A stretch of 64,000 nt of DNA, taken from the NCBI GenBank assembly GCA_963666835.2, contig CAXXGO010000006.1, positions 1,920,001 through 1,984,000 on the forward strand. Direction: 5' to 3'. Numbering within the stretch: position 1 is the stretch's first letter; each line of letters starts with the position of its first letter. Below, piece after piece: positions 1 through 64,000 of this stretch. Below the pieces are notes generated by a model that was not told where the DNA came from, made no database searches, and saw nothing but the letters and a program-made list of their open reading frames with translations. This stretch comes from Phycisphaerae bacterium. GTDB lineage: Bacteria; Planctomycetota; Phycisphaerae; UBA1845. A program made the position numbers and the translations under genes.

Positions 1-846
<846 letters not shown>

Positions 847-863
847 TCAGCGAGGAGCCGTCC

Positions 864-2521
864 ATGGCCAATGGTGGGAACGAACACGATTATGATCCAT
901 TCGACAGCCTGGACTCTGAAGAAGATGCGTTCGGTCAAGGCGGACCTCGCGAAGACTACGAGTTTGCACACGAAAGCCCACCGCAACAGCAGTCCTCACC
1001 CGACGAGCCCGGCTATTGTGTGGTGCAGGAGCCCACGGCGGAGAGTATGGAGCCCGTAGCCGACGCCGCGCCGGCAGCTCACTCGGCTGAAGATGAACAG
1101 CTTCTATGTGAAATCGAGAAAAGTCAGAACAAATCCCGCGGGGTGATTGCGCTGGTTCTGACGCTGCTGATTTCCGGGGCCGTGTTCGTCGTTGTGGGGA
1201 AGGCCTGGTGGTCTTGGGAGTTGGTGCTGATGTTCTTGGCGATTCTGCTGATTCACGAGTTCGGCCATTTCGTCACCATGAAGGGTCTGAAGTATCGCAA
1301 CGTGAACATGTTCTTCATCCCGCTCCTCGGAGCAGCCGTGACCGGACGTCATTACAACACTCCTGCGTGGAAGAAGGCAATGGTTGCGTTGATGGGGCCG
1401 CTCCCCAGCATCTTCCTGGCGACCGGGGTCGGAATCGCGGCGGTCGTGGCGGATATGGATTGGCTGGTATATGCATGCGTTCTGTCTTTGTTTCTCAACG
1501 GACTCAATCTTGCGCCGTTTCTTCCGTTTGACGGCGGGCACGTTTTGCACGCGGTGCTGTTCTGCAGGCACTACTACCTTGACGTGGCGTTTCGCGTCAT
1601 CACGGTCTTGATCGTACTTGCTTTCGCGGTGTTGCTCGAGGGGTCGCCGTTTCTGGTCGGCCTAGCGGTGTTTCTGGGGATGACAATCCTCATTACTCTG
1701 CGCAACGGGCGGATTGCGCGTGAGTTGAAATCTGAAGGGAGCCTCGAGTTGGCCGGCGAGGACGATCGCGTGACACCCGCGACTGCACTACGCGTCGCGC
1801 ACGCTTTGCGGGCAGGGACTAACCCCAAGATGAGCGCCAAGGCCCTAGCGCAATCTGTGCTGCAAGTAGTTGAGCAGATTAACGCTCATCCGCCTGGCGT
1901 CTTGGCCTCGATCGGCTTGCTGTTCCTTCACGGTGCCGGGCTGGGCGTTGCTTTGTTCGCGGGGTTCTTCCTGAGCATTGCCGTAAACGAAGACCTGCGG
2001 GAGAGATTCTGGGTGGCGGCCGAACCGCCGCCGCTATACGCGTATGATTGTGATGCGGTCGAGACGCGGGGTGAGCGGTACGTGCCAACCTTCGGCACCA
2101 ACTACATCATTGCGACGTTTGCCACGCCGGCTGACGCAAACACGGCTTATAAATCGGCCAAGCCGGACATCTCCGCGCAAGACCATCTCCAGAGGTTCGG
2201 TCGGACGGTGAGCATTGCGTTGAGCAGCGAATCCACGCCGGAGATGCGGAAGTCCTGGATAGACCGATGGGAGTTGGAAGCGCAGGAACTTATCGTCGAC
2301 TTACCATACAGTCCGGTGTTATTCTCGCTAGACGCGACGTTCTCTGACGCTGCATTCGCCCGTCGGGTTGACAATGAGGTTCAGGCATATCTTAAGAATG
2401 AGTTTCAGAGTGCATTAAGCCCTCCTTGGCAGCCCGATGCTCCGGTACGCGATCCTGCCGAAGGCGAAAGATACGAGGCGCGGCGGACCTGTATCGAACT
2501 ATCAAAGGCCGTTGATAAGGC
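864..2521 (+). pseudogene. Site-2 protease (peptidase M50) family membrane metalloprotease, 5' part, interrupted by IS66-type element
   Basis: GAGGAG RBS before ATG 864; HEFGH zinc motif, GP motif, NLAPFLPFDGG; several TM segments; frame broken at the TSD GATAAGGC. Confidence 0.88.
2514..2521. repeat. 8-bp target-site duplication GATAAGGC (left copy; right copy 6790-6797)
   Basis: Identical 8-mers immediately outside both terminal inverted repeats. Confidence 0.93.
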
Positions 2522-2555
2522 GTGTCCTTGCGGTGAGCGTGTATGACGCGATTTG
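2522..2555 (+). repeat. Left terminal inverted repeat of IS66-type element
   Basis: GTGTCCTTGCGGTGAGCGTGTATGACGCGATTTG. Confidence 0.92.
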
Positions 2556-2606
2556 AGCGACCCGGTATCGTCAGCCGTCGACCGATGGTGGTCTGGAGGA
2601 CGGCTG

Positions 2607-3047
2607 ATGAGATCCAGAGGGACAGGCACGCTCCCGGCTCGCCTCGAGGCGGGTCGGCGGCGTTTTGAACGTTGGCGTCGGACCCGTGAAGGCCGCTCGC
2701 GCATTCCGGATCCGCTGTGGAGTTTGGCGGTGAAGCTCTCCGCAACGTACGGGATTCACCGAACCGCCAAGACGCTGCGACTCAATCCCGACTCGCTCAA
2801 GAAACGGGTGGCATCTGCAAACGGCGATGGCTCGCTTGGGCAGAGGAAACCCCGACAGAAGACCGCCGGGCAGGAGGCAGCCACGGCTTTCGTTGAGTTG
2901 GTGTCTACTGAAGGCACTTGCCCGCCCGAGTGCATCGTCGAACTGGAGAATCCTCGCGGGGCGAAGATGCGGATCCACGCCAAAGGCAACCAAATCCCGG
3001 ACGTGGTGACGGCGGTGAGCCAGATCTTCTTCGGCGCCATGCCATGA
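2607..3047 (+). CDS. tnpA: IS66 accessory protein TnpA-like (HTH)
   Basis: GGAGG RBS; FERWRRTR...RIPDPLWSLAVKL...LRLNPDSLKKR and AFVEL...IVELE pattern; first ORF inside IRL; ATGA overlap with tnpB. Confidence 0.75.
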   Translation: MRSRGTGTLPARLEAGRRRFERWRRTREGRSRIPDPLWSLAVKLSATYGIHRTAKTLRLNPDSLKKRVASANGDGSLGQRKPRQKTAGQEAATAFVELVSTEGTCPPECIVELENPRGAKMRIHAKGNQIPDVVTAVSQIFFGAMP

Positions 3048-3406
3048 TTCAGGTCACACCCCAGATGCGCATCCTGGTGGCCGTCGAGCCCGCCGATTTT
3101 CGAAAAGGCATAGATGGCCTGGCCCGGCTGTGCAAGGAGGAGTTGAAACGCGACCCGTTTTGCGGCTGGGTGTTCGTATTCCGCAATCGACGGGCCACGG
3201 CTGTGAAGGTTTTGGCTTATGATGGGCAAGGATTCTGGTTAAGCCATAAACGTTTGTCGAGCGGGCGGTTTCGCTGGTGGCCCGTCAGTAAGACAGGGGC
3301 GAGCAAGACGCTGGAGGCGCACCAGCTGCACGTCCTCCTGTCGGCGGGCAATCCCGACGCGGCGCAGGCACCGGCGGCATGGCGGCGAGTCAACGCAGCA
3401 TCTTGA
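3044..3406 (+). CDS. tnpB: IS66 Orf2-like accessory protein TnpB
   Basis: EPADFRKGIDGL...FVFRNRR...KVLAYDGQGFWLSHKRLSSGRF, a typical IS66 TnpB signature. Confidence 0.92.
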   Translation: MIQVTPQMRILVAVEPADFRKGIDGLARLCKEELKRDPFCGWVFVFRNRRATAVKVLAYDGQGFWLSHKRLSSGRFRWWPVSKTGASKTLEAHQLHVLLSAGNPDAAQAPAAWRRVNAAS

Positions 3407-3435
3407 GAGCGAATGAAAAAACTCGGCCTTCGGGC

Positions 3436-3464
3436 TTGCGTTCTACTTTTGATCCTGCTACGCT
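3436..3464 (+). promoter_or_regulatory. Putative internal sigma70 promoter (extended -10) for DUF4338-tnpC
   Basis: TTGCGT-N17-TACGCT with TGn immediately upstream of -10; 6 nt to ATG 3471; no SD. Confidence 0.5.
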
Positions 3465-3470
3465 GCGGTC

Positions 3471-4343
3471 ATGGACGTGCTGCGGTACCGAGGCCGGGTT
3501 GTCACCGACGCCGACGTCGCCTTCATTGGTGACCTCATCAGCGCGCATCCAACCGCCACGCGGCGGGCACTGTCCCTGAAGCTGTGCGAGGCCTGGAACT
3601 GGGTCCAGCCCAACGGCGTTCTGCGGGACATGGTCTGTCGCGGATTGTTGCTGGCGTTGCATCGCGCGGGCCACATCGAGCTGCCGCCGGCGCGGAAGTC
3701 CAATCCTCTGGGGCCGCAGCGTCGGACACCTTCGCGCGCGACGCTCCGCTGTGATCCCATCGAGGGGCGACTGTCCGACATCCTTCCGCTTACCATCGCT
3801 CAGGTGCGACGCACCGGTGATGAATCGCTGTTCGACAGTCTGCTTCAGACCCACCACTATCTGGGCTACACCCAGCCGGTCGGCGAACATTTGAAGTATC
3901 TGATCTCGACAAATGGTGTTCCGGTGGCCTGCCTGGCGTGGTCCTCGGCGCCGCGGCACCTGGGTCCAAGAGACCGCTTCATCGGTTGGTCGGCCGACAG
4001 CCGGCGGAAGAACATCCGCTTCATCGCTTACAACCTCCGCTTTCTGATCCTGCCGTGGGTCGAGGTCCCTCATCTGGCCTCGCACATTTTGGGTCGCATG
4101 GCCCGGGTGTTACCTCAGGACTGGGAGCGGATCTACGGCCACCCCATCTACTTCCTGGAGACCTTCGTTGATCCCCAGAGATTCAAAGGCACCTGTTACC
4201 GCGCGGCCAACTGGTTGGTTCTGGGGCGCACCACGGGCCGGGGCAAGGACGACCTGACCCACCGGCCTAACCGGTCCATCAAAGAGGTGCTGGGCTACCC
4301 ACTCTCGAAGCATTTTCGAAAACGATTGTGCCACACCGCATGA
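3471..4343 (+). CDS. DUF4338 / Druantia DruA-like protein (Mom/GNAT-like C-terminal domain)
   Basis: HHYLGY, RDRFIGW, RFLILPWV..PHLASHIL, DW...YG..IYFLETFVDP..FKGTCYRAANW...GRTTG; N-terminal helical domain (SLKLCEAWNW..PNG). Confidence 0.85.
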   Translation: MDVLRYRGRVVTDADVAFIGDLISAHPTATRRALSLKLCEAWNWVQPNGVLRDMVCRGLLLALHRAGHIELPPARKSNPLGPQRRTPSRATLRCDPIEGRLSDILPLTIAQVRRTGDESLFDSLLQTHHYLGYTQPVGEHLKYLISTNGVPVACLAWSSAPRHLGPRDRFIGWSADSRRKNIRFIAYNLRFLILPWVEVPHLASHILGRMARVLPQDWERIYGHPIYFLETFVDPQRFKGTCYRAANWLVLGRTTGRGKDDLTHRPNRSIKEVLGYPLSKHFRKRLCHTA

Positions 4344-6058
4344 AGAAGACCATACCCATTGAGAAGATCGCTATGAAAGAACTGGAATCCATTCTGCAAC
4401 GCGCTGAGACGGCTCCGCTGGATGCAAAGGACCGCGCGAAGCTCAAGGCGGTGTTCGAATCCTACCTTCACCTGACGGACCTACTCGAGGACAAGCAGAT
4501 GACAATCAAGCGTCTACGGCAGATGCTCTTCGGCGCCGGCACCGAGAAGACCCGCGATGTGATCAAGGAGGAGGAAGACGAACCCGAGTCGCCGCCGGCG
4601 ACGGGCGGGGATTCGCGTGCCCCGCCGGAGAAGACGGGCGAAGAGGGCTCGGAACCGCAGCAGAAACGCAAAGGACATGGGCGCAACGGCGCCGACGCCT
4701 ACACCGGCGCTGAGAAGATCAGGGTGCCTCACGAATCCCTCCAGCCGGGGGATTCGTGCCCGGCGTGCAAGAAGGGCACAGTCTACCAGATGAAGAAACC
4801 CGGTGTGCTGATCCGGATTGTGGGTCAGGCTCCGGTGGCGGCCACGGTCTTCGAGCTTCAGAAGCTGCGCTGCCATCTGTGTGGCAAGGTATTCACGGCC
4901 GAGCCGCCCGAGGGAGCGGACGAGGAGAAGTACGACGCGACGGCAGCGAGTATGATCGCCCTGCTGAAGTACGGAAGTGGGTTACCCTTCAATCGATTGG
5001 AAGGCCTGCAGGGAAACCTGGGCATTCCTCTGCCGGCCTCGACCCAGTGGGACATCGTCCGCGACACCGCCGAGATCATCCAGCCGGCCTATGATGAGCT
5101 GATCCGGCAGGCTGCCCAGGGGGAGGTGCTGTACAATGACGATACCACGATGAAGATTCTGGAACTGATGGGGAAGCGGGCTACCGCCAGAGCCTGTGCC
5201 GAAGCTGAAGGCGAGGACGAGGGCGATGGCGCACCCGAGCGTGCGAAGAACGTACCCAAGCGCTCGGGGGTGTTCACCTCGGGCATCGTGTCCACCCGCG
5301 AAGGGCGCACGATCGCGCTGTTCTTCACGGGGCGGCGGCACGCTGGGGAAAACTTGGACGAGGTCCTGGCCCACAGAGCCTCGGAGCTGGGTGTGCCGAT
5401 CCAAATGTGCGACGCCCTGTCGCGTAATGCGCCCAAGGAATTCGAGACCATCCTGAGCAACTGCCTGTCCCACGGCCGGCGCCAGTTCGTCGATGTGGTG
5501 GAGAACTTCCCGGACGAGTGTCGCCACGTGCTTTTGACCCTGAGGGACGTCTACAAGCATGATGCCATCGCGCAGAAGCAGGACCTGACGTCCGAAGAGC
5601 GCCTCCGCTTCCACCAAGCTGAGAGTGGCCCGCTGATGGACGACCTCAAGGAATGGCTAACCAGGCAACTCAAGGACCACCTGGTGGAGCCGAACTCCGG
5701 TCTCGGCGAGGCTATTACCTATATGCTCAAGCACTGGGACAAGCTGACGCTCTTCTTGCGTAAGGCTGGGGCTCCGCTGGACAATAATGTTTGCGAACGA
5801 ATTCTGAAGCGGGCGATTCTTCACCGTAAGAATGCGATGTTCTTCATGAGCGAAAACGGTGCCCGCGTGGGCGATCTATTCATGAGTCTGATCCACTCCT
5901 GCCAGCTTTGCGGCGCCAATCCCTTCGATTACTTGACCGAGCTACAGAAGCACGCGGCGGAACTCACCTCCGATCCCGCGACGTGGATGCCCTGGAATTA
6001 CCGGGACGAATGGAAGAGGCGAAACGTGGACACGGAAACGGCAGTGGGATATGTCTAA
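4340..6058 (+). CDS. tnpC: IS66 family DDE transposase TnpC
   Basis: Coiled N-terminus ending LFG..TEK, CPAC/CHLC zinc ribbon, NDDT, MCD, CLSHGRRQF, LDNNVCERILK, SLIHSC...NPFDYL. Confidence 0.95.
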   Translation: MKKTIPIEKIAMKELESILQRAETAPLDAKDRAKLKAVFESYLHLTDLLEDKQMTIKRLRQMLFGAGTEKTRDVIKEEEDEPESPPATGGDSRAPPEKTGEEGSEPQQKRKGHGRNGADAYTGAEKIRVPHESLQPGDSCPACKKGTVYQMKKPGVLIRIVGQAPVAATVFELQKLRCHLCGKVFTAEPPEGADEEKYDATAASMIALLKYGSGLPFNRLEGLQGNLGIPLPASTQWDIVRDTAEIIQPAYDELIRQAAQGEVLYNDDTTMKILELMGKRATARACAEAEGEDEGDGAPERAKNVPKRSGVFTSGIVSTREGRTIALFFTGRRHAGENLDEVLAHRASELGVPIQMCDALSRNAPKEFETILSNCLSHGRRQFVDVVENFPDECRHVLLTLRDVYKHDAIAQKQDLTSEERLRFHQAESGPLMDDLKEWLTRQLKDHLVEPNSGLGEAITYMLKHWDKLTLFLRKAGAPLDNNVCERILKRAILHRKNAMFFMSENGARVGDLFMSLIHSCQLCGANPFDYLTELQKHAAELTSDPATWMPWNYRDEWKRRNVDTETAVGYV

Positions 6059-6641
6059 ACGCAGCTCGAAGAAAGCGGTCAAACCTCCCAAGATAGCGGA
6101 CCCCGGGCAACGGCTGCGCAAGGCGCTGGCCAGGCGCACGAAAGGTGAGCTGATTGATGTTCTCGTGGAATTGGCCAGTGATGATCGCGCAGTTCTCCGG
6201 CGGTTTGCGGCACGCTTCGAACTACAGGCTCCGCCCAAAGAACTCTTGGTGATGACCCGTCAAGCGATTGCCGACGCTACCGCCTTCGACGAGCGGGACG
6301 CCAATTACAACTTCAGCTACGACGACGAAGCATACCGTGAAGTGCAACAGAATCTGAACCGCTTGATCGAGCTGGGGCATCTACGGCCGGCCATGGAGTT
6401 GTCGCTGGAGCTGATGGATCAGGGAAGCTACCAGGTCGAATCGAGCGATGAGGGATTGATGACCGAGGACATCGAGGCGTGTTTCGGTACGGTCCTGAAA
6501 GCCCTCCGAAAGTGCGACCTGCCGGCAGCCGAGGTGATCGCGTGGTGCGCGAAGATGCTCAAGACTGACCGCGTGGGCTTCATCTGCGATCAGGAGCTTC
6601 ACACGCTGCGACGGCGATTCGAGGGCACGCCGTCGCCATGA
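6051..6641 (+). CDS. Hypothetical helical protein, passenger inside the IS
   Basis: 196-aa ORF overlapping tnpC stop by 8 nt, ends ~115 bp before IRR. Confidence 0.7.
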   Translation: MSKRSSKKAVKPPKIADPGQRLRKALARRTKGELIDVLVELASDDRAVLRRFAARFELQAPPKELLVMTRQAIADATAFDERDANYNFSYDDEAYREVQQNLNRLIELGHLRPAMELSLELMDQGSYQVESSDEGLMTEDIEACFGTVLKALRKCDLPAAEVIAWCAKMLKTDRVGFICDQELHTLRRRFEGTPSP

Positions 6642-6755
6642 CCCGCCGCCAATTCCCCAGGTGGATGTCGAGTCCTGAAAGCCGACCGGACCTCACATCG
6701 TGATGCCCGCCAAGCAACGGCCCGCGTCTTCCCCCCCACAACGAACCGCGCGCCG

Positions 6756-6789
6756 CAAATCGGATCATACACGCTCACCGGAAAGACAC
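6756..6789 (-). repeat. Right terminal inverted repeat of IS66-type element
   Basis: Reverse complement GTGTCTTTCCGGTGAGCGTGTATGATCCGATTTG. Confidence 0.92.
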
Positions 6790-7374
6790 GATAAGGCGAT
6801 CGACGACGATAAACGGGCGGCCTCGGCCGTACGTATTGCTGACTACGATAAGCTGCAGGAAATCAGAGACGAGATCACGCGCAGCACGGTTGCCGATCTC
6901 AAGATCTCCAATCCGGATATCGATGTTGTTACAGCAGACCTCTACGTGCGATGGACAACCGGTGAGTATGACAAGGAGGCTTATCGGTTACTGTTGGAGC
7001 GGATGGGAGGAGTGTTCATCGACTATGAGGAGTACGAGGATCCACAAGAGGGCGATAGCGACGATGACAACGATTCCGGATCTGCGAAAACGGCTGATGA
7101 TTCGCCCGGTGATTCGGATATCGACGCGGATAACGCCGACGGCGAAGCGCCCGAGGCCGACGAGTTCGACGAAGAGGATTACGATTATGCGTTGACCGCG
7201 GGCTTTGAACGATATGGGGCCAGGGGTTCGAGTTTCAGGAATAGAAAGACGGTGTCGTTTCGCGCGGTTTCATTGAACGTCGATGCGGAGGGTGCACGGG
7301 CGATTACGGACTGGCTATGTTCGCTGGGCGCGCAAGAGATAACTTATGCCTTCTATGTAGATGATTGGGAGTAG
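6790..7374 (+). pseudogene. 3' remainder of the IS-interrupted M50 protease gene
   Basis: Removing the IS and one TSD joins ...ELSKAVDKA|IDDDKRAASAV... in frame, giving a 744-aa ORF. Confidence 0.85.
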
Positions 7375-7417
7375 TGCTGCGTTAGTGACACTCCGAGAGC
7401 TTTTCGGTTCTTTAACC

Positions 7418-7654
7418 GGCAGGTCTCGTTCCTCGACCATGCCCTACCTGCTGTGCGGCATGGGCTCCTGGCCCTCCGAGGTCAGCCCGTAACGTGGTGA
7501 TGAGTTGCGTCGCATCAGTATCGTGACCGTCATGGAGCAACTTCGTTGCGTGAATGCGTCGCTGCGTGTCGGCCGGGGGCGGGTCGCTCACGCTCACCGT
7601 ACTGGTCGCGCGGGTTCCTGAATTGGCAGGTCTCGTTGCTCGACCATGCCCTAC
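7418..7654. repeat. Two direct copies of REP family A (7418-7447, 7625-7654)
   Basis: GGCAGGTCTCGTT(C/G)CTCGACCATGCCCTAC; imperfect palindrome with GTAG on the opposite strand. Confidence 0.8.
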
Positions 7655-7790
7655 CTGCTCAGAAGCTTCTTCGAGGGCTGTCGGGACGCACAACTGCGCA
7701 GATCGGATTGACTACGTTCGTTGCCGGCCGATAGAATGCACCAATTGGGTTACAGCGAAGATCACTGTCACCTGCCCAACGGAGTGACGT

Positions 7791-10658
7791 GTGGATGCCT
7801 GTCCGAAAATCGGCGAGGTCGAGGCGTTTGTCGCCGGGGAAGTGTCGGCAGAGGACAAGGCGCGCTTCGAGGCCCATCTTGCTTCCTGCTCGCGTTGCCG
7901 TAGTCTCACCAGCGCTATTGAGCAAGATCAAGCGTTAGCCCAGGGCATTCAACAGGCGTACGAGGGGATCGCGGTTTCCACCATGAACACGTCGGCCGAA
8001 CTCGGGTCCGACGAGCGATCCAGCGTCGCCGACTCTATAGAAGGCTACGAGATTCTGCACGAGATCCACCGCGGCGGGCAGGGCGTGGTGTACAAGGCCG
8101 TGCAACTGGCCACGAAACGTACGGTTGCTCTGAAGGTCCTCCTGCAAGGGCCCTACGCCTCCCCGAAACAGCAGCATCGCTTCGAGCGCGAGATTGACCT
8201 TGTCGCCAGCCTCCAGCACCCCAACATTGTTACCGTCTACGACAGCGGTCTGACGCACGGGCACCATTACTTTGCCATGGAGTATATCCACGGGCAGTCG
8301 TTGGACGTTTATCTATCGAACAACAAGCTGAGCATCGATCGGATGCTGCGGCTGTTCCGCAAGATCTGCTCGGCGGTAAACGCCGCGCACCAACGCGGCG
8401 TGATCCACCGTGACCTCAAGCCGGGGAACATCCGCGTTGACGCCGAGGGTGAACCGCACGTCCTCGACTTCGGTCTGGCGAAAGCGGCGGGTTCGAACCT
8501 GCAGGGAGGCGCGCCCGTAACGATGTCCGGTGAGTTTATGGGCACGCTGGCTTATGCGTCGCCGGAGCAGACCAGGGGCGATCCCAACCTGGTCGACATC
8601 CGCACTGATGTATATTCGCTGGGCGTGATCCTCTTCGAAATGCTCACGGGCAAGTTCCCGTACCAGGTCGTCGGCCACTTCGCCGACGTACTCAACAACA
8701 TTGCCGAGGTCGAGCCGGAGAGGCCGTCCACAATCTGCCGCCAGATCAATAACGAGGTCGAGACCATCGTTCTCAAGGCCCTGGCCAAGGAGAAAGAACG
8801 TCGTTATCAGTCGGCCGAGGCTTTGGCTCACGATGTCGGCCGGTACCTGGCCGGCGAAGCGATCGAGGCGAAACGCAACTCGGCATTCTACATGCTAAGA
8901 AAGTCACTACGGCGCTACCGGTTCGTAGCGGGCGTCGCCTTCGCTTTCGTGCTGGTGCTGGCCGTGTCCACGATCGCGCTGTCGATCATGTACCGGAATC
9001 AGAGCGTGGCGCGCGAGGAGGCCGATCGGTCCCGCAGTCTGGCCCATCGGCGCTACGAGGAGATCATCCGCCTGGCGGACCTTAAGCGCCTGGACGATGC
9101 GATAGCTACGGCGCAAGAGCTGTGGCCAGCGTATCCCGACAAGATTCCGGCGATGGAAACGTGGCTCGAGACCCGGGCTGTTCCGTTGCGGGATAACCTG
9201 CCCAAACACGTGGCGACCCTCGAAGCCCTTCGCGATCAGGCCCTGGAGTACGACGCTGTGCAGGAAAGGCGCGATAGACAGACGCATCCGAAAGCTGCAG
9301 AGCTTGCCCGGCAGAAGCGGCGTCTGTTCGAACTTCAGAAAGAACGTGAGGACCTTGCGGCCATAGAAGGTGAAGTTACAGAAGAGGAAGCGAGGAGGAT
9401 CGAGAGAGTCGGCATACACCTGGCCGAGGCAGAGCAGAGTGTCGCGACGCTGACAGAGGAGGTCGAACAGCGCCGCACCTGGCTTCTTCCTGACGAAGGA
9501 GCCCAATGGCAGCACGATCTGCTCGCTGAGCTGGTGGACGGTCTCAGGCGTTTTGTGAGCGATGACCCCGCGGTAGGCACCCTCCGCAATGTGGAAGATC
9601 GGCTGGACTTCGCCAGAGGCGTTACGGATCGGAGTATCACCGGGGCTGAAGCGGCCGCGGCGTGGGACCGAGCCATCACCGACATCGCCCGGCTGGAGGT
9701 CTACCACGGATTGCGGCTTACGCCTCAACTGGGTCTGATCCCGCTACGTCGCGATCCGAGGTCGGGGCTTTGGGAGTTCCTGCACATCCAAACCGGAACG
9801 AGGCCGGAGCCGAATCCCGAGGAGGATGCCGCAAATCCCTGGATTCTGACCGCGGATACCGGGTTGATTTTCGTACTCATTCCCGGCGGGAATTACTGGA
9901 TGGGGGCTCAGAATGAGGATCCCGCGCGGCGCCACTACGACCCTCTGGCGGACCCCGATGAGACCCCGGTCCACGAGGTTGCGCTCGATCCGTTCTTCAT
10001 CTCCAAGTACGAAATGACGCAGAGCCAGTGGGAGCGGTTCACGGGGTATAATCCCAGTTCCCTGGGGCCGGACTGGAATTCAATGGGCAAACCGTCGGGC
10101 GGGGTCATACTTCACCAGAACGAGCCCTGGAGCCCGGTAGAGATGGTCAGTTGGACGGACTGCCGCGACGTTCTTGGGCAACTCGGCCTGGTGTTTCCGA
10201 CGGAAGCGCAGTGGGAGTGCGCCGCCCGAGGGGGCACTGACTCCGCCTGGTGGAGCGGAAACGAGTTAGAGTCCATTAATACCCAGCAAGCGGGCAACCT
10301 TGCGGATAGTCTGACGAAAAGCAGAGGCGGGCCGACTTCATGGCCTTACGAAGAAGCTCTGGAAGACCCCTGCCTCGTTCACTGCCCCGTGGGCAGATTC
10401 CGTCCCAACGGTTACGGGTTGCACGACACGATCGGCAACGTGAAGGAGTGGTGCCGCGACGCTTACCAGTCCTATGAGAAAGACGGGCGGCCCGGGGACG
10501 GCCTTCGCGAACTCGGAGACAACCCCTCCCGCGTGAACCGGGGCGGCAGCTACACCTACAACGCCCGAGTCGCCCGATCCGCCAACCGCAACTGCGCACC
10601 ATCGGGATACGTCAACGACTCCGTCGGCGTGCGCCCGGCCAGGATCATCACTGATTGA
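7791..10658 (+). CDS. Ser/Thr protein kinase with N-terminal zf-HC2 motif, TM helix and C-terminal FGE/SUMF1-like domain
   Basis: HLASCSRC; GGQGVVYKA, VALK, HRDLKPGN, DFG, YASPEQ; MGAQ...PVHEV...FFISKYEMT...PTEAQWE.AARGG...PNGYGLHD..GNVKEWC...RGGS. Confidence 0.92.
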   Translation: MDACPKIGEVEAFVAGEVSAEDKARFEAHLASCSRCRSLTSAIEQDQALAQGIQQAYEGIAVSTMNTSAELGSDERSSVADSIEGYEILHEIHRGGQGVVYKAVQLATKRTVALKVLLQGPYASPKQQHRFEREIDLVASLQHPNIVTVYDSGLTHGHHYFAMEYIHGQSLDVYLSNNKLSIDRMLRLFRKICSAVNAAHQRGVIHRDLKPGNIRVDAEGEPHVLDFGLAKAAGSNLQGGAPVTMSGEFMGTLAYASPEQTRGDPNLVDIRTDVYSLGVILFEMLTGKFPYQVVGHFADVLNNIAEVEPERPSTICRQINNEVETIVLKALAKEKERRYQSAEALAHDVGRYLAGEAIEAKRNSAFYMLRKSLRRYRFVAGVAFAFVLVLAVSTIALSIMYRNQSVAREEADRSRSLAHRRYEEIIRLADLKRLDDAIATAQELWPAYPDKIPAMETWLETRAVPLRDNLPKHVATLEALRDQALEYDAVQERRDRQTHPKAAELARQKRRLFELQKEREDLAAIEGEVTEEEARRIERVGIHLAEAEQSVATLTEEVEQRRTWLLPDEGAQWQHDLLAELVDGLRRFVSDDPAVGTLRNVEDRLDFARGVTDRSITGAEAAAAWDRAITDIARLEVYHGLRLTPQLGLIPLRRDPRSGLWEFLHIQTGTRPEPNPEEDAANPWILTADTGLIFVLIPGGNYWMGAQNEDPARRHYDPLADPDETPVHEVALDPFFISKYEMTQSQWERFTGYNPSSLGPDWNSMGKPSGGVILHQNEPWSPVEMVSWTDCRDVLGQLGLVFPTEAQWECAARGGTDSAWWSGNELESINTQQAGNLADSLTKSRGGPTSWPYEEALEDPCLVHCPVGRFRPNGYGLHDTIGNVKEWCRDAYQSYEKDGRPGDGLRELGDNPSRVNRGGSYTYNARVARSANRNCAPSGYVNDSVGVRPARIITD

Positions 10659-10673
10659 TTCATGATCCGTAAA

Positions 10674-10770
10674 CCGTCCCGAAGGGGACAAAGGCAAGTA
10701 GCCACGGGTGGAGCGAAGCGGAACCCGTGGGTGCGGTCTGCCCCCACGTGCTCCCGTCCCGAAGGGCCGG
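10674..10770 (+). repeat. Three-hairpin intergenic element, family B (similar copy 59022-59118; partial copy ~12765-12806)
   Basis: CCGTCCCGAAGGG(G)AC...TAGCCACGGGTGGA..G.AGCGG.ACCCGTGGGTG...CCCCCACGTGCTC.CGTCCCGAAGGGCCGG. Confidence 0.8.
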
Positions 10771-11021
10771 CGGAAGGTCGGCAAGATCACGCGACGGTCT
10801 CGACGGCCACAGTTAACGGACGGTAATCGACCGCTATGGGGTCTCCCCACTACAACGCAAGATCGTCGGGGTAGGTTCCTCTCGCAACCTCGTCATCACC
10901 CTGCGTTCGGCACCATGCAACACCAACCCCGCATCGCCTGGACCCGACTATAAACCAAACACGATGGTTAACGGCAGTCAGGAATGAACGGGAGCTTGAC
11001 CCGCGAGCCGATAACAGAATG

Positions 11022-11049
11022 TTGACCAGGAACATGCATGTCCTATAAG
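11022..11049 (+). promoter_or_regulatory. Putative sigma70 promoter with palindrome in spacer
   Basis: TTGACC-N16-TATAAG; the spacer contains the perfect palindrome ACATGCATGT. Confidence 0.3.
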
Positions 11050-11396
11050 AGCCTTGAATCCCTTTAGTTTGTGCTACACCCCCGGCACCGGCGCTGTTCC
11101 TATCGCGGCCGTACGTTACCACGGTCCGCCCGGCAAGTTATGAAGGCGAGGCCGGTGAATAATCCGGGCTCGGCGGTTTCGCCGGTCTTGTGCGATATCC
11201 GTTCCACGGTTAACATGTGCTGGGGATCTGCCAGGGGAAGTTGCTGACAAGCCTGAACGCCACAGCATCCGGCACGCGATTCCATAGACAACCAGGGACA
11301 CAGGCGATTGTGCGGCGGCCGGGTAAGCGTTGTCTGCGCTGAAGATGATGCTTGCCTGCAGGCGGGCTGCCCACAGGTTTAGGGAAGAGGAGATCA

Positions 11397-12617
11397 ATGA
11401 TGAGTCTGGAGTCGGGAACCGGTTCGTTTGGCATGCTTCGCGCGTTTGTTTGGTCGGCCTTTGTGCTGGCCCTCGTCTCTGCGAATGTGTACGCCGAGCA
11501 GGTCGGATCTGCGTTTACGTACCAAGGACAGCTCAAAGATTCCGGGGCACCGGCCGACGGCCAGTATGACCTTCGATTCTCCTTGTACGACGGGGGCGGT
11601 ACTCTGGTGGCCGGTCCCATCGATAGAGACGATGTACTTGTGGTCAATGGGCTCTTTGCGGTTGTCCTGGATTTCGGCTCCGGCGTATTCGATGGTGATG
11701 CTCGTTTTCTTCAGATCAGCGTTCGCCGCGGAGATGATGAAGGTTCTTTCTCGGCGTTAACGCCGCGGCAGGAGTTGACTCCGACGCCTTACGCCGCCAC
11801 CGCCGGCAAAACCGTAGGCGTGGACGGCCATTCGCTCGATTCGGAAGACGGGACGATTGAGGATGCGGTTCGTGTCGCGTCGTCCGGTAGGGTTCACATG
11901 ACCTCCGGCGGTCTGTCTTTATACGACACGGCCGAGCACGGTGTCAGCTTCACGACGTCCGGCTTCTCTATTAATGCGTTCCCCAGCGAAGACCCCGCGT
12001 ACCGATACGAGGCCAAGAACGACAGGCATCGGTTCTTCACTGGTGGGGGGAGTACGAGAATGGAGATCAATTCCAGCGGCAACGTTGGCATCGGAACGGC
12101 GCCGACCTCCGCGACCTTGACCGTCGATGGGGATGCGGACATTCTGGGCACGGTCGAGGCCGCCGATTTTGCCTATGGTGATTCCCAGCAGCGAACCCTC
12201 ACGGTGCTGGGCACGGCGTTCCAGCCCAGCAAATCGGGAATCGAGTACGACACTGGGTGGGGCATTTGGGCGGAGCCTACCGAGCAGGATGCGTTCTTCC
12301 GTGTACAGGTACATCTTCCTGATCGGGCCGTTGTGACGGGCATGTCCGCCAGAGTGCTGGACAATTCTGTGAACCAGAATCTCCGTGTCGTGTTGTGTTT
12401 CCTCTCCCTGTCAAACGTCGGAATCGGCACGATGACAGGCGTTGAGTCGCAGGGCGCGTCGACGGACAAGGTCCTGTTGACGGCCACGGAGATCAACAAC
12501 GCCGTGATTTACAATTCTTCGAGGGGGTACTATCTTCTCTTCGGCTCAGACGACTGGGAGTCCCGCATGCAGTTGTACTATGTGACGATAAACTACCGGG
12601 TCGATGCTCCGGACTAA
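11397..12617 (+). CDS. Secreted hypothetical protein (AFTYQGQL-type N-terminal domain, GNVGIGT fibre-like repeat)
   Basis: GAGGAG RBS; signal peptide ending VYA; AFTYQGQL.D.G.PADG.YDLRFSLYD, LTPRQELTPTPYA, GNVGIGT. Confidence 0.75.
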   Translation: MMSLESGTGSFGMLRAFVWSAFVLALVSANVYAEQVGSAFTYQGQLKDSGAPADGQYDLRFSLYDGGGTLVAGPIDRDDVLVVNGLFAVVLDFGSGVFDGDARFLQISVRRGDDEGSFSALTPRQELTPTPYAATAGKTVGVDGHSLDSEDGTIEDAVRVASSGRVHMTSGGLSLYDTAEHGVSFTTSGFSINAFPSEDPAYRYEAKNDRHRFFTGGGSTRMEINSSGNVGIGTAPTSATLTVDGDADILGTVEAADFAYGDSQQRTLTVLGTAFQPSKSGIEYDTGWGIWAEPTEQDAFFRVQVHLPDRAVVTGMSARVLDNSVNQNLRVVLCFLSLSNVGIGTMTGVESQGASTDKVLLTATEINNAVIYNSSRGYYLLFGSDDWESRMQLYYVTINYRVDAPD

Positions 12618-12641
12618 ACGCAAACCGAAGAATGACACAGA

Positions 12642-12663
12642 CCGGGTTGCTTCGGTGGCCCGG
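12642..12663 (+). terminator. Hairpin with UUCG loop downstream of 11397-12617 gene
   Basis: CCGGGTTGC-TTCG-GTGGCCCGG; no U-tract. Confidence 0.3.
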
Positions 12664-12979
12664 ATCATTCATGATGTTCGCGAAAACGCGCGTAACGCGA
12701 TGTAGCGTCACCCCTTGTGGGTGACGCCATTGAAGCACAGCGCACTTTCACGCCCGGGAGCAACCCGTTCTGTTAGGGACGCAGGCATGTAGCCACGGGT
12801 GGAGCGGAGATCACGCCGTGATTCGCAAGATCATCAGGATGCTGCCCGCGTTGTCCTAGACGTCTTTGCCGTACAAACCGAGCGGATTCGTCCGACTCGG
12901 TGGCGGCTCGTTCCACAGCCTGAGAGACTGCAAGTCGGCTCCTTCCTTGAACTCAAAGGCTGCATGCGGGTTCCTTCTT

Positions 12980-13481
12980 CAGGCTGAAAGCCTGCAAGAT
13001 AATAGCCGGGGGCAAGGCCGCGGAGCGGCCGCCGCCCCCGGGGTAAGGTCCCAACAAACCAAACCACCCCGCCAGGGGTGGAAGAGACGGCGTCGATGAA
13101 CCGCGCTTCTGTCTTGGCCGCCCGACCTATTTCAGAATGCATCAAGAGGCATAGCCGCAGGGGTCTTGTTCCACGCGAATCTGGTATATGTCAAGTTCGT
13201 GGCAAGACCGTCCGGGACAGGGTTGCCACAACAAGGGTAAGCCGATGACGATACCAACCCGCAATAGATGGCAAGTCTCGTTCCTCGACCATGCCCTACG
13301 GGGGACGACAGTCGAATGGCATACGATAACGACGATTCTGCATTGCGCAACAACGGTGCCACATTTTCGGGGGCCGTTTGACCCTTGCAGGGTCAGCCTG
13401 CTTGCGGGGAACAGGTCCCGGGGGCGGCGTCCGCCGATGGCGGACTTGCCCCCGGCTATTCCATCTAAGCCCTTCGGGCTG
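12980..13481. repeat. Inverted pair of three-hairpin elements, family D (12980-13086 and 13375-13481), with nested REP A at 13270-13299
   Basis: Both carry AATAGCCGGGGGCAAG..CG...CG.CGCCCCCGGG in opposite orientations. Confidence 0.72.
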
Positions 13482-13756
13482 GGAAAAACAGCTCTTAGGT
13501 CGCAGTCCGTGAATGCGATAATCCGTTCCGTTAGGAACGCAGTCCGTACTCGCCACATCTTCGTATCGATGGGCTGACAAGAGCGAGATTCTCGCTAGAA
13601 TGCCGCGTTGGCTGCGGCTACGTCACAACCGGGTCTTCCGGTGTGCCACTGCTCTTGAGCAAGGACGGGACACGGCGTGGCTCGAACCCGAGCATTCACG
13701 TATGACGAAGCACCTTTGGCGTGCATGGCGCATCACATGTTTCAAAGGAGATACTC

Positions 13757-15589
13757 GTGTTATCAATCTTGCAGCGGAACCTGTTGATTGCCGGCGTCGT
13801 GGTTTGTTCTTGTCTGAGTGGTGCCCTGGCCCAGGATGGCCCGGCCGGCGAGGTCGCCTCTGCCGCTGCTACACATATGACGGCCGAGCAGCGCGCCGCG
13901 TGGCGAAGCTCGATAGCGGGCGACGGCGTTGCGGCGTTTTCGGCAGTTGTGCCGAGCGAACTCAAGCTGCGACTAATGCCCTTGCCCGCGGCCGAGCTGG
14001 CAGTGCGCAGTGATGAAGCTCTGGCAGGCCTGCGGACGGTGGCCGAGCAGTTGGCAGAGGCGCTGATCGATCAGATGCGGACCGAGACCGCCGATTCTCC
14101 CGACCCTGACGACGTCGCGCGAATCGTCGAGCGCATCGAATCGCTGCGTGAATTCCGTTCTGATCTGGTGACTCGCTGCAACATCGTCCTCTCTGCATTG
14201 GAGAGCGCCGGAGGTGATGTGGCTGCCCAGCGTGCGTACGTTTCTACGATAGAACAAATCGAGCCCGCGGCCACCACTCGAAACCACTCGGAGAAAGCCC
14301 TGACCGATGAAGAGCTGGCGGCGAAGGAGTTGGAAGAGCGCGTTTCTGCTGCGGTCGCGCGGGTGCGCGAGATGCCCCCGGTCCACGAACGCCCGGAGCC
14401 CTGGAAGGTCCCCGTGAACGAGTTGGAGCTGGAACTTCAGCCTTTGCGAAAGGACCAGATTGAGGAGCGGGTGCAGAAGTGGATCGAGATTCTGCAGCGA
14501 AACGTCCGCCAGCGTATTCGCATCGACATCGCGGTAGCCGAAGCAAAGGACGACGCAGAGCGGCAAGCCCTGGCAGATCGTTCGACTGAGCAGCAGGAGA
14601 TTGTCAACGCAATCGTCGAGCGCGTGCGCGTGAGCATCTATCTACTTCGTATGCGCGGGGGCTCGGTGCGCGAGTACCAAGACTATGTGGCGGCCGCCAC
14701 CGGCATGAAGCTCAATCTCACCGACCCGAATGTCCTGATCGCCCAGGTCAAGGCGTGGCTGCGCAGCCCGAGCGGAGGGATGAAGATCGGCGTGAACTTG
14801 CTCAAGTTCGTCGGCGTCCTTATCGCCTTCTGGATCGTGAGCCGGGTGGTTGGTGCGATTGTATCCGCGGCCGTGCGCCGTGTTCCGAAGACTTCGACTC
14901 TGCTGCATTCGTTCTTGTCGGGCATGACGCGCAAGGTGATTATGGTCGTTGGTATTGTCGTCGGGCTTAGTGTGTTGGAGATCAACATCAGTCCGCTCGT
15001 AGCCGCTCTCGCCGGCGCCGGCTTGGTGATAGGCTTGGCCCTTCAGGGTACGCTGAGCAACTTCGCCAGCGGAATCCTGATTCTCATTACCAGGCCTTAC
15101 GACGTTGGCGACGTAGTTTCCGCAGGAGGCGTTCTCGGCAAGGTTGACGCCATGAACCTGGTGTCGACGCGTATCTTGACTTTCGACAACCAGGTCATGC
15201 TCGTGCCCAACAATCAGGCTTGGAACGGCGTGATTACGAATGTGACGGCTCTCCCGACTCGTCGCGTGGATCTTGTCTTCGGCATCGGCTACGGCGACGA
15301 CATGGCCCACGCCAAGAAGGTCATCGGCGAGGTGGTCAGCGGGCACGACCGCGTGCTCAGCGAGCCCGCCCCGGTCATCAAAGTCAGCGAGTTGGGCGAT
15401 AGCTCCGTCAACCTCATCGTCAGGCCGTGGGTGAAGACGGCTGACTACTGGGATGTCTATTGGGATCTAACCCAGCAGATCAAGGAGCGGTTCGACCAGG
15501 AAGGCATCAGCATTCCGTTCCCGCAGCGAGACCTCCATTGGGATAGCCCGGTGGAAGTCGTGGTCAACTCCGACGGACCAAGCCGCTGA
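13757..15589 (+). CDS. mscS: Small-conductance mechanosensitive channel (MscS family) with long exported helical N-terminus
   Basis: AAGGAG RBS before GTG 13757; signal peptide; GLVIGLALQGTLSNFASG..ILITRPYDVGD, VPNN, RRVDL.FGIGY, ISIPFPQRDLH. Confidence 0.9.
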   Translation: MLSILQRNLLIAGVVVCSCLSGALAQDGPAGEVASAAATHMTAEQRAAWRSSIAGDGVAAFSAVVPSELKLRLMPLPAAELAVRSDEALAGLRTVAEQLAEALIDQMRTETADSPDPDDVARIVERIESLREFRSDLVTRCNIVLSALESAGGDVAAQRAYVSTIEQIEPAATTRNHSEKALTDEELAAKELEERVSAAVARVREMPPVHERPEPWKVPVNELELELQPLRKDQIEERVQKWIEILQRNVRQRIRIDIAVAEAKDDAERQALADRSTEQQEIVNAIVERVRVSIYLLRMRGGSVREYQDYVAAATGMKLNLTDPNVLIAQVKAWLRSPSGGMKIGVNLLKFVGVLIAFWIVSRVVGAIVSAAVRRVPKTSTLLHSFLSGMTRKVIMVVGIVVGLSVLEINISPLVAALAGAGLVIGLALQGTLSNFASGILILITRPYDVGDVVSAGGVLGKVDAMNLVSTRILTFDNQVMLVPNNQAWNGVITNVTALPTRRVDLVFGIGYGDDMAHAKKVIGEVVSGHDRVLSEPAPVIKVSELGDSSVNLIVRPWVKTADYWDVYWDLTQQIKERFDQEGISIPFPQRDLHWDSPVEVVVNSDGPSR

Positions 15590-15744
15590 CAGTGGGGATG
15601 ATCCATGCGTGGCACTTGTGCGAGTTTACCGACATCCGCATTTGCTTGCGACACTGACAGGACACAAAGGCGGAACGCAGTCGTTTCTTGCCGATAAGAG
15701 GCGGACATTCTCTTGATGGTTGCCGCCGTGCGCCGATTCTGATG

Positions 15745-16308
15745 TCAACGCACCAGCACGAGGAGGACCACTACAGCGAGCAGAGCCGCCAGCACACCGC
15801 TTGCCGTGGCATGGTCTACCTTCCCTTGCGCGATCCCGATTCCAAAGTGCTTCCCCAAGCCGTTCCACAGATATAGTCCGGCAGGGACCGTGACGATGCC
15901 GAAAGCGATCAAGACCCATTGCGGCGAGCCATAGCGCATCAGGTCGCCGGCGTCCCCAGCCCGGATGAACGAACCCGCGCCGATATACGCCCCGTTGGCT
16001 ATCAGGCAGAAGCCCACGAAGAACCGAACGACATACCGGAAGCGAGCCTTGAAAACCCTAGCTCCCCCGAGCGCCGCCGGCGGAAGCAGGCTCCCCCATA
16101 CAGGTCCACCCCAGGCCACAAACAACGGGCTCGGATTGTCCGCCAGGTCGGTTCTGGAAAAGCCGAACAGCGGAATCGTCACCTCGGTGACCACCCCGTC
16201 TGACAACCAAGCGTGCAGGACATGCCCAAGCTCGTGCATGGCCATCATGGACAGCCAAGAGAGATAGACGGTCGAAGGAGCGAACACGAGCTGGATGACG
16301 CGCCTCAT
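15745..16308 (-). CDS. M50-like membrane metallopeptidase
   Basis: HELGH, AWGGP, NGAYIG..S...GDAGD; multiple TM helices; ATGA overlap with upstream gene. Confidence 0.75.
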   Translation of the reverse strand: MRRVIQLVFAPSTVYLSWLSMMAMHELGHVLHAWLSDGVVTEVTIPLFGFSRTDLADNPSPLFVAWGGPVWGSLLPPAALGGARVFKARFRYVVRFFVGFCLIANGAYIGAGSFIRAGDAGDLMRYGSPQWVLIAFGIVTVPAGLYLWNGLGKHFGIGIAQGKVDHATASGVLAALLAVVVLLVLVR

Positions 16309-16820
16309 TGGCTTCTCTGTCCGTACGGCGGCGGCGCCCCCCCGTGTTTCAGTTTGGTCTGCCGGTCGGCTGCCGTGCCGCATTCGGGGCATACGCCGGA
16401 TACATTGCCCTCCAGATTGTAACCGCATCGGACGCACAGGCCCTTCTCGCGCCGATGCCTTCGCCGTAGCGGACCACGGCAGAAGGCCACAATAGGGTAG
16501 GCGGCGAGAAGAGCAAGCAGGCCCCACAGCGGAAACAGCAGGCCCGAATGGAGGAACCCTCGCTGGTCGTAGGAATACGCGCCAAGACCGCACCAACTCA
16601 GCAAGGGGCCGCGGCCAACGAATAACGCCTGTTGCTTCGGTTCAGCGCGATAGTGAGTGACAAAGCAGTGCGCGTGCCCGGTGCGGATGTCATAAGTGAA
16701 CGACCACGTGTCGCTGAACTCCCAGAACCCTTCTACGGTCGTGAAGTGGCTGGCTAACCATATCCCGCAGGTTCCGACGGAAGCGACCGTCAGCCCGATG
16801 ATGACCGCCCTGTGGAACAT
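16305..16820 (-). CDS. Membrane protein with C-terminal zinc ribbon
   Basis: Two hydrophobic segments then RRRHRREKGLCVRCGYNLEGNVSGVCPECG. Confidence 0.75.
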   Translation of the reverse strand: MFHRAVIIGLTVASVGTCGIWLASHFTTVEGFWEFSDTWSFTYDIRTGHAHCFVTHYRAEPKQQALFVGRGPLLSWCGLGAYSYDQRGFLHSGLLFPLWGLLALLAAYPIVAFCRGPLRRRHRREKGLCVRCGYNLEGNVSGVCPECGTAADRQTKLKHGGAPPPYGQRSQ

Positions 16821-17171
16821 GTTGCTTGCTCGCACCCGCGTCTCGCAGGAGAATCGTCCATGGCGGCTCTGCTGGAACGGTTTTGCAGGCGACCCTGGGA
16901 GGCCTCTGCTCTGCCGGTATGTCCGCACTCGGAGAATACGAACCGTTCCATACACCACCTGATCATAGGGGCCCGTATGCGGTCCCGATGCCAACGGCCG
17001 CCTGACGGACCACAGGACGTTTCCGGTGCCATCCGGCTTGATGATTGGAGGAGACGTCCAGCCGGTAATATACTGGTCAGATTGACCGCTCGGGCGCCCA
17101 GCCCGGTCGCGACCGCCGGTCAGCGCAACGAAAAACCGCCATAAGCTCAGCACTCATAGCGGTTTACGAAC

Positions 17172-17244
<73 letters not shown>

Positions 17245-17409
17245 AAGCTCCCTTTCCGGTAAAGGGCGAACTCTGGTGCCCGGATCCATCGCGGCCTGCC
17301 GGATAATCCGGGATTAACCCGCACAGGACAATCGCTCATCGTCCAGACACCACGCGGGAGTTTAGCGCGAGCCGGCGCGGCGGTCAAGACGTCCGTTGAA
17401 CAACCTGCC

Positions 17410-17695
17410 GCCCCGTAGCGTCGGGTTCCAGCATGCCCTGCGGCAGCCTCGTGGCGTAAGCCTTTCGCCTGCCGTCCGGCGCCTCGTCGTGTAGGTCCCC
17501 AGCCTGCCCGGCGACGCTCTCCGGAACCGGCGGGGGGCGTTACCCATCCGCCCTGTATCGCGGCTTTGCGTCTGGCTTACGATACCCCGTAGCGCGGGCA
17601 TCCGGCCTGCGCGGCGAGCGGGGGACCGACGATGCAGACGACCGTGCGGACAGGATGCCTGTGCCACGTAGCGCAGGCTTCCAGCCTGCCTTCTG
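17410..17695. repeat. Cluster of diverse GTAG-headed REP-like palindromes
   Basis: e.g. GTAGCGCGGGCATCCGGCCTGCGC (~17589), GTAGCGCAGGCTTCCAGCCTGCC (~17668). Confidence 0.55.
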
Positions 17696-17865
17696 GTGGA
17701 GAGAGAGCGGCGGAAGCCCTCACCGCGTGGTTCGCCGGGCGTGATGGCGTTTGATCATGCCGCGCGGACGTTTGCAGAGACGCCGGGGCGCGAGATTTGC
17801 AGACAGAAGCCCCCGTATTCGACGGACGTCGACGGAAGATCCGCACGGGCCAAGGCCCACATAGC

Positions 17866-18840
17866 TCAGAACCACTTCTTTCTGCGAAAGTACACGAGCA
17901 GGACGGCGGCCACCACGATCATGGACCCGATCACGCTCCAGAAGCTCAGCGGATCCTCCGGCGGAGGCCACAACGGGAGATTCATGCCGTACAAACCGGC
18001 GATGAACGTGAGCGGAAGCATAATGGTGGCGAAGATCGTGAGCGTCTTCATGATCGCGTTGGTGCGGTTGGCCAGGGCGGTGTGATAGTTGTCGCGGATT
18101 CCGTTCAACCGCTCGCGAAGCGTGTCCACAAGGTCAATGACCTGGCTGAGATGGTCTCGGACATGGCTGAACCGCTGTTCAAGTGAGTCCGAGACGTAGT
18201 CGTACTCACCCCTCGCGACCGGCGTGAGCATCTCACGCTGGGAGGTCGCCAGGCTTCGTAGATGGAGGAGGTCTCGCCGGACGCTGCCGGAGTTAGCGAG
18301 GATCTGCTCGTCCACCCCAGGGTCCAACGACTGCTCCTCGAGCCGCTCTAGCTCACCCTCGTAGCGATCAGCGACCACGACATATTTGTCGACCATGCCA
18401 TCGATGATGTCATACAGGATTGAGTCGATGCCTTTGCCGAGCGCGTTTGCCGTGCTCCGGCCGCAACGATCCAGGACCGCCCGAACGGTTCGTAGCGGCT
18501 CTCGATGAGCCGTAATCAGAAAGCGCTTACCGCAGAACGCGGCGAGTTTTCGCGGGTCGAACTCGCTCGGGTCGTCCAGCCCGACGAGGCCGTAGAAGAC
18601 CATGAAGATGTAATCATCGAACTCGTCGATCCGCGGCCGCTGCTCGCCGTGCAGGCAGTCTTCCAGGGACGCTTCGTCCAGGTGCATCAAGTTCTTCAGC
18701 GCAGCGAGGTCGGCATCTGCCGGTTTCTCGAAATCCAGCCAGAACCTCGCCTCCTGGTCGGCCCACGCCTCGCCCAGCTCCTCGACCGAAGAGATGGGCT
18801 TGCAGCTCCCGTCACAGAATCGAACAAAACCGGCTAACAT
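17866..18840 (-). CDS. corA: CorA family Mg/Co transporter
   Basis: QRPRIDEF, MKTLTI...LPLTFIAGLYGMN, two C-terminal TM helices. Confidence 0.93.
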   Translation of the reverse strand: MLAGFVRFCDGSCKPISSVEELGEAWADQEARFWLDFEKPADADLAALKNLMHLDEASLEDCLHGEQRPRIDEFDDYIFMVFYGLVGLDDPSEFDPRKLAAFCGKRFLITAHREPLRTVRAVLDRCGRSTANALGKGIDSILYDIIDGMVDKYVVVADRYEGELERLEEQSLDPGVDEQILANSGSVRRDLLHLRSLATSQREMLTPVARGEYDYVSDSLEQRFSHVRDHLSQVIDLVDTLRERLNGIRDNYHTALANRTNAIMKTLTIFATIMLPLTFIAGLYGMNLPLWPPPEDPLSFWSVIGSMIVVAAVLLVYFRRKKWF

Positions 18841-18949
18841 GCCGTAATGGTATACGTGCGACTCGTGTTGCGCCAAGCCCGGAACCGTCGCGGGGAGAAC
18901 CCGTGACGAGCACCGGGGTTGAGGCCACCAAGCCGGGCGGTGGAAGCCC

Positions 18950-19235
18950 TGTGTCACTGCTCTTGAGCCAAGTAGGTCGGGCTTTGCCCGACAGCTTCCG
19001 GAATCGGTTTGCCTTCACATGGCGGAGCACGCTCCTTGTGTGCCGAGTCATGTTCGATGGCGTGAGGACAGCGCGTCCTGCTTCCTTATGGTAGTCTGGC
19101 GTTGGGCAGAGCCCGACCCACCGTGCTGCGAAGGCACTGCTCAAGAGCCGGTAGGGTCCGTTCCGCGGACCATCTGCTCACCGACGTACGTGTGGTTACG
19201 AGTTCGTAGGGCATGGTCGAGGTACGAGACCTGCC
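18950..19235. repeat. REP cluster incl. GTAGGTCGGGCTTTGCCCGAC, GTAGGGTCCGTTCCGCGGACC and REP A (19206-19235)
   Basis: GTAG plus GC-rich palindromes in the corA-tyrS intergenic region. Confidence 0.65.
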
Positions 19236-19346
19236 GCAATTGTCGAACGCTGATCATCGGCTCCCCCACGTCCAGCGGGAGTGCCATTGAACGGCCTGCG
19301 GAGGCTCGCAACACACAGCAAACACAAAAGGACGCCGCCTGCACGC

Positions 19347-20570
19347 CTATCCGGGCAACGTAAGCCGGACGAAGCGGCGTTTGCCGCGTTGGATCACGTC
19401 GCCGCTTCTGATGGCGATGGGAGCCAGGGCGTCTTCGACCACCTCTCCGTTGATCCGCGCGCCGCGCTCGTTGATCAGCCGTCGAGCTTCGCCGCGTGAC
19501 TTGGCGAACTCGCAATGGACTATCAGATCGATCGGGACGACTTTGCCGTCGTCGAGCATGCCGGCCGGGACCGCGACTTCGGGGACGTCGTCGGGCAATC
19601 CGCCGCCGCCACCGCCGTGAACGCGGCGGAACTCCTCCGCGGCCGACTCAGCGGACTCGGCGTCGTGGTACTCGGTGATAATGGTCTTGGCGAGCCGTTC
19701 CTTGGCGTCCCGGGGGTTGATGTGCGCCGGGTCGATCAGCGCCGGGATTTCCGATTCAGGAACATCGGTGGTCAGCTCGAAGTACTGCCCCATGAGCTTG
19801 TCCGGAACGCTCATGATCTTGCCGAACATGTCACTGGGCGTGTCCGTGACCGCGATGTAGTTGCCCATGGACTTGCTCATCTTCTCGGTGCCGTCCGTGC
19901 CGACCAGTAGCGGCATGACCATGACGACTTGCGGAGGCTGCCCGGCGTTACGCTGCAGGTCGCGCCCGCAGAGGTTGTTGAACGTCTGATCGGTACCGCC
20001 CAGCTCGACGTCTGATTCGATGGCAACGCTGTCGCGGGCCTGCATTAGCGGATAGAGCAGTTCGTGGAGGTAGATTTCCTTGCCTGCCGCCTGTCGGGTG
20101 GCGAACGTGTCGCGCTCCAGCATGCGGGCGACCGTCATCTGGCTCATGAGCCGGACGACATCGGCGAAAGTCAGGTCCTTGAGCCACTCGCTGTTGGGGC
20201 GGACTTCCAGTTTATCCTCGGAGAGGTCGAGGACCTTGCCGGCCTGCTCGAAGTAGGTGGCCGCGTTCTTCTCGATCTCCTCTTTGGTCAGGACCGGGCG
20301 GGTCTTGGAGCGTCCCGTGGGATCGCCGATCATGGCCGTGTAATCTCCGATGATGAGCACGGCCTTGTGCCCGAGATCCTGAAACTGCCGCAGCTTCCGC
20401 AACACCACGGTGTGGCCCAGGGTCAGGTCCGGGGCAGTGGGGTCCATTCCCAGTTTGACCCGCAGGCGTTTTCCGGATGCGAGCCGACGTTCTAGTTCTT
20501 CAGCGGTGTAGACATGATCGGTCCCGCGGAGGAGTAGCTCCATCTGTTGGTCGACGCTCATCTCACTCAC
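19347..20570 (-). CDS. tyrS: Tyrosine--tRNA ligase
   Basis: KLGMDPTAPDLTLGH (HIGH-like), IGDPTGRS, YPLMQ, GGTDQ, KMSKS, C-terminal S4 domain. Confidence 0.97.
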   Translation of the reverse strand: MSEMSVDQQMELLLRGTDHVYTAEELERRLASGKRLRVKLGMDPTAPDLTLGHTVVLRKLRQFQDLGHKAVLIIGDYTAMIGDPTGRSKTRPVLTKEEIEKNAATYFEQAGKVLDLSEDKLEVRPNSEWLKDLTFADVVRLMSQMTVARMLERDTFATRQAAGKEIYLHELLYPLMQARDSVAIESDVELGGTDQTFNNLCGRDLQRNAGQPPQVVMVMPLLVGTDGTEKMSKSMGNYIAVTDTPSDMFGKIMSVPDKLMGQYFELTTDVPESEIPALIDPAHINPRDAKERLAKTIITEYHDAESAESAAEEFRRVHGGGGGGLPDDVPEVAVPAGMLDDGKVVPIDLIVHCEFAKSRGEARRLINERGARINGEVVEDALAPIAIRSGDVIQRGKRRFVRLTLPG

Positions 20571-21375
20571 GAGTTTGCTCCTCAGAACTTGCCCGGTATT
20601 CGAATCGTTCTATTGCGGAGGCGTGTCCGGTGGCGGTTTCAATCTCGATGATCGCCCCGCACACGCGCGAGTCATCTTTGGCGACGTCGAAGGTCGTGGG
20701 GATGCCCGTCACCATGGCGCTGACGACTCGTTCCTTGAGTCGCCCGAGCACTCCGTCATACGGGCCCGTCATGCCCAAGTCGGTGATGTAGCCCGTGCCT
20801 TTTGGAAGAACGCACGCATCGGCGGTCGGCACATGCGTGTGAGTGCCGACCACGGCGCTGACTCGTCCATCAAGATACCAGCCCATGGCGATCTTCTCGC
20901 TGGTAGCCTCGGCATGAATGTCCACGACCACGATTCGAACGTCCTTGGGAATGGCGGAGAGTGCCCGATCGGCGGCAGCGAACGGGCAGTCGGCCGGTCC
21001 CTTCATGTACATTCGGCCCAGAACCGAGATGACCGCCACCCGTTGGTGGGACGCGGTTTCATAGACGGCGAATTCCCGCCCGGGGGCGCCGCGCGGAAGA
21101 TTGGCCGGGCGGACGATATTGTCAGCTTGCTCCAACACCGGGATGATCTCGCGCCGCCGGTAGACGTGATCCCCCATGGTGATCAAATTCGCGCCGTGCT
21201 TGCAGATTTTCTCATACAACGCCGGAGTGAGTCCGGATCCGCCGGCGGTGTTCTCGGCGTTGACGATCACGCAGTCGACATTGTACTTGGGGACGGAGAC
21301 TTCGAGGGCTTCACGCAACGCCCTTCGTCCGGGTCCGCCGACGACATCTCCGATGCACAGCAGAGTGAGCTTCAT
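20563..21375 (-). CDS. ymdB: YmdB/TIGR00282 metallophosphoesterase
   Basis: IGDVVG, NAEN, DIHAEATSEK, GTHTHVPTAD, TDLGMTGP; directly downstream of rny. Confidence 0.93.
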   Translation of the reverse strand: MKLTLLCIGDVVGGPGRRALREALEVSVPKYNVDCVIVNAENTAGGSGLTPALYEKICKHGANLITMGDHVYRRREIIPVLEQADNIVRPANLPRGAPGREFAVYETASHQRVAVISVLGRMYMKGPADCPFAAADRALSAIPKDVRIVVVDIHAEATSEKIAMGWYLDGRVSAVVGTHTHVPTADACVLPKGTGYITDLGMTGPYDGVLGRLKERVVSAMVTGIPTTFDVAKDDSRVCGAIIEIETATGHASAIERFEYRASSEEQTRE

Positions 21376-21409
21376 AGTGGTTCCGAACAGAGCGGATCGA
21401 GGAAGTCTC

Positions 21410-23002
21410 CTAGTGGGCGACCGATACGGCCCGCACCTCGCGCAGGACGGTCACGCGAATCTCACCCGGATAGGTCATTTTGTCTTCGATCTCCTTGGCA
21501 ACATCGTGAGAGATCTTCGCGGCGATGGCGTCGTTTACTTGCTTGGCATCGACGATGACGCGAATCTCCCGGCCCGCCTGGATAGCGAAAGCCTCTTTCA
21601 CTCCCGAAGGCGCCTTGGCGATCTCCTCCAACTGCTGCAAACGCTGGACGTAACGCTCCAAAGACTCCCTCCGGCTTCCGGGCCGGGCGGCACTGATGGC
21701 GTCGGCGGCCATGACGATCGGAGTGTATTCGCTGATTGCGGGGATGTCGGCATGGTGCCCCTCTATCGCGTTGAGGACCTCCGGCCGTTCGTTGAACCGC
21801 TTGCAGAAATCCGCGCCTACCTTGGGGTGCCCGCCTTCCACGTCGTGGTCGATGGCCTTGCCGATGTCGTGCAGTAGCCCACACCGCCGGGCCAGGCGCC
21901 CGTCTAGCCCGAGTTCGTCGGCAATAACCTGGCTAAGGAATGCGACTTCCAGCGAGTGCTTCAAGACATTCTGACCGTAGCTGGTTCGGAACTTCAGCCG
22001 CCCGAGCAGGTCCAGTTGCTTGCGATGCAGCCCGCCCACACTGGCTTCGACGGCGGCTTTCTTGCCCGTGTCCAGGCAGTCTTCTTCGACTTCTTTGCGG
22101 ACCTGGTCGACCAGCTCCTCAATCCGTCCCGGGTGAATCCGCCCGTCCTGGATCAGACGTTCGAGCGAGCGTCGGGCCACCTCGCGCCGGACCGGGTCGA
22201 ACGCGCTGACCAAGACCAATCCCGGCGTATCGTCCACGATAACGTCTACGCCCGTGGCTTTTTCGAACGACCGGATATTGCGTCCCTCGCGCCCGATTAC
22301 GCGGCCCTTCATGTCGTCCGAGGGAATCTCCACGCTGGACACGACGTTCTCGCAGGTATGCTCGGAAGCATAGCGCTGAATAGCGGTAAGCGTAATCTCC
22401 CGCGATCGCTGAAGGGCTTCGTCCTTGGCGGCTGCCATGGCCTTTTCGATTACCTCAGCGGAATCCTGTTCCAACTCATCGCGGAGTTCGTCCAGGATCG
22501 TCTGCTTGGCATCTTCCGCGGACATACCGGACACCCTGAGCAGTTTCTCGCGGCGCTCGGCGATTAGCTTGGTGGCTTCCTCTTCGCGGGCCGTCACCTT
22601 TTCGACGCGCGCCTCGAGTTTGCCCCGTTCCTGTTCGAGCTTCTTCTCTTTGCTGGCCAGGGTGTCGAGTTTCCCCTCTATGTTGTCTTCGCGCTTGGCG
22701 AGCCGTTTTTCTACCTCCTTCAGCTCCGCGCGCATCTCGGTGGATTCCTGACGGAGTTTCTCCTGTCCTTTGAGGTACTCCGCCTTGGCGTCTATTTCAG
22801 CGGTCTTACGGGTTACGTCGGCTTCGGTTCGAGCCTCGCTGACTGTTCGATCGGCCTCGGAGCGCGCCGCCTCAAGGCGGGAGCGACCGAGCCAGCGGAC
22901 GAACATGAAGCCGACCAGAACTCCGATTGCCGCCCCGACGACCGCTGCCACAGCACCGGTCGTCGTCTGAGCAGTCATCAATAACAGTGGAAGAGTGTTC
23001 AT
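21410..23002 (-). CDS. rny: Ribonuclease Y
   Basis: N-terminal TM, coiled coil, KH (MKGRVIGREGRNIR), HD domain (LLHDIGK, ADAISAARPG), YPGEIRVTV.RE. Confidence 0.97.
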   Translation of the reverse strand: MNTLPLLLMTAQTTTGAVAAVVGAAIGVLVGFMFVRWLGRSRLEAARSEADRTVSEARTEADVTRKTAEIDAKAEYLKGQEKLRQESTEMRAELKEVEKRLAKREDNIEGKLDTLASKEKKLEQERGKLEARVEKVTAREEEATKLIAERREKLLRVSGMSAEDAKQTILDELRDELEQDSAEVIEKAMAAAKDEALQRSREITLTAIQRYASEHTCENVVSSVEIPSDDMKGRVIGREGRNIRSFEKATGVDVIVDDTPGLVLVSAFDPVRREVARRSLERLIQDGRIHPGRIEELVDQVRKEVEEDCLDTGKKAAVEASVGGLHRKQLDLLGRLKFRTSYGQNVLKHSLEVAFLSQVIADELGLDGRLARRCGLLHDIGKAIDHDVEGGHPKVGADFCKRFNERPEVLNAIEGHHADIPAISEYTPIVMAADAISAARPGSRRESLERYVQRLQQLEEIAKAPSGVKEAFAIQAGREIRVIVDAKQVNDAIAAKISHDVAKEIEDKMTYPGEIRVTVLREVRAVSVAH

Positions 23003-23170
23003 AAGGTCTCAATCCGTTTTAACGCGGTTTCGCGAACATCGACGCCGTCAGGGACGCCCGAACCGCTCACCGGTCGTGAGACGGACTCCCACCGCTCGTG
23101 CTTCGCACGCTCGGGTGGCGTTCGATGAGTATGGCTTGCTTGGATACGAAGTCCGTTGAATGCAGAATCA

Positions 23171-23455
23171 ACATGGACCCCGAGGCCCCAGGTCCAAGGG
23201 GATCGAACCTCGCAATACTGCTTGATGGACCCTAGCAGTCGGTCCGGCGGACCTCCGGTCGCTTCGATACCCGCCTGGCTTGCGCGGGTTCAACGTTGGC
23301 CGAATGTCCAGGCTTCATTTTAGGCAAAACTGTAAACCACCTGTCGATACCCTGCCACCCGTTATGGTTGTCCGCCGCGGCAGGATTGACGGTCTCCTCG
23401 GGTATCAACAAAGCGACTCACTCCTCATATCGAGGCCAACTCAGCCGGGTCCTGT
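23171..23455 (-). ncRNA. ssrS: 6S RNA-like (ssrS), extended ~285 nt
   Basis: Closing stem ACAGGACCC/GGGTCCATGT, internal 12-bp stem TTGTTGATACCC/GGGTATCGACAG, segment GCCTAAAA...ACATTC...TTGAACC...GGTTCGA resembling the 6S 3' central-bubble region; upstream of rny. Confidence 0.7.
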
Positions 23456-23697
23456 CCTTCTGGAGCCCACCATGCCGCCGAGAGCAAGCGCCCTGAAGAC
23501 GACCTCACTCTTATTGAGCACGAACACGAGCCCCCGTTACGTAATCGCGAGCTTCCCAACCCCGTAGCATCGCCGGGGAGGTCGACGATCGTTCTCCTAT
23601 GTCGGGCGGAGCTGCCTGTGAGGCGACCCCCACAACATGCCTTCACCCGCAAGTAAAGTAAGAATTCAATGCGTGCCGCACACCGGAACGCGCCGAA

Positions 23698-23725
23698 ATT
23701 ATAACCTGCTGCAACATTGCGTCAA
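23698..23725 (-). promoter_or_regulatory. Near-consensus sigma70 promoter upstream of 6S-rny-ymdB-tyrS
   Basis: TTGACG-N16-TATAAT on minus strand. Confidence 0.65.
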
Positions 23726-23831
23726 CCGCGCCTCTGCGCGAAACAGGTAGGCGCGTTTGAGGCGTTCGCGGCAGGTCTGGAGCGCGCGACGGACTACGCG
23801 ACGAACATGCCGATGCTGCTGCGGGTCTTCG

Positions 23832-23870
23832 GAACAAAGGCGGCACTGCCGTAGGGGGCAGTGCCGCCTT
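23832..23870 (-). terminator. Intrinsic terminator after C1 peptidase gene
   Basis: GGCGGCACTGCC/GGCAGTGCCGCC 12-bp stem followed by TTTGTT on minus strand. Confidence 0.65.
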
Positions 23871-23996
23871 CAATATGATCGGAAAATAGGGGCAGCCGCC
23901 TGATCGGCGACCTGGGTTCCGGCGACCGTCGCTACCCGCCGCCGGAACCCGGGGTGGTCCGCAACGCGCTCGATATCGGTTGCGGACCAGCCGAGG

Positions 23997-26051
23997 TTAC
24001 TTCGTTTCGGCCGGCGTTACCTTCGCCGGTTGGCGGTTGGCTCCGAGTAGACCCGGACGGACTCCCGCGGCGGGCATGTTACGAGCCCACGATGGAGTCA
24101 CCACGGGAATCGTGCGGAACGTCCGTGTGGAGGTCTTGAAGTCGTCCAGGTCGGACCAGTCATCCAAGTCGTCGAGATCGGACCAGTCATCCAACTCATC
24201 CAACGAGCGAGCTCCGCAATCATTGCAGTCCGTGCCGAACTCGCAGACGTCGTAGACGGCCCCGATACCGCCGTCGTCGCACACGCCGTCGTAGGCGTAC
24301 TCACAGGTGTCGAGGCAGAGTTCCTCGGCGTACGGATCGACGACGCCGTCAGCGCTGCGGCTGCCACAATCGGCGCAGTCCGTTCCGTAGTCACAAACGT
24401 CGTACAAGGCGCCCGTGCCGCCGTCGTCGCACTCGCCATCGAACGCGTACCGGCAGGTGTTAGTGCAGACTTCGTCGCTACCGCCTCCCGCGTCGCGGAC
24501 CCCACAATCGGTGCAATCGGTGCCGTAGTCGCAGGCTGCGTACATTGCCCCGACGCCGCCGTCGTCACACTCCCCGTCGCCGGCGAAGCGGCAGGTATCG
24601 CTGCAGAGTGTTTCGTCAGTTGAACCGCCTCCGTCCTCGCGCGTGCCGCAGTCGGCGCAGTCGGTTCCCAAGTCGCACAGGGCATAGTCACTGCCGGCGC
24701 CGCCGTCGTCACACTCGCCGTCGTAGGCGAAGATGCAGAGGTTGTTGCAGATCCCTTCGTCGCTGCCGCCGTCCTCATCGAGCGGAGCGACGTCTGCGGT
24801 ACCTGTGAAGGTAATGTCGTTGCCGGCTTCGGTCTGCGTATCGAACGCCAGAGTGTACGTCCCGGCCTCCCATTGGAAGCCGTCGTCACGGACGAAATAC
24901 ACGTATCCATCTACGAACCACGTGTTGTAGGTTTGCTCGCCAACCCCGCCGGACGGATCCGTGACCGTTACGGACCTGATGTAGACCGGGGCGTCGAAAT
25001 GATAGAGGAAAACGAGATAGACCAACTCGTCCCGGGTGTCCGGGTCGGTATCTACGAACTGGAAGGCCTCATCGAGATAGCCCAGGGGATCCTCCTCCGT
25101 ATCCGGATCGGGGTCCGGGTCGGGATCGGGATCAGGTACCTCCCGATCGCTGCCCGGCTCGATCGAGTAAGCCTCAAAGACCGTAGCTTCGAACGTCTCA
25201 TAGGCCATCCACATAAAGCCGGAGTCGCCCCATTGCGTGCTCCAACTGTTCATGACGCGATATGCGCTCAAGGAATCATCGTATCCGACCAGGGCCATGG
25301 CGTGAGCGGCATGCTGCGAGCCTTGGGTAAGGAAGGTGCCGCTGCCATGATACACGTCGGCGCTGTTGGCGTTGGGGAAGTCATCGTACAGCCGTGCTCC
25401 GAACACTACGATTCGTCCGGCTGCGAGTTCCGCGCGAACGGCGTAAGGGTCGGTTTCGACCACCCGATTGAAGCTGCCAATCCGGAAGTTCGCGGCGTCC
25501 GTGGCCGGTGGGTCGAGAAGGCAAGTATCGTCCCGATACTCCACCGTGTCGAGGCTCGAGCATCCTTCTTGCACCAGCAGGTTCATGGCCGTGCTAATCA
25601 ACGTGCCGGAACCGCACTCGTAGTTGTCGGTGTCGAGAAGCCTGGTGTAGAGGTAACCGGGGCTGGCCTGGTGCTCTGCCGTGGTCGCGCCCCAGCCGTA
25701 TTGGCGGTTGGCCGTGTAGGTTGCTCCGGCGTACCCGGTGGCCCAAGCAGTACAAGACCCCATACCGCCCTGATTGCCGATCGGGGGAAGGTCGCGAGTC
25801 AGATCGGCGGAAGCGGGAAGACTTACGCTGGCATTCGCCGCATAGGGGTTGATGGCCTGCGGACGCGCCGCTACGTCCGCTGGGTCAGGCACTTCCAGAC
25901 CGAAAGTAAGTCCGGCTTCCTGCGCACCGTTGTCGTTGTCGTTGTCGGTTACATCGTCCGCCGGCGGAACGGCACAGCCGAGGAAACCGACGAGACATAA
26001 CGTGGTGATCGTCAGTGCCGTGGCCCCAAACAGAATTCGCCTCTTGAACAT
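23997..26051 (-). CDS. Papain-like (C1) cysteine protease lipoprotein with four Cys-rich C-terminal repeats
   Basis: Lipobox FLGC; NQGGMGSCTAWA (Cys), AHAMALVGYDD (His), NSWSTQWGDSGF (Asn); DPDP linker; 4x C..TC..A.DG.CDDGG.G..Y..C..GTDC.DCG.R. Confidence 0.88.
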   Translation of the reverse strand: MFKRRILFGATALTITTLCLVGFLGCAVPPADDVTDNDNDNGAQEAGLTFGLEVPDPADVAARPQAINPYAANASVSLPASADLTRDLPPIGNQGGMGSCTAWATGYAGATYTANRQYGWGATTAEHQASPGYLYTRLLDTDNYECGSGTLISTAMNLLVQEGCSSLDTVEYRDDTCLLDPPATDAANFRIGSFNRVVETDPYAVRAELAAGRIVVFGARLYDDFPNANSADVYHGSGTFLTQGSQHAAHAMALVGYDDSLSAYRVMNSWSTQWGDSGFMWMAYETFEATVFEAYSIEPGSDREVPDPDPDPDPDPDTEEDPLGYLDEAFQFVDTDPDTRDELVYLVFLYHFDAPVYIRSVTVTDPSGGVGEQTYNTWFVDGYVYFVRDDGFQWEAGTYTLAFDTQTEAGNDITFTGTADVAPLDEDGGSDEGICNNLCIFAYDGECDDGGAGSDYALCDLGTDCADCGTREDGGGSTDETLCSDTCRFAGDGECDDGGVGAMYAACDYGTDCTDCGVRDAGGGSDEVCTNTCRYAFDGECDDGGTGALYDVCDYGTDCADCGSRSADGVVDPYAEELCLDTCEYAYDGVCDDGGIGAVYDVCEFGTDCNDCGARSLDELDDWSDLDDLDDWSDLDDFKTSTRTFRTIPVVTPSWARNMPAAGVRPGLLGANRQPAKVTPAETK

Positions 26052-26288
26052 GTTCTTGTATCTCCCACCTGCGATTGACTAGAAACGCAAGTACTTAAGA
26101 AGGACGAGTGGGCGCCGACGGCATCCGCACCGTCGGTCGGCCAACGAAACGGCAGTTGGCTCGCCCCGCGCCAGACCTATGTCCATTCGCCAGGTTTAGC
26201 AGGTCGGAACCGTTCCGGCAAGCTCGCGCCCGGCTTCAGGCGAAGCGCCACGCGGCTCGGCGCGACCGGCCATGGCAACTGGTTTCGA

Positions 26289-27977
26289 CTATACGAAGTA
26301 CGCCTTCACGACGTACTGGTGCATCATACGCTGCGTGTTGAAGAAGGAGCCGTTTAGGGCGATACAGTGTCTCATCACGTCCACGAAGCGATCTCGATCG
26401 TGGTAGTAGAGAGGCAGAATCACGTACTCCAGCTTGTCGTAGAGCATGGCTGCGTCGTTCGATCGATCGGCCGAATCGCTCTCTTCCGGTCGGCCGATGG
26501 CCCAGCCCGTGGCTCCCTCGATCCAGCCTTCCAGCCACCATCCGTCCAGCACACTAAGGGACGGGACCCCATTAAGGGCTGCCTTCATGCCGCTGGTGCC
26601 CGAGGCCTCCTGCGGCGGCTCCGGAGTGTTGAGCCATAGGTCTACGCCGGCGGTCATCAACTGGCACAGCTCGATGTCGTAGTTGGCTAGATATACGATC
26701 TTAATCTCGTTTTTGAGCTGCTCCTTAGCTTGGAAGATGCGTCGGATGACGTCCTTGCCTCCGCCGTCCTGGGGATGGGCCTTGCCCGCGAAGACGACCT
26801 GGAGGGGGCAACTGCGATCGATCCGCCGCAAGCGGCCCAGGTCGTGAAAGAACATATCCGCGCGTTTGTACGTCGCGGCCCGCCTGGCGTAGCCGATGGT
26901 GAACACGTCGCGGTCCATTCCCGCGTTGGCGACCCGGTTCACGTAGCGGAGCAATTGGTCTTTGGAGCGAGCATGGGCTTCCCACACTTCGTGGTTGGGG
27001 ATTGTTAGCGCGTTGCGGAGGCTGTAGCTATCGTCGCGCCAGGTCGGGATGTGCTCGTCGAACACCTCTTGCAGGGCTGATGACACCCACGTCCGCGCAT
27101 GCACTCCGTTCGTTATGGAATCGATTACGTGCGGAGCGAACAACTGGCGGGAAATCTCTCCGTGCCGCTTGGCCACGCCGTTGACGTAGTGGCTCAAGTG
27201 CAGGGCAAGATAGGTCATGTTCAGGACCTTGTCCATACCGGATACCTGCTCGAGGGTCCGGACCACGCGCGGGTCCAGAACGCCCTTGACGACATCGAGC
27301 GGAAACTGGTCATGACCGGCTGGGACGGGGGTGTGCGTAGTGAACACGCATCGGTTACGAACGGCTTCGACATCCTCGTCGGAGAGGGTCCGGTCTGAAC
27401 CTCCGCGGAGCCGCTCGTCCAGGAGCTCGCAGGTCAACAGGCTGGCGTGCCCCTCGTTCATGTGGAAACGTTCGATCTCGTCGTATTCGAGAGCCCGGAG
27501 CATCTTCACGCCGCCGATGCCGAGGACGGTTTCTTGACAGAGCCGATAGCGGGCATCTCCGCCATACAGATTGTGCGTGAAGCTGCGGTCCGAATCGGTG
27601 TTGCCCTCCATGTCCGTGTCGAGAAGATACACCGGTATCCGGTAGCCTCCGAACCCGATTACGTCCCGGACCCAGGCGCGGATACGGACGTCGCGGCCTT
27701 CGACTTTCACCACTACCGGGTCTACGGCGACCAGTCGCAGGAAGTCGTCGATTGCCCAGTCAACCGGCTCTTCGGTTTGATTGCCGTGTTCGTCGAGTTT
27801 CTGGCGGCAGTAGCCCTTACGGTGCAGCAGCGTAACCGCCACCATCGGCACCTTCAGATCGGCAGCCGCCCGAATGGTATCCCCGGCCAGGACCCCGAGT
27901 CCTCCGCTGTACGTCGGGATCTCCTGGCAGAGACCCATCTCCATTGAGAAATACGCGATCCGTCGTCTGTCACTCAT
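26289..27977 (-). CDS. glgP: Alpha-glucan phosphorylase
   Basis: [57 protein letters not shown]. Confidence 0.95.
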
Positions 27978-28578
27978 GGGCAGGTATCTGAGTCCTCTGA
28001 TTACGAACCAAAGTCCGTTTAGGTATGATTATTCTTTCGACGTGGTGCGCTCAATCCTTGAAGCTGGATCATCCCACTACCGCGTGGGTGGGAGGATTCC
28101 CCCCGGGCCTCATCTCCAGTCGGATTCTCTGCGCCCGCCGTCGAGCATTCTCTCTCCGGCCAACGGGGTGGAGTATGGTGGCAAACACTCCGAATAGCAA
28201 CCCCGCCTCTCCGGGGGCGGGGCGTGTTTCGGACGGCGTAGCCGAGTTGGACCGGGATGGTATGGGGCAGAGCGGGCAGGCCTGCACGGTCGTCCGGCAT
28301 GGGGATCGTGATATCCCAATCAGGACGCGCCACCAGGAATGCCCAGGTTGTCAGGCTTGCCAGAGTTGTTACGGCGGTCACGTTGCTCATTGCGACAACC
28401 GGCACGGTACGGTGGTTTCGGAGAGCCGAGTGTCCGAGCCTGTCACTTGTGCGTATCGCGTGGATGTGCCAAACTGAATCCGAAGCGGAGCCTCCGGAAG
28501 GTAAGAGTGGTGTCCCAGTGTTGTCCGTGGGCTCGGCTGAGGGACTTCGGCGTGCAGTGCAGTAACGGTAACCCGACT

Positions 28579-30684
28579 ATGTTGACCGGGCGGCCCTATC
28601 CGTTAGGGGCGGTTTGGGATGGCGAGGGCGTCAATTTCGCTCTCTTTTCCCAGCACGCTACGTCGGTAGAGCTGTGCCTCTTTGAGTCGCCGGCGGATTG
28701 TGCCGGGATTGCGCGGTATCGGCTACCCGCGCGGACGAACCACGTCTGGCACGGGTTTCTGCCCGGTGCGGGCCCGGGGCTGCTGTACGGCTATCGGGTC
28801 CACGGCCCTTACAGCCCTCACGAGGGGCACCGGTTCAATCCGAACAAGCTGTTAATCGACCCGTACGCTCGGGCGCTCAGCGGGAACGTGGGCTGGGATG
28901 ACGCCGTGCACGGTTATATCCGAGGCGATCCTAGCGCAGACCTGAGTTTTGATACTCGAGATAGCGCGGCATTGGTACCTAAGGGCATCGTTATAGATCC
29001 AGCCTTCGACTGGGACGACGATCGGGCGCCACGCACGGCGTTGTCGGACACCGTGATCTACGAGTGCCACGTGAAGGGGCTAACGGCTCGTCACCCGGAC
29101 ATCCCCGGTAACCAGCGCGGGACGTACCTAGCCGTGGCATCCGACCCGATCATCGCCCATCTGCAGGGGTTGGGGATTACTGCGGTCGAGCTGCTGCCGG
29201 TTCACCATGCCCTGGACGATTTACCCCTGGTCGAGCGTGGGCTGGTGAACTACTGGGGTTACAGCACGATAGGATTCTTCGCTCCGTATTCGCGATACGC
29301 CACGGGTTCGTTGGGGCAACAGGTGGTCGAATTCAAGTCGATGGTCAAAGGCCTTCACCGGGCGGGGATTGAGGTGATTCTGGATGTGGTCTACAACCAC
29401 ACCGGGGAGGGCGATCAGGCCGGACCGACCCTGTCATTCCGCGGAATCGACAATGCCGTTTACTACCGGATCCGGGCTCATGAACGGAGGTACTACGAGG
29501 ACTTCTCCGGTTGTGGAAATAGTCTCAGTGTAAGGCATCCGCGGGTACTCCAACTGGTCATGGACAGCCTGAGGTACTGGGTGGAGGAGATGCACGTCGA
29601 CGGATTCCGATTCGACCTGGCTACGACTCTTGGTCGCGGAGACATGGGCTTCGACCGTTGGGGGGCTTTCTTCGCCGCGGTTCAGCAGGATCCGGTTCTG
29701 ACCAACGTCAAGTTGATCGCGGAGCCCTGGGATGTCGGCGACGGCGGCTATCAGGTTGGTAACTTCCCGATCGGGTGGTCGGAATGGAGCGACAAGTATC
29801 GCTCGTCGATTCGGGCATTCTGGCGCGGAGACCATGTTTCGGTAGGCGAGATGAGTCGCCGGCTTACCGGGAGCAGCGATCTCTACGAGCTAAGCGGGCG
29901 AGGCCCGTGCGCCGGAGTTAACTACGTTGCGTGCCACGACGGGTACACCCTGCATGACCTTACGTGTTATGAGCAGAAGCACAACGAGGCTAACGGGGAG
30001 GGAAACCGAGACGGTGACAACCACAATCTGTCGTGCAATTGGGGGGTGGAAGGGCCGACGGACGACGAGGTGATCACGGCTTGTCGGGAGAAAGCGAGGC
30101 GTAACCTGCTGGGGACTCTTGCTTTTTCGCTGGGGGTACCGATGATCGCGGCCGGAGATGAGTTGGGCCGCACGCAGTATGGCAACAATAACGCCTACTG
30201 CCAAATTGGGGACGAGTTCGCCGTCAACTGGGCGTTGACCTCGTCTCAACAGGAGTTGCTGGGTTTCGTTCGAGAGGTTCTGGCCCTGCGTCGCGAGCTG
30301 TCCGTCCTGCGGCGCGGAACGCATCTTACCGGGCAGCCGGGGTGTGCCGCCGGATTGCCTGATGTGAAGTGGCTCCGAGCCGACGGTAACGAGTTTACCC
30401 TGCGCGAGTGGCACGACGGCAAACGACGTTTTCTGGGGATGCTGCTCCATGAGCATCCCGAAGGTAATTCAGATGGTGGTGGGGCTGATCGGGCGATCCA
30501 GACCATCTACGTGATCCTCAACGGCGATGAGCGTTCGCACCGTTGTCGGTTGCCGGCTATCCCGGAGCCGGGAAGGTGGGTTTGGCGAGTTGATACTGCC
30601 CTGACGCATGAGGTGGGCGAACCGATTGGTGGGAAGACCCTCGAGATTTCCGGGCAGTCTTTGATACTCTTGCAGTACAAGTAG
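28579..30684 (+). CDS. glgX: Glycogen debranching enzyme (isoamylase)
   Basis: GRPYPLGA, NYWGYS, DVVYNHT, DGFRFDLA, IAEPWD, CHDGYTL.DL; start could be slightly upstream. Confidence 0.95.
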   Translation: MLTGRPYPLGAVWDGEGVNFALFSQHATSVELCLFESPADCAGIARYRLPARTNHVWHGFLPGAGPGLLYGYRVHGPYSPHEGHRFNPNKLLIDPYARALSGNVGWDDAVHGYIRGDPSADLSFDTRDSAALVPKGIVIDPAFDWDDDRAPRTALSDTVIYECHVKGLTARHPDIPGNQRGTYLAVASDPIIAHLQGLGITAVELLPVHHALDDLPLVERGLVNYWGYSTIGFFAPYSRYATGSLGQQVVEFKSMVKGLHRAGIEVILDVVYNHTGEGDQAGPTLSFRGIDNAVYYRIRAHERRYYEDFSGCGNSLSVRHPRVLQLVMDSLRYWVEEMHVDGFRFDLATTLGRGDMGFDRWGAFFAAVQQDPVLTNVKLIAEPWDVGDGGYQVGNFPIGWSEWSDKYRSSIRAFWRGDHVSVGEMSRRLTGSSDLYELSGRGPCAGVNYVACHDGYTLHDLTCYEQKHNEANGEGNRDGDNHNLSCNWGVEGPTDDEVITACREKARRNLLGTLAFSLGVPMIAAGDELGRTQYGNNNAYCQIGDEFAVNWALTSSQQELLGFVREVLALRRELSVLRRGTHLTGQPGCAAGLPDVKWLRADGNEFTLREWHDGKRRFLGMLLHEHPEGNSDGGGADRAIQTIYVILNGDERSHRCRLPAIPEPGRWVWRVDTALTHEVGEPIGGKTLEISGQSLILLQYK

Positions 30685-30689
30685 GTTCC

Positions 30690-33224
30690 ATGAAAACGAC
30701 AACGAAGAAAACGGCAAAGACTCCCGCTGCCGACGAAACTGCGGGAAACACGGAAACAAACGAAACCGTTGCGACGAACGGTAAGAACGTCGCAAAGAGC
30801 GCGTCCCGCAAGAAGTCTGCCAAGACCGCCACCGCAAAGAAACCGGCGGCGGCGAAGAAGCCGCGCGCCGTGAGTAAGAAAAAGGCCGCTGCTACCACGG
30901 ACACGGACAAGGACAAGGACGCGGCGACGGCCACGGTTGTGGTCGCGTCGACGGTTGCGGAAGAGAACCCGAGTCCTCCCGCAACGAAACCCCCGCGCCG
31001 CCGGCCGGCTTCTAAGAAGTCGGCCAAGTCACCTATCCCGATCGATGCATCGGAATGGGCTCGGTTGCGGGCGATGGATCATCCGGAGCCTCATCGGATT
31101 CTGGGAGCACATCCTGCGCATTTCGGCACGAAGGACGGCGTGGTTCTGCGGGCCTTCCACCCCGAGGCCGTGGGGGTTGACTGCCTTCTGGATGGGGGAG
31201 AGGTCGTGCCACTGGAGGCGGTCGAGGATGGCGGGTTGTTCGGGGTATTCATCGAGGGTGCTCGGTTTCCGCTTGCTTACCGGCTGAGTTTCAGGTTCGG
31301 CGACGGCAACAGTTGGGAGCGGGGTGATCCGTATCGTTTTCTGCCGACGATCGGGGAGATGGACACGCATTTGTTCAACTCCGGAGACCACCGACGGGTC
31401 TGGGAGAAGTTGGGGGCGCACTACCGGCGGATAGACGGGGTCCCCGGCGTGGCTTTCGGCGTTTGGGCGCCGAGTGCGCGGCGGGTCTCCGTAACGGGAG
31501 ACTTTTGCGGCTGGGATGGGCGCCTGTTCCCTATGCGTCAGCTCGGTAGCTCGGGAGTGTTCGAGCTTTTCGTGCCCGATGTCAAACCCGGTGCGTTGTA
31601 CAAATACGAAATAAAGACGACCGAGGGGGCGTTGCGGCTCAAGAGTGACCCGTACGCACAGTCCATGGAGGGGCCGCCGGGGAACGCGTCGCGTGTGGTG
31701 GACTCGTCGTACGTCTGGAGTGATGACGTATGGATGGGCGAGCGTGGGAATCGCGATCCGCACCGAGAACCGTTTGCCGCGTGTGAGATCCACTTAGGGT
31801 CGTGGGCGCGGGTGCCTGAGGAAGGGAACCGCCCGCTGACGTATCGGGAACTTGCTCCCCGCCTTGTCGAGCACGCCAAGCGCTTCGGGTACACGCATTT
31901 GGAGCTGCTTCCGGTGGCGGAACATCCTTTGGGGGCGTCCTGGGGCTATCAGGTTACCGGGTATTACGCTCCGACCTGGCGGTACGGTACGCCGGACGAC
32001 TTTCGCTACTTCGTAGATGTGTGCCATCAAAACGGCATAGGGGTCATTCTCGACTGGGTGCCGGCCCACTTCCCGAAGGATGATTTTGCCTTGCGAAGGT
32101 TCGACGGCACGGCTCTGTACGAGCACGACGATCCGCGGCAGGGCGAGCATCCGGACTGGGGGACGCTGGTCTTCAATTACGACCGCAAGGAGGTCCGCAA
32201 CTTCCTGATTGCCAACGCCCTGTTCTGGCTGCAGGAGTATCACGTTGACGGGCTCCGCATTGATGCGGTGGCCTCGATGCTTTATCTCGATTACAGCCGC
32301 GAGGACGGCCAGTGGCTGCCCAACTTCTACGGCGGCAAAGAGAACATCGGAGCTCTGGAACTGCTGCGCTCGGTGAACGAGATCATCCGGATCGAGTGCC
32401 CCGGTTGTATCACTATCGCCGAAGAGTCGACATCGTGGTCCGGGGTGACCCGTGCGGCGGGTGAGTCCGGGTTGGGCTTTACGTTCAAGTGGAACATGGG
32501 GTGGATGCACGACACGCTGCTGTATTTCTCCAAGGAGCCGATCCACCGCCGATACCACCAGAACGATCTGACGTTCGCGATGCTCTATGAGCACACCGAG
32601 CACTTCATAAATGCCATTTCGCACGACGAGGTGGTTCACGGTAAGTGTTCCTTGTTGGAGAAGATGCCGGGAGACTCGTGGCAGAAGTTCGCCAACCTGC
32701 GGACGTTGCTGGCGTATCAGTATACTCGCCCGGGCAAGAAGTTGCTCTTTATGGGGACCGAGTTGGCTCCGCACAACGAGTGGTACTATGACGTAAGCCA
32801 GGACTGGCATCTGGCCGAGGACCCGATGCGCGTCGGGTTGGCGAAGTTCATGGAGGATCTCGGGCGACTCTACCTTGAAACGAAGTGTCTATGGCAAAAC
32901 GACTCGGACGCGGGTAGCTTTGCGTGGATTGACTGCAACGATTGCGAGAACTCGGTTGTGTCGTATCGGCGTCATTCCGGTGACGACCTGACGATTACCG
33001 TGCTGAACCTGACGCCGGTTCCGCGGGAGGGTTACCGTATCGGGGCGCCCCGCGCCGGGCGGTATACTTATTTGCTGTCTAGCGACGATCCGGCCTACGG
33101 TGGAAGTGGGTATCCTTTGCGCGTCGACCCGCAGACCGACGATTACGGCATGCACGGGTTTTCACAGTCGTTATACCTGAACCTGCCGCCGCTGGCGGCT
33201 ATCGTCCTTGCTCCGATACCATAG
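30690..33224 (+). CDS. glgB: 1,4-alpha-glucan branching enzyme with Lys/Ala/Thr-rich N-terminal extension
   Basis: VWAPSA, HLGSW, WGYQVTGYYAP, DWVPAHFP, DGLRIDAVASM, AEEST, SHDEVVHGK. Confidence 0.96.
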   Translation: MKTTTKKTAKTPAADETAGNTETNETVATNGKNVAKSASRKKSAKTATAKKPAAAKKPRAVSKKKAAATTDTDKDKDAATATVVVASTVAEENPSPPATKPPRRRPASKKSAKSPIPIDASEWARLRAMDHPEPHRILGAHPAHFGTKDGVVLRAFHPEAVGVDCLLDGGEVVPLEAVEDGGLFGVFIEGARFPLAYRLSFRFGDGNSWERGDPYRFLPTIGEMDTHLFNSGDHRRVWEKLGAHYRRIDGVPGVAFGVWAPSARRVSVTGDFCGWDGRLFPMRQLGSSGVFELFVPDVKPGALYKYEIKTTEGALRLKSDPYAQSMEGPPGNASRVVDSSYVWSDDVWMGERGNRDPHREPFAACEIHLGSWARVPEEGNRPLTYRELAPRLVEHAKRFGYTHLELLPVAEHPLGASWGYQVTGYYAPTWRYGTPDDFRYFVDVCHQNGIGVILDWVPAHFPKDDFALRRFDGTALYEHDDPRQGEHPDWGTLVFNYDRKEVRNFLIANALFWLQEYHVDGLRIDAVASMLYLDYSREDGQWLPNFYGGKENIGALELLRSVNEIIRIECPGCITIAEESTSWSGVTRAAGESGLGFTFKWNMGWMHDTLLYFSKEPIHRRYHQNDLTFAMLYEHTEHFINAISHDEVVHGKCSLLEKMPGDSWQKFANLRTLLAYQYTRPGKKLLFMGTELAPHNEWYYDVSQDWHLAEDPMRVGLAKFMEDLGRLYLETKCLWQNDSDAGSFAWIDCNDCENSVVSYRRHSGDDLTITVLNLTPVPREGYRIGAPRAGRYTYLLSSDDPAYGGSGYPLRVDPQTDDYGMHGFSQSLYLNLPPLAAIVLAPIP

Positions 33225-33225
33225 C

Positions 33226-35421
33226 ATGAACAGCCGACCGCAACTTCGCGCCTTGGCCGACCATGTGGGGATTCTGCCGGACTACTATGATATTTGCGGA
33301 GTCCGGCATTTCACGGATGATGACACTTATGTGTCATTATTGCAGACGCTATCTCTGGGCGCTTCCACGGAGGAATCCGCAGAGCGAACCCTGGCGGATC
33401 TGGAGCGCGTCGAGAGGCAGCGGCTGTTGCCACCGGTTCGGGTCTTGCGCCCGGAGTCGAAGCGGCGGCCCCGCGTTACCTTGAACGTGCCGAATCCGGG
33501 GGCGGGTTCGGCGGACTGGGAAATAGAGCTCATTGAAGAGAGCGGGGCGGTTCACCTGGTCCGAAGCCGTGGGATAGAGGACGGGGGCGTTATCGATGTT
33601 GAGCTGCCGGGTACCTTGCCGATCGGCTACCACACGCTTCGCGCGACGGTGGACCTGGCTACCGGCCCGGTCGAGGGTGAGCAGTCGTTCATTGTGACCC
33701 CCGCGAGTTGTACGTCGTACCGCGCCCACACCAACGGCCGGCGGGCGTACGGAGTGTGGACCAACGCTTATACGCTGCGCAGCGAGCGGAACTGGGGGGT
33801 CGGCGATCTGACGGACATTGCCGAGCTGGCGCGCGGGCTTGCCCGTTGCGGGGCTTTGTTCGTGGGCTTGAATCCGTTGCACGCCCTGCGCAATCGCGGT
33901 GACGAGGTCGGGCCCTATTGTCCGATTAGTCGGCTGTTTCGGAACTTCATCTACGTCGACGTCGAGGCGGTTCCGGAGTTGGCGGAATGCCCCGAAGCGC
34001 AAGCCAAGTGTTCGTCACCTGACTTTCGAGCGGAGCTGGCTCGGGCGCATTCGTCCGCGCGGGTCGAGTACGAACATGTTGCCACGATCAAGCGCGATGT
34101 GCTTCGGCTGCTGCACCGGTGGTTTGTCGAGCATCATGTCAACAGCGCGTCGCCGCGCGGGCAGGCGTTTGCCGAATACCAGGTTGCTCAGGGCAAACCG
34201 CTGGTCAACTTCGCCACGTTTCTGGCGATCGAGGACCGTTTCCTTGCCGACGGGCGCGGAGGATCGGGTTGGCGGGACTGGCCCGGGGAGTACCACGATC
34301 CGGACTCGCCCGCAGTGCAGGAATTCCGCAACGCTCATCGTGACGAGATCGAGTTTCACCAGTACGTGCAGTTCGAGCTGGATCGACAGCTCGCCGCTGC
34401 CGGCGACGGGGCACGTCAAGCCGGAATGTCCTTGGGGCTGTATCAGGATCTCGCCATCGGTGCGGCCGACAATGGCAGTGACGCGTGGTCCTTCCCGGGC
34501 TTGTTCGTAGAGGGTATCGAAGTGGGGGCTCCGCCCGATCCCTACAGCGATACGGGGCAAACGTGGGGGTTCCCGCCGGTGAATCCGCACCGACTGCGGG
34601 ACGGGGCGTACGATTACTGGATTCGCCTTCTGCGCAGTGCCACGGCCCACACGAAGATGCTGCGCATCGACCACGTCATGGGGCTCTTTCGGCAGTTCTG
34701 GGTACCGCGCGGTACGACGGCGGCGGACGGAGCGTACGTCAAGTTCCCCGCCGACGATCTGCTGGGTATTCTAGCTTTAGAAAGCCGGCGGAACGGCACC
34801 GTAGTGGTCGGAGAGGACCTCGGTACGGTCCCGCCGGAGGTTCCGCCCAAGCTCAAGGAGTATCATATCCTCTCGACGCGGGTGATGTACTTCGAACGCG
34901 ACCACGCAAACGAATACAGATCTTCGGATTCGTACTCGCCGCGAGCACTCGTGACGGCCACGAACCACGACCACCCGCCGCTGGCCGGGTTCCAGGCGGG
35001 GCGCGACCTTGACATCCGCCGCGAGATTGGCCTGATCGCGTCTGACGAAGAGCTGGAGAATGCCCGTGCGGAACGGGCGGAGTCCCTGGCCGCCCTCGCC
35101 CGGCGCCTGGTTCAGGAGGGCTTCCTGGCAGAGGACAAGCAGGATCGTCCGGAGCTGCTATGTGCGGCCGTGCATGCCTTCGTGGCGGCGACTCCATCAC
35201 CGCTGGTTGGCGTTTCGCTGGATGACCTGGCCGGCGAGACGGACCCGATTAACCTCCCGGGCGTGGTCCCGGCCGACTACCCGAGCTGGACGCGGCGGAT
35301 GCATCGGAACCTGGATGACGTATTGGCGGACCCGCAGGTGTGGCGGATTCTCGAAGACGTTCGCAAGCGGGTGTCCGCCAAGACGGTGCCACCGGGTCAG
35401 CACACCGGTGAAGACCGGTAG
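33226..35421 (+). CDS. malQ: 4-alpha-glucanotransferase (amylomaltase)
   Basis: WGVGDL, DLAIG, GAPPD, RIDHVMG, GEDLGTVP, HD, INLPG. Confidence 0.95.
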   Translation: MNSRPQLRALADHVGILPDYYDICGVRHFTDDDTYVSLLQTLSLGASTEESAERTLADLERVERQRLLPPVRVLRPESKRRPRVTLNVPNPGAGSADWEIELIEESGAVHLVRSRGIEDGGVIDVELPGTLPIGYHTLRATVDLATGPVEGEQSFIVTPASCTSYRAHTNGRRAYGVWTNAYTLRSERNWGVGDLTDIAELARGLARCGALFVGLNPLHALRNRGDEVGPYCPISRLFRNFIYVDVEAVPELAECPEAQAKCSSPDFRAELARAHSSARVEYEHVATIKRDVLRLLHRWFVEHHVNSASPRGQAFAEYQVAQGKPLVNFATFLAIEDRFLADGRGGSGWRDWPGEYHDPDSPAVQEFRNAHRDEIEFHQYVQFELDRQLAAAGDGARQAGMSLGLYQDLAIGAADNGSDAWSFPGLFVEGIEVGAPPDPYSDTGQTWGFPPVNPHRLRDGAYDYWIRLLRSATAHTKMLRIDHVMGLFRQFWVPRGTTAADGAYVKFPADDLLGILALESRRNGTVVVGEDLGTVPPEVPPKLKEYHILSTRVMYFERDHANEYRSSDSYSPRALVTATNHDHPPLAGFQAGRDLDIRREIGLIASDEELENARAERAESLAALARRLVQEGFLAEDKQDRPELLCAAVHAFVAATPSPLVGVSLDDLAGETDPINLPGVVPADYPSWTRRMHRNLDDVLADPQVWRILEDVRKRVSAKTVPPGQHTGEDR

Positions 35422-35643
35422 GGTGGCCCATGGCTTTAGCCGTGGGGGACAAGAACGCGACGCCGGTTTATCGGATAGGCCAACTTGTTGGCCCGTGAGG
35501 TGTCATTATATAGTCACTTGCGTGTCGAAGTTCGAATCATCGGGTCCCCCACCTCTAAAGAGGTGGGCCACCCCTCGGTAATGTCGCCTTGTTCTCGGAA
35601 GATGGTCGCCATCGCGGCAGGTCTCATGCCTCGACCGTGCCCT
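35418..35643. repeat. REP pair GTAGGGTGGCCCATGGCTTTAGCCGTGGG (~35418) with inverted relative (~35546-35573), plus REP A variant (35616-35643)
   Basis: Palindromes directly after the malQ stop. Confidence 0.6.
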
Positions 35644-35658
35644 GTGGGCATGCCGTAT

Positions 35659-35961
35659 CAGCCCGTCAGGGCGAAAGCTCTTCGAAGCCTGCGGCGTGAG
35701 CCACGGGAATGCGGGGGTTAGATAAGCAAAGCCCCGGTAGGGGCGGCACTCGATAAGGACGGCATTTGGTATGTCGCATACGTGTCAGCCGCAGGCGTTC
35801 GAGGAGGAGTATGCGGTGCTACTCGCGCGGCACGGGCTTGCGGACGGCGAGAGTTTCGTCAGTTTCAGTGCCGCCCCTGGCGGGGCTGGGTTGAATGGGG
35901 CGAACGAATCCCGCGGCTGACGCCGCGGGCTTCGAAGAGCTGTCGCCCCCTGGCGGGGGCT
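35659..35961 (+). mobile_element. Non-autonomous IS200/Y1-type element: inverted three-hairpin ends (family C) around a deleted transposase remnant
   Basis: ~92-bp ends 35659-35750 and 35867-35961 are inverted copies; inner ORF 35771-35920 reads MSHTCQPQAFEEEYAVLLARHG... Confidence 0.6.
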
Positions 35962-36013
35962 GGAGATGCGAAGTCGGGTGTTGGCGAAGCACCGGGTGAC
36001 GCGACGAGGTTGC

Positions 36014-36043
36014 GGCAGGTCTCGTGCCTCGACCGTGCCCTAC
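36014..36043. repeat. REP family A copy
   Basis: GGCAGGTCTCGTGCCTCGACCGTGCCCTAC. Confidence 0.8.
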
Positions 36044-36453
36044 GGGTTGGGAACCCGACTGCCTGTGTGCGTTCGTGTTCGCAGGATCCGGCATCGGGGT
36101 GACATTGTCAGGGCACATTGGGTCGGTGGCGTTATCGGGGGGGCGAGAGTGGTAGGCCGATAGGTGCGAGGTGACGGGGGTACTGCACTCACTCGGAGGT
36201 GCCGATACGGTGGCGTTCTTTTCCTACGGATGTCGATAATGGTCGCCCGGGAAGGGCGAAAACGCGGTTTATTGGGTAATATGCCCGATTTCTCGGGGTT
36301 TATCCTCGCGATACGCGGGTGACTGGACGATAGAAGAAGCAGCGGACCGATGTGCCGAACTCCCGTGCGGTGGTCCCGAGGGTAACCTCAGCTTGGATAG
36401 CCGCACGTTCTTGATAGTCGTGCAATACGACGCTCTTTTGGGAGGTAGGTGCG

Positions 36454-36531
36454 ATGCATATTTGGTTTTCCAAGTTCTTCGACTTTCTCGAAGGTCTCGT
36501 GCCCCTGATCAAAATCGGCATGGAAGGATAG
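36454..36531 (+). CDS. Putative 25-aa amphipathic small protein MHIWFSKFFDFLEGLVPLIKIGMEG
   Basis: GGGAGGT SD ahead of ATG; below ORF-track cutoff. Confidence 0.45.
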   Translation: MHIWFSKFFDFLEGLVPLIKIGMEG

Positions 36532-36542
36532 GAGAAGCGACG

Positions 36543-36659
36543 ATGGCGGTTTCTCCATTGTCAGCGGCGGAGGATCGGGCTATTCGATGGGTGGTGCGGC
36601 TCATCCCGGCCGTATCCGTCACGATCATCCTGCTCCTCGGGGCGGCTACGATCGCCTAG
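36543..36659 (+). CDS. Putative 38-aa single-TM small protein MAVSPLSAAEDRAIRWVVRLIPAVSVTIILLLGAATIA
   Basis: AGGAG SD overlapping the previous stop; hydrophobic C-terminal helix. Confidence 0.45.
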   Translation: MAVSPLSAAEDRAIRWVVRLIPAVSVTIILLLGAATIA

Positions 36660-39138
36660 GTGCGACGGTAACCGTTCGATCCTCCGCAAGGGTGAAGTCT
36701 TCGAGGCAGCGCCTGCTGCGGTCCAGGTTATAGTGGCGGGTGCGGGCGAACTCGACGGCGAAGGCTCCCTCCATAGAAGCCAACACACTGAAGATGGCCA
36801 TGCCGGCGTGAACGCTCGCGAAGTCCTTGGCCAATACCATAATGGCCAACCCCGCGCCGGACAGAACAGCCAGCAGCACCATTACTGCACGACGATTCTT
36901 GGTCGAACCTAGAATCGGGTGAGTGACCAACCGGATCGGCAGCCAGCATCCGAAAGCCGCCAGCAGGACGATTGCCAGGAAAGTCCCGGTGGCCAACGGG
37001 GACACGGAGCCCATCGAGGCACGCCCCAACAGGTTGGCGATGGCATCGGCGAGCAGATAGCAGCCGGGCACATCGTCGATGATGGTCGTGCCGTATTTTA
37101 CGCGATGCCGGTCGACAATGAAGCTGGTACGAGTCGTCCGGAAGTCTCCGACCACAATAAGCTTGTCTGCCGTGAGCCGCCGCAGTTCCTCTTTGCTGCA
37201 TGTTAGAACAGTGTGGTAGGGTATCGTTCGGCGTTGCCATTCCGACGGCTTTTCCAGCAGGAAGGCACTGCTGGCGAGTTCATTCTCCGGGGCGTGGGCA
37301 GCTTTGGCTCTCGGGTGGAATCGTTTGGTCAACTTCACTCGATCGCGTTGCCGCGCGAAGGCGCCCGGTTGAAGTTCGTACAGTACGTCGATCCACATGT
37401 CGTCTTCGGACTCGGGCCAGTCGACGTCCAGACGGGCTTGGGGATATTGCACGGCGGCGAATGTGACGAGGGCGACACTGGGTGTGATTTCGCCGGAAAC
37501 CCGTTTTGCGGCGATGATGAACTCGCCGGGTCGCTTGACCATGTCACGCGCATCGATGGTCCCGTGGCGTAGGCGCGGACCCAACGCTTCCACAATGGCG
37601 GGACTGAGTTTCGGTTTGTTCTGCTCGTCATAGTCATACGCCGCTACGATTACGGGAACGCCTGCGTCTTCCAGAGCGACAATCCCGGCGGCAAGTCCTG
37701 CGTCGGCCGGTCGCGGACTGGCGAAATAGTAATCCCATACCACCGCCTGCGGACGCGTTTCGACCAGACGCTTGAGCAGGTGCCCGTGGACGGCTCGCCA
37801 GGTGGGTACGTGCGCCGTTACCCCGTCCAGTCCATGTTCTTCGGCGAAGCGCAGCACGGATTCGATTGTCTCGTCGAATACTCCTACGATTAGCATCTTG
37901 TCGCGCGCTCGGGCGGTATCGACGATTGATGGCGCGGCTCCGTGGTGATTCCAGAGGTTGCCGCTGCTGCGGTACCAGCCGGCGCTGAATACATGGGCAG
38001 TTGTCCACAGAATGATTATGACCGCGGCGATTATCGATGCCGAGAACACCCATCGTGAGCGCATTGCCGCTCCCACCGCGACGCGTTTTACGTGATGCCA
38101 TACGCCAAGCGGTCGGGTCTTGATCCGTCCGCCGTTACAATATCGCTCGAGGTCGTCGGCGAGTTCGGCCGCGGACTGGATCCGGCGGTCGGGTTCCCAG
38201 GCGAGGGTCCGCTCCAGGAGCACTTCGAGGTCTCTTCCGCGGGGGACGTTCCCGAGGCGGGGGCGGTTCGGTAGCTCTCGGCGGATGCGGTCGAGCAGTG
38301 CTTCGTGGGCCAGTTTGTCGCCCGTAGGCTCCTGAGAATACGGGTAGCCGCCGTCGGTAACGATCTCGTGGAGCATGATCCCCAAAGCCCACGTATCGCT
38401 GCGATGATCGGCGGGACTGGCCACGCCGCCGCCCCAGGCTTGTTCGGGGGACATGTACTTCAGTGTCCCAATCACGTCACCGGTGTTGGTCAGAGTGTGC
38501 GGATCGCAACTGCTCCATTCCGTAGGGGCGACCGAGCAGATTCCGAAGTCGAGGATGTGCGGTTCGCCGTTACGATCGATCAGGATATTGCGTGGTTTAA
38601 GATCGCGGTGGGCTACGCCCTCGGCGTGGGCGTCGGCTACCGCCCGGCACACCCGCTGGAACACGGACAGCCTCTCGGTCAGACCGGGAGGACGCGACGC
38701 TAAGTACGTGTCGAGATGCTCTCCTTGGATCAACTCCATGGTGTAGTACGGCATGTCGCCGGCCGTGCCGGACTCCAGGCACTTTACGATTCGAGGGGAG
38801 TTGATTCTCTTCAGGACGGCGATCTCGCGCTCGAACCGACTTTTCTCCATGTCCGTGGCACAATACAGTACCTTGAGCGCCAACACTCGAGGAGAATCGG
38901 TCAGCTCCCAGACCTTATAGACTACGCCGAAACGTCCGCGACCGATTTCCTTGACCGCATGGCAATTGGGGATCCCGTGGACCAGGGACGGTCCGGCAAA
39001 CTCGAAGTAACGATCCCGGCAGGTCCGACAGCCGGTGAGATGATTGTCCAGCCGAGTGCCTTCCTCGTCGCTCAAGCCGTGGCGGGCGTGATCTTCAAGG
39101 GTCGCCGGATCCGGACAGCCGCGGTCAGTCTCTGTCAT
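36646..39138 (-). CDS. Ser/Thr protein kinase with zf-HC2 motif and CHASE2-like sensor domain
   Basis: HLTGCRTC; GRGRFGVVYK, HRDLKPRN, DFG, YMSPEQ; TM, WR..HG.LL.RL....P.AV.WDYYF, DKLIVVG, PGCYLLA.AI, three C-terminal TMs. Confidence 0.88.
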   Translation of the reverse strand: MTETDRGCPDPATLEDHARHGLSDEEGTRLDNHLTGCRTCRDRYFEFAGPSLVHGIPNCHAVKEIGRGRFGVVYKVWELTDSPRVLALKVLYCATDMEKSRFEREIAVLKRINSPRIVKCLESGTAGDMPYYTMELIQGEHLDTYLASRPPGLTERLSVFQRVCRAVADAHAEGVAHRDLKPRNILIDRNGEPHILDFGICSVAPTEWSSCDPHTLTNTGDVIGTLKYMSPEQAWGGGVASPADHRSDTWALGIMLHEIVTDGGYPYSQEPTGDKLAHEALLDRIRRELPNRPRLGNVPRGRDLEVLLERTLAWEPDRRIQSAAELADDLERYCNGGRIKTRPLGVWHHVKRVAVGAAMRSRWVFSASIIAAVIIILWTTAHVFSAGWYRSSGNLWNHHGAAPSIVDTARARDKMLIVGVFDETIESVLRFAEEHGLDGVTAHVPTWRAVHGHLLKRLVETRPQAVVWDYYFASPRPADAGLAAGIVALEDAGVPVIVAAYDYDEQNKPKLSPAIVEALGPRLRHGTIDARDMVKRPGEFIIAAKRVSGEITPSVALVTFAAVQYPQARLDVDWPESEDDMWIDVLYELQPGAFARQRDRVKLTKRFHPRAKAAHAPENELASSAFLLEKPSEWQRRTIPYHTVLTCSKEELRRLTADKLIVVGDFRTTRTSFIVDRHRVKYGTTIIDDVPGCYLLADAIANLLGRASMGSVSPLATGTFLAIVLLAAFGCWLPIRLVTHPILGSTKNRRAVMVLLAVLSGAGLAIMVLAKDFASVHAGMAIFSVLASMEGAFAVEFARTRHYNLDRSRRCLEDFTLAEDRTVTVAPRRS

Positions 39139-39425
39139 GACGTTTTCGCCGTTTGTCCCCTTGGTCCGCGTGGCGTCGTGCAGGTTCCCGCCTGATATCC
39201 GGCATCAATCCGGAGTTATCAGTATCGGAATCGTCTGTTGCCGGCGCTCAACCCAATCGGTGGACTAAGGCCAATGCCCCATGGGGATGCCGCTATGCCG
39301 GCCCAACGACGCGCCGGTCGGTGTCCAGTGAGCCGCGGTATGTCGATCGAGGCTGAAGGTTGTGGGCTGAAGCGAGGTACGTACTCCTGAGGTTAGCGAC
39401 ATACTCCGTCGTACGGTTTTGCGCA

Positions 39426-40562
39426 TTACTCGGCGGAGGAACCGCCGGCGTTGATTACGCAGGCCGGAGACGAGCAGACTCCGAGATAGTCCACGGATTG
39501 GCCTGCCATGTGGGCGAAACAGGCGTTGGCATACGTTTGGCCGTCGCATCCGCACGCGGGGTCGTAGATCTCCGCACAGTCCTGCGGACGAGGTTGGCAA
39601 TGCCCGGTCTCGGCAGCGCAGACGTGAAACAGGCAGAAGGACGCCGAATCGCAGTCATCGTTGGACCAACAGGCGGGCGGGCGGCATTCACCCGCGTAGT
39701 CGACGCTTACACCCCCTGCGGCCGCAACGCACTCATTTGCGTAGGTCTCACCGTCGCACCCGCAAACCGGATCCCACAGCGTCGGGCATACTGTCGGACG
39801 GGCTCGGCATTTGCCTTGCCCCTGGCAGTCACCGTTGGCTTTTTTGCAGAACTCCTCCACAGGGCATTCATCGTTCTCGTCGCAGGCCCCCATGCATGCA
39901 CCATCGTAGTCCACGGTTTGACCCGCCATCGCGGCGAAGCAGGCATTAACGTACGTCCGGCCGTTGCATCCGCACACGGGATCCAGTACCTCGGGACAGG
40001 CGTCCGGACGCGGCAGACACACCCCGGTCTCGGCAGCGCAGCCCCGGAACAGGCAGTAGTCATCCTCGGGGCAATCTGAGTTTGACCAACAACGGAGCGT
40101 GTGGCACTCGCCGGCGTAGGCGACGCTGACCCCCACCATCGCCGCGTCGCAATCGTTGCTGTGGGTCTGACCGTCGCACCCGCACACGGGATCCCATACG
40201 TCCGGGCAGCCAAGGGGACGCGGGTTGCACAAGCCCTCCTCGGTGCACTGACCGTCGATCTTCGTACAGTATTCACTGCGGTCGCAGTCGGTGTTCTCCA
40301 TGCATGGAACGCAGAACGTTAGTGGTCCGGTCATGCTGGCTTGGAGCAACGCGAAGTCCTCCAGGTCGACGTCGCAATCGCCGTCCGCATCGCTAAGAGG
40401 CCTGCCGTTGCTATCAACCGGTACGCCGGCAGGCGTATCGCAGCACACGTCCAACCAGTCGGCGACGCCGTCACAGTCAGAGTCGTAAACGGCCGCGTGT
40501 GCATCCGCTGCTGTCCACGCCAGAGTGAGTGTACTAAACGCTAGTAGTACTTGCTTGAACAT
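39426..40562 (-). CDS. Secreted Cys-rich protein: TSP3-like and dockerin-like Ca-binding motifs plus four Kazal-type domains
   Basis: Signal peptide; DSDCDGVADWLDVC; DADGDCDVDLEDFALLQ; 4x C....DP.CGC(D/N)G.T..N.C.A...G..V.Y.G.C. Confidence 0.82.
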   Translation of the reverse strand: MFKQVLLAFSTLTLAWTAADAHAAVYDSDCDGVADWLDVCCDTPAGVPVDSNGRPLSDADGDCDVDLEDFALLQASMTGPLTFCVPCMENTDCDRSEYCTKIDGQCTEEGLCNPRPLGCPDVWDPVCGCDGQTHSNDCDAAMVGVSVAYAGECHTLRCWSNSDCPEDDYCLFRGCAAETGVCLPRPDACPEVLDPVCGCNGRTYVNACFAAMAGQTVDYDGACMGACDENDECPVEEFCKKANGDCQGQGKCRARPTVCPTLWDPVCGCDGETYANECVAAAGGVSVDYAGECRPPACWSNDDCDSASFCLFHVCAAETGHCQPRPQDCAEIYDPACGCDGQTYANACFAHMAGQSVDYLGVCSSPACVINAGGSSAE

Positions 40563-41021
40563 CGAGATGCCTCCTCTCGATCAGATGCGTGTTTCGTGAA
40601 CCGGGCTGCCCCAACGCCCCCTGGACCACGCCGCATTGTACCAGACTCCAGTTGTCCATCGAAACAGGAATCTACTGTGAAGTAGGAATATGTTGAGTGG
40701 GGGTGTTGCGGTGTGCGTAATGGGTTCACATCTGCTGCCAATGCAGCTCCGGTGGTGGTTTCCGCTACGCTACTATAGCCGACGTGCTGCAAGGCTTTGG
40801 GGCGGCGACGGCCGGCCTCCTCGCGGTATCGTTGGCGGCGGTGCCGGGATCAAATCGACGGAGTTAATGGGCGATGGTATCCTGCACCGCAGGGACGTGG
40901 TCTGAACGTCGTTCAACACATAAACACCCCCCGGTTGCGAAGTGCGGCCGGGGGCGATTCTTATGCCGTCCGCCTTTGGAGGCTGGGGGGCCGGAGCATT
41001 CTTGGAATTGGAGATTACGAA

Positions 41022-41963
41022 ATGCGTTGCAGGATACTGATCGGCCTTATGGTGGCGGGAGTTGTCGCGGTTACCGCGCCGGCGATGGCCGGCTCTGCTG
41101 AAGACGCGGCAAAGGCGTTTGCGGAAGGGAAGGAGCTGCTGGCGAAGGGCGATTTCGCCGGGGCTTCTCAGGCGTTCAAGCGGGCTACCAAGGACGATCC
41201 GGAGAACGTGGAGTACCGGCAGAGCTTCGCGATGCTCCGGCAGGTTGTGCGTTTGCGCGAGCAATTGGAGACCGAGGCGGATTCGTCGCGGTGGACGGCC
41301 ATGGCCACGGCGCTCCGCAGCTTCTATCACGCCCAGGGGATTCATACGGAATCGTTGGTGCTGAATCGCAAGATGCACGAGCGGGCTCCTTCGGCCGAGA
41401 CAGCCTCCGCACTGGCCGAGAACCTGCTCACATTGGACATGGATTCTGAGGCGCTGGCGATTCTGCAGGGCGTCAAGACAGACCAAGTGACGGACCGGGT
41501 CAATGTGCTTCTGGCGATTGCGACAGCGCGGCAGGGCAAGGTCGACGAAGCGAAGCTGATCGTTCGGAAGGTATCGCCGGCGGACGATGCGGATCCGCAG
41601 TTGCTTAGTGAGTTCGCCCGCGCCCAGGCTTTGACCGGAAACAAGTCTGAGGCTTTGAAGGCCTTAGGTCGTTCGTTTGAGCAGACGCCTCCCGGCAGAC
41701 TCGCCGATGCCAAGGCTGAAGCCAAGGCCTCTAAGGACTTCCGTTCAATCGCAAATGATCCCAGCTTCGCTCGGGTGCTCGAGATAGACTCGAAGATCGC
41801 GGAGTCCAGTTGTAGCAAGGGCGCCAGTTGCGGCAGTTGCCCGAAACGGAAGAAGGCCGGCGGCTGTGGCGGATGCTCCAAGGCGAAGCAGGCCGAAGAC
41901 AGCAGCGCGGGGACCTGCCCCCACGCCAAGAAGAAGTCGTGCCCCCATGCCAGCGATGATTAG
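41022..41963 (+). CDS. Exported TPR protein with Cys-rich C-terminal tail
   Basis: GGAG RBS, signal peptide, TPR-like helices, CSKGASCGSCP...CGGC...CPH..CPH. Confidence 0.75.
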   Translation: MRCRILIGLMVAGVVAVTAPAMAGSAEDAAKAFAEGKELLAKGDFAGASQAFKRATKDDPENVEYRQSFAMLRQVVRLREQLETEADSSRWTAMATALRSFYHAQGIHTESLVLNRKMHERAPSAETASALAENLLTLDMDSEALAILQGVKTDQVTDRVNVLLAIATARQGKVDEAKLIVRKVSPADDADPQLLSEFARAQALTGNKSEALKALGRSFEQTPPGRLADAKAEAKASKDFRSIANDPSFARVLEIDSKIAESSCSKGASCGSCPKRKKAGGCGGCSKAKQAEDSSAGTCPHAKKKSCPHASDD

Positions 41964-41984
41964 GGTCAGGTTGGACGCGTACGC

Positions 41985-42180
41985 GGGCAGGCTGGAAGCC
42001 TGCGCTTCGTGAGTTGGTAGGGGCCGCTGTGCGGACCACGTTTGTGGCGAGATGTTCAAACACAAACGATTCGCACAGCGGCCCCAACCTGCTTACGCTA
42101 CGTGCGGGGCAGGCTGGAAGCCTGCGTCACGGGCGGCAAGATGCTCAGACAATAATGGTCCGTACAGCGGACCCTGCCTG
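41985..42180. repeat. REP cluster (GGCAGGCTGGAAGCCTGCG x2; GGTCCG/GCGGACC palindromes)
   Basis: Inverse copies of REPs seen at ~17668 and ~19150. Confidence 0.55.
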
Positions 42181-42214
42181 CTTTCTAATACCTCACAAGC
42201 ATTGAACGAATAGC

Positions 42215-43393
42215 ATGCGCAGTTTCTTTCAAGCCGTATTCCTTGCCATAACGTTGGTCGGAGTGTTCGTAGTCCAGGGCAACGCCGAACGCTGGTGCCC
42301 CTTCGGGGGAGTGGAAGCCCTGTACACGTACATTGCGGAAGGGAACATGACCTGTTCCCTGGCCGTGTCGAACTTTTATATTCTGGCGGCGGTTCTGGCG
42401 ATCACTCTGCTCCTGCGGCGGGCTTTCTGCGGATACATGTGCCCGATCGGGACTATATCCGATTGGCTCGGGCGTGGTGCGGCCGCGGTGGGGCTCAAAC
42501 CGCGAACGGTAAGGCCGGGCCTCGACAAGTGGCTGGGATTGCTCAAATACGCCGTGTTGTTCGTGGTCTTGTTCCTGACGTATCGAGCGTCGGAACTGAT
42601 CTTCAGGGGGTTCGACCCGTGTTATGCGCTGATTAGCCGGCATGGTGAGGACATCACGAAGTGGGCTTATGTGATTGCCGGGGCGATCGTGGTGGGGTCG
42701 CTTGTGGTGACGATGCCGTTTTGTCGGTGGCTCTGTCCGCTGGCCGCGGTGCTCAGCCCGTTCTCACGGTTCGGGCTGGTGCGGGTACGCCGTGATGCGG
42801 AAGCGTGCGTGGATTGTGGCAAATGCTCCGCCGCGTGCCCGATGGGAATCCCCGTGGATAGTGTCAAGGAAGTGACACAAGCCCGGTGTATGTCGTGTTT
42901 GGACTGCGTGGACGTCTGTCCACGCCGGGATGAAGGGGCGGTTACGTGGGGGCCGCCGAAGCGGTGGGGGAAACCGTGGTCCAAGGCGGCGCTGGCCGCC
43001 ATTCTGGTGGTCTGTACGACGGTGGCGGTGGTGGCGAGCTACGCCTTCCCGCTGCCTTCGTTTATCAAGACCCGGGGGACGGAACCGGCCGACACGGCGG
43101 TTGTGATGCTGAACGTGGAAGGAGTGACCTGTCGCGGTTCGTCGAATCTTCTGGTTTATTACCTCGAGCGCGACGACGTGTTCGCTCTGGTGGGGTACTT
43201 GAAGGTGGAGGCATGGCCTGGTCCGGGGTATGCTCCCGTTCACGTTACGTTCGACCCGTCGAGGTGCGATGAGGACATGATTCGACAGGCCGTCACGGAG
43301 CCGTACTACGACGCGCTGGCGGATGTCTGGCGCCCGTCACCGTTTGTTATCGCGGGATATGACGCGCTGGGATTGGATGACGACGGTTCTTGA
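42215..43393 (+). CDS. Membrane 4Fe-4S binding protein (NapH/MauN-like) with C-terminal HMA-like domain
   Basis: CPFGGVE, FCGYMCPIG, FCRWLCPLAA, CVDCGKCSAACP, CMSCLDCVDVCP; VEGVTCRGS. Confidence 0.85.
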   Translation: MRSFFQAVFLAITLVGVFVVQGNAERWCPFGGVEALYTYIAEGNMTCSLAVSNFYILAAVLAITLLLRRAFCGYMCPIGTISDWLGRGAAAVGLKPRTVRPGLDKWLGLLKYAVLFVVLFLTYRASELIFRGFDPCYALISRHGEDITKWAYVIAGAIVVGSLVVTMPFCRWLCPLAAVLSPFSRFGLVRVRRDAEACVDCGKCSAACPMGIPVDSVKEVTQARCMSCLDCVDVCPRRDEGAVTWGPPKRWGKPWSKAALAAILVVCTTVAVVASYAFPLPSFIKTRGTEPADTAVVMLNVEGVTCRGSSNLLVYYLERDDVFALVGYLKVEAWPGPGYAPVHVTFDPSRCDEDMIRQAVTEPYYDALADVWRPSPFVIAGYDALGLDDDGS

Positions 43394-43418
43394 GCGGTTT
43401 GACTCGTCCGGGTACAAT
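43390..43418 (+). promoter_or_regulatory. Putative sigma70 promoter
   Basis: TTGAGC-N17-TACAAT about 20 nt upstream of GTG 43440. Confidence 0.45.
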
Positions 43419-43439
43419 GACGAATCCGAGGCGTGTCAA

Positions 43440-43943
43440 GTGGATGATCCCGATCAGAAACCGCAGCCGCAACTGCGAAAGGCCGGGCGAATCAAGGACG
43501 CTCGTGGGCGGACGGTAACGCAAGTCGACCCGGTAGCGCTTAGCCTGTTGCGTCAATACGATACTATCGACGCCGACGCGCTCGCCGATATCACCAACGA
43601 GCCCGGCGTTGGAATCACCCGGTGGGAGCGCGCCGCACTGCTCGTCGGCGTCTGCGGGGCGGTGCTCGTAATAGGCTTGTTCGCGCACGCGCTGATTACC
43701 GGCGGTATAAACAACGCTCGATACGCCAAGTCGGTCGGCTTCATCTACCTTTGTTCGCTCCCGTGGATCATCTGGTTTGGCATCAAACGGAAACGCTTCG
43801 GCCATGTCGCGGCCGCAATGCTGCGTCACGTTCGATGCCCCCACTGTGGCTATGACATCCGCGAGCTTCCGGTTGACCCGTCCGACGGGGCGACGGTTTG
43901 TCCGGAGTGTGGGTGCGCTTGGAAGCTAAGGGATGTCCGATAA
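43440..43943 (+). CDS. Membrane protein with C-terminal zinc ribbon
   Basis: Two TM helices then CPHCGYDI...TVCPECG; start chosen downstream of the promoter. Confidence 0.72.
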   Translation: MDDPDQKPQPQLRKAGRIKDARGRTVTQVDPVALSLLRQYDTIDADALADITNEPGVGITRWERAALLVGVCGAVLVIGLFAHALITGGINNARYAKSVGFIYLCSLPWIIWFGIKRKRFGHVAAAMLRHVRCPHCGYDIRELPVDPSDGATVCPECGCAWKLRDVR

Positions 43944-44170
43944 CCCGCTCCGGGTGTTGGACGGGCCACTTCCGGGGCGCATGAACCGCGGTAGCTTGGG
44001 CCGAGGTTTGTGGGTCGCGTTCATTTCGGACCGTTCGGCAAAGATGGCGGGGCAAGTTTGCCTTGCTTGCCGACGCGGTCTTTAATACGTTCGGAGTGGG
44101 AGCGCGGGCGAGGTTCATTCACGACCGGCCGAACATATCGGGCTCGGCGCTCCTGCGAGGAGGGAAGAGG

Positions 44171-45058
44171 ATGCTGGCCGACAACATTATCGATTTGATC
44201 GGGAACACGCCGCTGCTGCGCATGAACGGGGAGCGGATCTTCGCCAAGGGTGAGTTTCTCAACCCGGGGGGCAGTATTAAGGATCGGGTGGCCATCGCCA
44301 TGCTCGAAGGAGCGGAACGCGACGGGCGGCTCAACCGCGATTCGATCATTGTGGAACCCACTTCCGGGAATACGGGAATCGGGGTGGCACTGATTGGTCG
44401 GATGAAGGGCTATCAGGTTCGGATTGTCATGCCGGAGGGGATGAGTGTCGAGCGGAAGAAGCTGATAAGGGCCACCGGCGCGGAGCTGATTCTGACTCCG
44501 GATGAGGAGAGTATCGGCGGGGCGGTGGAAGTAGTCCGGAAGTTGGCGGCGGCGGATCCGCGGGTCTTCGTTCCGCAGCAGTTCGAGAACCCCGATAATC
44601 CCAGGGCTCATTATGAGAACACCGGTCCGGAGATCTGGCATCAGATTCGCGGTAATGTGGACTGTTTCGTAGCCGGGGTCGGTAGCGGCGGGACCTTGCA
44701 GGGCGTGGGCAAGTTCCTGAAGGAGCACAATCCGCAGATCAGGATCGTGGCGGTTGAACCGAAGAACGTGTCGGCTCTACTCGGGCACGAGCCGGGCCTT
44801 CACCAGATTCAGGGCATCGGCGATGGTTTCGTTCCCGCGATCCTGGACGTTTCTCTGGTTGACGAGGTTATCGAGGTGACCGATGAAGACGCGATCGAGA
44901 CCACCCGGCAACTCGGGCGGGACTGCGGCTTGCTCGTCGGGATTTCCTCCGGGGCGAACGTCTGGGCCGCCCGCCAATTGGCTAAGCGCAACATCGGCAA
45001 CATCGTCACGGTACTTCCGGACCGGGCGGAGCGTTACTTCAGTACCGCTTTGCTGTAG
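44171..45058 (+). CDS. cysK: Cysteine synthase A
   Basis: IGNTPL, NPGGSIKDR (PLP Lys), EPTSGNTG, GVGSGGT, HQIQGIG, GISSGAN, ERYFST. Confidence 0.94.
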   Translation: MLADNIIDLIGNTPLLRMNGERIFAKGEFLNPGGSIKDRVAIAMLEGAERDGRLNRDSIIVEPTSGNTGIGVALIGRMKGYQVRIVMPEGMSVERKKLIRATGAELILTPDEESIGGAVEVVRKLAAADPRVFVPQQFENPDNPRAHYENTGPEIWHQIRGNVDCFVAGVGSGGTLQGVGKFLKEHNPQIRIVAVEPKNVSALLGHEPGLHQIQGIGDGFVPAILDVSLVDEVIEVTDEDAIETTRQLGRDCGLLVGISSGANVWAARQLAKRNIGNIVTVLPDRAERYFSTALL

Positions 45059-45075
45059 AGGCTCTACCGGGGCGG

Positions 45076-47709
45076 TCACGACGTCGCCGAGGGCGCTGGT
45101 GCGGCGTCGGCTGATACAGGCTTAGGTGTGTCGGCCAGGCTCTTCGCCAGCTCCGCGAATTCCTTCTCCCGGGTCAAGAACGCTTCTACAACTGTGGGGT
45201 CGAACTGGGTGCCGGATCCCTCCAGGATGATGGCCACGGATTTATCGTGGGTGAAGGCATCTTTGTAGACCCGCTTGGTGGTTAACGCGTCATACACGTC
45301 CGCGAGGGCGGTGATTCGGGCCGCCAGGGGAATGTCCTCGCCGCTGATTCCCTTGGGGTAGCCCGTGCCATCATACCACTCGTGATGATAATGAGCGATA
45401 TCCGCGGCCATTACTAAGAAATCTACTCCGGGCGTACGTTCGATCAATGACTGGAGCGTGTCAGCTCCGGCGGTGGTGTGCGTCTGCATGACGGCAGTTT
45501 GGTCGGGGGACAGTCTTCCCGGGTGCAGGAGGATATGATCGGGAATCGCGACCTTGCCGATGTCGTGCAGAGGCGCGCTGCGGAGAATGTTGTGCATGAA
45601 GGCGTCGTCGATGGTGTCTCGATACTTCTTCGTCGCCCGGAGGGTGTCGGCGAGCATGTGACAGTACATCGTCACTCGATCGACGTGCAGGCCGGTATCG
45701 CGATCGCGGTGCTCGGCCAGTCGGGCGAGGGCCACCATGATCGAATCAGAAGCCTGATCGTGTGCTTCCCGGCCGTAGATGTCGTGAATGGCAGTGGCGG
45801 CGACTTTCGCAATAAGCTCGACGTATTCGAGTTGATGCGGCTCGAATGGCTCGTTCCCGATTCGGTCGGTTACGTTCAGGACTCCCAGGATCTTGTTGGA
45901 GGCATTGAGCGGGGTGGATATCAGAGGGACGCTGGCGAAGAACGGGGACTTGTAGTCCCTGACGTTAGACTGAAGCTCCGCATCCGTGTTTATAACGAAG
46001 GACTCTCCGGATGCGAAGACCCGCCCGGCGATGGGCTCGCCCAGGGGCACCTCGACGCCCTGTATGGTTTCCTGATTGGCTCCAAGGGATCGGCGGACCG
46101 CCAGGCGGTTACCTTCCGGGTTTGGCAGCATTATGGAGATGCGGCGGCTTTGCAGTACCTCCGCCGCAGCGTTTACGGTATGCTCCAACACCTCATCCAA
46201 TTGATGACTCGCCCCGATGGCACGACAATACTCGACCAAGCAGGCGAGAATTCGAACATGCTCCCCGCGCACACGGTAACTCTCCAAGAGGTTCTGGCGC
46301 TCGCGATGGAGCCCGGCCATCGATCGGACGCGCATCAGTAGCTCCGCGGTGCGAATCGGTTTAGTGAGATACTCGTCGGCTCCGGCCTCGAGTCCGGCGA
46401 GCACGTCATCACCTTTCGATCGGGCGCTCAGGACGATAATGGGGATGTCGCGAGTGTCGGCGCGGGCTTTCAGCCGGCGAGTGCACTCCAGACCGTCCAT
46501 GTCAGGCATTACGACGTCCATGATGATAACATCGGGCAGCGCGGTGTTGACTTTATCGAGCGCGGAATACCCATTGACAGCTTGTTCGACACGATAGCCG
46601 GCCTTCTCAAGGCAGCCGCGGCAGACCGCGCGATTGGTCGGTTCGTCGTCGACGACGAGTACCGAGACGCGGGCGTCCCGGTTCTTGCTTGGCGGGGGGG
46701 GCTCGGGAACGTCCGGGACGGCCTTGGTCGGCGGCTTACTTTCTGAGTCGGACTCCTGGTTTTCAAAGACCATGTTTCGACCGGCCCGCTTGGCCACGTA
46801 CAGAGCGCCATCGGCTCGGCCGAGAACGTCGCCCCATGATCCCGACGCGCCGGTGGATACGCCAAGGCTGATGGTGACTCGATCGCCGCTGGGACTGGCC
46901 GGGTGGGGGATAGCGAGGTTCCAGATGGATTGCCGGACGCGCTCGGCCAGGTTGATCGCCGCTTCAGAATCCGTATCCGGGGCCAGGATTACGAATTCCT
47001 CTCCGCCGTATCGTCCTACGACATCAATGCGCCGGCAAGCGGAGACGATCGCCTCGGCGATTTGCCGTAGACAATCGTCGCCTGCCTGATGCCCCTGAGA
47101 GTCATTGAAGGTCTTGAAGTGATCCACGTCGACCATGATTATGCTGTACGGAAAGTGATGGCGCTGGAAGCGTTCGTGTTCTTCCACGGCGGCCTCTTCC
47201 CAGGTACGCCGGTTGAACAGTTTGGTGAGCGGGTCAAGCCGGCTCAACATCGCTAGCTCGGTGTTGGTCTCGGCGAGCTGCCGGGCGAGCGCCTCCATTT
47301 CCTTGCTTCTCTCGCGAAGCTCCTCCTCGGCCTGGCGTAGCTTGATGTGCGCGGAGACCCGGGCGAGGACTTCCTGCGGTCGGAACGGTTTGGTGACGTA
47401 GTCGCATCCCCCCGCGTCGAAAGCCTTAACGATTTCGCCGGCGTCGGTTACGGCGGTGACGAAGATTATGGGGATTGTGGCGGTCTTGCGTTTCGATTTC
47501 AGGATACGGCACGTTTCCAATCCGTCTCGCCCCGGCATCATGACGTCCAGCAGCAGAAGATCCGGACTATGTTCATTGGCGACATCCACCGCTTGATAGC
47601 CGTCCTCGGCGGCAAGGGCCGCGTATCCGGCCTTCTCCATTGTCCGCGTGAGGATCAGGCGATTGGTGGCATTGTCGTCAACGACAAGGATCGTCGGAGG
47701 ATCGGTCAT
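45076..47709 (-). CDS. Response regulator REC-GGDEF-REC-GAF-HD-GYP (bifunctional c-di-GMP enzyme)
   Basis: Two REC domains (LLLDVMMP, IIMDVVMP), RRID-N5-GGEEF, GAF-like region, LHDIGK...HHEWYDGTGYP. Confidence 0.92.
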   Translation of the reverse strand: MTDPPTILVVDDNATNRLILTRTMEKAGYAALAAEDGYQAVDVANEHSPDLLLLDVMMPGRDGLETCRILKSKRKTATIPIIFVTAVTDAGEIVKAFDAGGCDYVTKPFRPQEVLARVSAHIKLRQAEEELRERSKEMEALARQLAETNTELAMLSRLDPLTKLFNRRTWEEAAVEEHERFQRHHFPYSIIMVDVDHFKTFNDSQGHQAGDDCLRQIAEAIVSACRRIDVVGRYGGEEFVILAPDTDSEAAINLAERVRQSIWNLAIPHPASPSGDRVTISLGVSTGASGSWGDVLGRADGALYVAKRAGRNMVFENQESDSESKPPTKAVPDVPEPPPPSKNRDARVSVLVVDDEPTNRAVCRGCLEKAGYRVEQAVNGYSALDKVNTALPDVIIMDVVMPDMDGLECTRRLKARADTRDIPIIVLSARSKGDDVLAGLEAGADEYLTKPIRTAELLMRVRSMAGLHRERQNLLESYRVRGEHVRILACLVEYCRAIGASHQLDEVLEHTVNAAAEVLQSRRISIMLPNPEGNRLAVRRSLGANQETIQGVEVPLGEPIAGRVFASGESFVINTDAELQSNVRDYKSPFFASVPLISTPLNASNKILGVLNVTDRIGNEPFEPHQLEYVELIAKVAATAIHDIYGREAHDQASDSIMVALARLAEHRDRDTGLHVDRVTMYCHMLADTLRATKKYRDTIDDAFMHNILRSAPLHDIGKVAIPDHILLHPGRLSPDQTAVMQTHTTAGADTLQSLIERTPGVDFLVMAADIAHYHHEWYDGTGYPKGISGEDIPLAARITALADVYDALTTKRVYKDAFTHDKSVAIILEGSGTQFDPTVVEAFLTREKEFAELAKSLADTPKPVSADAAPAPSATS

Positions 47710-47718
47710 AGTCGTTTC

Positions 47719-50304
47719 TCACCCGTTCAGGAGGGAGGCTGCGTGTTTCTCGAGTCCTGCAAGATCCTCGCGGAGTCTCATGAGCAGCGACGGCGCGTCG
47801 CTCAATTGACCATCACGTCCGATTTCCTCCAACCGGCAAGCTGTTTGTGAGGTCTGGGTGGCACAAATGTTGGCCGAGGCGCCTTTCAGACCGTGGGCGG
47901 CGACCCGCAACGCATCAGCGTTAGCGTCAGCGATGGCCGCTTCAAGATCGCCCAAGATCGACGGAATGCCCTGGAGAAACGTTTCCAGGACTTCCTCGAA
48001 CAGTTCGCGATCTCCGCCGAGGCGGTGCAGTGCCTCCGCGGAGTCGATTGGCTCACGAATCTGTGTCATGTTAGCTCCTTCTCGGTACGTGTTACCCTCG
48101 GGAGTCCGGTTCCGATTAGCGGCAACCTCTGCGGGTATAGCTCGCTTGCGCGCGACTGGTCGAGGGTCGTTGCCGCTGACGATCCGGGAGTCTTGTGTGC
48201 CCTTCGGGGAACTTGCTATGTCCGGGGCCGAGTTACCTTCAGGTTCTTCAGCGATACCGAAGCTCAATCGGAAGTGAAAAGTGCTGCCGTGGCCCAGCTC
48301 GCTTTCAACCCAGATCTCTCCACCCATGGCCTCGACGATCTGTTTGGAGATGGTCAACCCCAGGCCGGTACCGCCGAACTTGCGCGTGGCGGCCTCGTCA
48401 ACTTGGGTGAAGCTTTCGAAGATATGCTCTCTTTGTTCGGCAGGCAGACCGATGCCGGTGTCGCGCACGAAGAAGTGTAGTTCCACCCGGTTGGACTGGC
48501 GTTTCTCAACGGAAGCTCCTGCAACGACCTCGCCTGTTTCAGTGAACTTGACGGCATTGCCGGTCATATTGATGAGGACTTGACGAAGGCGTACGGGGTC
48601 ACCGTGGAGTGCGGTCGGGACCTCGGGGTTGACTTCGAAGATCAAATCGATGTTCTTCTCCGCGGCGCGGTGATGCAACAGGTGTTCCACATGCTCAAAC
48701 ACCGTCAGGAGATCGAAGTCGACGGCCTCCAGTTCCAGGCGGCCCGCTTCGATCTTCGAGAAGTCGAGGATGTCGTTCAAGATGCTCAGCAGGGAGTTTG
48801 AACAGCTCAGCACATCGTTCATGTAACCACGCTGTTCCTCCGAGAGGTCGGAGTCGAGAGCCAGCTCCGTCAGGCCGATGATGCCGTTCAGGGGCGTGCG
48901 GATTTCATGGCTCATATTGGCCAGGAAACCGCTCTTGGCCTTAGCAGCCGCTTCGGCCCTATGCATTGCATCGCGGAGTTCGGCTTCAGTACGTTTGCGC
49001 TCGGTAATATCGCGGATTGCAACGATGCGCCATTCGTGGTCACCAAAGACACAGGTCCTGCCGACCACCTCTGCCCGAACGAAGGTGCCGTCGGCTCGAA
49101 CGATGTTGATCTCGTAGGGTTGGGCGTGCCTTTGGCGAATATGCTCCCGCACCAGATTATGGTGTTGGGGAGCGACGACATCCAGCACGTTTCTTCCGAT
49201 CAACTGCTGAGCGTCATAGCCAAGCATTTCGTACGCCGATCGGTTCGCGTCGAGGATGTGTTGTCCATCGTGAACGAGGATTCCTTCGAGCGTCGCTTCA
49301 GCCAATCGTCGGAAACGCTCTTCACTCTCCTTAAGGTCTTCTTGGGCGGCTTGGCGACCGGCAATCTCGCGTTGGAGATTGGCGTTGCTGTTCGCCAACT
49401 CGGCGGTTCGTAGTTCAACTTGTTGTTCGAGATACTCGTGGGCGTTTTGAACCTTTTCCGCGAGTCGGTTGAAGCTTCTGGCGAGAGTGCTGATCTCGTC
49501 GGACCCGCGCGTATCGACGGGGGCAAAGTGGGCTCCATCGGGATCGGCGGCCACCTGCTCGAAGTGCGCGGCGATTCCGGCGAGGCGACGCGATACAACT
49601 GCCCGAAAGACCACGGTGATTGCCGCGACCATTACGATCAAGCCTATCACGACAAAAGCGGATTGCCGGATAGTGTCGGCTGCCACGGTGGCGTAGGCCC
49701 GATCTAACGGGATTGCGATGGTATCCAACGCAATGACGTCACCAACCGGGCGATGGAACCCGCTTTGACTGCCATACTGCGCCAGCAGCGAATCGGGAGC
49801 GTCCTCGGGAACGCCGTGGCATTCGAGACAGCTTTCCTTCATACGCCGGGCACTGAAGTGGGCCAGGTACCTCCGGCCGTCTAAGTCGATCGGCCCGGTC
49901 CAGCGATCCTCGTCGCGATTGTGGTTGAAGTACTCGATCATCCGCAATTCGTCGGGGCTGGCGAGATTGGCGGGGTTCCGCGGGTCATCGGATGAGAACT
50001 TGATGATGTAATCCGGGAATTCGTGGCGGACGTTCTCGAAGATGCTGCGGGCCGCGAACGATGTCGACATGCATTCCGGAATGAAGGTATGTTCGGGCGT
50101 CAGTTCCGCAACCACGGGGCGGACCTTCTCGCCCATGTATTTGCGAATAGCCAGATCGAACTCGAGGGCCAAAGTGGCCTGTTGATTTACGAGGCTGGTG
50201 ATGTGCTCTTGCGTGGCGGTATGCACCTCGAATAACACCAAAGCCGAAACCAGTGCGGCGAAGGCGAAAACCGGAAGCAGAAACTTGGCGGCGATGCCTT
50301 TCAT
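47719..50304 (-). CDS. Sensor histidine kinase: DUF3365-type heme-c sensor, HAMP, PAS, HisKA, HATPase, HPt (no REC)
   Basis: PRNPAN...[39 protein letters not shown]. Confidence 0.9.
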
Positions 50305-50438
50305 CGGTCATCTCCCCCTGTTTTGATTGCCTCCGGTGGAGCGATGTTGCGGACCGGTCTTGATCCTCCCGGGTTGCGGGGGATGCTGATCGGTGGGCCG
50401 AATGACGGCACTGAGAATCGAGGGTCTGATTCCATCCG

Positions 50439-54431
<3,993 letters not shown>

Positions 54432-54530
54432 CCCAAGTTCCGCCGCGTCGCGCAGTCGATCCGTCTACGACCCACCCGTGCGGAACACAGGCACCGTTTC
54501 TTCAAAGCTGCAATATGCTGCTATCAATAC

Positions 54531-54557
54531 TGATCGGCGATCTGGACGGGGGATTCA
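54531..54557 (-). promoter_or_regulatory. Putative sigma28/FliA-type promoter for the kinase operon
   Basis: TGAA-N15-GCCGATCA versus consensus TAAA-N15-GCCGATAA. Confidence 0.35.
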
Positions 54558-54833
54558 GTTAGAGTAGAGTGCGGGAAGAGCCAAGGAGGGCCCTCCGACG
54601 CTCGCCGGCGGGCGCATGAGTCGTGCGGCAGTGGTCTTTCCGAGCAAGCAGTTTCCGTCGAAGCGGCCCGGCGGCGGATTGGTTCCGATAATGGCACTTG
54701 GTTTGCACCGACCGGGCTCTGCCGGCCGCAAGTAGGCGCCGCGTTGCGTTCCGCAAGGTCCGGAATATCGCGGATCGCGACCGGAATACCCTAACACGGT
54801 TTTGCTGTGGTCCGTGCCCGATAAGGGATCTCT

Positions 54834-55775
54834 ATGGCGGTCATTGTGTGTGATAACCTGTTCAAACGCTACGGTCGCTTGGTGGCGTTGCAGGGCATTA
54901 CCACGTCGATGGAGCCCGGCGTGGTTGGATTGCTGGGCCCTAATGGCGCGGGCAAGAGTACGTTAATCAGCGTGCTGTTGGGGCAGGCGCCGGCGTCCGG
55001 TGGGCGGGCCTCCGTCTTGGGGCATGACATCCGACGAGAGCAGCGGGCCATCCGGCGGCGGATCGGATTCATGCCCGAAGACGATTGCCTTATCGCGAAC
55101 CTGACCGGGACGGGCTACGTTTACTACGCCGGACGGCTGGCCGGGATGTCTCACGGGGACGCGATGCAGCGCACTCATGAGGTACTGGATTACGTGGCGC
55201 TCGGGGAGGCGAGGTATCGGCCCGCAGAGCAGTATTCCACCGGAATGAAACAACGGCTGAAGATGGCGCAAGCCTTAGTGCATGACCCGGACTTGATCTT
55301 CCTGGACGAGCCGACCAACGGTATGGACCCGCAAGGCCGGCAGAGCATGTTGTCGTTAATCGTCGATCTGGGCAGGGCGGGGGTGAGTGTGCTGCTTTCC
55401 AGCCACTTGCTTCCGGATGTCGAGAAGGTGTGCGAGCGGGTCGTGATCATGGGGGGCGGGGAGATCCTCAAGACCGGCCGCGTCGAGGAGATGAACAAGC
55501 CGCATCCCACCTTGTACAGCCTGGAAACCGAGGGCGGCGGCGAGGAACTTGTCCGGGGGCTGACCGAGCGACGGGTGGCGATCTTGAATCGTAATGACGG
55601 GATTATCGAAATAGAGCTGCCGGCCGCAGGCACCCAAGCGGTGGTGCTCGAGGCGGTTCGAAAGACCGGTGCCCACTTCCGCGGCCTGTATCCCAAGCGA
55701 AGTTCACTGGAGGAGATGTTCATGGCCGCGCTCCGGCGGCAGGGATCGGAAGCAGCAAAGGCGGCAGTGGCATGA
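54834..55775 (+). CDS. ABC-2 type transporter ATP-binding protein
   Basis: GPNGAGKST, YSTGMKQR, LDEPT, SSH. Confidence 0.93.
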   Translation: MAVIVCDNLFKRYGRLVALQGITTSMEPGVVGLLGPNGAGKSTLISVLLGQAPASGGRASVLGHDIRREQRAIRRRIGFMPEDDCLIANLTGTGYVYYAGRLAGMSHGDAMQRTHEVLDYVALGEARYRPAEQYSTGMKQRLKMAQALVHDPDLIFLDEPTNGMDPQGRQSMLSLIVDLGRAGVSVLLSSHLLPDVEKVCERVVIMGGGEILKTGRVEEMNKPHPTLYSLETEGGGEELVRGLTERRVAILNRNDGIIEIELPAAGTQAVVLEAVRKTGAHFRGLYPKRSSLEEMFMAALRRQGSEAAKAAVA

Positions 55776-56818
55776 GCGACGGCGCAGTTTCCCTTTCGGC
55801 TCCGTTGTCCGGTCAAACGGTGGACAATGGCAATGGCTGCCGGTATCGGCGGTGGCCGGGGTCGTTGGCGTCAGGGCGGTGGACCTGGCTGTCAATCGTT
55901 CGGGCGGGGATTCGTCAGGGGATGCGCTCGAAGTTTGTTCAGCTCATGATCGTGCTGAGCGGGCTAATGGCGCTCGGTGGGGTGGTCGTCTTCTACGTGT
56001 TGAGCCTGCTGGAGGTTGCGGTCGGCACTCCTCAGGCGCGAGCGCTGCAGGAGTTCGTTCAGGCTTTCTTGCACGTAGATGTCCGGGGTGTGGAACGACT
56101 AAGTGAGATCCGCGAGCCGTTGTGGCGCTCGTATTTCATGGTGATGGCTCGGGGGCAACTGTTCTCGGTGCTTTTTATGGTCACCATGATTGGTCCGGGG
56201 CTGGTTTCCCGAGACTTGCGTACGCGGGCTCTGCCGATCTACTTTGCCAAGCCGGTTACGCCGCTGACTTACCTGACGGGTAAGTGGTTGATTGTGGCCT
56301 TCTTCGTGGCGACGGTGACGTTGTTTCCCAATCTGCTGACTTTGATAGCCGGGACGATCGTGACCGGCGGGCTGGCGACGTGGACGCAGACCCTGGGGCT
56401 GGGCATCGATGTGTGCGCGGCCGGGATGATGACGTGTCTGGTGAGTGGTGCCATCATTCTGGCCTTGTCCAGCATCACCTCGGACCACCGCTACGTGGCC
56501 ACCGGCTGGCTTGCAGTTTGTGCTATGTTGGCGATCGCCCAGGCGATTCTCGGCGAGGCTCTGTCGGCCGAAGCAATGCGCGGCTGGCCGGGCTGTCTGT
56601 CGATCGGGGAAGATGTGCTGGTCGTCAGCGAGTGGTTGTTTGGGATCCGCGAGGCGTGGCAGGGCTCGCAGTTGCCGACCGGAGCATTCCAGGATGTGCT
56701 CGTCAGCCCGGTGCGCGTGGGGTACGCGGCGACGGTGCTGGGTGGCTGGACGGCGGCGGGCTTATTCGTGTGTTTCCGACGGATTGTCAAGTTCTCTCGG
56801 GCGGCGGCGAGTGTGTGA
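55772..56818 (+). CDS. ABC-2 type transporter permease
   Basis: Six TM segments, DLRTRALPIYFAKPVT..YL.GK; ATGA overlap. Confidence 0.85.
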   Translation: MSDGAVSLSAPLSGQTVDNGNGCRYRRWPGSLASGRWTWLSIVRAGIRQGMRSKFVQLMIVLSGLMALGGVVVFYVLSLLEVAVGTPQARALQEFVQAFLHVDVRGVERLSEIREPLWRSYFMVMARGQLFSVLFMVTMIGPGLVSRDLRTRALPIYFAKPVTPLTYLTGKWLIVAFFVATVTLFPNLLTLIAGTIVTGGLATWTQTLGLGIDVCAAGMMTCLVSGAIILALSSITSDHRYVATGWLAVCAMLAIAQAILGEALSAEAMRGWPGCLSIGEDVLVVSEWLFGIREAWQGSQLPTGAFQDVLVSPVRVGYAATVLGGWTAAGLFVCFRRIVKFSRAAASV

Positions 56819-56887
56819 TTGTGCCCGTACGACGGAATACAGTGACGCGCGTTTGGCGGCGTAGGTTCCGCAGTGTAGGAAGTGTCA

Positions 56888-57847
56888 ATGGCGGTTGTTG
56901 AGCTCAACCATCTTTCGAAGTGGTACGGCGAGGTCATTGGCCTTAACGATGTCACTTTGGCCATCGAGGGCGGTATCACTGGGCTGGTCGGCCCTAACGG
57001 GGCGGGTAAGAGCACGCTTATGGGTCTGACGATGGGGCAACTCCGCCCGAGCCGGGGCTCCATTCGCGTGTTCGGTAAAGGCGTGTGGGATAATCCCCGG
57101 GTCCTCTCGCGGTTGGGCTACTGCCCGGAAGGAGACCCGTTCTGGCCAAGCCTGACCGGGCGGAGGTTCGTTGTGTTTCTGGCGCGGGCCTCGGGACTGT
57201 CTTTACGCGAAGCTCGCCGGGCTGCCGACCGGGCGATCGAGCTGACCGGCATGACCGAGCACGCGGATCGAGCGATCCGCGGTTATTCAAAGGGAATGCG
57301 GCAGAGAATCAAACTTGCCCAGACGTTGGCGCACAGTCCGGAGCTACTTGTTCTCGATGAACCGTTCACCGGGGCGGATCCCGTGGGTCGGCATGAGCTG
57401 GCAAACCTGTTCCGACACCTGGCGGACGAGGGCATCGACATCCTCGTCTCCAGCCACGTGCTGCACGAGGTCGAGTCTTTGACCAGGCAGATCGTAATGA
57501 TCGACCACGGGCGGGTTGTGGCCCAGGGCGATACGCGCCGCGTGCGCCGCGATATGCACGACCGCCTGCACGCAATTCGCGTTCGCCTCGCCGGTGGATC
57601 GGGATCATCTGACCGAGACGATTCGGGTGTTCGGCGTCTGGCGGTGAGGCTGGCCGCCGTGAAGAGCGTGGCCGGGCTCAAAGTCGTGTCGGCAGACACT
57701 CTGGTGGTGGAAACCGCCGTGCCCGACCAGGTGTACGACGGCCTGCCGGGTTGGGTGCTGGAAGAGAATGTGGCGGTTCGTGAGATTGCGGCCGCCGATG
57801 ACAACCTGGAAGCGGTGTTCGGCTATTTGACTCAGCAGAATCCGTAG
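56888..57847 (+). CDS. ABC-2 type transporter ATP-binding protein
   Basis: GPNGAGKST, YSKGMRQR, LDEP, SSH. Confidence 0.93.
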   Translation: MAVVELNHLSKWYGEVIGLNDVTLAIEGGITGLVGPNGAGKSTLMGLTMGQLRPSRGSIRVFGKGVWDNPRVLSRLGYCPEGDPFWPSLTGRRFVVFLARASGLSLREARRAADRAIELTGMTEHADRAIRGYSKGMRQRIKLAQTLAHSPELLVLDEPFTGADPVGRHELANLFRHLADEGIDILVSSHVLHEVESLTRQIVMIDHGRVVAQGDTRRVRRDMHDRLHAIRVRLAGGSGSSDRDDSGVRRLAVRLAAVKSVAGLKVVSADTLVVETAVPDQVYDGLPGWVLEENVAVREIAAADDNLEAVFGYLTQQNP

Positions 57848-57875
57848 GCGGCGTGTGGAGGCGCCGGGAAGAACC

Positions 57876-58712
57876 ATGGGACCTTTGCTTGCTTTGTTCG
57901 GCTTCACGATTCGCTCGACGCTTCTGGCTCGGAAGCTCTGGGCGGTGCTCATAATGCTGGCTGCCCCCAGTATGTTACTCGTGCTGATCCGGCTGGTGGA
58001 AGAGGACGCGATATCGAAAGGGCGCGAACTCTGGGAGGCCTACCATGTGATGAACCAGTTTCTCATCCTCATGGTGGCGGTTCCGTTGGTGTGTATGGTG
58101 TACGGCGTTTCGCTGATCAGCGCCGAAGTCGAATCTCGCACATTTGTATATCTGGTGACCCGGCGCATGCGCCGGGCGACGGTCTTTCTCATAAAATACG
58201 TTGCAACCGCTTGTGTGCTTGCTCTGCTGTGTGATGCCGGTGCGGTGTCGGTCTACTTCGCGACGTTCTCCGGAGTGGACTTGCCCGTACCGGTCGCCGG
58301 GAATCCGGCGTTGGGCCAATGGAACCCGACTCACGAGCTGATGGTCTACCTGGCCGTGATTCCGGCGGCGGTGTGTGGGTTTCTGGCTTTGTTTGCGATG
58401 GTCGGTCTGCTGGCCCGCAAGCCGCTCGGGGTTTCCGCGTTCTATTGGGTGATGGTCGAGCTAATCCTCTCGAACATGCCGACCGGTGCCCGGGTCTACA
58501 GCCTGCTCCATCCGCTCCGGCTGATGATGATCCGCGAGATGCCCGGTGTAACGGCGCTATACGAGTTGCCGCAGGACCTTTTGAACAGAGTATACCGCCC
58601 GGATCAGAGCGGGTTGATCCCGTTGTTGATTGTGATCCTCGTTTCTGCCGGTATCACCGCCTGGGCGGTATCGGTTCGCGAACTGCTGCCCACGAAAGTC
58701 TCGCAAGATTAA
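57876..58712 (+). CDS. ABC-2 type transporter permease
   Basis: Six TM segments, EVESRTFVYLVTRRMRR..F..KY. Confidence 0.85.
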   Translation: MGPLLALFGFTIRSTLLARKLWAVLIMLAAPSMLLVLIRLVEEDAISKGRELWEAYHVMNQFLILMVAVPLVCMVYGVSLISAEVESRTFVYLVTRRMRRATVFLIKYVATACVLALLCDAGAVSVYFATFSGVDLPVPVAGNPALGQWNPTHELMVYLAVIPAAVCGFLALFAMVGLLARKPLGVSAFYWVMVELILSNMPTGARVYSLLHPLRLMMIREMPGVTALYELPQDLLNRVYRPDQSGLIPLLIVILVSAGITAWAVSVRELLPTKVSQD

Positions 58713-58719
58713 TGCCCAC

Positions 58720-59297
58720 GCAGGGTCGAGGCATGGTATTTACCGCGATGTCTGGTATGGTGGCTTATGATGCGCAGTTGGCATTTCCCGTAGGGCAGGT
58801 CGAGGCACGAGACCTGCCGCGACCTCTGCGCGACGCGAACTTCGGTGGTGCGTCTCGTCCCTCGACACTGCCGGGTGCCATGGTCCACGCCTGCCGGGTG
58901 CGGGTGCCATGGTCCACGCTTGCGTGGCCATGCAGGTTTGTAAGGCCGACTGCGCGTGATTGTGTTAACCTCGTCAGGCGGTAATGGCGGGTGGCAAGCG
59001 TCGCCGGATTGGCATGGTAGACCGTCCCGAAGGGACGAAGGCATATAGCCACGGGTGGATCGCAGCGGGACCCGTGGGTGACGTTCGCCCCCCACGTGCT
59101 CGCGTCCCGAAGGGCCGGGGGACGGTTACCGGCATCGGGTGAGGACGGCGGCAACTCGTAGGGCACGGTCGAGGTACGAGACCTGTCATCAAGGCCGCAA
59201 TGGCTCGAGTTGTACGAATATGTGCCACCTGTGTGTCTCGCTGGACCAGCCCGTCAGGGCGACAGCTCTGCCCAGCCCGCGGCGTCAGCCGCGGGAT
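58720..59297. repeat. Mosaic of REP A (58790-58818, 59158-59187), family B (59022-59118), family C (59247-59297) and a GTGCCATGGTCCACGC duplicate
   Basis: Direct sequence similarity to copies elsewhere in the window. Confidence 0.75.
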
Positions 59298-60478
59298 CGT
59301 GCCGAATCAAGTCCCCGGATGGCCCAGAGGCAGTTGGGGTCGACGCGCAGGGCATGTTCGAAATGATCGCGGGCGGCCGCGGTTCTGTCCATGGCTAACA
59401 GAACTTCCGCCATCAGGCAGTGGGCTTCCACATCGTCGGGGGATGTGGTCAGCAGGTCGTAAAGCGTAGCCGCGGCTGCGGCTGAGTTGCCCCGTTGCCA
59501 TTGAATGGTGGCTCGAACGAGTCTTACCTCCGGATGGTCCGGCTCATGATCTTCTGCCAGGCTGATGGCATATAAGGCCGTCAGGGAGTCGCCGCCGGCG
59601 ATGGCGGCTTTGGCGAGAAGAACCTGGGCGGGCACGTCGGATGGGTGAGACCGGGCGTAGTCCGCCAGAATCCGCTTCGCGGAGCCGTGGTCGCCCGCAG
59701 CCAGATAGCAACCTGCGAGCGTTCGGCGGACCGTTCCGGTGACCTCGCGCCCGCCGTTGCCGCTGTGCAGCAAGGGCTCCAATACGGTAATGGATTCCGG
59801 GCAGCGACCCGTCCGCGCCAGAAGCAGACCGAGTTCCTCCGTGATGAGTGCGTGCCTTCCGTCCGGTACTGCCACCGCCTGATGACGCCGAGCGGCGTCT
59901 TCCACATCTCCCAGCAGAGCCGCGATGTGGGCCGAGAGGATCGCTACCGTATCGTCGTCGTCAATCCCGTTAGCGTTGCGGTCCAGCAGAGCCAACGCCT
60001 CATCCGCGCGATCCAGCGACACCAGACATTCCGCATACGCCACCAGGTAATCCACGTTCGCCGGATCGAGCTCGCAGGCGAAGGCGTATCTTTCCAGAGC
60101 CTCTCGGAGTTGATCCCGCTGTTCCAGGATGACACCTTCGGTATAGACCAAGTCGGCCGACTCCAGCCCCGCCTCGTTGGCCGCGTCGAGGACCCGCTGG
60201 GCGGAGGCCGGCTTGCCGGTTTCGAGGTACGCCCGCGACAGCAGAACGTATCCCTCCGTCGCGAACGGGTCTAGGGCGAGAGACTCAGAGACGGTTTTGA
60301 TGGTTTCGTCGAAGAGCCCGCCCTCGTATTGCTGGCGGGCGAGCTGGAGTTTGACCTGTCCGCGAACCTGGCTCCACTGCTGGGCCACTTCCGCTCGTTC
60401 TTCGGAATGCGTCAGGGTGCTGCAGGCGCCGAGCACCGCGATCAGGCCGATGGCAGCGAATCGTCCGAGTCGTTTCAT
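59285..60478 (-). CDS. TPR lipoprotein (pilotin-like)
   Basis: Lipobox LGAC; many TPR-like repeats; directly downstream of the secretin. Confidence 0.8.
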   Translation of the reverse strand: MKRLGRFAAIGLIAVLGACSTLTHSEERAEVAQQWSQVRGQVKLQLARQQYEGGLFDETIKTVSESLALDPFATEGYVLLSRAYLETGKPASAQRVLDAANEAGLESADLVYTEGVILEQRDQLREALERYAFACELDPANVDYLVAYAECLVSLDRADEALALLDRNANGIDDDDTVAILSAHIAALLGDVEDAARRHQAVAVPDGRHALITEELGLLLARTGRCPESITVLEPLLHSGNGGREVTGTVRRTLAGCYLAAGDHGSAKRILADYARSHPSDVPAQVLLAKAAIAGGDSLTALYAISLAEDHEPDHPEVRLVRATIQWQRGNSAAAAATLYDLLTTSPDDVEAHCLMAEVLLAMDRTAAARDHFEHALRVDPNCLWAIRGLDSARSRG

Positions 60479-60520
60479 GACTAAGGTCTCTTGCGGGGCC
60501 GAGAACCGCAACGACGGACG

Positions 60521-62335
60521 CTACGGATCCAGTTCGGTTACGTTGTCCTCGAATCCTCCCTCTGCCTCGCTAGCCGAGGGGGCTCCGAACCAGGGTCGCC
60601 CCAACGGTGGTCGAACGTCGCCGCGCTCGGCGGCGATGAGGCGATAAAGGAACGTGCGTCCTCCGCTGCCGTCCTCATCCCATGTCCGTTGTTGGAGGAT
60701 TCGCTCCTTCAGGTGGATGGCCGGCAGAAGGGTCGCGCTGTTGCTCAACGCCATGTTCAGGTGCCAGACGGCCTTGTCGAGGTCGTTGCGATTGTACGCG
60801 TCGATCGCTTTGCCGTACTGTCGTTGGGCGACGCGTTCGCGTCCGTGCCACATCAACCCGCGGCGGAGTCCCACCCGCATTCGCTCCAGGTCGTCAAGGC
60901 ACTCCGCCGATGCCGCGGCATACGCGCGTTGGTCTTTGACCACATGGACGGTGAGCAGGATGATAACCTCCTCGCGTGAACTGGAGTCGGCATTGGAGCG
61001 AAACAGGGGGCCAAGCCCCGGCAAGTTGCCGAGCCAGGGAACCTGTCGGCGGGCGTCCGTGGTTACCTCGCGAAACAGACCGCCGATTAGAATGGTCTCT
61101 CCATCCCGAACCAGAACGTTCGTAGTCACTTCCGTGGTCTGCTCGGACGGCAGGCCCTGGGCATTAACGTAGCCGACGCTGTCCTCCGGGTGCAACTCCA
61201 TGCGAATGTAACCGTCATCCCCGATGAACGGACGGAAGATGAGCTGCGTACCAGTCTCAAGGAACTCGATGGACTGCATTGCCTGCGTTTCGGTCACGGT
61301 GGTCGTCATGAAGCCGTCACGACGTCCGACGATGACTTGGCCCTTCTGTTTGTTCAGCCCCAACACCTTCGGGTTGGCCAGAACGGTTGTGTTGGTGACC
61401 TGCTCCAACGCCCGGAGGAACAAGGCCACTTTGTCTTTGAGAATGCCGACAGTGAGCCCGCCATCCGGCACGTCCCCGGCGAAATCACTCATGGCGGTGC
61501 TATTGAAGCGCTCGAGCCGGTCTTGCGGAAGCGGACCGAGGGTCAGATCCGTAATGCCGTTGGAAGTTGCCCCGAGCATTTCCAGGTCCACCCCGCCCAC
61601 AATTGCGAAATCGATACCCAGGGCGTTTTCGTCGCTCAACTCCGCGCGGAGAATCGTCGCATCGATAAGCACCTGCTGAGGTCGAACGTCGATCTTGGTG
61701 ATGATCCGTTCGATCTCGCGGAGCTTGTCCGGGTGGGCGGTGACGATCAGGAAATCCTGGGCCGCGCTGGCCTGACCGCCCCCGTCACCGGAATCGCTCT
61801 CAAGCTTCGTGGCCGGGTCGGGAGAGGCACTTAGTTTCTCATCCGAGCCCAGCAGCGGCTTAATATACGATCCGGCGTCGGCCGCGGTGACATAGCTTAG
61901 CCTAAACACTCGCGTGACAGGTCGGGCTGCCGCCGCCGCGGCTAGTTCATCAAGCTCATCCAGTGTGTGTACGTAAATGAAATCCCCGGCCATGCGGTAT
62001 CCTGCCCGGTTGGCCATGAGGATCGCCTGCAATGCCTCGTCGAAAGTGACTTCGTAGAGGTTGGCGGTGACTGATCCGGTCACGCCCGGGGAAGCGATGA
62101 TGTTCCGCCCGCTCTGCACGGCCAGCATCCGCAGTACGGTCGACAGGGCGGCATCCTCGACGAAGAGGTTCACCCGACCATTGCCATCTACGGTGACTTC
62201 CGTTTGCATACCCGATATGGGCTCATCAGCCGGCGGATCATCGTTTGCCCGCGTGGGCACAGAAAGAAGAAGCCCCAGCGTCAAAGGGACCAGTACCGTT
62301 CTTGCGAGGGTGATGACGTTTCGTTTCTCCACCAT
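60521..62335 (-). CDS. Secretin (GspD/PilQ family) with STN/N domains
   Basis: DVRPQQVLIDATI, LANPKVL, ETGTQL..RPFI, TTNVLVRDGETILIGGL, VPWLG.LP.LG.LF, EVIILLT. Confidence 0.9.
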   Translation of the reverse strand: MVEKRNVITLARTVLVPLTLGLLLSVPTRANDDPPADEPISGMQTEVTVDGNGRVNLFVEDAALSTVLRMLAVQSGRNIIASPGVTGSVTANLYEVTFDEALQAILMANRAGYRMAGDFIYVHTLDELDELAAAAAARPVTRVFRLSYVTAADAGSYIKPLLGSDEKLSASPDPATKLESDSGDGGGQASAAQDFLIVTAHPDKLREIERIITKIDVRPQQVLIDATILRAELSDENALGIDFAIVGGVDLEMLGATSNGITDLTLGPLPQDRLERFNSTAMSDFAGDVPDGGLTVGILKDKVALFLRALEQVTNTTVLANPKVLGLNKQKGQVIVGRRDGFMTTTVTETQAMQSIEFLETGTQLIFRPFIGDDGYIRMELHPEDSVGYVNAQGLPSEQTTEVTTNVLVRDGETILIGGLFREVTTDARRQVPWLGNLPGLGPLFRSNADSSSREEVIILLTVHVVKDQRAYAAASAECLDDLERMRVGLRRGLMWHGRERVAQRQYGKAIDAYNRNDLDKAVWHLNMALSNSATLLPAIHLKERILQQRTWDEDGSGGRTFLYRLIAAERGDVRPPLGRPWFGAPSASEAEGGFEDNVTELDP

Positions 62336-62538
62336 GTCGGGGTGGGGGTGGAATCCGCCGTCGGTCGATCCCGTAGTGTCACGATCCTGGCTTATCTTCG
62401 GTCGGTCTATCACTTGTGCAAGCTCAACCGTCGTATCGGAATTCACGGCAATGGCGTCAGCCGGCTCGCGCGCGGCGAGATCACCAAGCGCAATGCCCGG
62501 TGCGAATCCCCGGCCGTCCGCCACTCCGGACCCACCCT

Positions 62539-62826
62539 TCAGCGCGTGCGGGTGACGTTATCGGTGCTTGGGTTATCGGCACCTTCGACGCGCACATTGA
62601 ACGTCTGTTTCTGCATCAGATCCTTGATTTCGCCAAGGAGCAGGTTCGTACGCCGGATCTCCTCCAGGAGCAGCTTGCGCTGCATACCGCTGTCGGGGAT
62701 CTGCGCCTGGGCTTCCGGCAGCACCGCCACCGGGCCCATCCACACGCGAATGCACGTCAGCACGGCGAACGCGACCATTACGATGCGTAGAAACGGTGTT
62801 CTTGATGCTCGGTTAGGGGTCGACAT
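62539..62826 (-). CDS. Small exported hypothetical protein
   Basis: AAGGAG RBS; signal-like N-terminus, AQAQIPDSGMQR...coiled segment; upstream of the secretin. Confidence 0.7.
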   Translation of the reverse strand: MSTPNRASRTPFLRIVMVAFAVLTCIRVWMGPVAVLPEAQAQIPDSGMQRKLLLEEIRRTNLLLGEIKDLMQKQTFNVRVEGADNPSTDNVTRTR

Positions 62827-63116
62827 GGTTGTCTCCTTCGCAAGTCAAGGGATTGAGGATCCCCGCGTTCGGCCTTCGCTGAGCCCGCGGGGGCCACGGA
62901 TCCCGCATCGGATCCACTTGGTCCCGCGGACGGACCCGATCCAACGCTGCTTCCCGATGGGTCGCTCAGGTTCCTCTTCCCTTGCCAAGGGGCTCATCCG
63001 GGTGGGCACGCTGGAACCCCGCGCTACGCGGGGGCTGATGCCTTTCCTGGAAAGGGGGCAGGGGGGCATGGCGATTTCCTCGTCAGAAACAGCGCTCGGT
63101 TCGGCTACTTGCGGTA

Positions 63117-63143
63117 TTATCGGTCGCGGGACGGGCTGTCTTG
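63117..63143 (-). promoter_or_regulatory. Putative sigma28/FliA-type promoter for the secretin locus
   Basis: CAAG-N15-ACCGATAA. Confidence 0.35.
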
Positions 63144-63158
63144 CCAAGCGTGAGCGGC

Positions 63159-63998
63159 TCAGCGGAGCCCGGCGGGCAGGAGCAAGACCAGCAGGATCGT
63201 CGTTACGACGACGCCGAACACCGCGGATAGCCGCACAGAACGAGTCCTCGGCGAGGAATCCGGTTCGTGGATGATAAGGACGCCCCCCAATGCCAACACT
63301 GCCAAGGCCAATAGCGCCAGGGCGGTACGCCCGCCCAGCAGGTGCCGGCCTCCCGTTGCTCCCAGCACCACCACCAGCGCGCTGAAGACCAGCATCCGGG
63401 CCAGCATCGATGCGCCGGCCGAAGGACGGTTGGCCACCCTTGCCAGAAGCGCCTGTCGGCCGTAAGCCGTGGCGAACCCGATTCCGCCCAGACCGGCGCA
63501 TGCCCAGGCGACCATTCCGAGCCCGCTCTGCGTTACCGCGGGCCAAGCCACGATTCCGGCCGCAATGACCGTACCGGCGGCCGCGCACGATACCCCGAAG
63601 CCGCCGATTGATCTTTGCCCGAACCGCTTGGTCCGGCAGCCCGCGAGGATGCCGGTTCCCAACGCTGCGAGCATGACCGGAAGGGCAAATTGTCCGGCGG
63701 TCCCGCTATTGCAGATCCGGTGAAGCCAGACCAGAGTCCCCCACGCGGCACCGCCTCCAACCACTACAATGCCGGCTCGCAGGAGAGTCGGCCATCGGTC
63801 GCTCCACAGCGGCAAGCCGGCCGAATCCGGAGAAGATCCGCCAGTTGGAGTCGTCGCGACTTCGGTGTTTGAGCCGGCCGCCAATAGCGAAACGCCCAAC
63901 ACCGGCAGCGCTGCCGTCACCAGCAGGACCTCTGCCGGACTACCGGCCCGAGACAGCGCTACCGCTATTGCCGCCCCGGCTCCGGCCCCGGCCAGAAC
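63159..63998 (-). CDS. Multi-pass membrane protein (3' part; starts beyond window)
   Basis: Frame open to window edge; many Gly/Ala-rich TM helices. Confidence 0.7.
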   Translation of the reverse strand, partial: VLAGAGAGAAIAVALSRAGSPAEVLLVTAALPVLGVSLLAAGSNTEVATTPTGGSSPDSAGLPLWSDRWPTLLRAGIVVVGGGAAWGTLVWLHRICNSGTAGQFALPVMLAALGTGILAGCRTKRFGQRSIGGFGVSCAAAGTVIAAGIVAWPAVTQSGLGMVAWACAGLGGIGFATAYGRQALLARVANRPSAGASMLARMLVFSALVVVLGATGGRHLLGGRTALALLALAVLALGGVLIIHEPDSSPRTRSVRLSAVFGVVVTTILLVLLLPAGLR

Positions 63999-64000
63999 CA

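Follow-up and report, generated by a model that had tools for sequence, protein, structure and literature searches.

What is a gene of the DUF4338/DruA family doing between tnpB and the transposase gene of an IS66-type transposon? The question is raised by one locus in the window, the 64,000-nucleotide stretch of Phycisphaerae DNA analysed here. We find that the gene belongs to a recently active element and that its product is a probable modifier of DNA adenine, which may help the element to withstand restriction.

A complete and recently active IS66-family element

The IS66-family element spans 2522-6789 (4,268 bp). As the initial annotation proposed, it is complete: its terminal inverted repeats (left, 2522..2555, forward strand, beginning GTGTCC; right, 6756..6789, reverse strand) match at 30/34 positions, or at 23/26, 29/33 and 32/40 when compared over other lengths, and the same 8-bp target site duplication (TSD), GATAAGGC, stands on the left (2514..2521) and on the right (6790..6797). 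The left-end type is common to TSD-bounded relatives. The element interrupts a host gene for an M50 (site-2) peptidase, whose 5′ part (810..2521, forward strand; PF02163, E 1.6e-12) is continued in frame by the 3′ part (6798..7374, forward strand), and taking out the element with one repeat yields a single open frame of 762 codons (Peptidase_M50, PF02163). The empty site itself was found in a contig of run X3, from a study other than X1, which joins 2513 directly to 6790. A second copy of the element (G000:C3:387092-391359), 99.6% identical, is flanked by a different 8-bp duplication, CTCCAAGG; none of the 17 differences between the two copies falls in the DUF4338 gene. Matches to the element in RNA runs X17 and X18 were diverged, patchy contigs only, which give no sign of its expression. 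The element is a real, recently active bacterial transposon, and its intact state, its two copies and its polymorphism make it directly testable.

Pfam, NCBIfam and the open reading frames bear out the gene order first read from the sequence, namely a tnpA-like gene, tnpB, DUF4338, tnpC and a passenger, all on the forward strand. The tnpA-like accessory gene (2607..3047) probably starts at the ATG at 2607, which follows GGAGGA, within a frame open from 2553. Its product has no direct match in Pfam or NCBIfam; a profile match was obtained to the TnpA of locus L094 (probability 82%), which itself matches the IS66 TnpA family NF047595, but below the cut-off, and the frame is conserved in relatives. 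Its stop overlaps the start of tnpB (IS66 Orf2; 3044..3406; PF05717, E 2.9e-29; NF033819, 101 bits against a cut-off of 50). In 4/80 relatives the tnpA-tnpB pair is inverted and lies downstream of tnpC. The tnpC gene (4340..6058) encodes an IS66 DDE transposase of 572 aa (PF03050, E 4.9e-45; NF033517, 206 bits against a cut-off of 180), and its ATG overlaps the DUF4338 stop codon in the expected ATGA (4340-4343). Not every locus has this coupling: 54/75 show a start-stop overlap that is in frame with tnpC. The 196-aa passenger gene (6051..6641) sits in a variable tail slot and its product has no match in Pfam; it offers only a DUF6880-like lead, an Atlas score of 0.94 to a cluster with PF21810 in 26% of its members. 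Homologues occur at L001, L082 and L083, and also at L142, which has no DUF4338 gene.

The DUF4338 protein shares the fold and active site of phage Mu Mom

The gene at 3471..4343 (forward strand) encodes a 290-aa DUF4338/DruA-family protein (PF14236, E 5.8e-29), a predicted DNA adenine-N6 modifier. In its structure model (pLDDT 93.4) a winged-helix-like domain (aa 1-78) precedes a Mom-like GNAT domain (aa ~100-288). The Mom-like fold suspected from short motifs was recovered by Foldseek, in which Mu Mom (8bv8) is the top match (E 2.1e-7), and 8bv8 also ranks first in a search of 48,161 chains (Z 13.8, rmsd 3.7, 163 aligned residues). The next GNAT follows at Z 12.5, a lead of 1.3 Z units, and generic protein and small-molecule GNATs rank close behind Mom in these searches. 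Searches of solved-structure sequences, with the single protein and with a profile, found no match to DUF4338, and the profile comparison between DUF4338 and Mom is weak on its own (probability 3%, E 0.015). The window protein scores 13.2 bits against the Pfam Mom family PF25680 (cut-off 27.1); its homologue P0260 scores 29.6 bits, above the cut-off, and another, P0139, matches phrog_1384 (E 2e-5).

Both HYLG and ETFVDP..GTCYRAANW occur in the protein and vary little or not at all across 101 homologues, and seven Mom active-site positions are kept in DUF4338. These pair as H129/H58, Y130/Y59, R190/R111, S204/S124, D234/D149, R237/R151 and Y243/Y159 (DUF4338/Mom), the roles of the Mom residues being those given in the accessible text of PMC13219725. 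Among the 101 homologues H129, R190 and S204 are each kept in 100, Y130 in 92, D234 in 93 (71 D and 22 E), R237 in 93 and Y243 in 98; among 105 fused forms the counts are 105 for H129, S204 and Y243, 104 for R190, 88 for Y130 and 103 for D234 (85 D and 18 E). R237 aligns with Mom R151 at an offset of one residue and varies among the fused forms (61/105 keep it); for Mom W48 the DUF4338 alignment showed no equivalent. The Mom equivalent of R190, R111, is described, in the portion available of bioRxiv 861617, as conserved among Mom homologues and not across GNATs.

One piece of Mom is missing. Its HTH-like insertion (residues 175-209), needed for activity in Mom, is absent from DUF4338, where the spacer measures 24 residues against 50 in Mom and 21-29 residues in 86/101 homologue rows, as matched by pattern. 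From the model, the winged-helix-like N-terminus may stand in for this insertion. Fold matches to the N-terminal domain are low (Z <= 5.9), and Foldseek with this domain alone returned nothing at E<=0.001.

A conserved promoter precedes DUF4338 and tnpC

Downstream of tnpB lies a conserved sigma70-type promoter (3435..3464, forward strand) for the DUF4338-tnpC operon, with a -35 box at 3436-3441 in CTTGCGTTC, a 17-nt spacer and the -10 element TACGCT at 3459-3464. The latter ends 6 nt upstream of the DUF4338 start codon, and the DUF4338-tnpC message is apparently leaderless, to judge from sequence. The -35 box occurs in 71/72 distinct upstream regions, 35-51 nt before the start, compared with 2.6% of random 60-mers; in 62/71 regions that distance is 35-38 nt, and the promoter spacer is variable. 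A first pattern count placed the promoter in 27/72 regions against a shuffled mean of 4, and a scan for a strict sigma70 consensus did not list the promoter at 3435-3464. Conservation of the -35 region extends past the hexamer, and the box is present in only 2/13 tnpB-tnpC spacers that have no DUF4338 gene.

DUF4338 is widespread, selected and repeatedly lost

DUF4338 is typical of a cross-phylum IS66 clade, in which 99 of 115 scorable TnpC-anchored loci (sister elements) carry it; the association is stable rather than sporadic, and the DUF4338 and TnpC trees largely match. The suggestion that DUF4338 is a functional component of the transposon core is not supported in the sense of a needed one: the gene is missing at 13/115 loci, and the absences are scattered over several distinct parts of the TnpC tree. 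It has been lost repeatedly and is not essential, and transposition does not need it, since sisters without it exist. One such sister (G001) has 11 complete copies in a genome without any DruA match. Its copies have their own TSD in 0/11 cases, with one cross-match, so that their flanks are rearranged or misassembled; two other elements lacking the gene (L128 and L134) have 8-bp TSDs. Elements with the gene are also multicopy, with 14 matches in G007 and 8 in G006, where the gene is split in 3/8 copies.

DUF4338 is under purifying selection, with a dN/dS of 0.13-0.19 in six full-length pairs, at or below that of TnpC in 5/6. It is selected, yet dispensable for transposition. Nor is it specific to IS66, as it is fused to transposases of the Tn5/IS4-type, IS701, ISAs1, ISAzo13 and IS630 families; apparent fusions to IS66 transposases were set aside as single-member cases, probably products of frameshift or assembly. 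A homologue is present in 36/300 sampled genomes of this phylum, and one carrier, Edaphobacter aggregans DSM 19364 (L057), is in culture. Only 2 records of a plasmid collection hold homologues, and a search of a phage collection found none.

A Dam-like methylase occupies the same slot

At 3/115 scorable loci (L094, L276 and L281) the DUF4338 slot holds a DPPY-type D12 (Dam-like) adenine methylase, preceded by a promoter of the same geometry. L094 lies within a starred clade whose 51 rows include 48 with DUF4338. The swap is rare, and two of the three loci lie on long, unsure branches. This methylase family directly precedes an IS66 transposase in 22/78 loci, occurs also in non-IS contexts, and is 52-53% identical to upf31.0 of IncP-1 conjugative plasmids; a single-protein scan with the methylase matched only the query itself. 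The ends of elements with DUF4338, with the methylase and with an empty slot look alike. In Mu-like prophages, non-specific adenine methylases replace mom and protect against restriction, as reported in the accessible part of PMC3299994. Because either a Mom relative or a methylase precedes the transposase, such elements probably mark DNA to evade restriction.

Anti-restriction and its rivals

We consider it likely, from the modelled fold and the aligned residues, that the DUF4338 protein modifies DNA adenine; whether the modification serves anti-restriction is an even question. Our preferred reading of the whole, held with about equal belief and doubt, is an active IS66-family transposon with an accessory DNA modifier for anti-restriction in its tnpB-tnpC slot. 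The promoter downstream of tnpB would drive a leaderless DUF4338-tnpC message and, as one dedicated promoter would drive both, modifier and transposase would be produced together. The N-terminal winged helix would bind DNA, and the GNAT domain would acylate adenine at N6 as does Mu Mom, which forms N6-carbamoylmethyl-adenine from Gly-tRNA; the group transferred would probably be glycyl, with Gly-tRNA as its donor. DNA carrying the element, that is the element and its vehicle, would then resist restriction on entering a new host, which would favour spread across phyla. Palindrome avoidance is alike in elements with DUF4338 and with an empty slot (1.012 vs 1.017, p 0.96; 95 vs 10 rows). Mom overexpression kills E. 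coli, according to the available text of PMC7261163, and by analogy such lethality is hard to reconcile with a standing promoter that would drive broad modification.

The main rival, to which we give a minority share of belief, is a self-made epigenetic switch. Here the modifier would be directed, by its winged helix or by a transposase fused to it, to the ends or the promoter of the element that encodes it, and the adenine mark would adjust transposition: it could dampen renewed mobilisation, tie transposition to replication or keep the element from inserting into itself. Local action would spare the cell Mom-type toxicity. Host Dam tunes IS10 and IS50 transposition, DUF4338 would be co-expressed with tnpC from its own promoter and is fused to cis-acting Tn5-type transposases, and the extended -35 region could be an operator. 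The high copy number and shuffled flanks of the G001 element speak for the same reading, but elements that carry the gene also reach high copy numbers, no conserved adenine motif specific to their ends was found, and the module moves among unrelated IS families with unrelated ends. In its broadest form, which is speculative and on balance improbable, at least six IS families would carry an adenine "writer" cassette (a winged helix and a Mom-like GNAT, for which a Dam-like methylase can substitute) aimed at their own ends or promoter, a host-independent epigenetic switch and self-mark through which the chromosomes of cells would contain a hypermodified adenine derived from tRNA.

The closeness of generic GNATs to Mom in the fold searches fits another target, whereby the enzyme would acylate a protein such as TnpC or TnpB, or a tRNA such as the aminoacyl-tRNA acylated by GNAT toxins, and act as a regulator or addiction module; the accessible text of PMC10853773 likewise regards a DndF-fused DUF4338 as a GNAT whose targets may be proteins. 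Acylation of protein or tRNA is unlikely, however, given the retained R111 position, the exchange with a DNA methylase, the DNA-binding type of the N-terminal domain and, beside DUF4338 in relatives, no conserved antitoxin gene. Very unlikely is anti-phage cargo, a DruA-like gene of benefit to the host: the Pfam domain is named DruA and some fused homologues match PADLOC DruA1 weakly (E 2e-6 to 4e-3), but transposases are neighbours at 80/80 nearest loci and 22/29 loci of the phylum sample. Druantia identity was rejected for the present locus, an inverted-repeat-bounded element inside a peptidase gene. PADLOC models gave no match to its DUF4338 protein at E<=0.1, no Dru gene was found among 25 large ORFs of the window, and DUF1998/MZB (DruE helicase) had no match in the genome (92% complete; the control matched 8/14). 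Repeated loss and occasional frameshifts could also mark a neutral hitch-hiker without present function, which we find barely credible and reject: it is largely refuted by a dN/dS at or below that of TnpC in most pairs, and an invariant active site, a conserved promoter and retention across phyla and IS families count against it.

If the enzyme is active, as the preferred anti-restriction reading supposes, ordinary insertion sequences and not phages only would write hypermodified adenine into bacterial chromosomes, and some IS families would have a mechanism for crossing restriction barriers between phyla or for controlling their own activity. An unrecognised base modification would be predicted in many environmental genomes, many stand-alone "DruA/DUF4338" annotations would be explained as non-Druantia, and a small, possibly site-directed Mom-like enzyme would be on offer.

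Comparison with known systems

The view that the system is under-described stands within the literature searched, where no work joining DruA with a transposase was found and the accessible text of sources on momylation yielded no link to transposons; ISfinder may already list such elements. It does not stand for the broader idea of transposable elements that encode a Mom-like DNA modifier, as Iyer et al. (2009, Cell Cycle 8:1698) reportedly predicted that Mom-like proteins are associated with transposases of bacteria. With Druantia type I DruA the protein has the Pfam domain in common (model positions 36-225 of 297), but it lies in a transposon that has no DruB-E. The element resembles canonical IS66 (tnpA-tnpB-tnpC) in a TnpB and TnpC above curated cut-offs, a TnpA-like gene, 8-bp TSDs and terminal inverted repeats, and differs from it in its length of 4.3 kb, in a tnpB-tnpC interval that holds the modifier gene with its promoter, and in the tail passenger. 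Canonical IS66 ends begin GTAA, whereas the ends here begin GTGT or GTGA; a GTAA end was seen in the methylase-bearing L355 element. The Hin1523, Hia5 and Nma1821 methylases of Mu-like prophages, described in the part of PMC3299994 available, are also adenine methylases in the mom position, with an anti-restriction role there, but the swap seen here takes place inside an insertion sequence and involves a D12/upf31.0-like enzyme. With phage Mu Mom (PDB 8BV8; PF25680), its best structural match, DUF4338 shares the GNAT fold, the seven active-site positions, carriage by a DDE-transposing element and exchange with an adenine methylase. It differs from Mom in its low identity (17-18%), its added N-terminal winged-helix-like domain and its lack of the HTH-like insertion, and, where Mom is a late phage gene, DUF4338 belongs to an insertion sequence in which it is probably co-transcribed with the transposase.

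A recently mobile IS66-type transposon with a DUF4338 gene

The element at 2522-6789 (4,268 bp) is bounded by inverted repeats identical at 30 of 34 positions, with GATAAGGC on both flanks, as expected of the complete transposon with an 8-bp target-site duplication that the initial annotation had described. Removal of the element and one repeat in silico restored a 762-codon M50 peptidase frame, and the empty site itself is present in a contig from a sequence run of another study (X3), where 2513 is joined to 6790 in an exact match to the predicted excision. Elsewhere in the genome lies a second copy, 99.6% identical, whose 8-bp duplication differs. Together, these features demonstrate that the transposon is real and has moved recently. 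TnpB and TnpC exceed the curated IS66 cut-offs, the first open reading frame is TnpA-like by position and profile, and 3471-4343 (290 aa, hereafter D) matches PF14236 (DruA/DUF4338), in keeping with the annotated order tnpA-tnpB-DUF4338-tnpC. The coupling of D to tnpC was also correctly read, the D stop codon overlapping the tnpC start. The genome contains a second, distant IS66 without D (C1:884090-886122; TnpB 38% and TnpC 24% identical). A 47-nt direct repeat (7406-7452 and 7613-7659, 89% identical, 207 nt apart) is intergenic behind the interrupted host gene, and 7791-63274 is ordinary, encoding Ser/Thr kinases, glycogen genes, two-component proteins, ABC transporters and a secretin.

In a scan of species genomes, at least 515 of at least 551 stretches encode a relative. 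Among the best 80 loci, 69 have the order tnpB-D-tnpC; the remainder have D-tnpC with tnpA-tnpB inverted behind (4) or at a contig end (3), D ahead of another IS66 transposase (2) or an IS4-type transposase (1), or an IS21 splitting D from tnpC (1). The labels of these 80 cover nine phyla, with the caution that contigs this short may carry a misbinned MAG label. D lies inside inverted repeats with 8-bp duplications in many relatives (16 loci). The architecture with tnpA-tnpB behind tnpC, on the strand opposite to D-tnpC, was seen in L004, L005, L019, L072, L105 and L115, and in L105 it lies within inverted repeats and a duplication. A DUF6788 gene adjoins D in non-IS66 contexts (L007:370-819, with an IS4-type transposase behind D, and L180:222-710).

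A transposase Pfam domain (Tn5/IS4-type, IS701, ISAs1 or ISAzo13) is present in 102 of the 105 longer homologues ranked P0016-P0120; of the other three, one has an HTH set and two have none. An IS630 fusion was confirmed, and a plasmid copy precedes an integrase and an IS91 transposase. In one protein, P0250, the wHTH-GNAT module is fused to an adenylate/guanylate cyclase domain. Within an even sample of the phylum, 36 of 300 other genomes carry a homologue; with 1.5-kb flanks, a transposase or IstB is fused or adjacent in 22 of 29 loci; the other seven are mostly fragments.

D has a Mom-like fold

An AlphaFold2 model built from 101 homologues (pLDDT 93.4) gave Mom, the DNA-modifying GNAT of phage Mu, as best Foldseek match (E 2.1e-7), supporting the fold first proposed from motifs. 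Mom also led a search of 48,161 representative chains, with Z 13.8, rmsd 3.7 and 163 aligned positions against Z 12.5 for the next GNAT; the sequence-profile match of D to Mom was weak (probability 3%). Residues H129, Y130, R190, S204, D234, R237 and Y243 align with H58, Y59, R111, S124, D149, R151 and Y159 of Mom from the phage Mu record, residues that PMC13219725 describes as needed for glycine transfer from Gly-tRNA to adenine N6. These positions are kept in 92-100 of the 101 homologues, and R237 is variable among fused forms. In the model, residues 1-78 make up a domain of their own; the structures nearest to it are for the most part winged helices, with low Z (≤5.9), and it may be the DNA-binding part. 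PMC10853773 had already described DUF4338 as a GNAT.

D is conserved but dispensable

TnpC-anchored searches, blind to D, recovered D in 39 of 58 assemblies (empty slot 7, adenine methylase 1, unscorable 11) and in 60 of 80 metagenome loci anchored on the methylase-bearing L094 (empty 6, methylase 2, unscorable 12). Empty elements are scattered over the TnpC tree (FastTree, midpoint root; 7 changes, of which starred branches force 5), which fits repeated loss of D. One D-less sister has multiplied in another genome, G001, at 13 near-full-length places, 11 with both inverted repeats, and no DruA match was found in that genome (completeness not given); D is thus dispensable for spread. None of the 11 complete copies (among L186-L204) has its own duplication, and with one cross-match their flanks point to heavy rearrangement or misassembly. 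In another D-less sister a group II intron (RT and maturase) interrupts tnpC (L134:1658-3501).

Across six full-length pairs D has a dN/dS of 0.13-0.19 and TnpC one of 0.13-0.26; three partial pairs gave 0.21-0.37. D is therefore conserved although not required for spread; that it is a needed part of the transposition core was not supported. The proposed comparison of D and TnpC phylogenies, made on 86 elements, gave broad agreement (Spearman 0.60; of 42 strong TnpC splits, 24 recur and 9 conflict), implying long linkage with some exchange rather than proving function. The tail slot behind tnpC is variable, holding pRiA4b ORF3, a CcbP-like protein, a resolvase, an aspartyl protease, the passenger of the window's element, or nothing.

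A CTTGCGTTC box lies upstream of D in 71 of 72 distinct regions, compared with 2.6% of random 60-mers; the regions are not independent (relatives 60-88% identical), yet the spacer varies and the boxes do not. Behind the box come a 17-nt spacer and, 6-7 nt ahead of the start codon, a -10-like hexamer. This geometry reads as a leaderless D-tnpC operon, and 54 of 75 loci show the start-stop overlap. Of the 13 D-less spacers, only 2 have the box. In nine loci (L104, L110-L113, L123, L140, L258, L259; TnpC ~50% identical) a distant D (37-39% identical) has a CTGGACAC-type -35 box, which suggests exchange of a whole promoter-gene cassette.

An adenine methylase takes the slot of D in three loci

In L094, L276 and L281 the slot is occupied by a DPPY-type D12 adenine methylase (222-223 aa) with the promoter TTGACA-17-(-10)-6-ATG; L094 is nested in a starred clade of 51 rows, 48 with D. 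Of 78 loci of the methylase family, 22 have it immediately ahead of an IS66 transposase; 15 of these were scanned and the others are identical copies, with the scan covering 59 of 105 candidate neighbours. Elsewhere its neighbours include conjugation, BREX and glycosylase genes; it matches IncP-1 upf31.0. A 2,292-bp IS66-type element with GTAA ends and without tnpA or tnpB (L355:2831-5122 and L356-L361) has a D12-like adenine methylase directly before its transposase; its seven copies lie on one chromosome, five with 8-bp duplications. The strongest indirect argument as to the substrate of D is that one slot holds two unrelated enzymes with a shared predicted target, DNA adenine N6.

Proposed role and comparison with known systems

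The window's element is real and testable, and the enzyme activity of D is predicted. Building on the intact mobile element, the Mom-like fold and residues, the conserved promoter, selection, dispensability and the methylase swap, we propose that D would be made together with the transposase, bind DNA and acylate adenine N6, and, with about an even chance of being right, that DNA so modified would resist restriction on reaching a new host. The main rival, possible but doubtful, is that the adenine mark would be directed to the ends or promoter of the element itself and would modulate transposition. Such local action is favoured by the toxicity of Mom (PMC7261163) and by the fusions of D homologues to transposases; a palindrome-avoidance test did not discriminate between the readings.

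Acylation of protein or tRNA, set beside the methylase swap, is unlikely. No Druantia partners were found at the scanned homologue loci, in the window or in its genome, and D as Druantia was rejected on these grounds; a Druantia-like defence role is very improbable. Neutrality, set beside the dN/dS of D, is hardly credible.

Iyer et al. in 2009 reportedly linked Mom-like proteins to diverse bacterial transposases. PMC7824862 cites that study. In literature searches on DUF4338/DruA with transposases and on momylation with transposons (ISfinder, subscription papers and supplements lying outside their scope), no description was found of the IS66 clade with D, its promoter or the methylase swap. 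D shares with Mom its predicted fold and seven active-site positions. The essential HTH-like insertion of Mom is missing from D, which is Mom-like in predicted action yet lacks this one Mom-defining feature. In Mu-like prophages, according to PMC3299994, mom gives way to a non-specific adenine methylase, which protects against restriction enzymes, and these IS66 elements display the same exchange of a mom-type gene for an adenine methylase.
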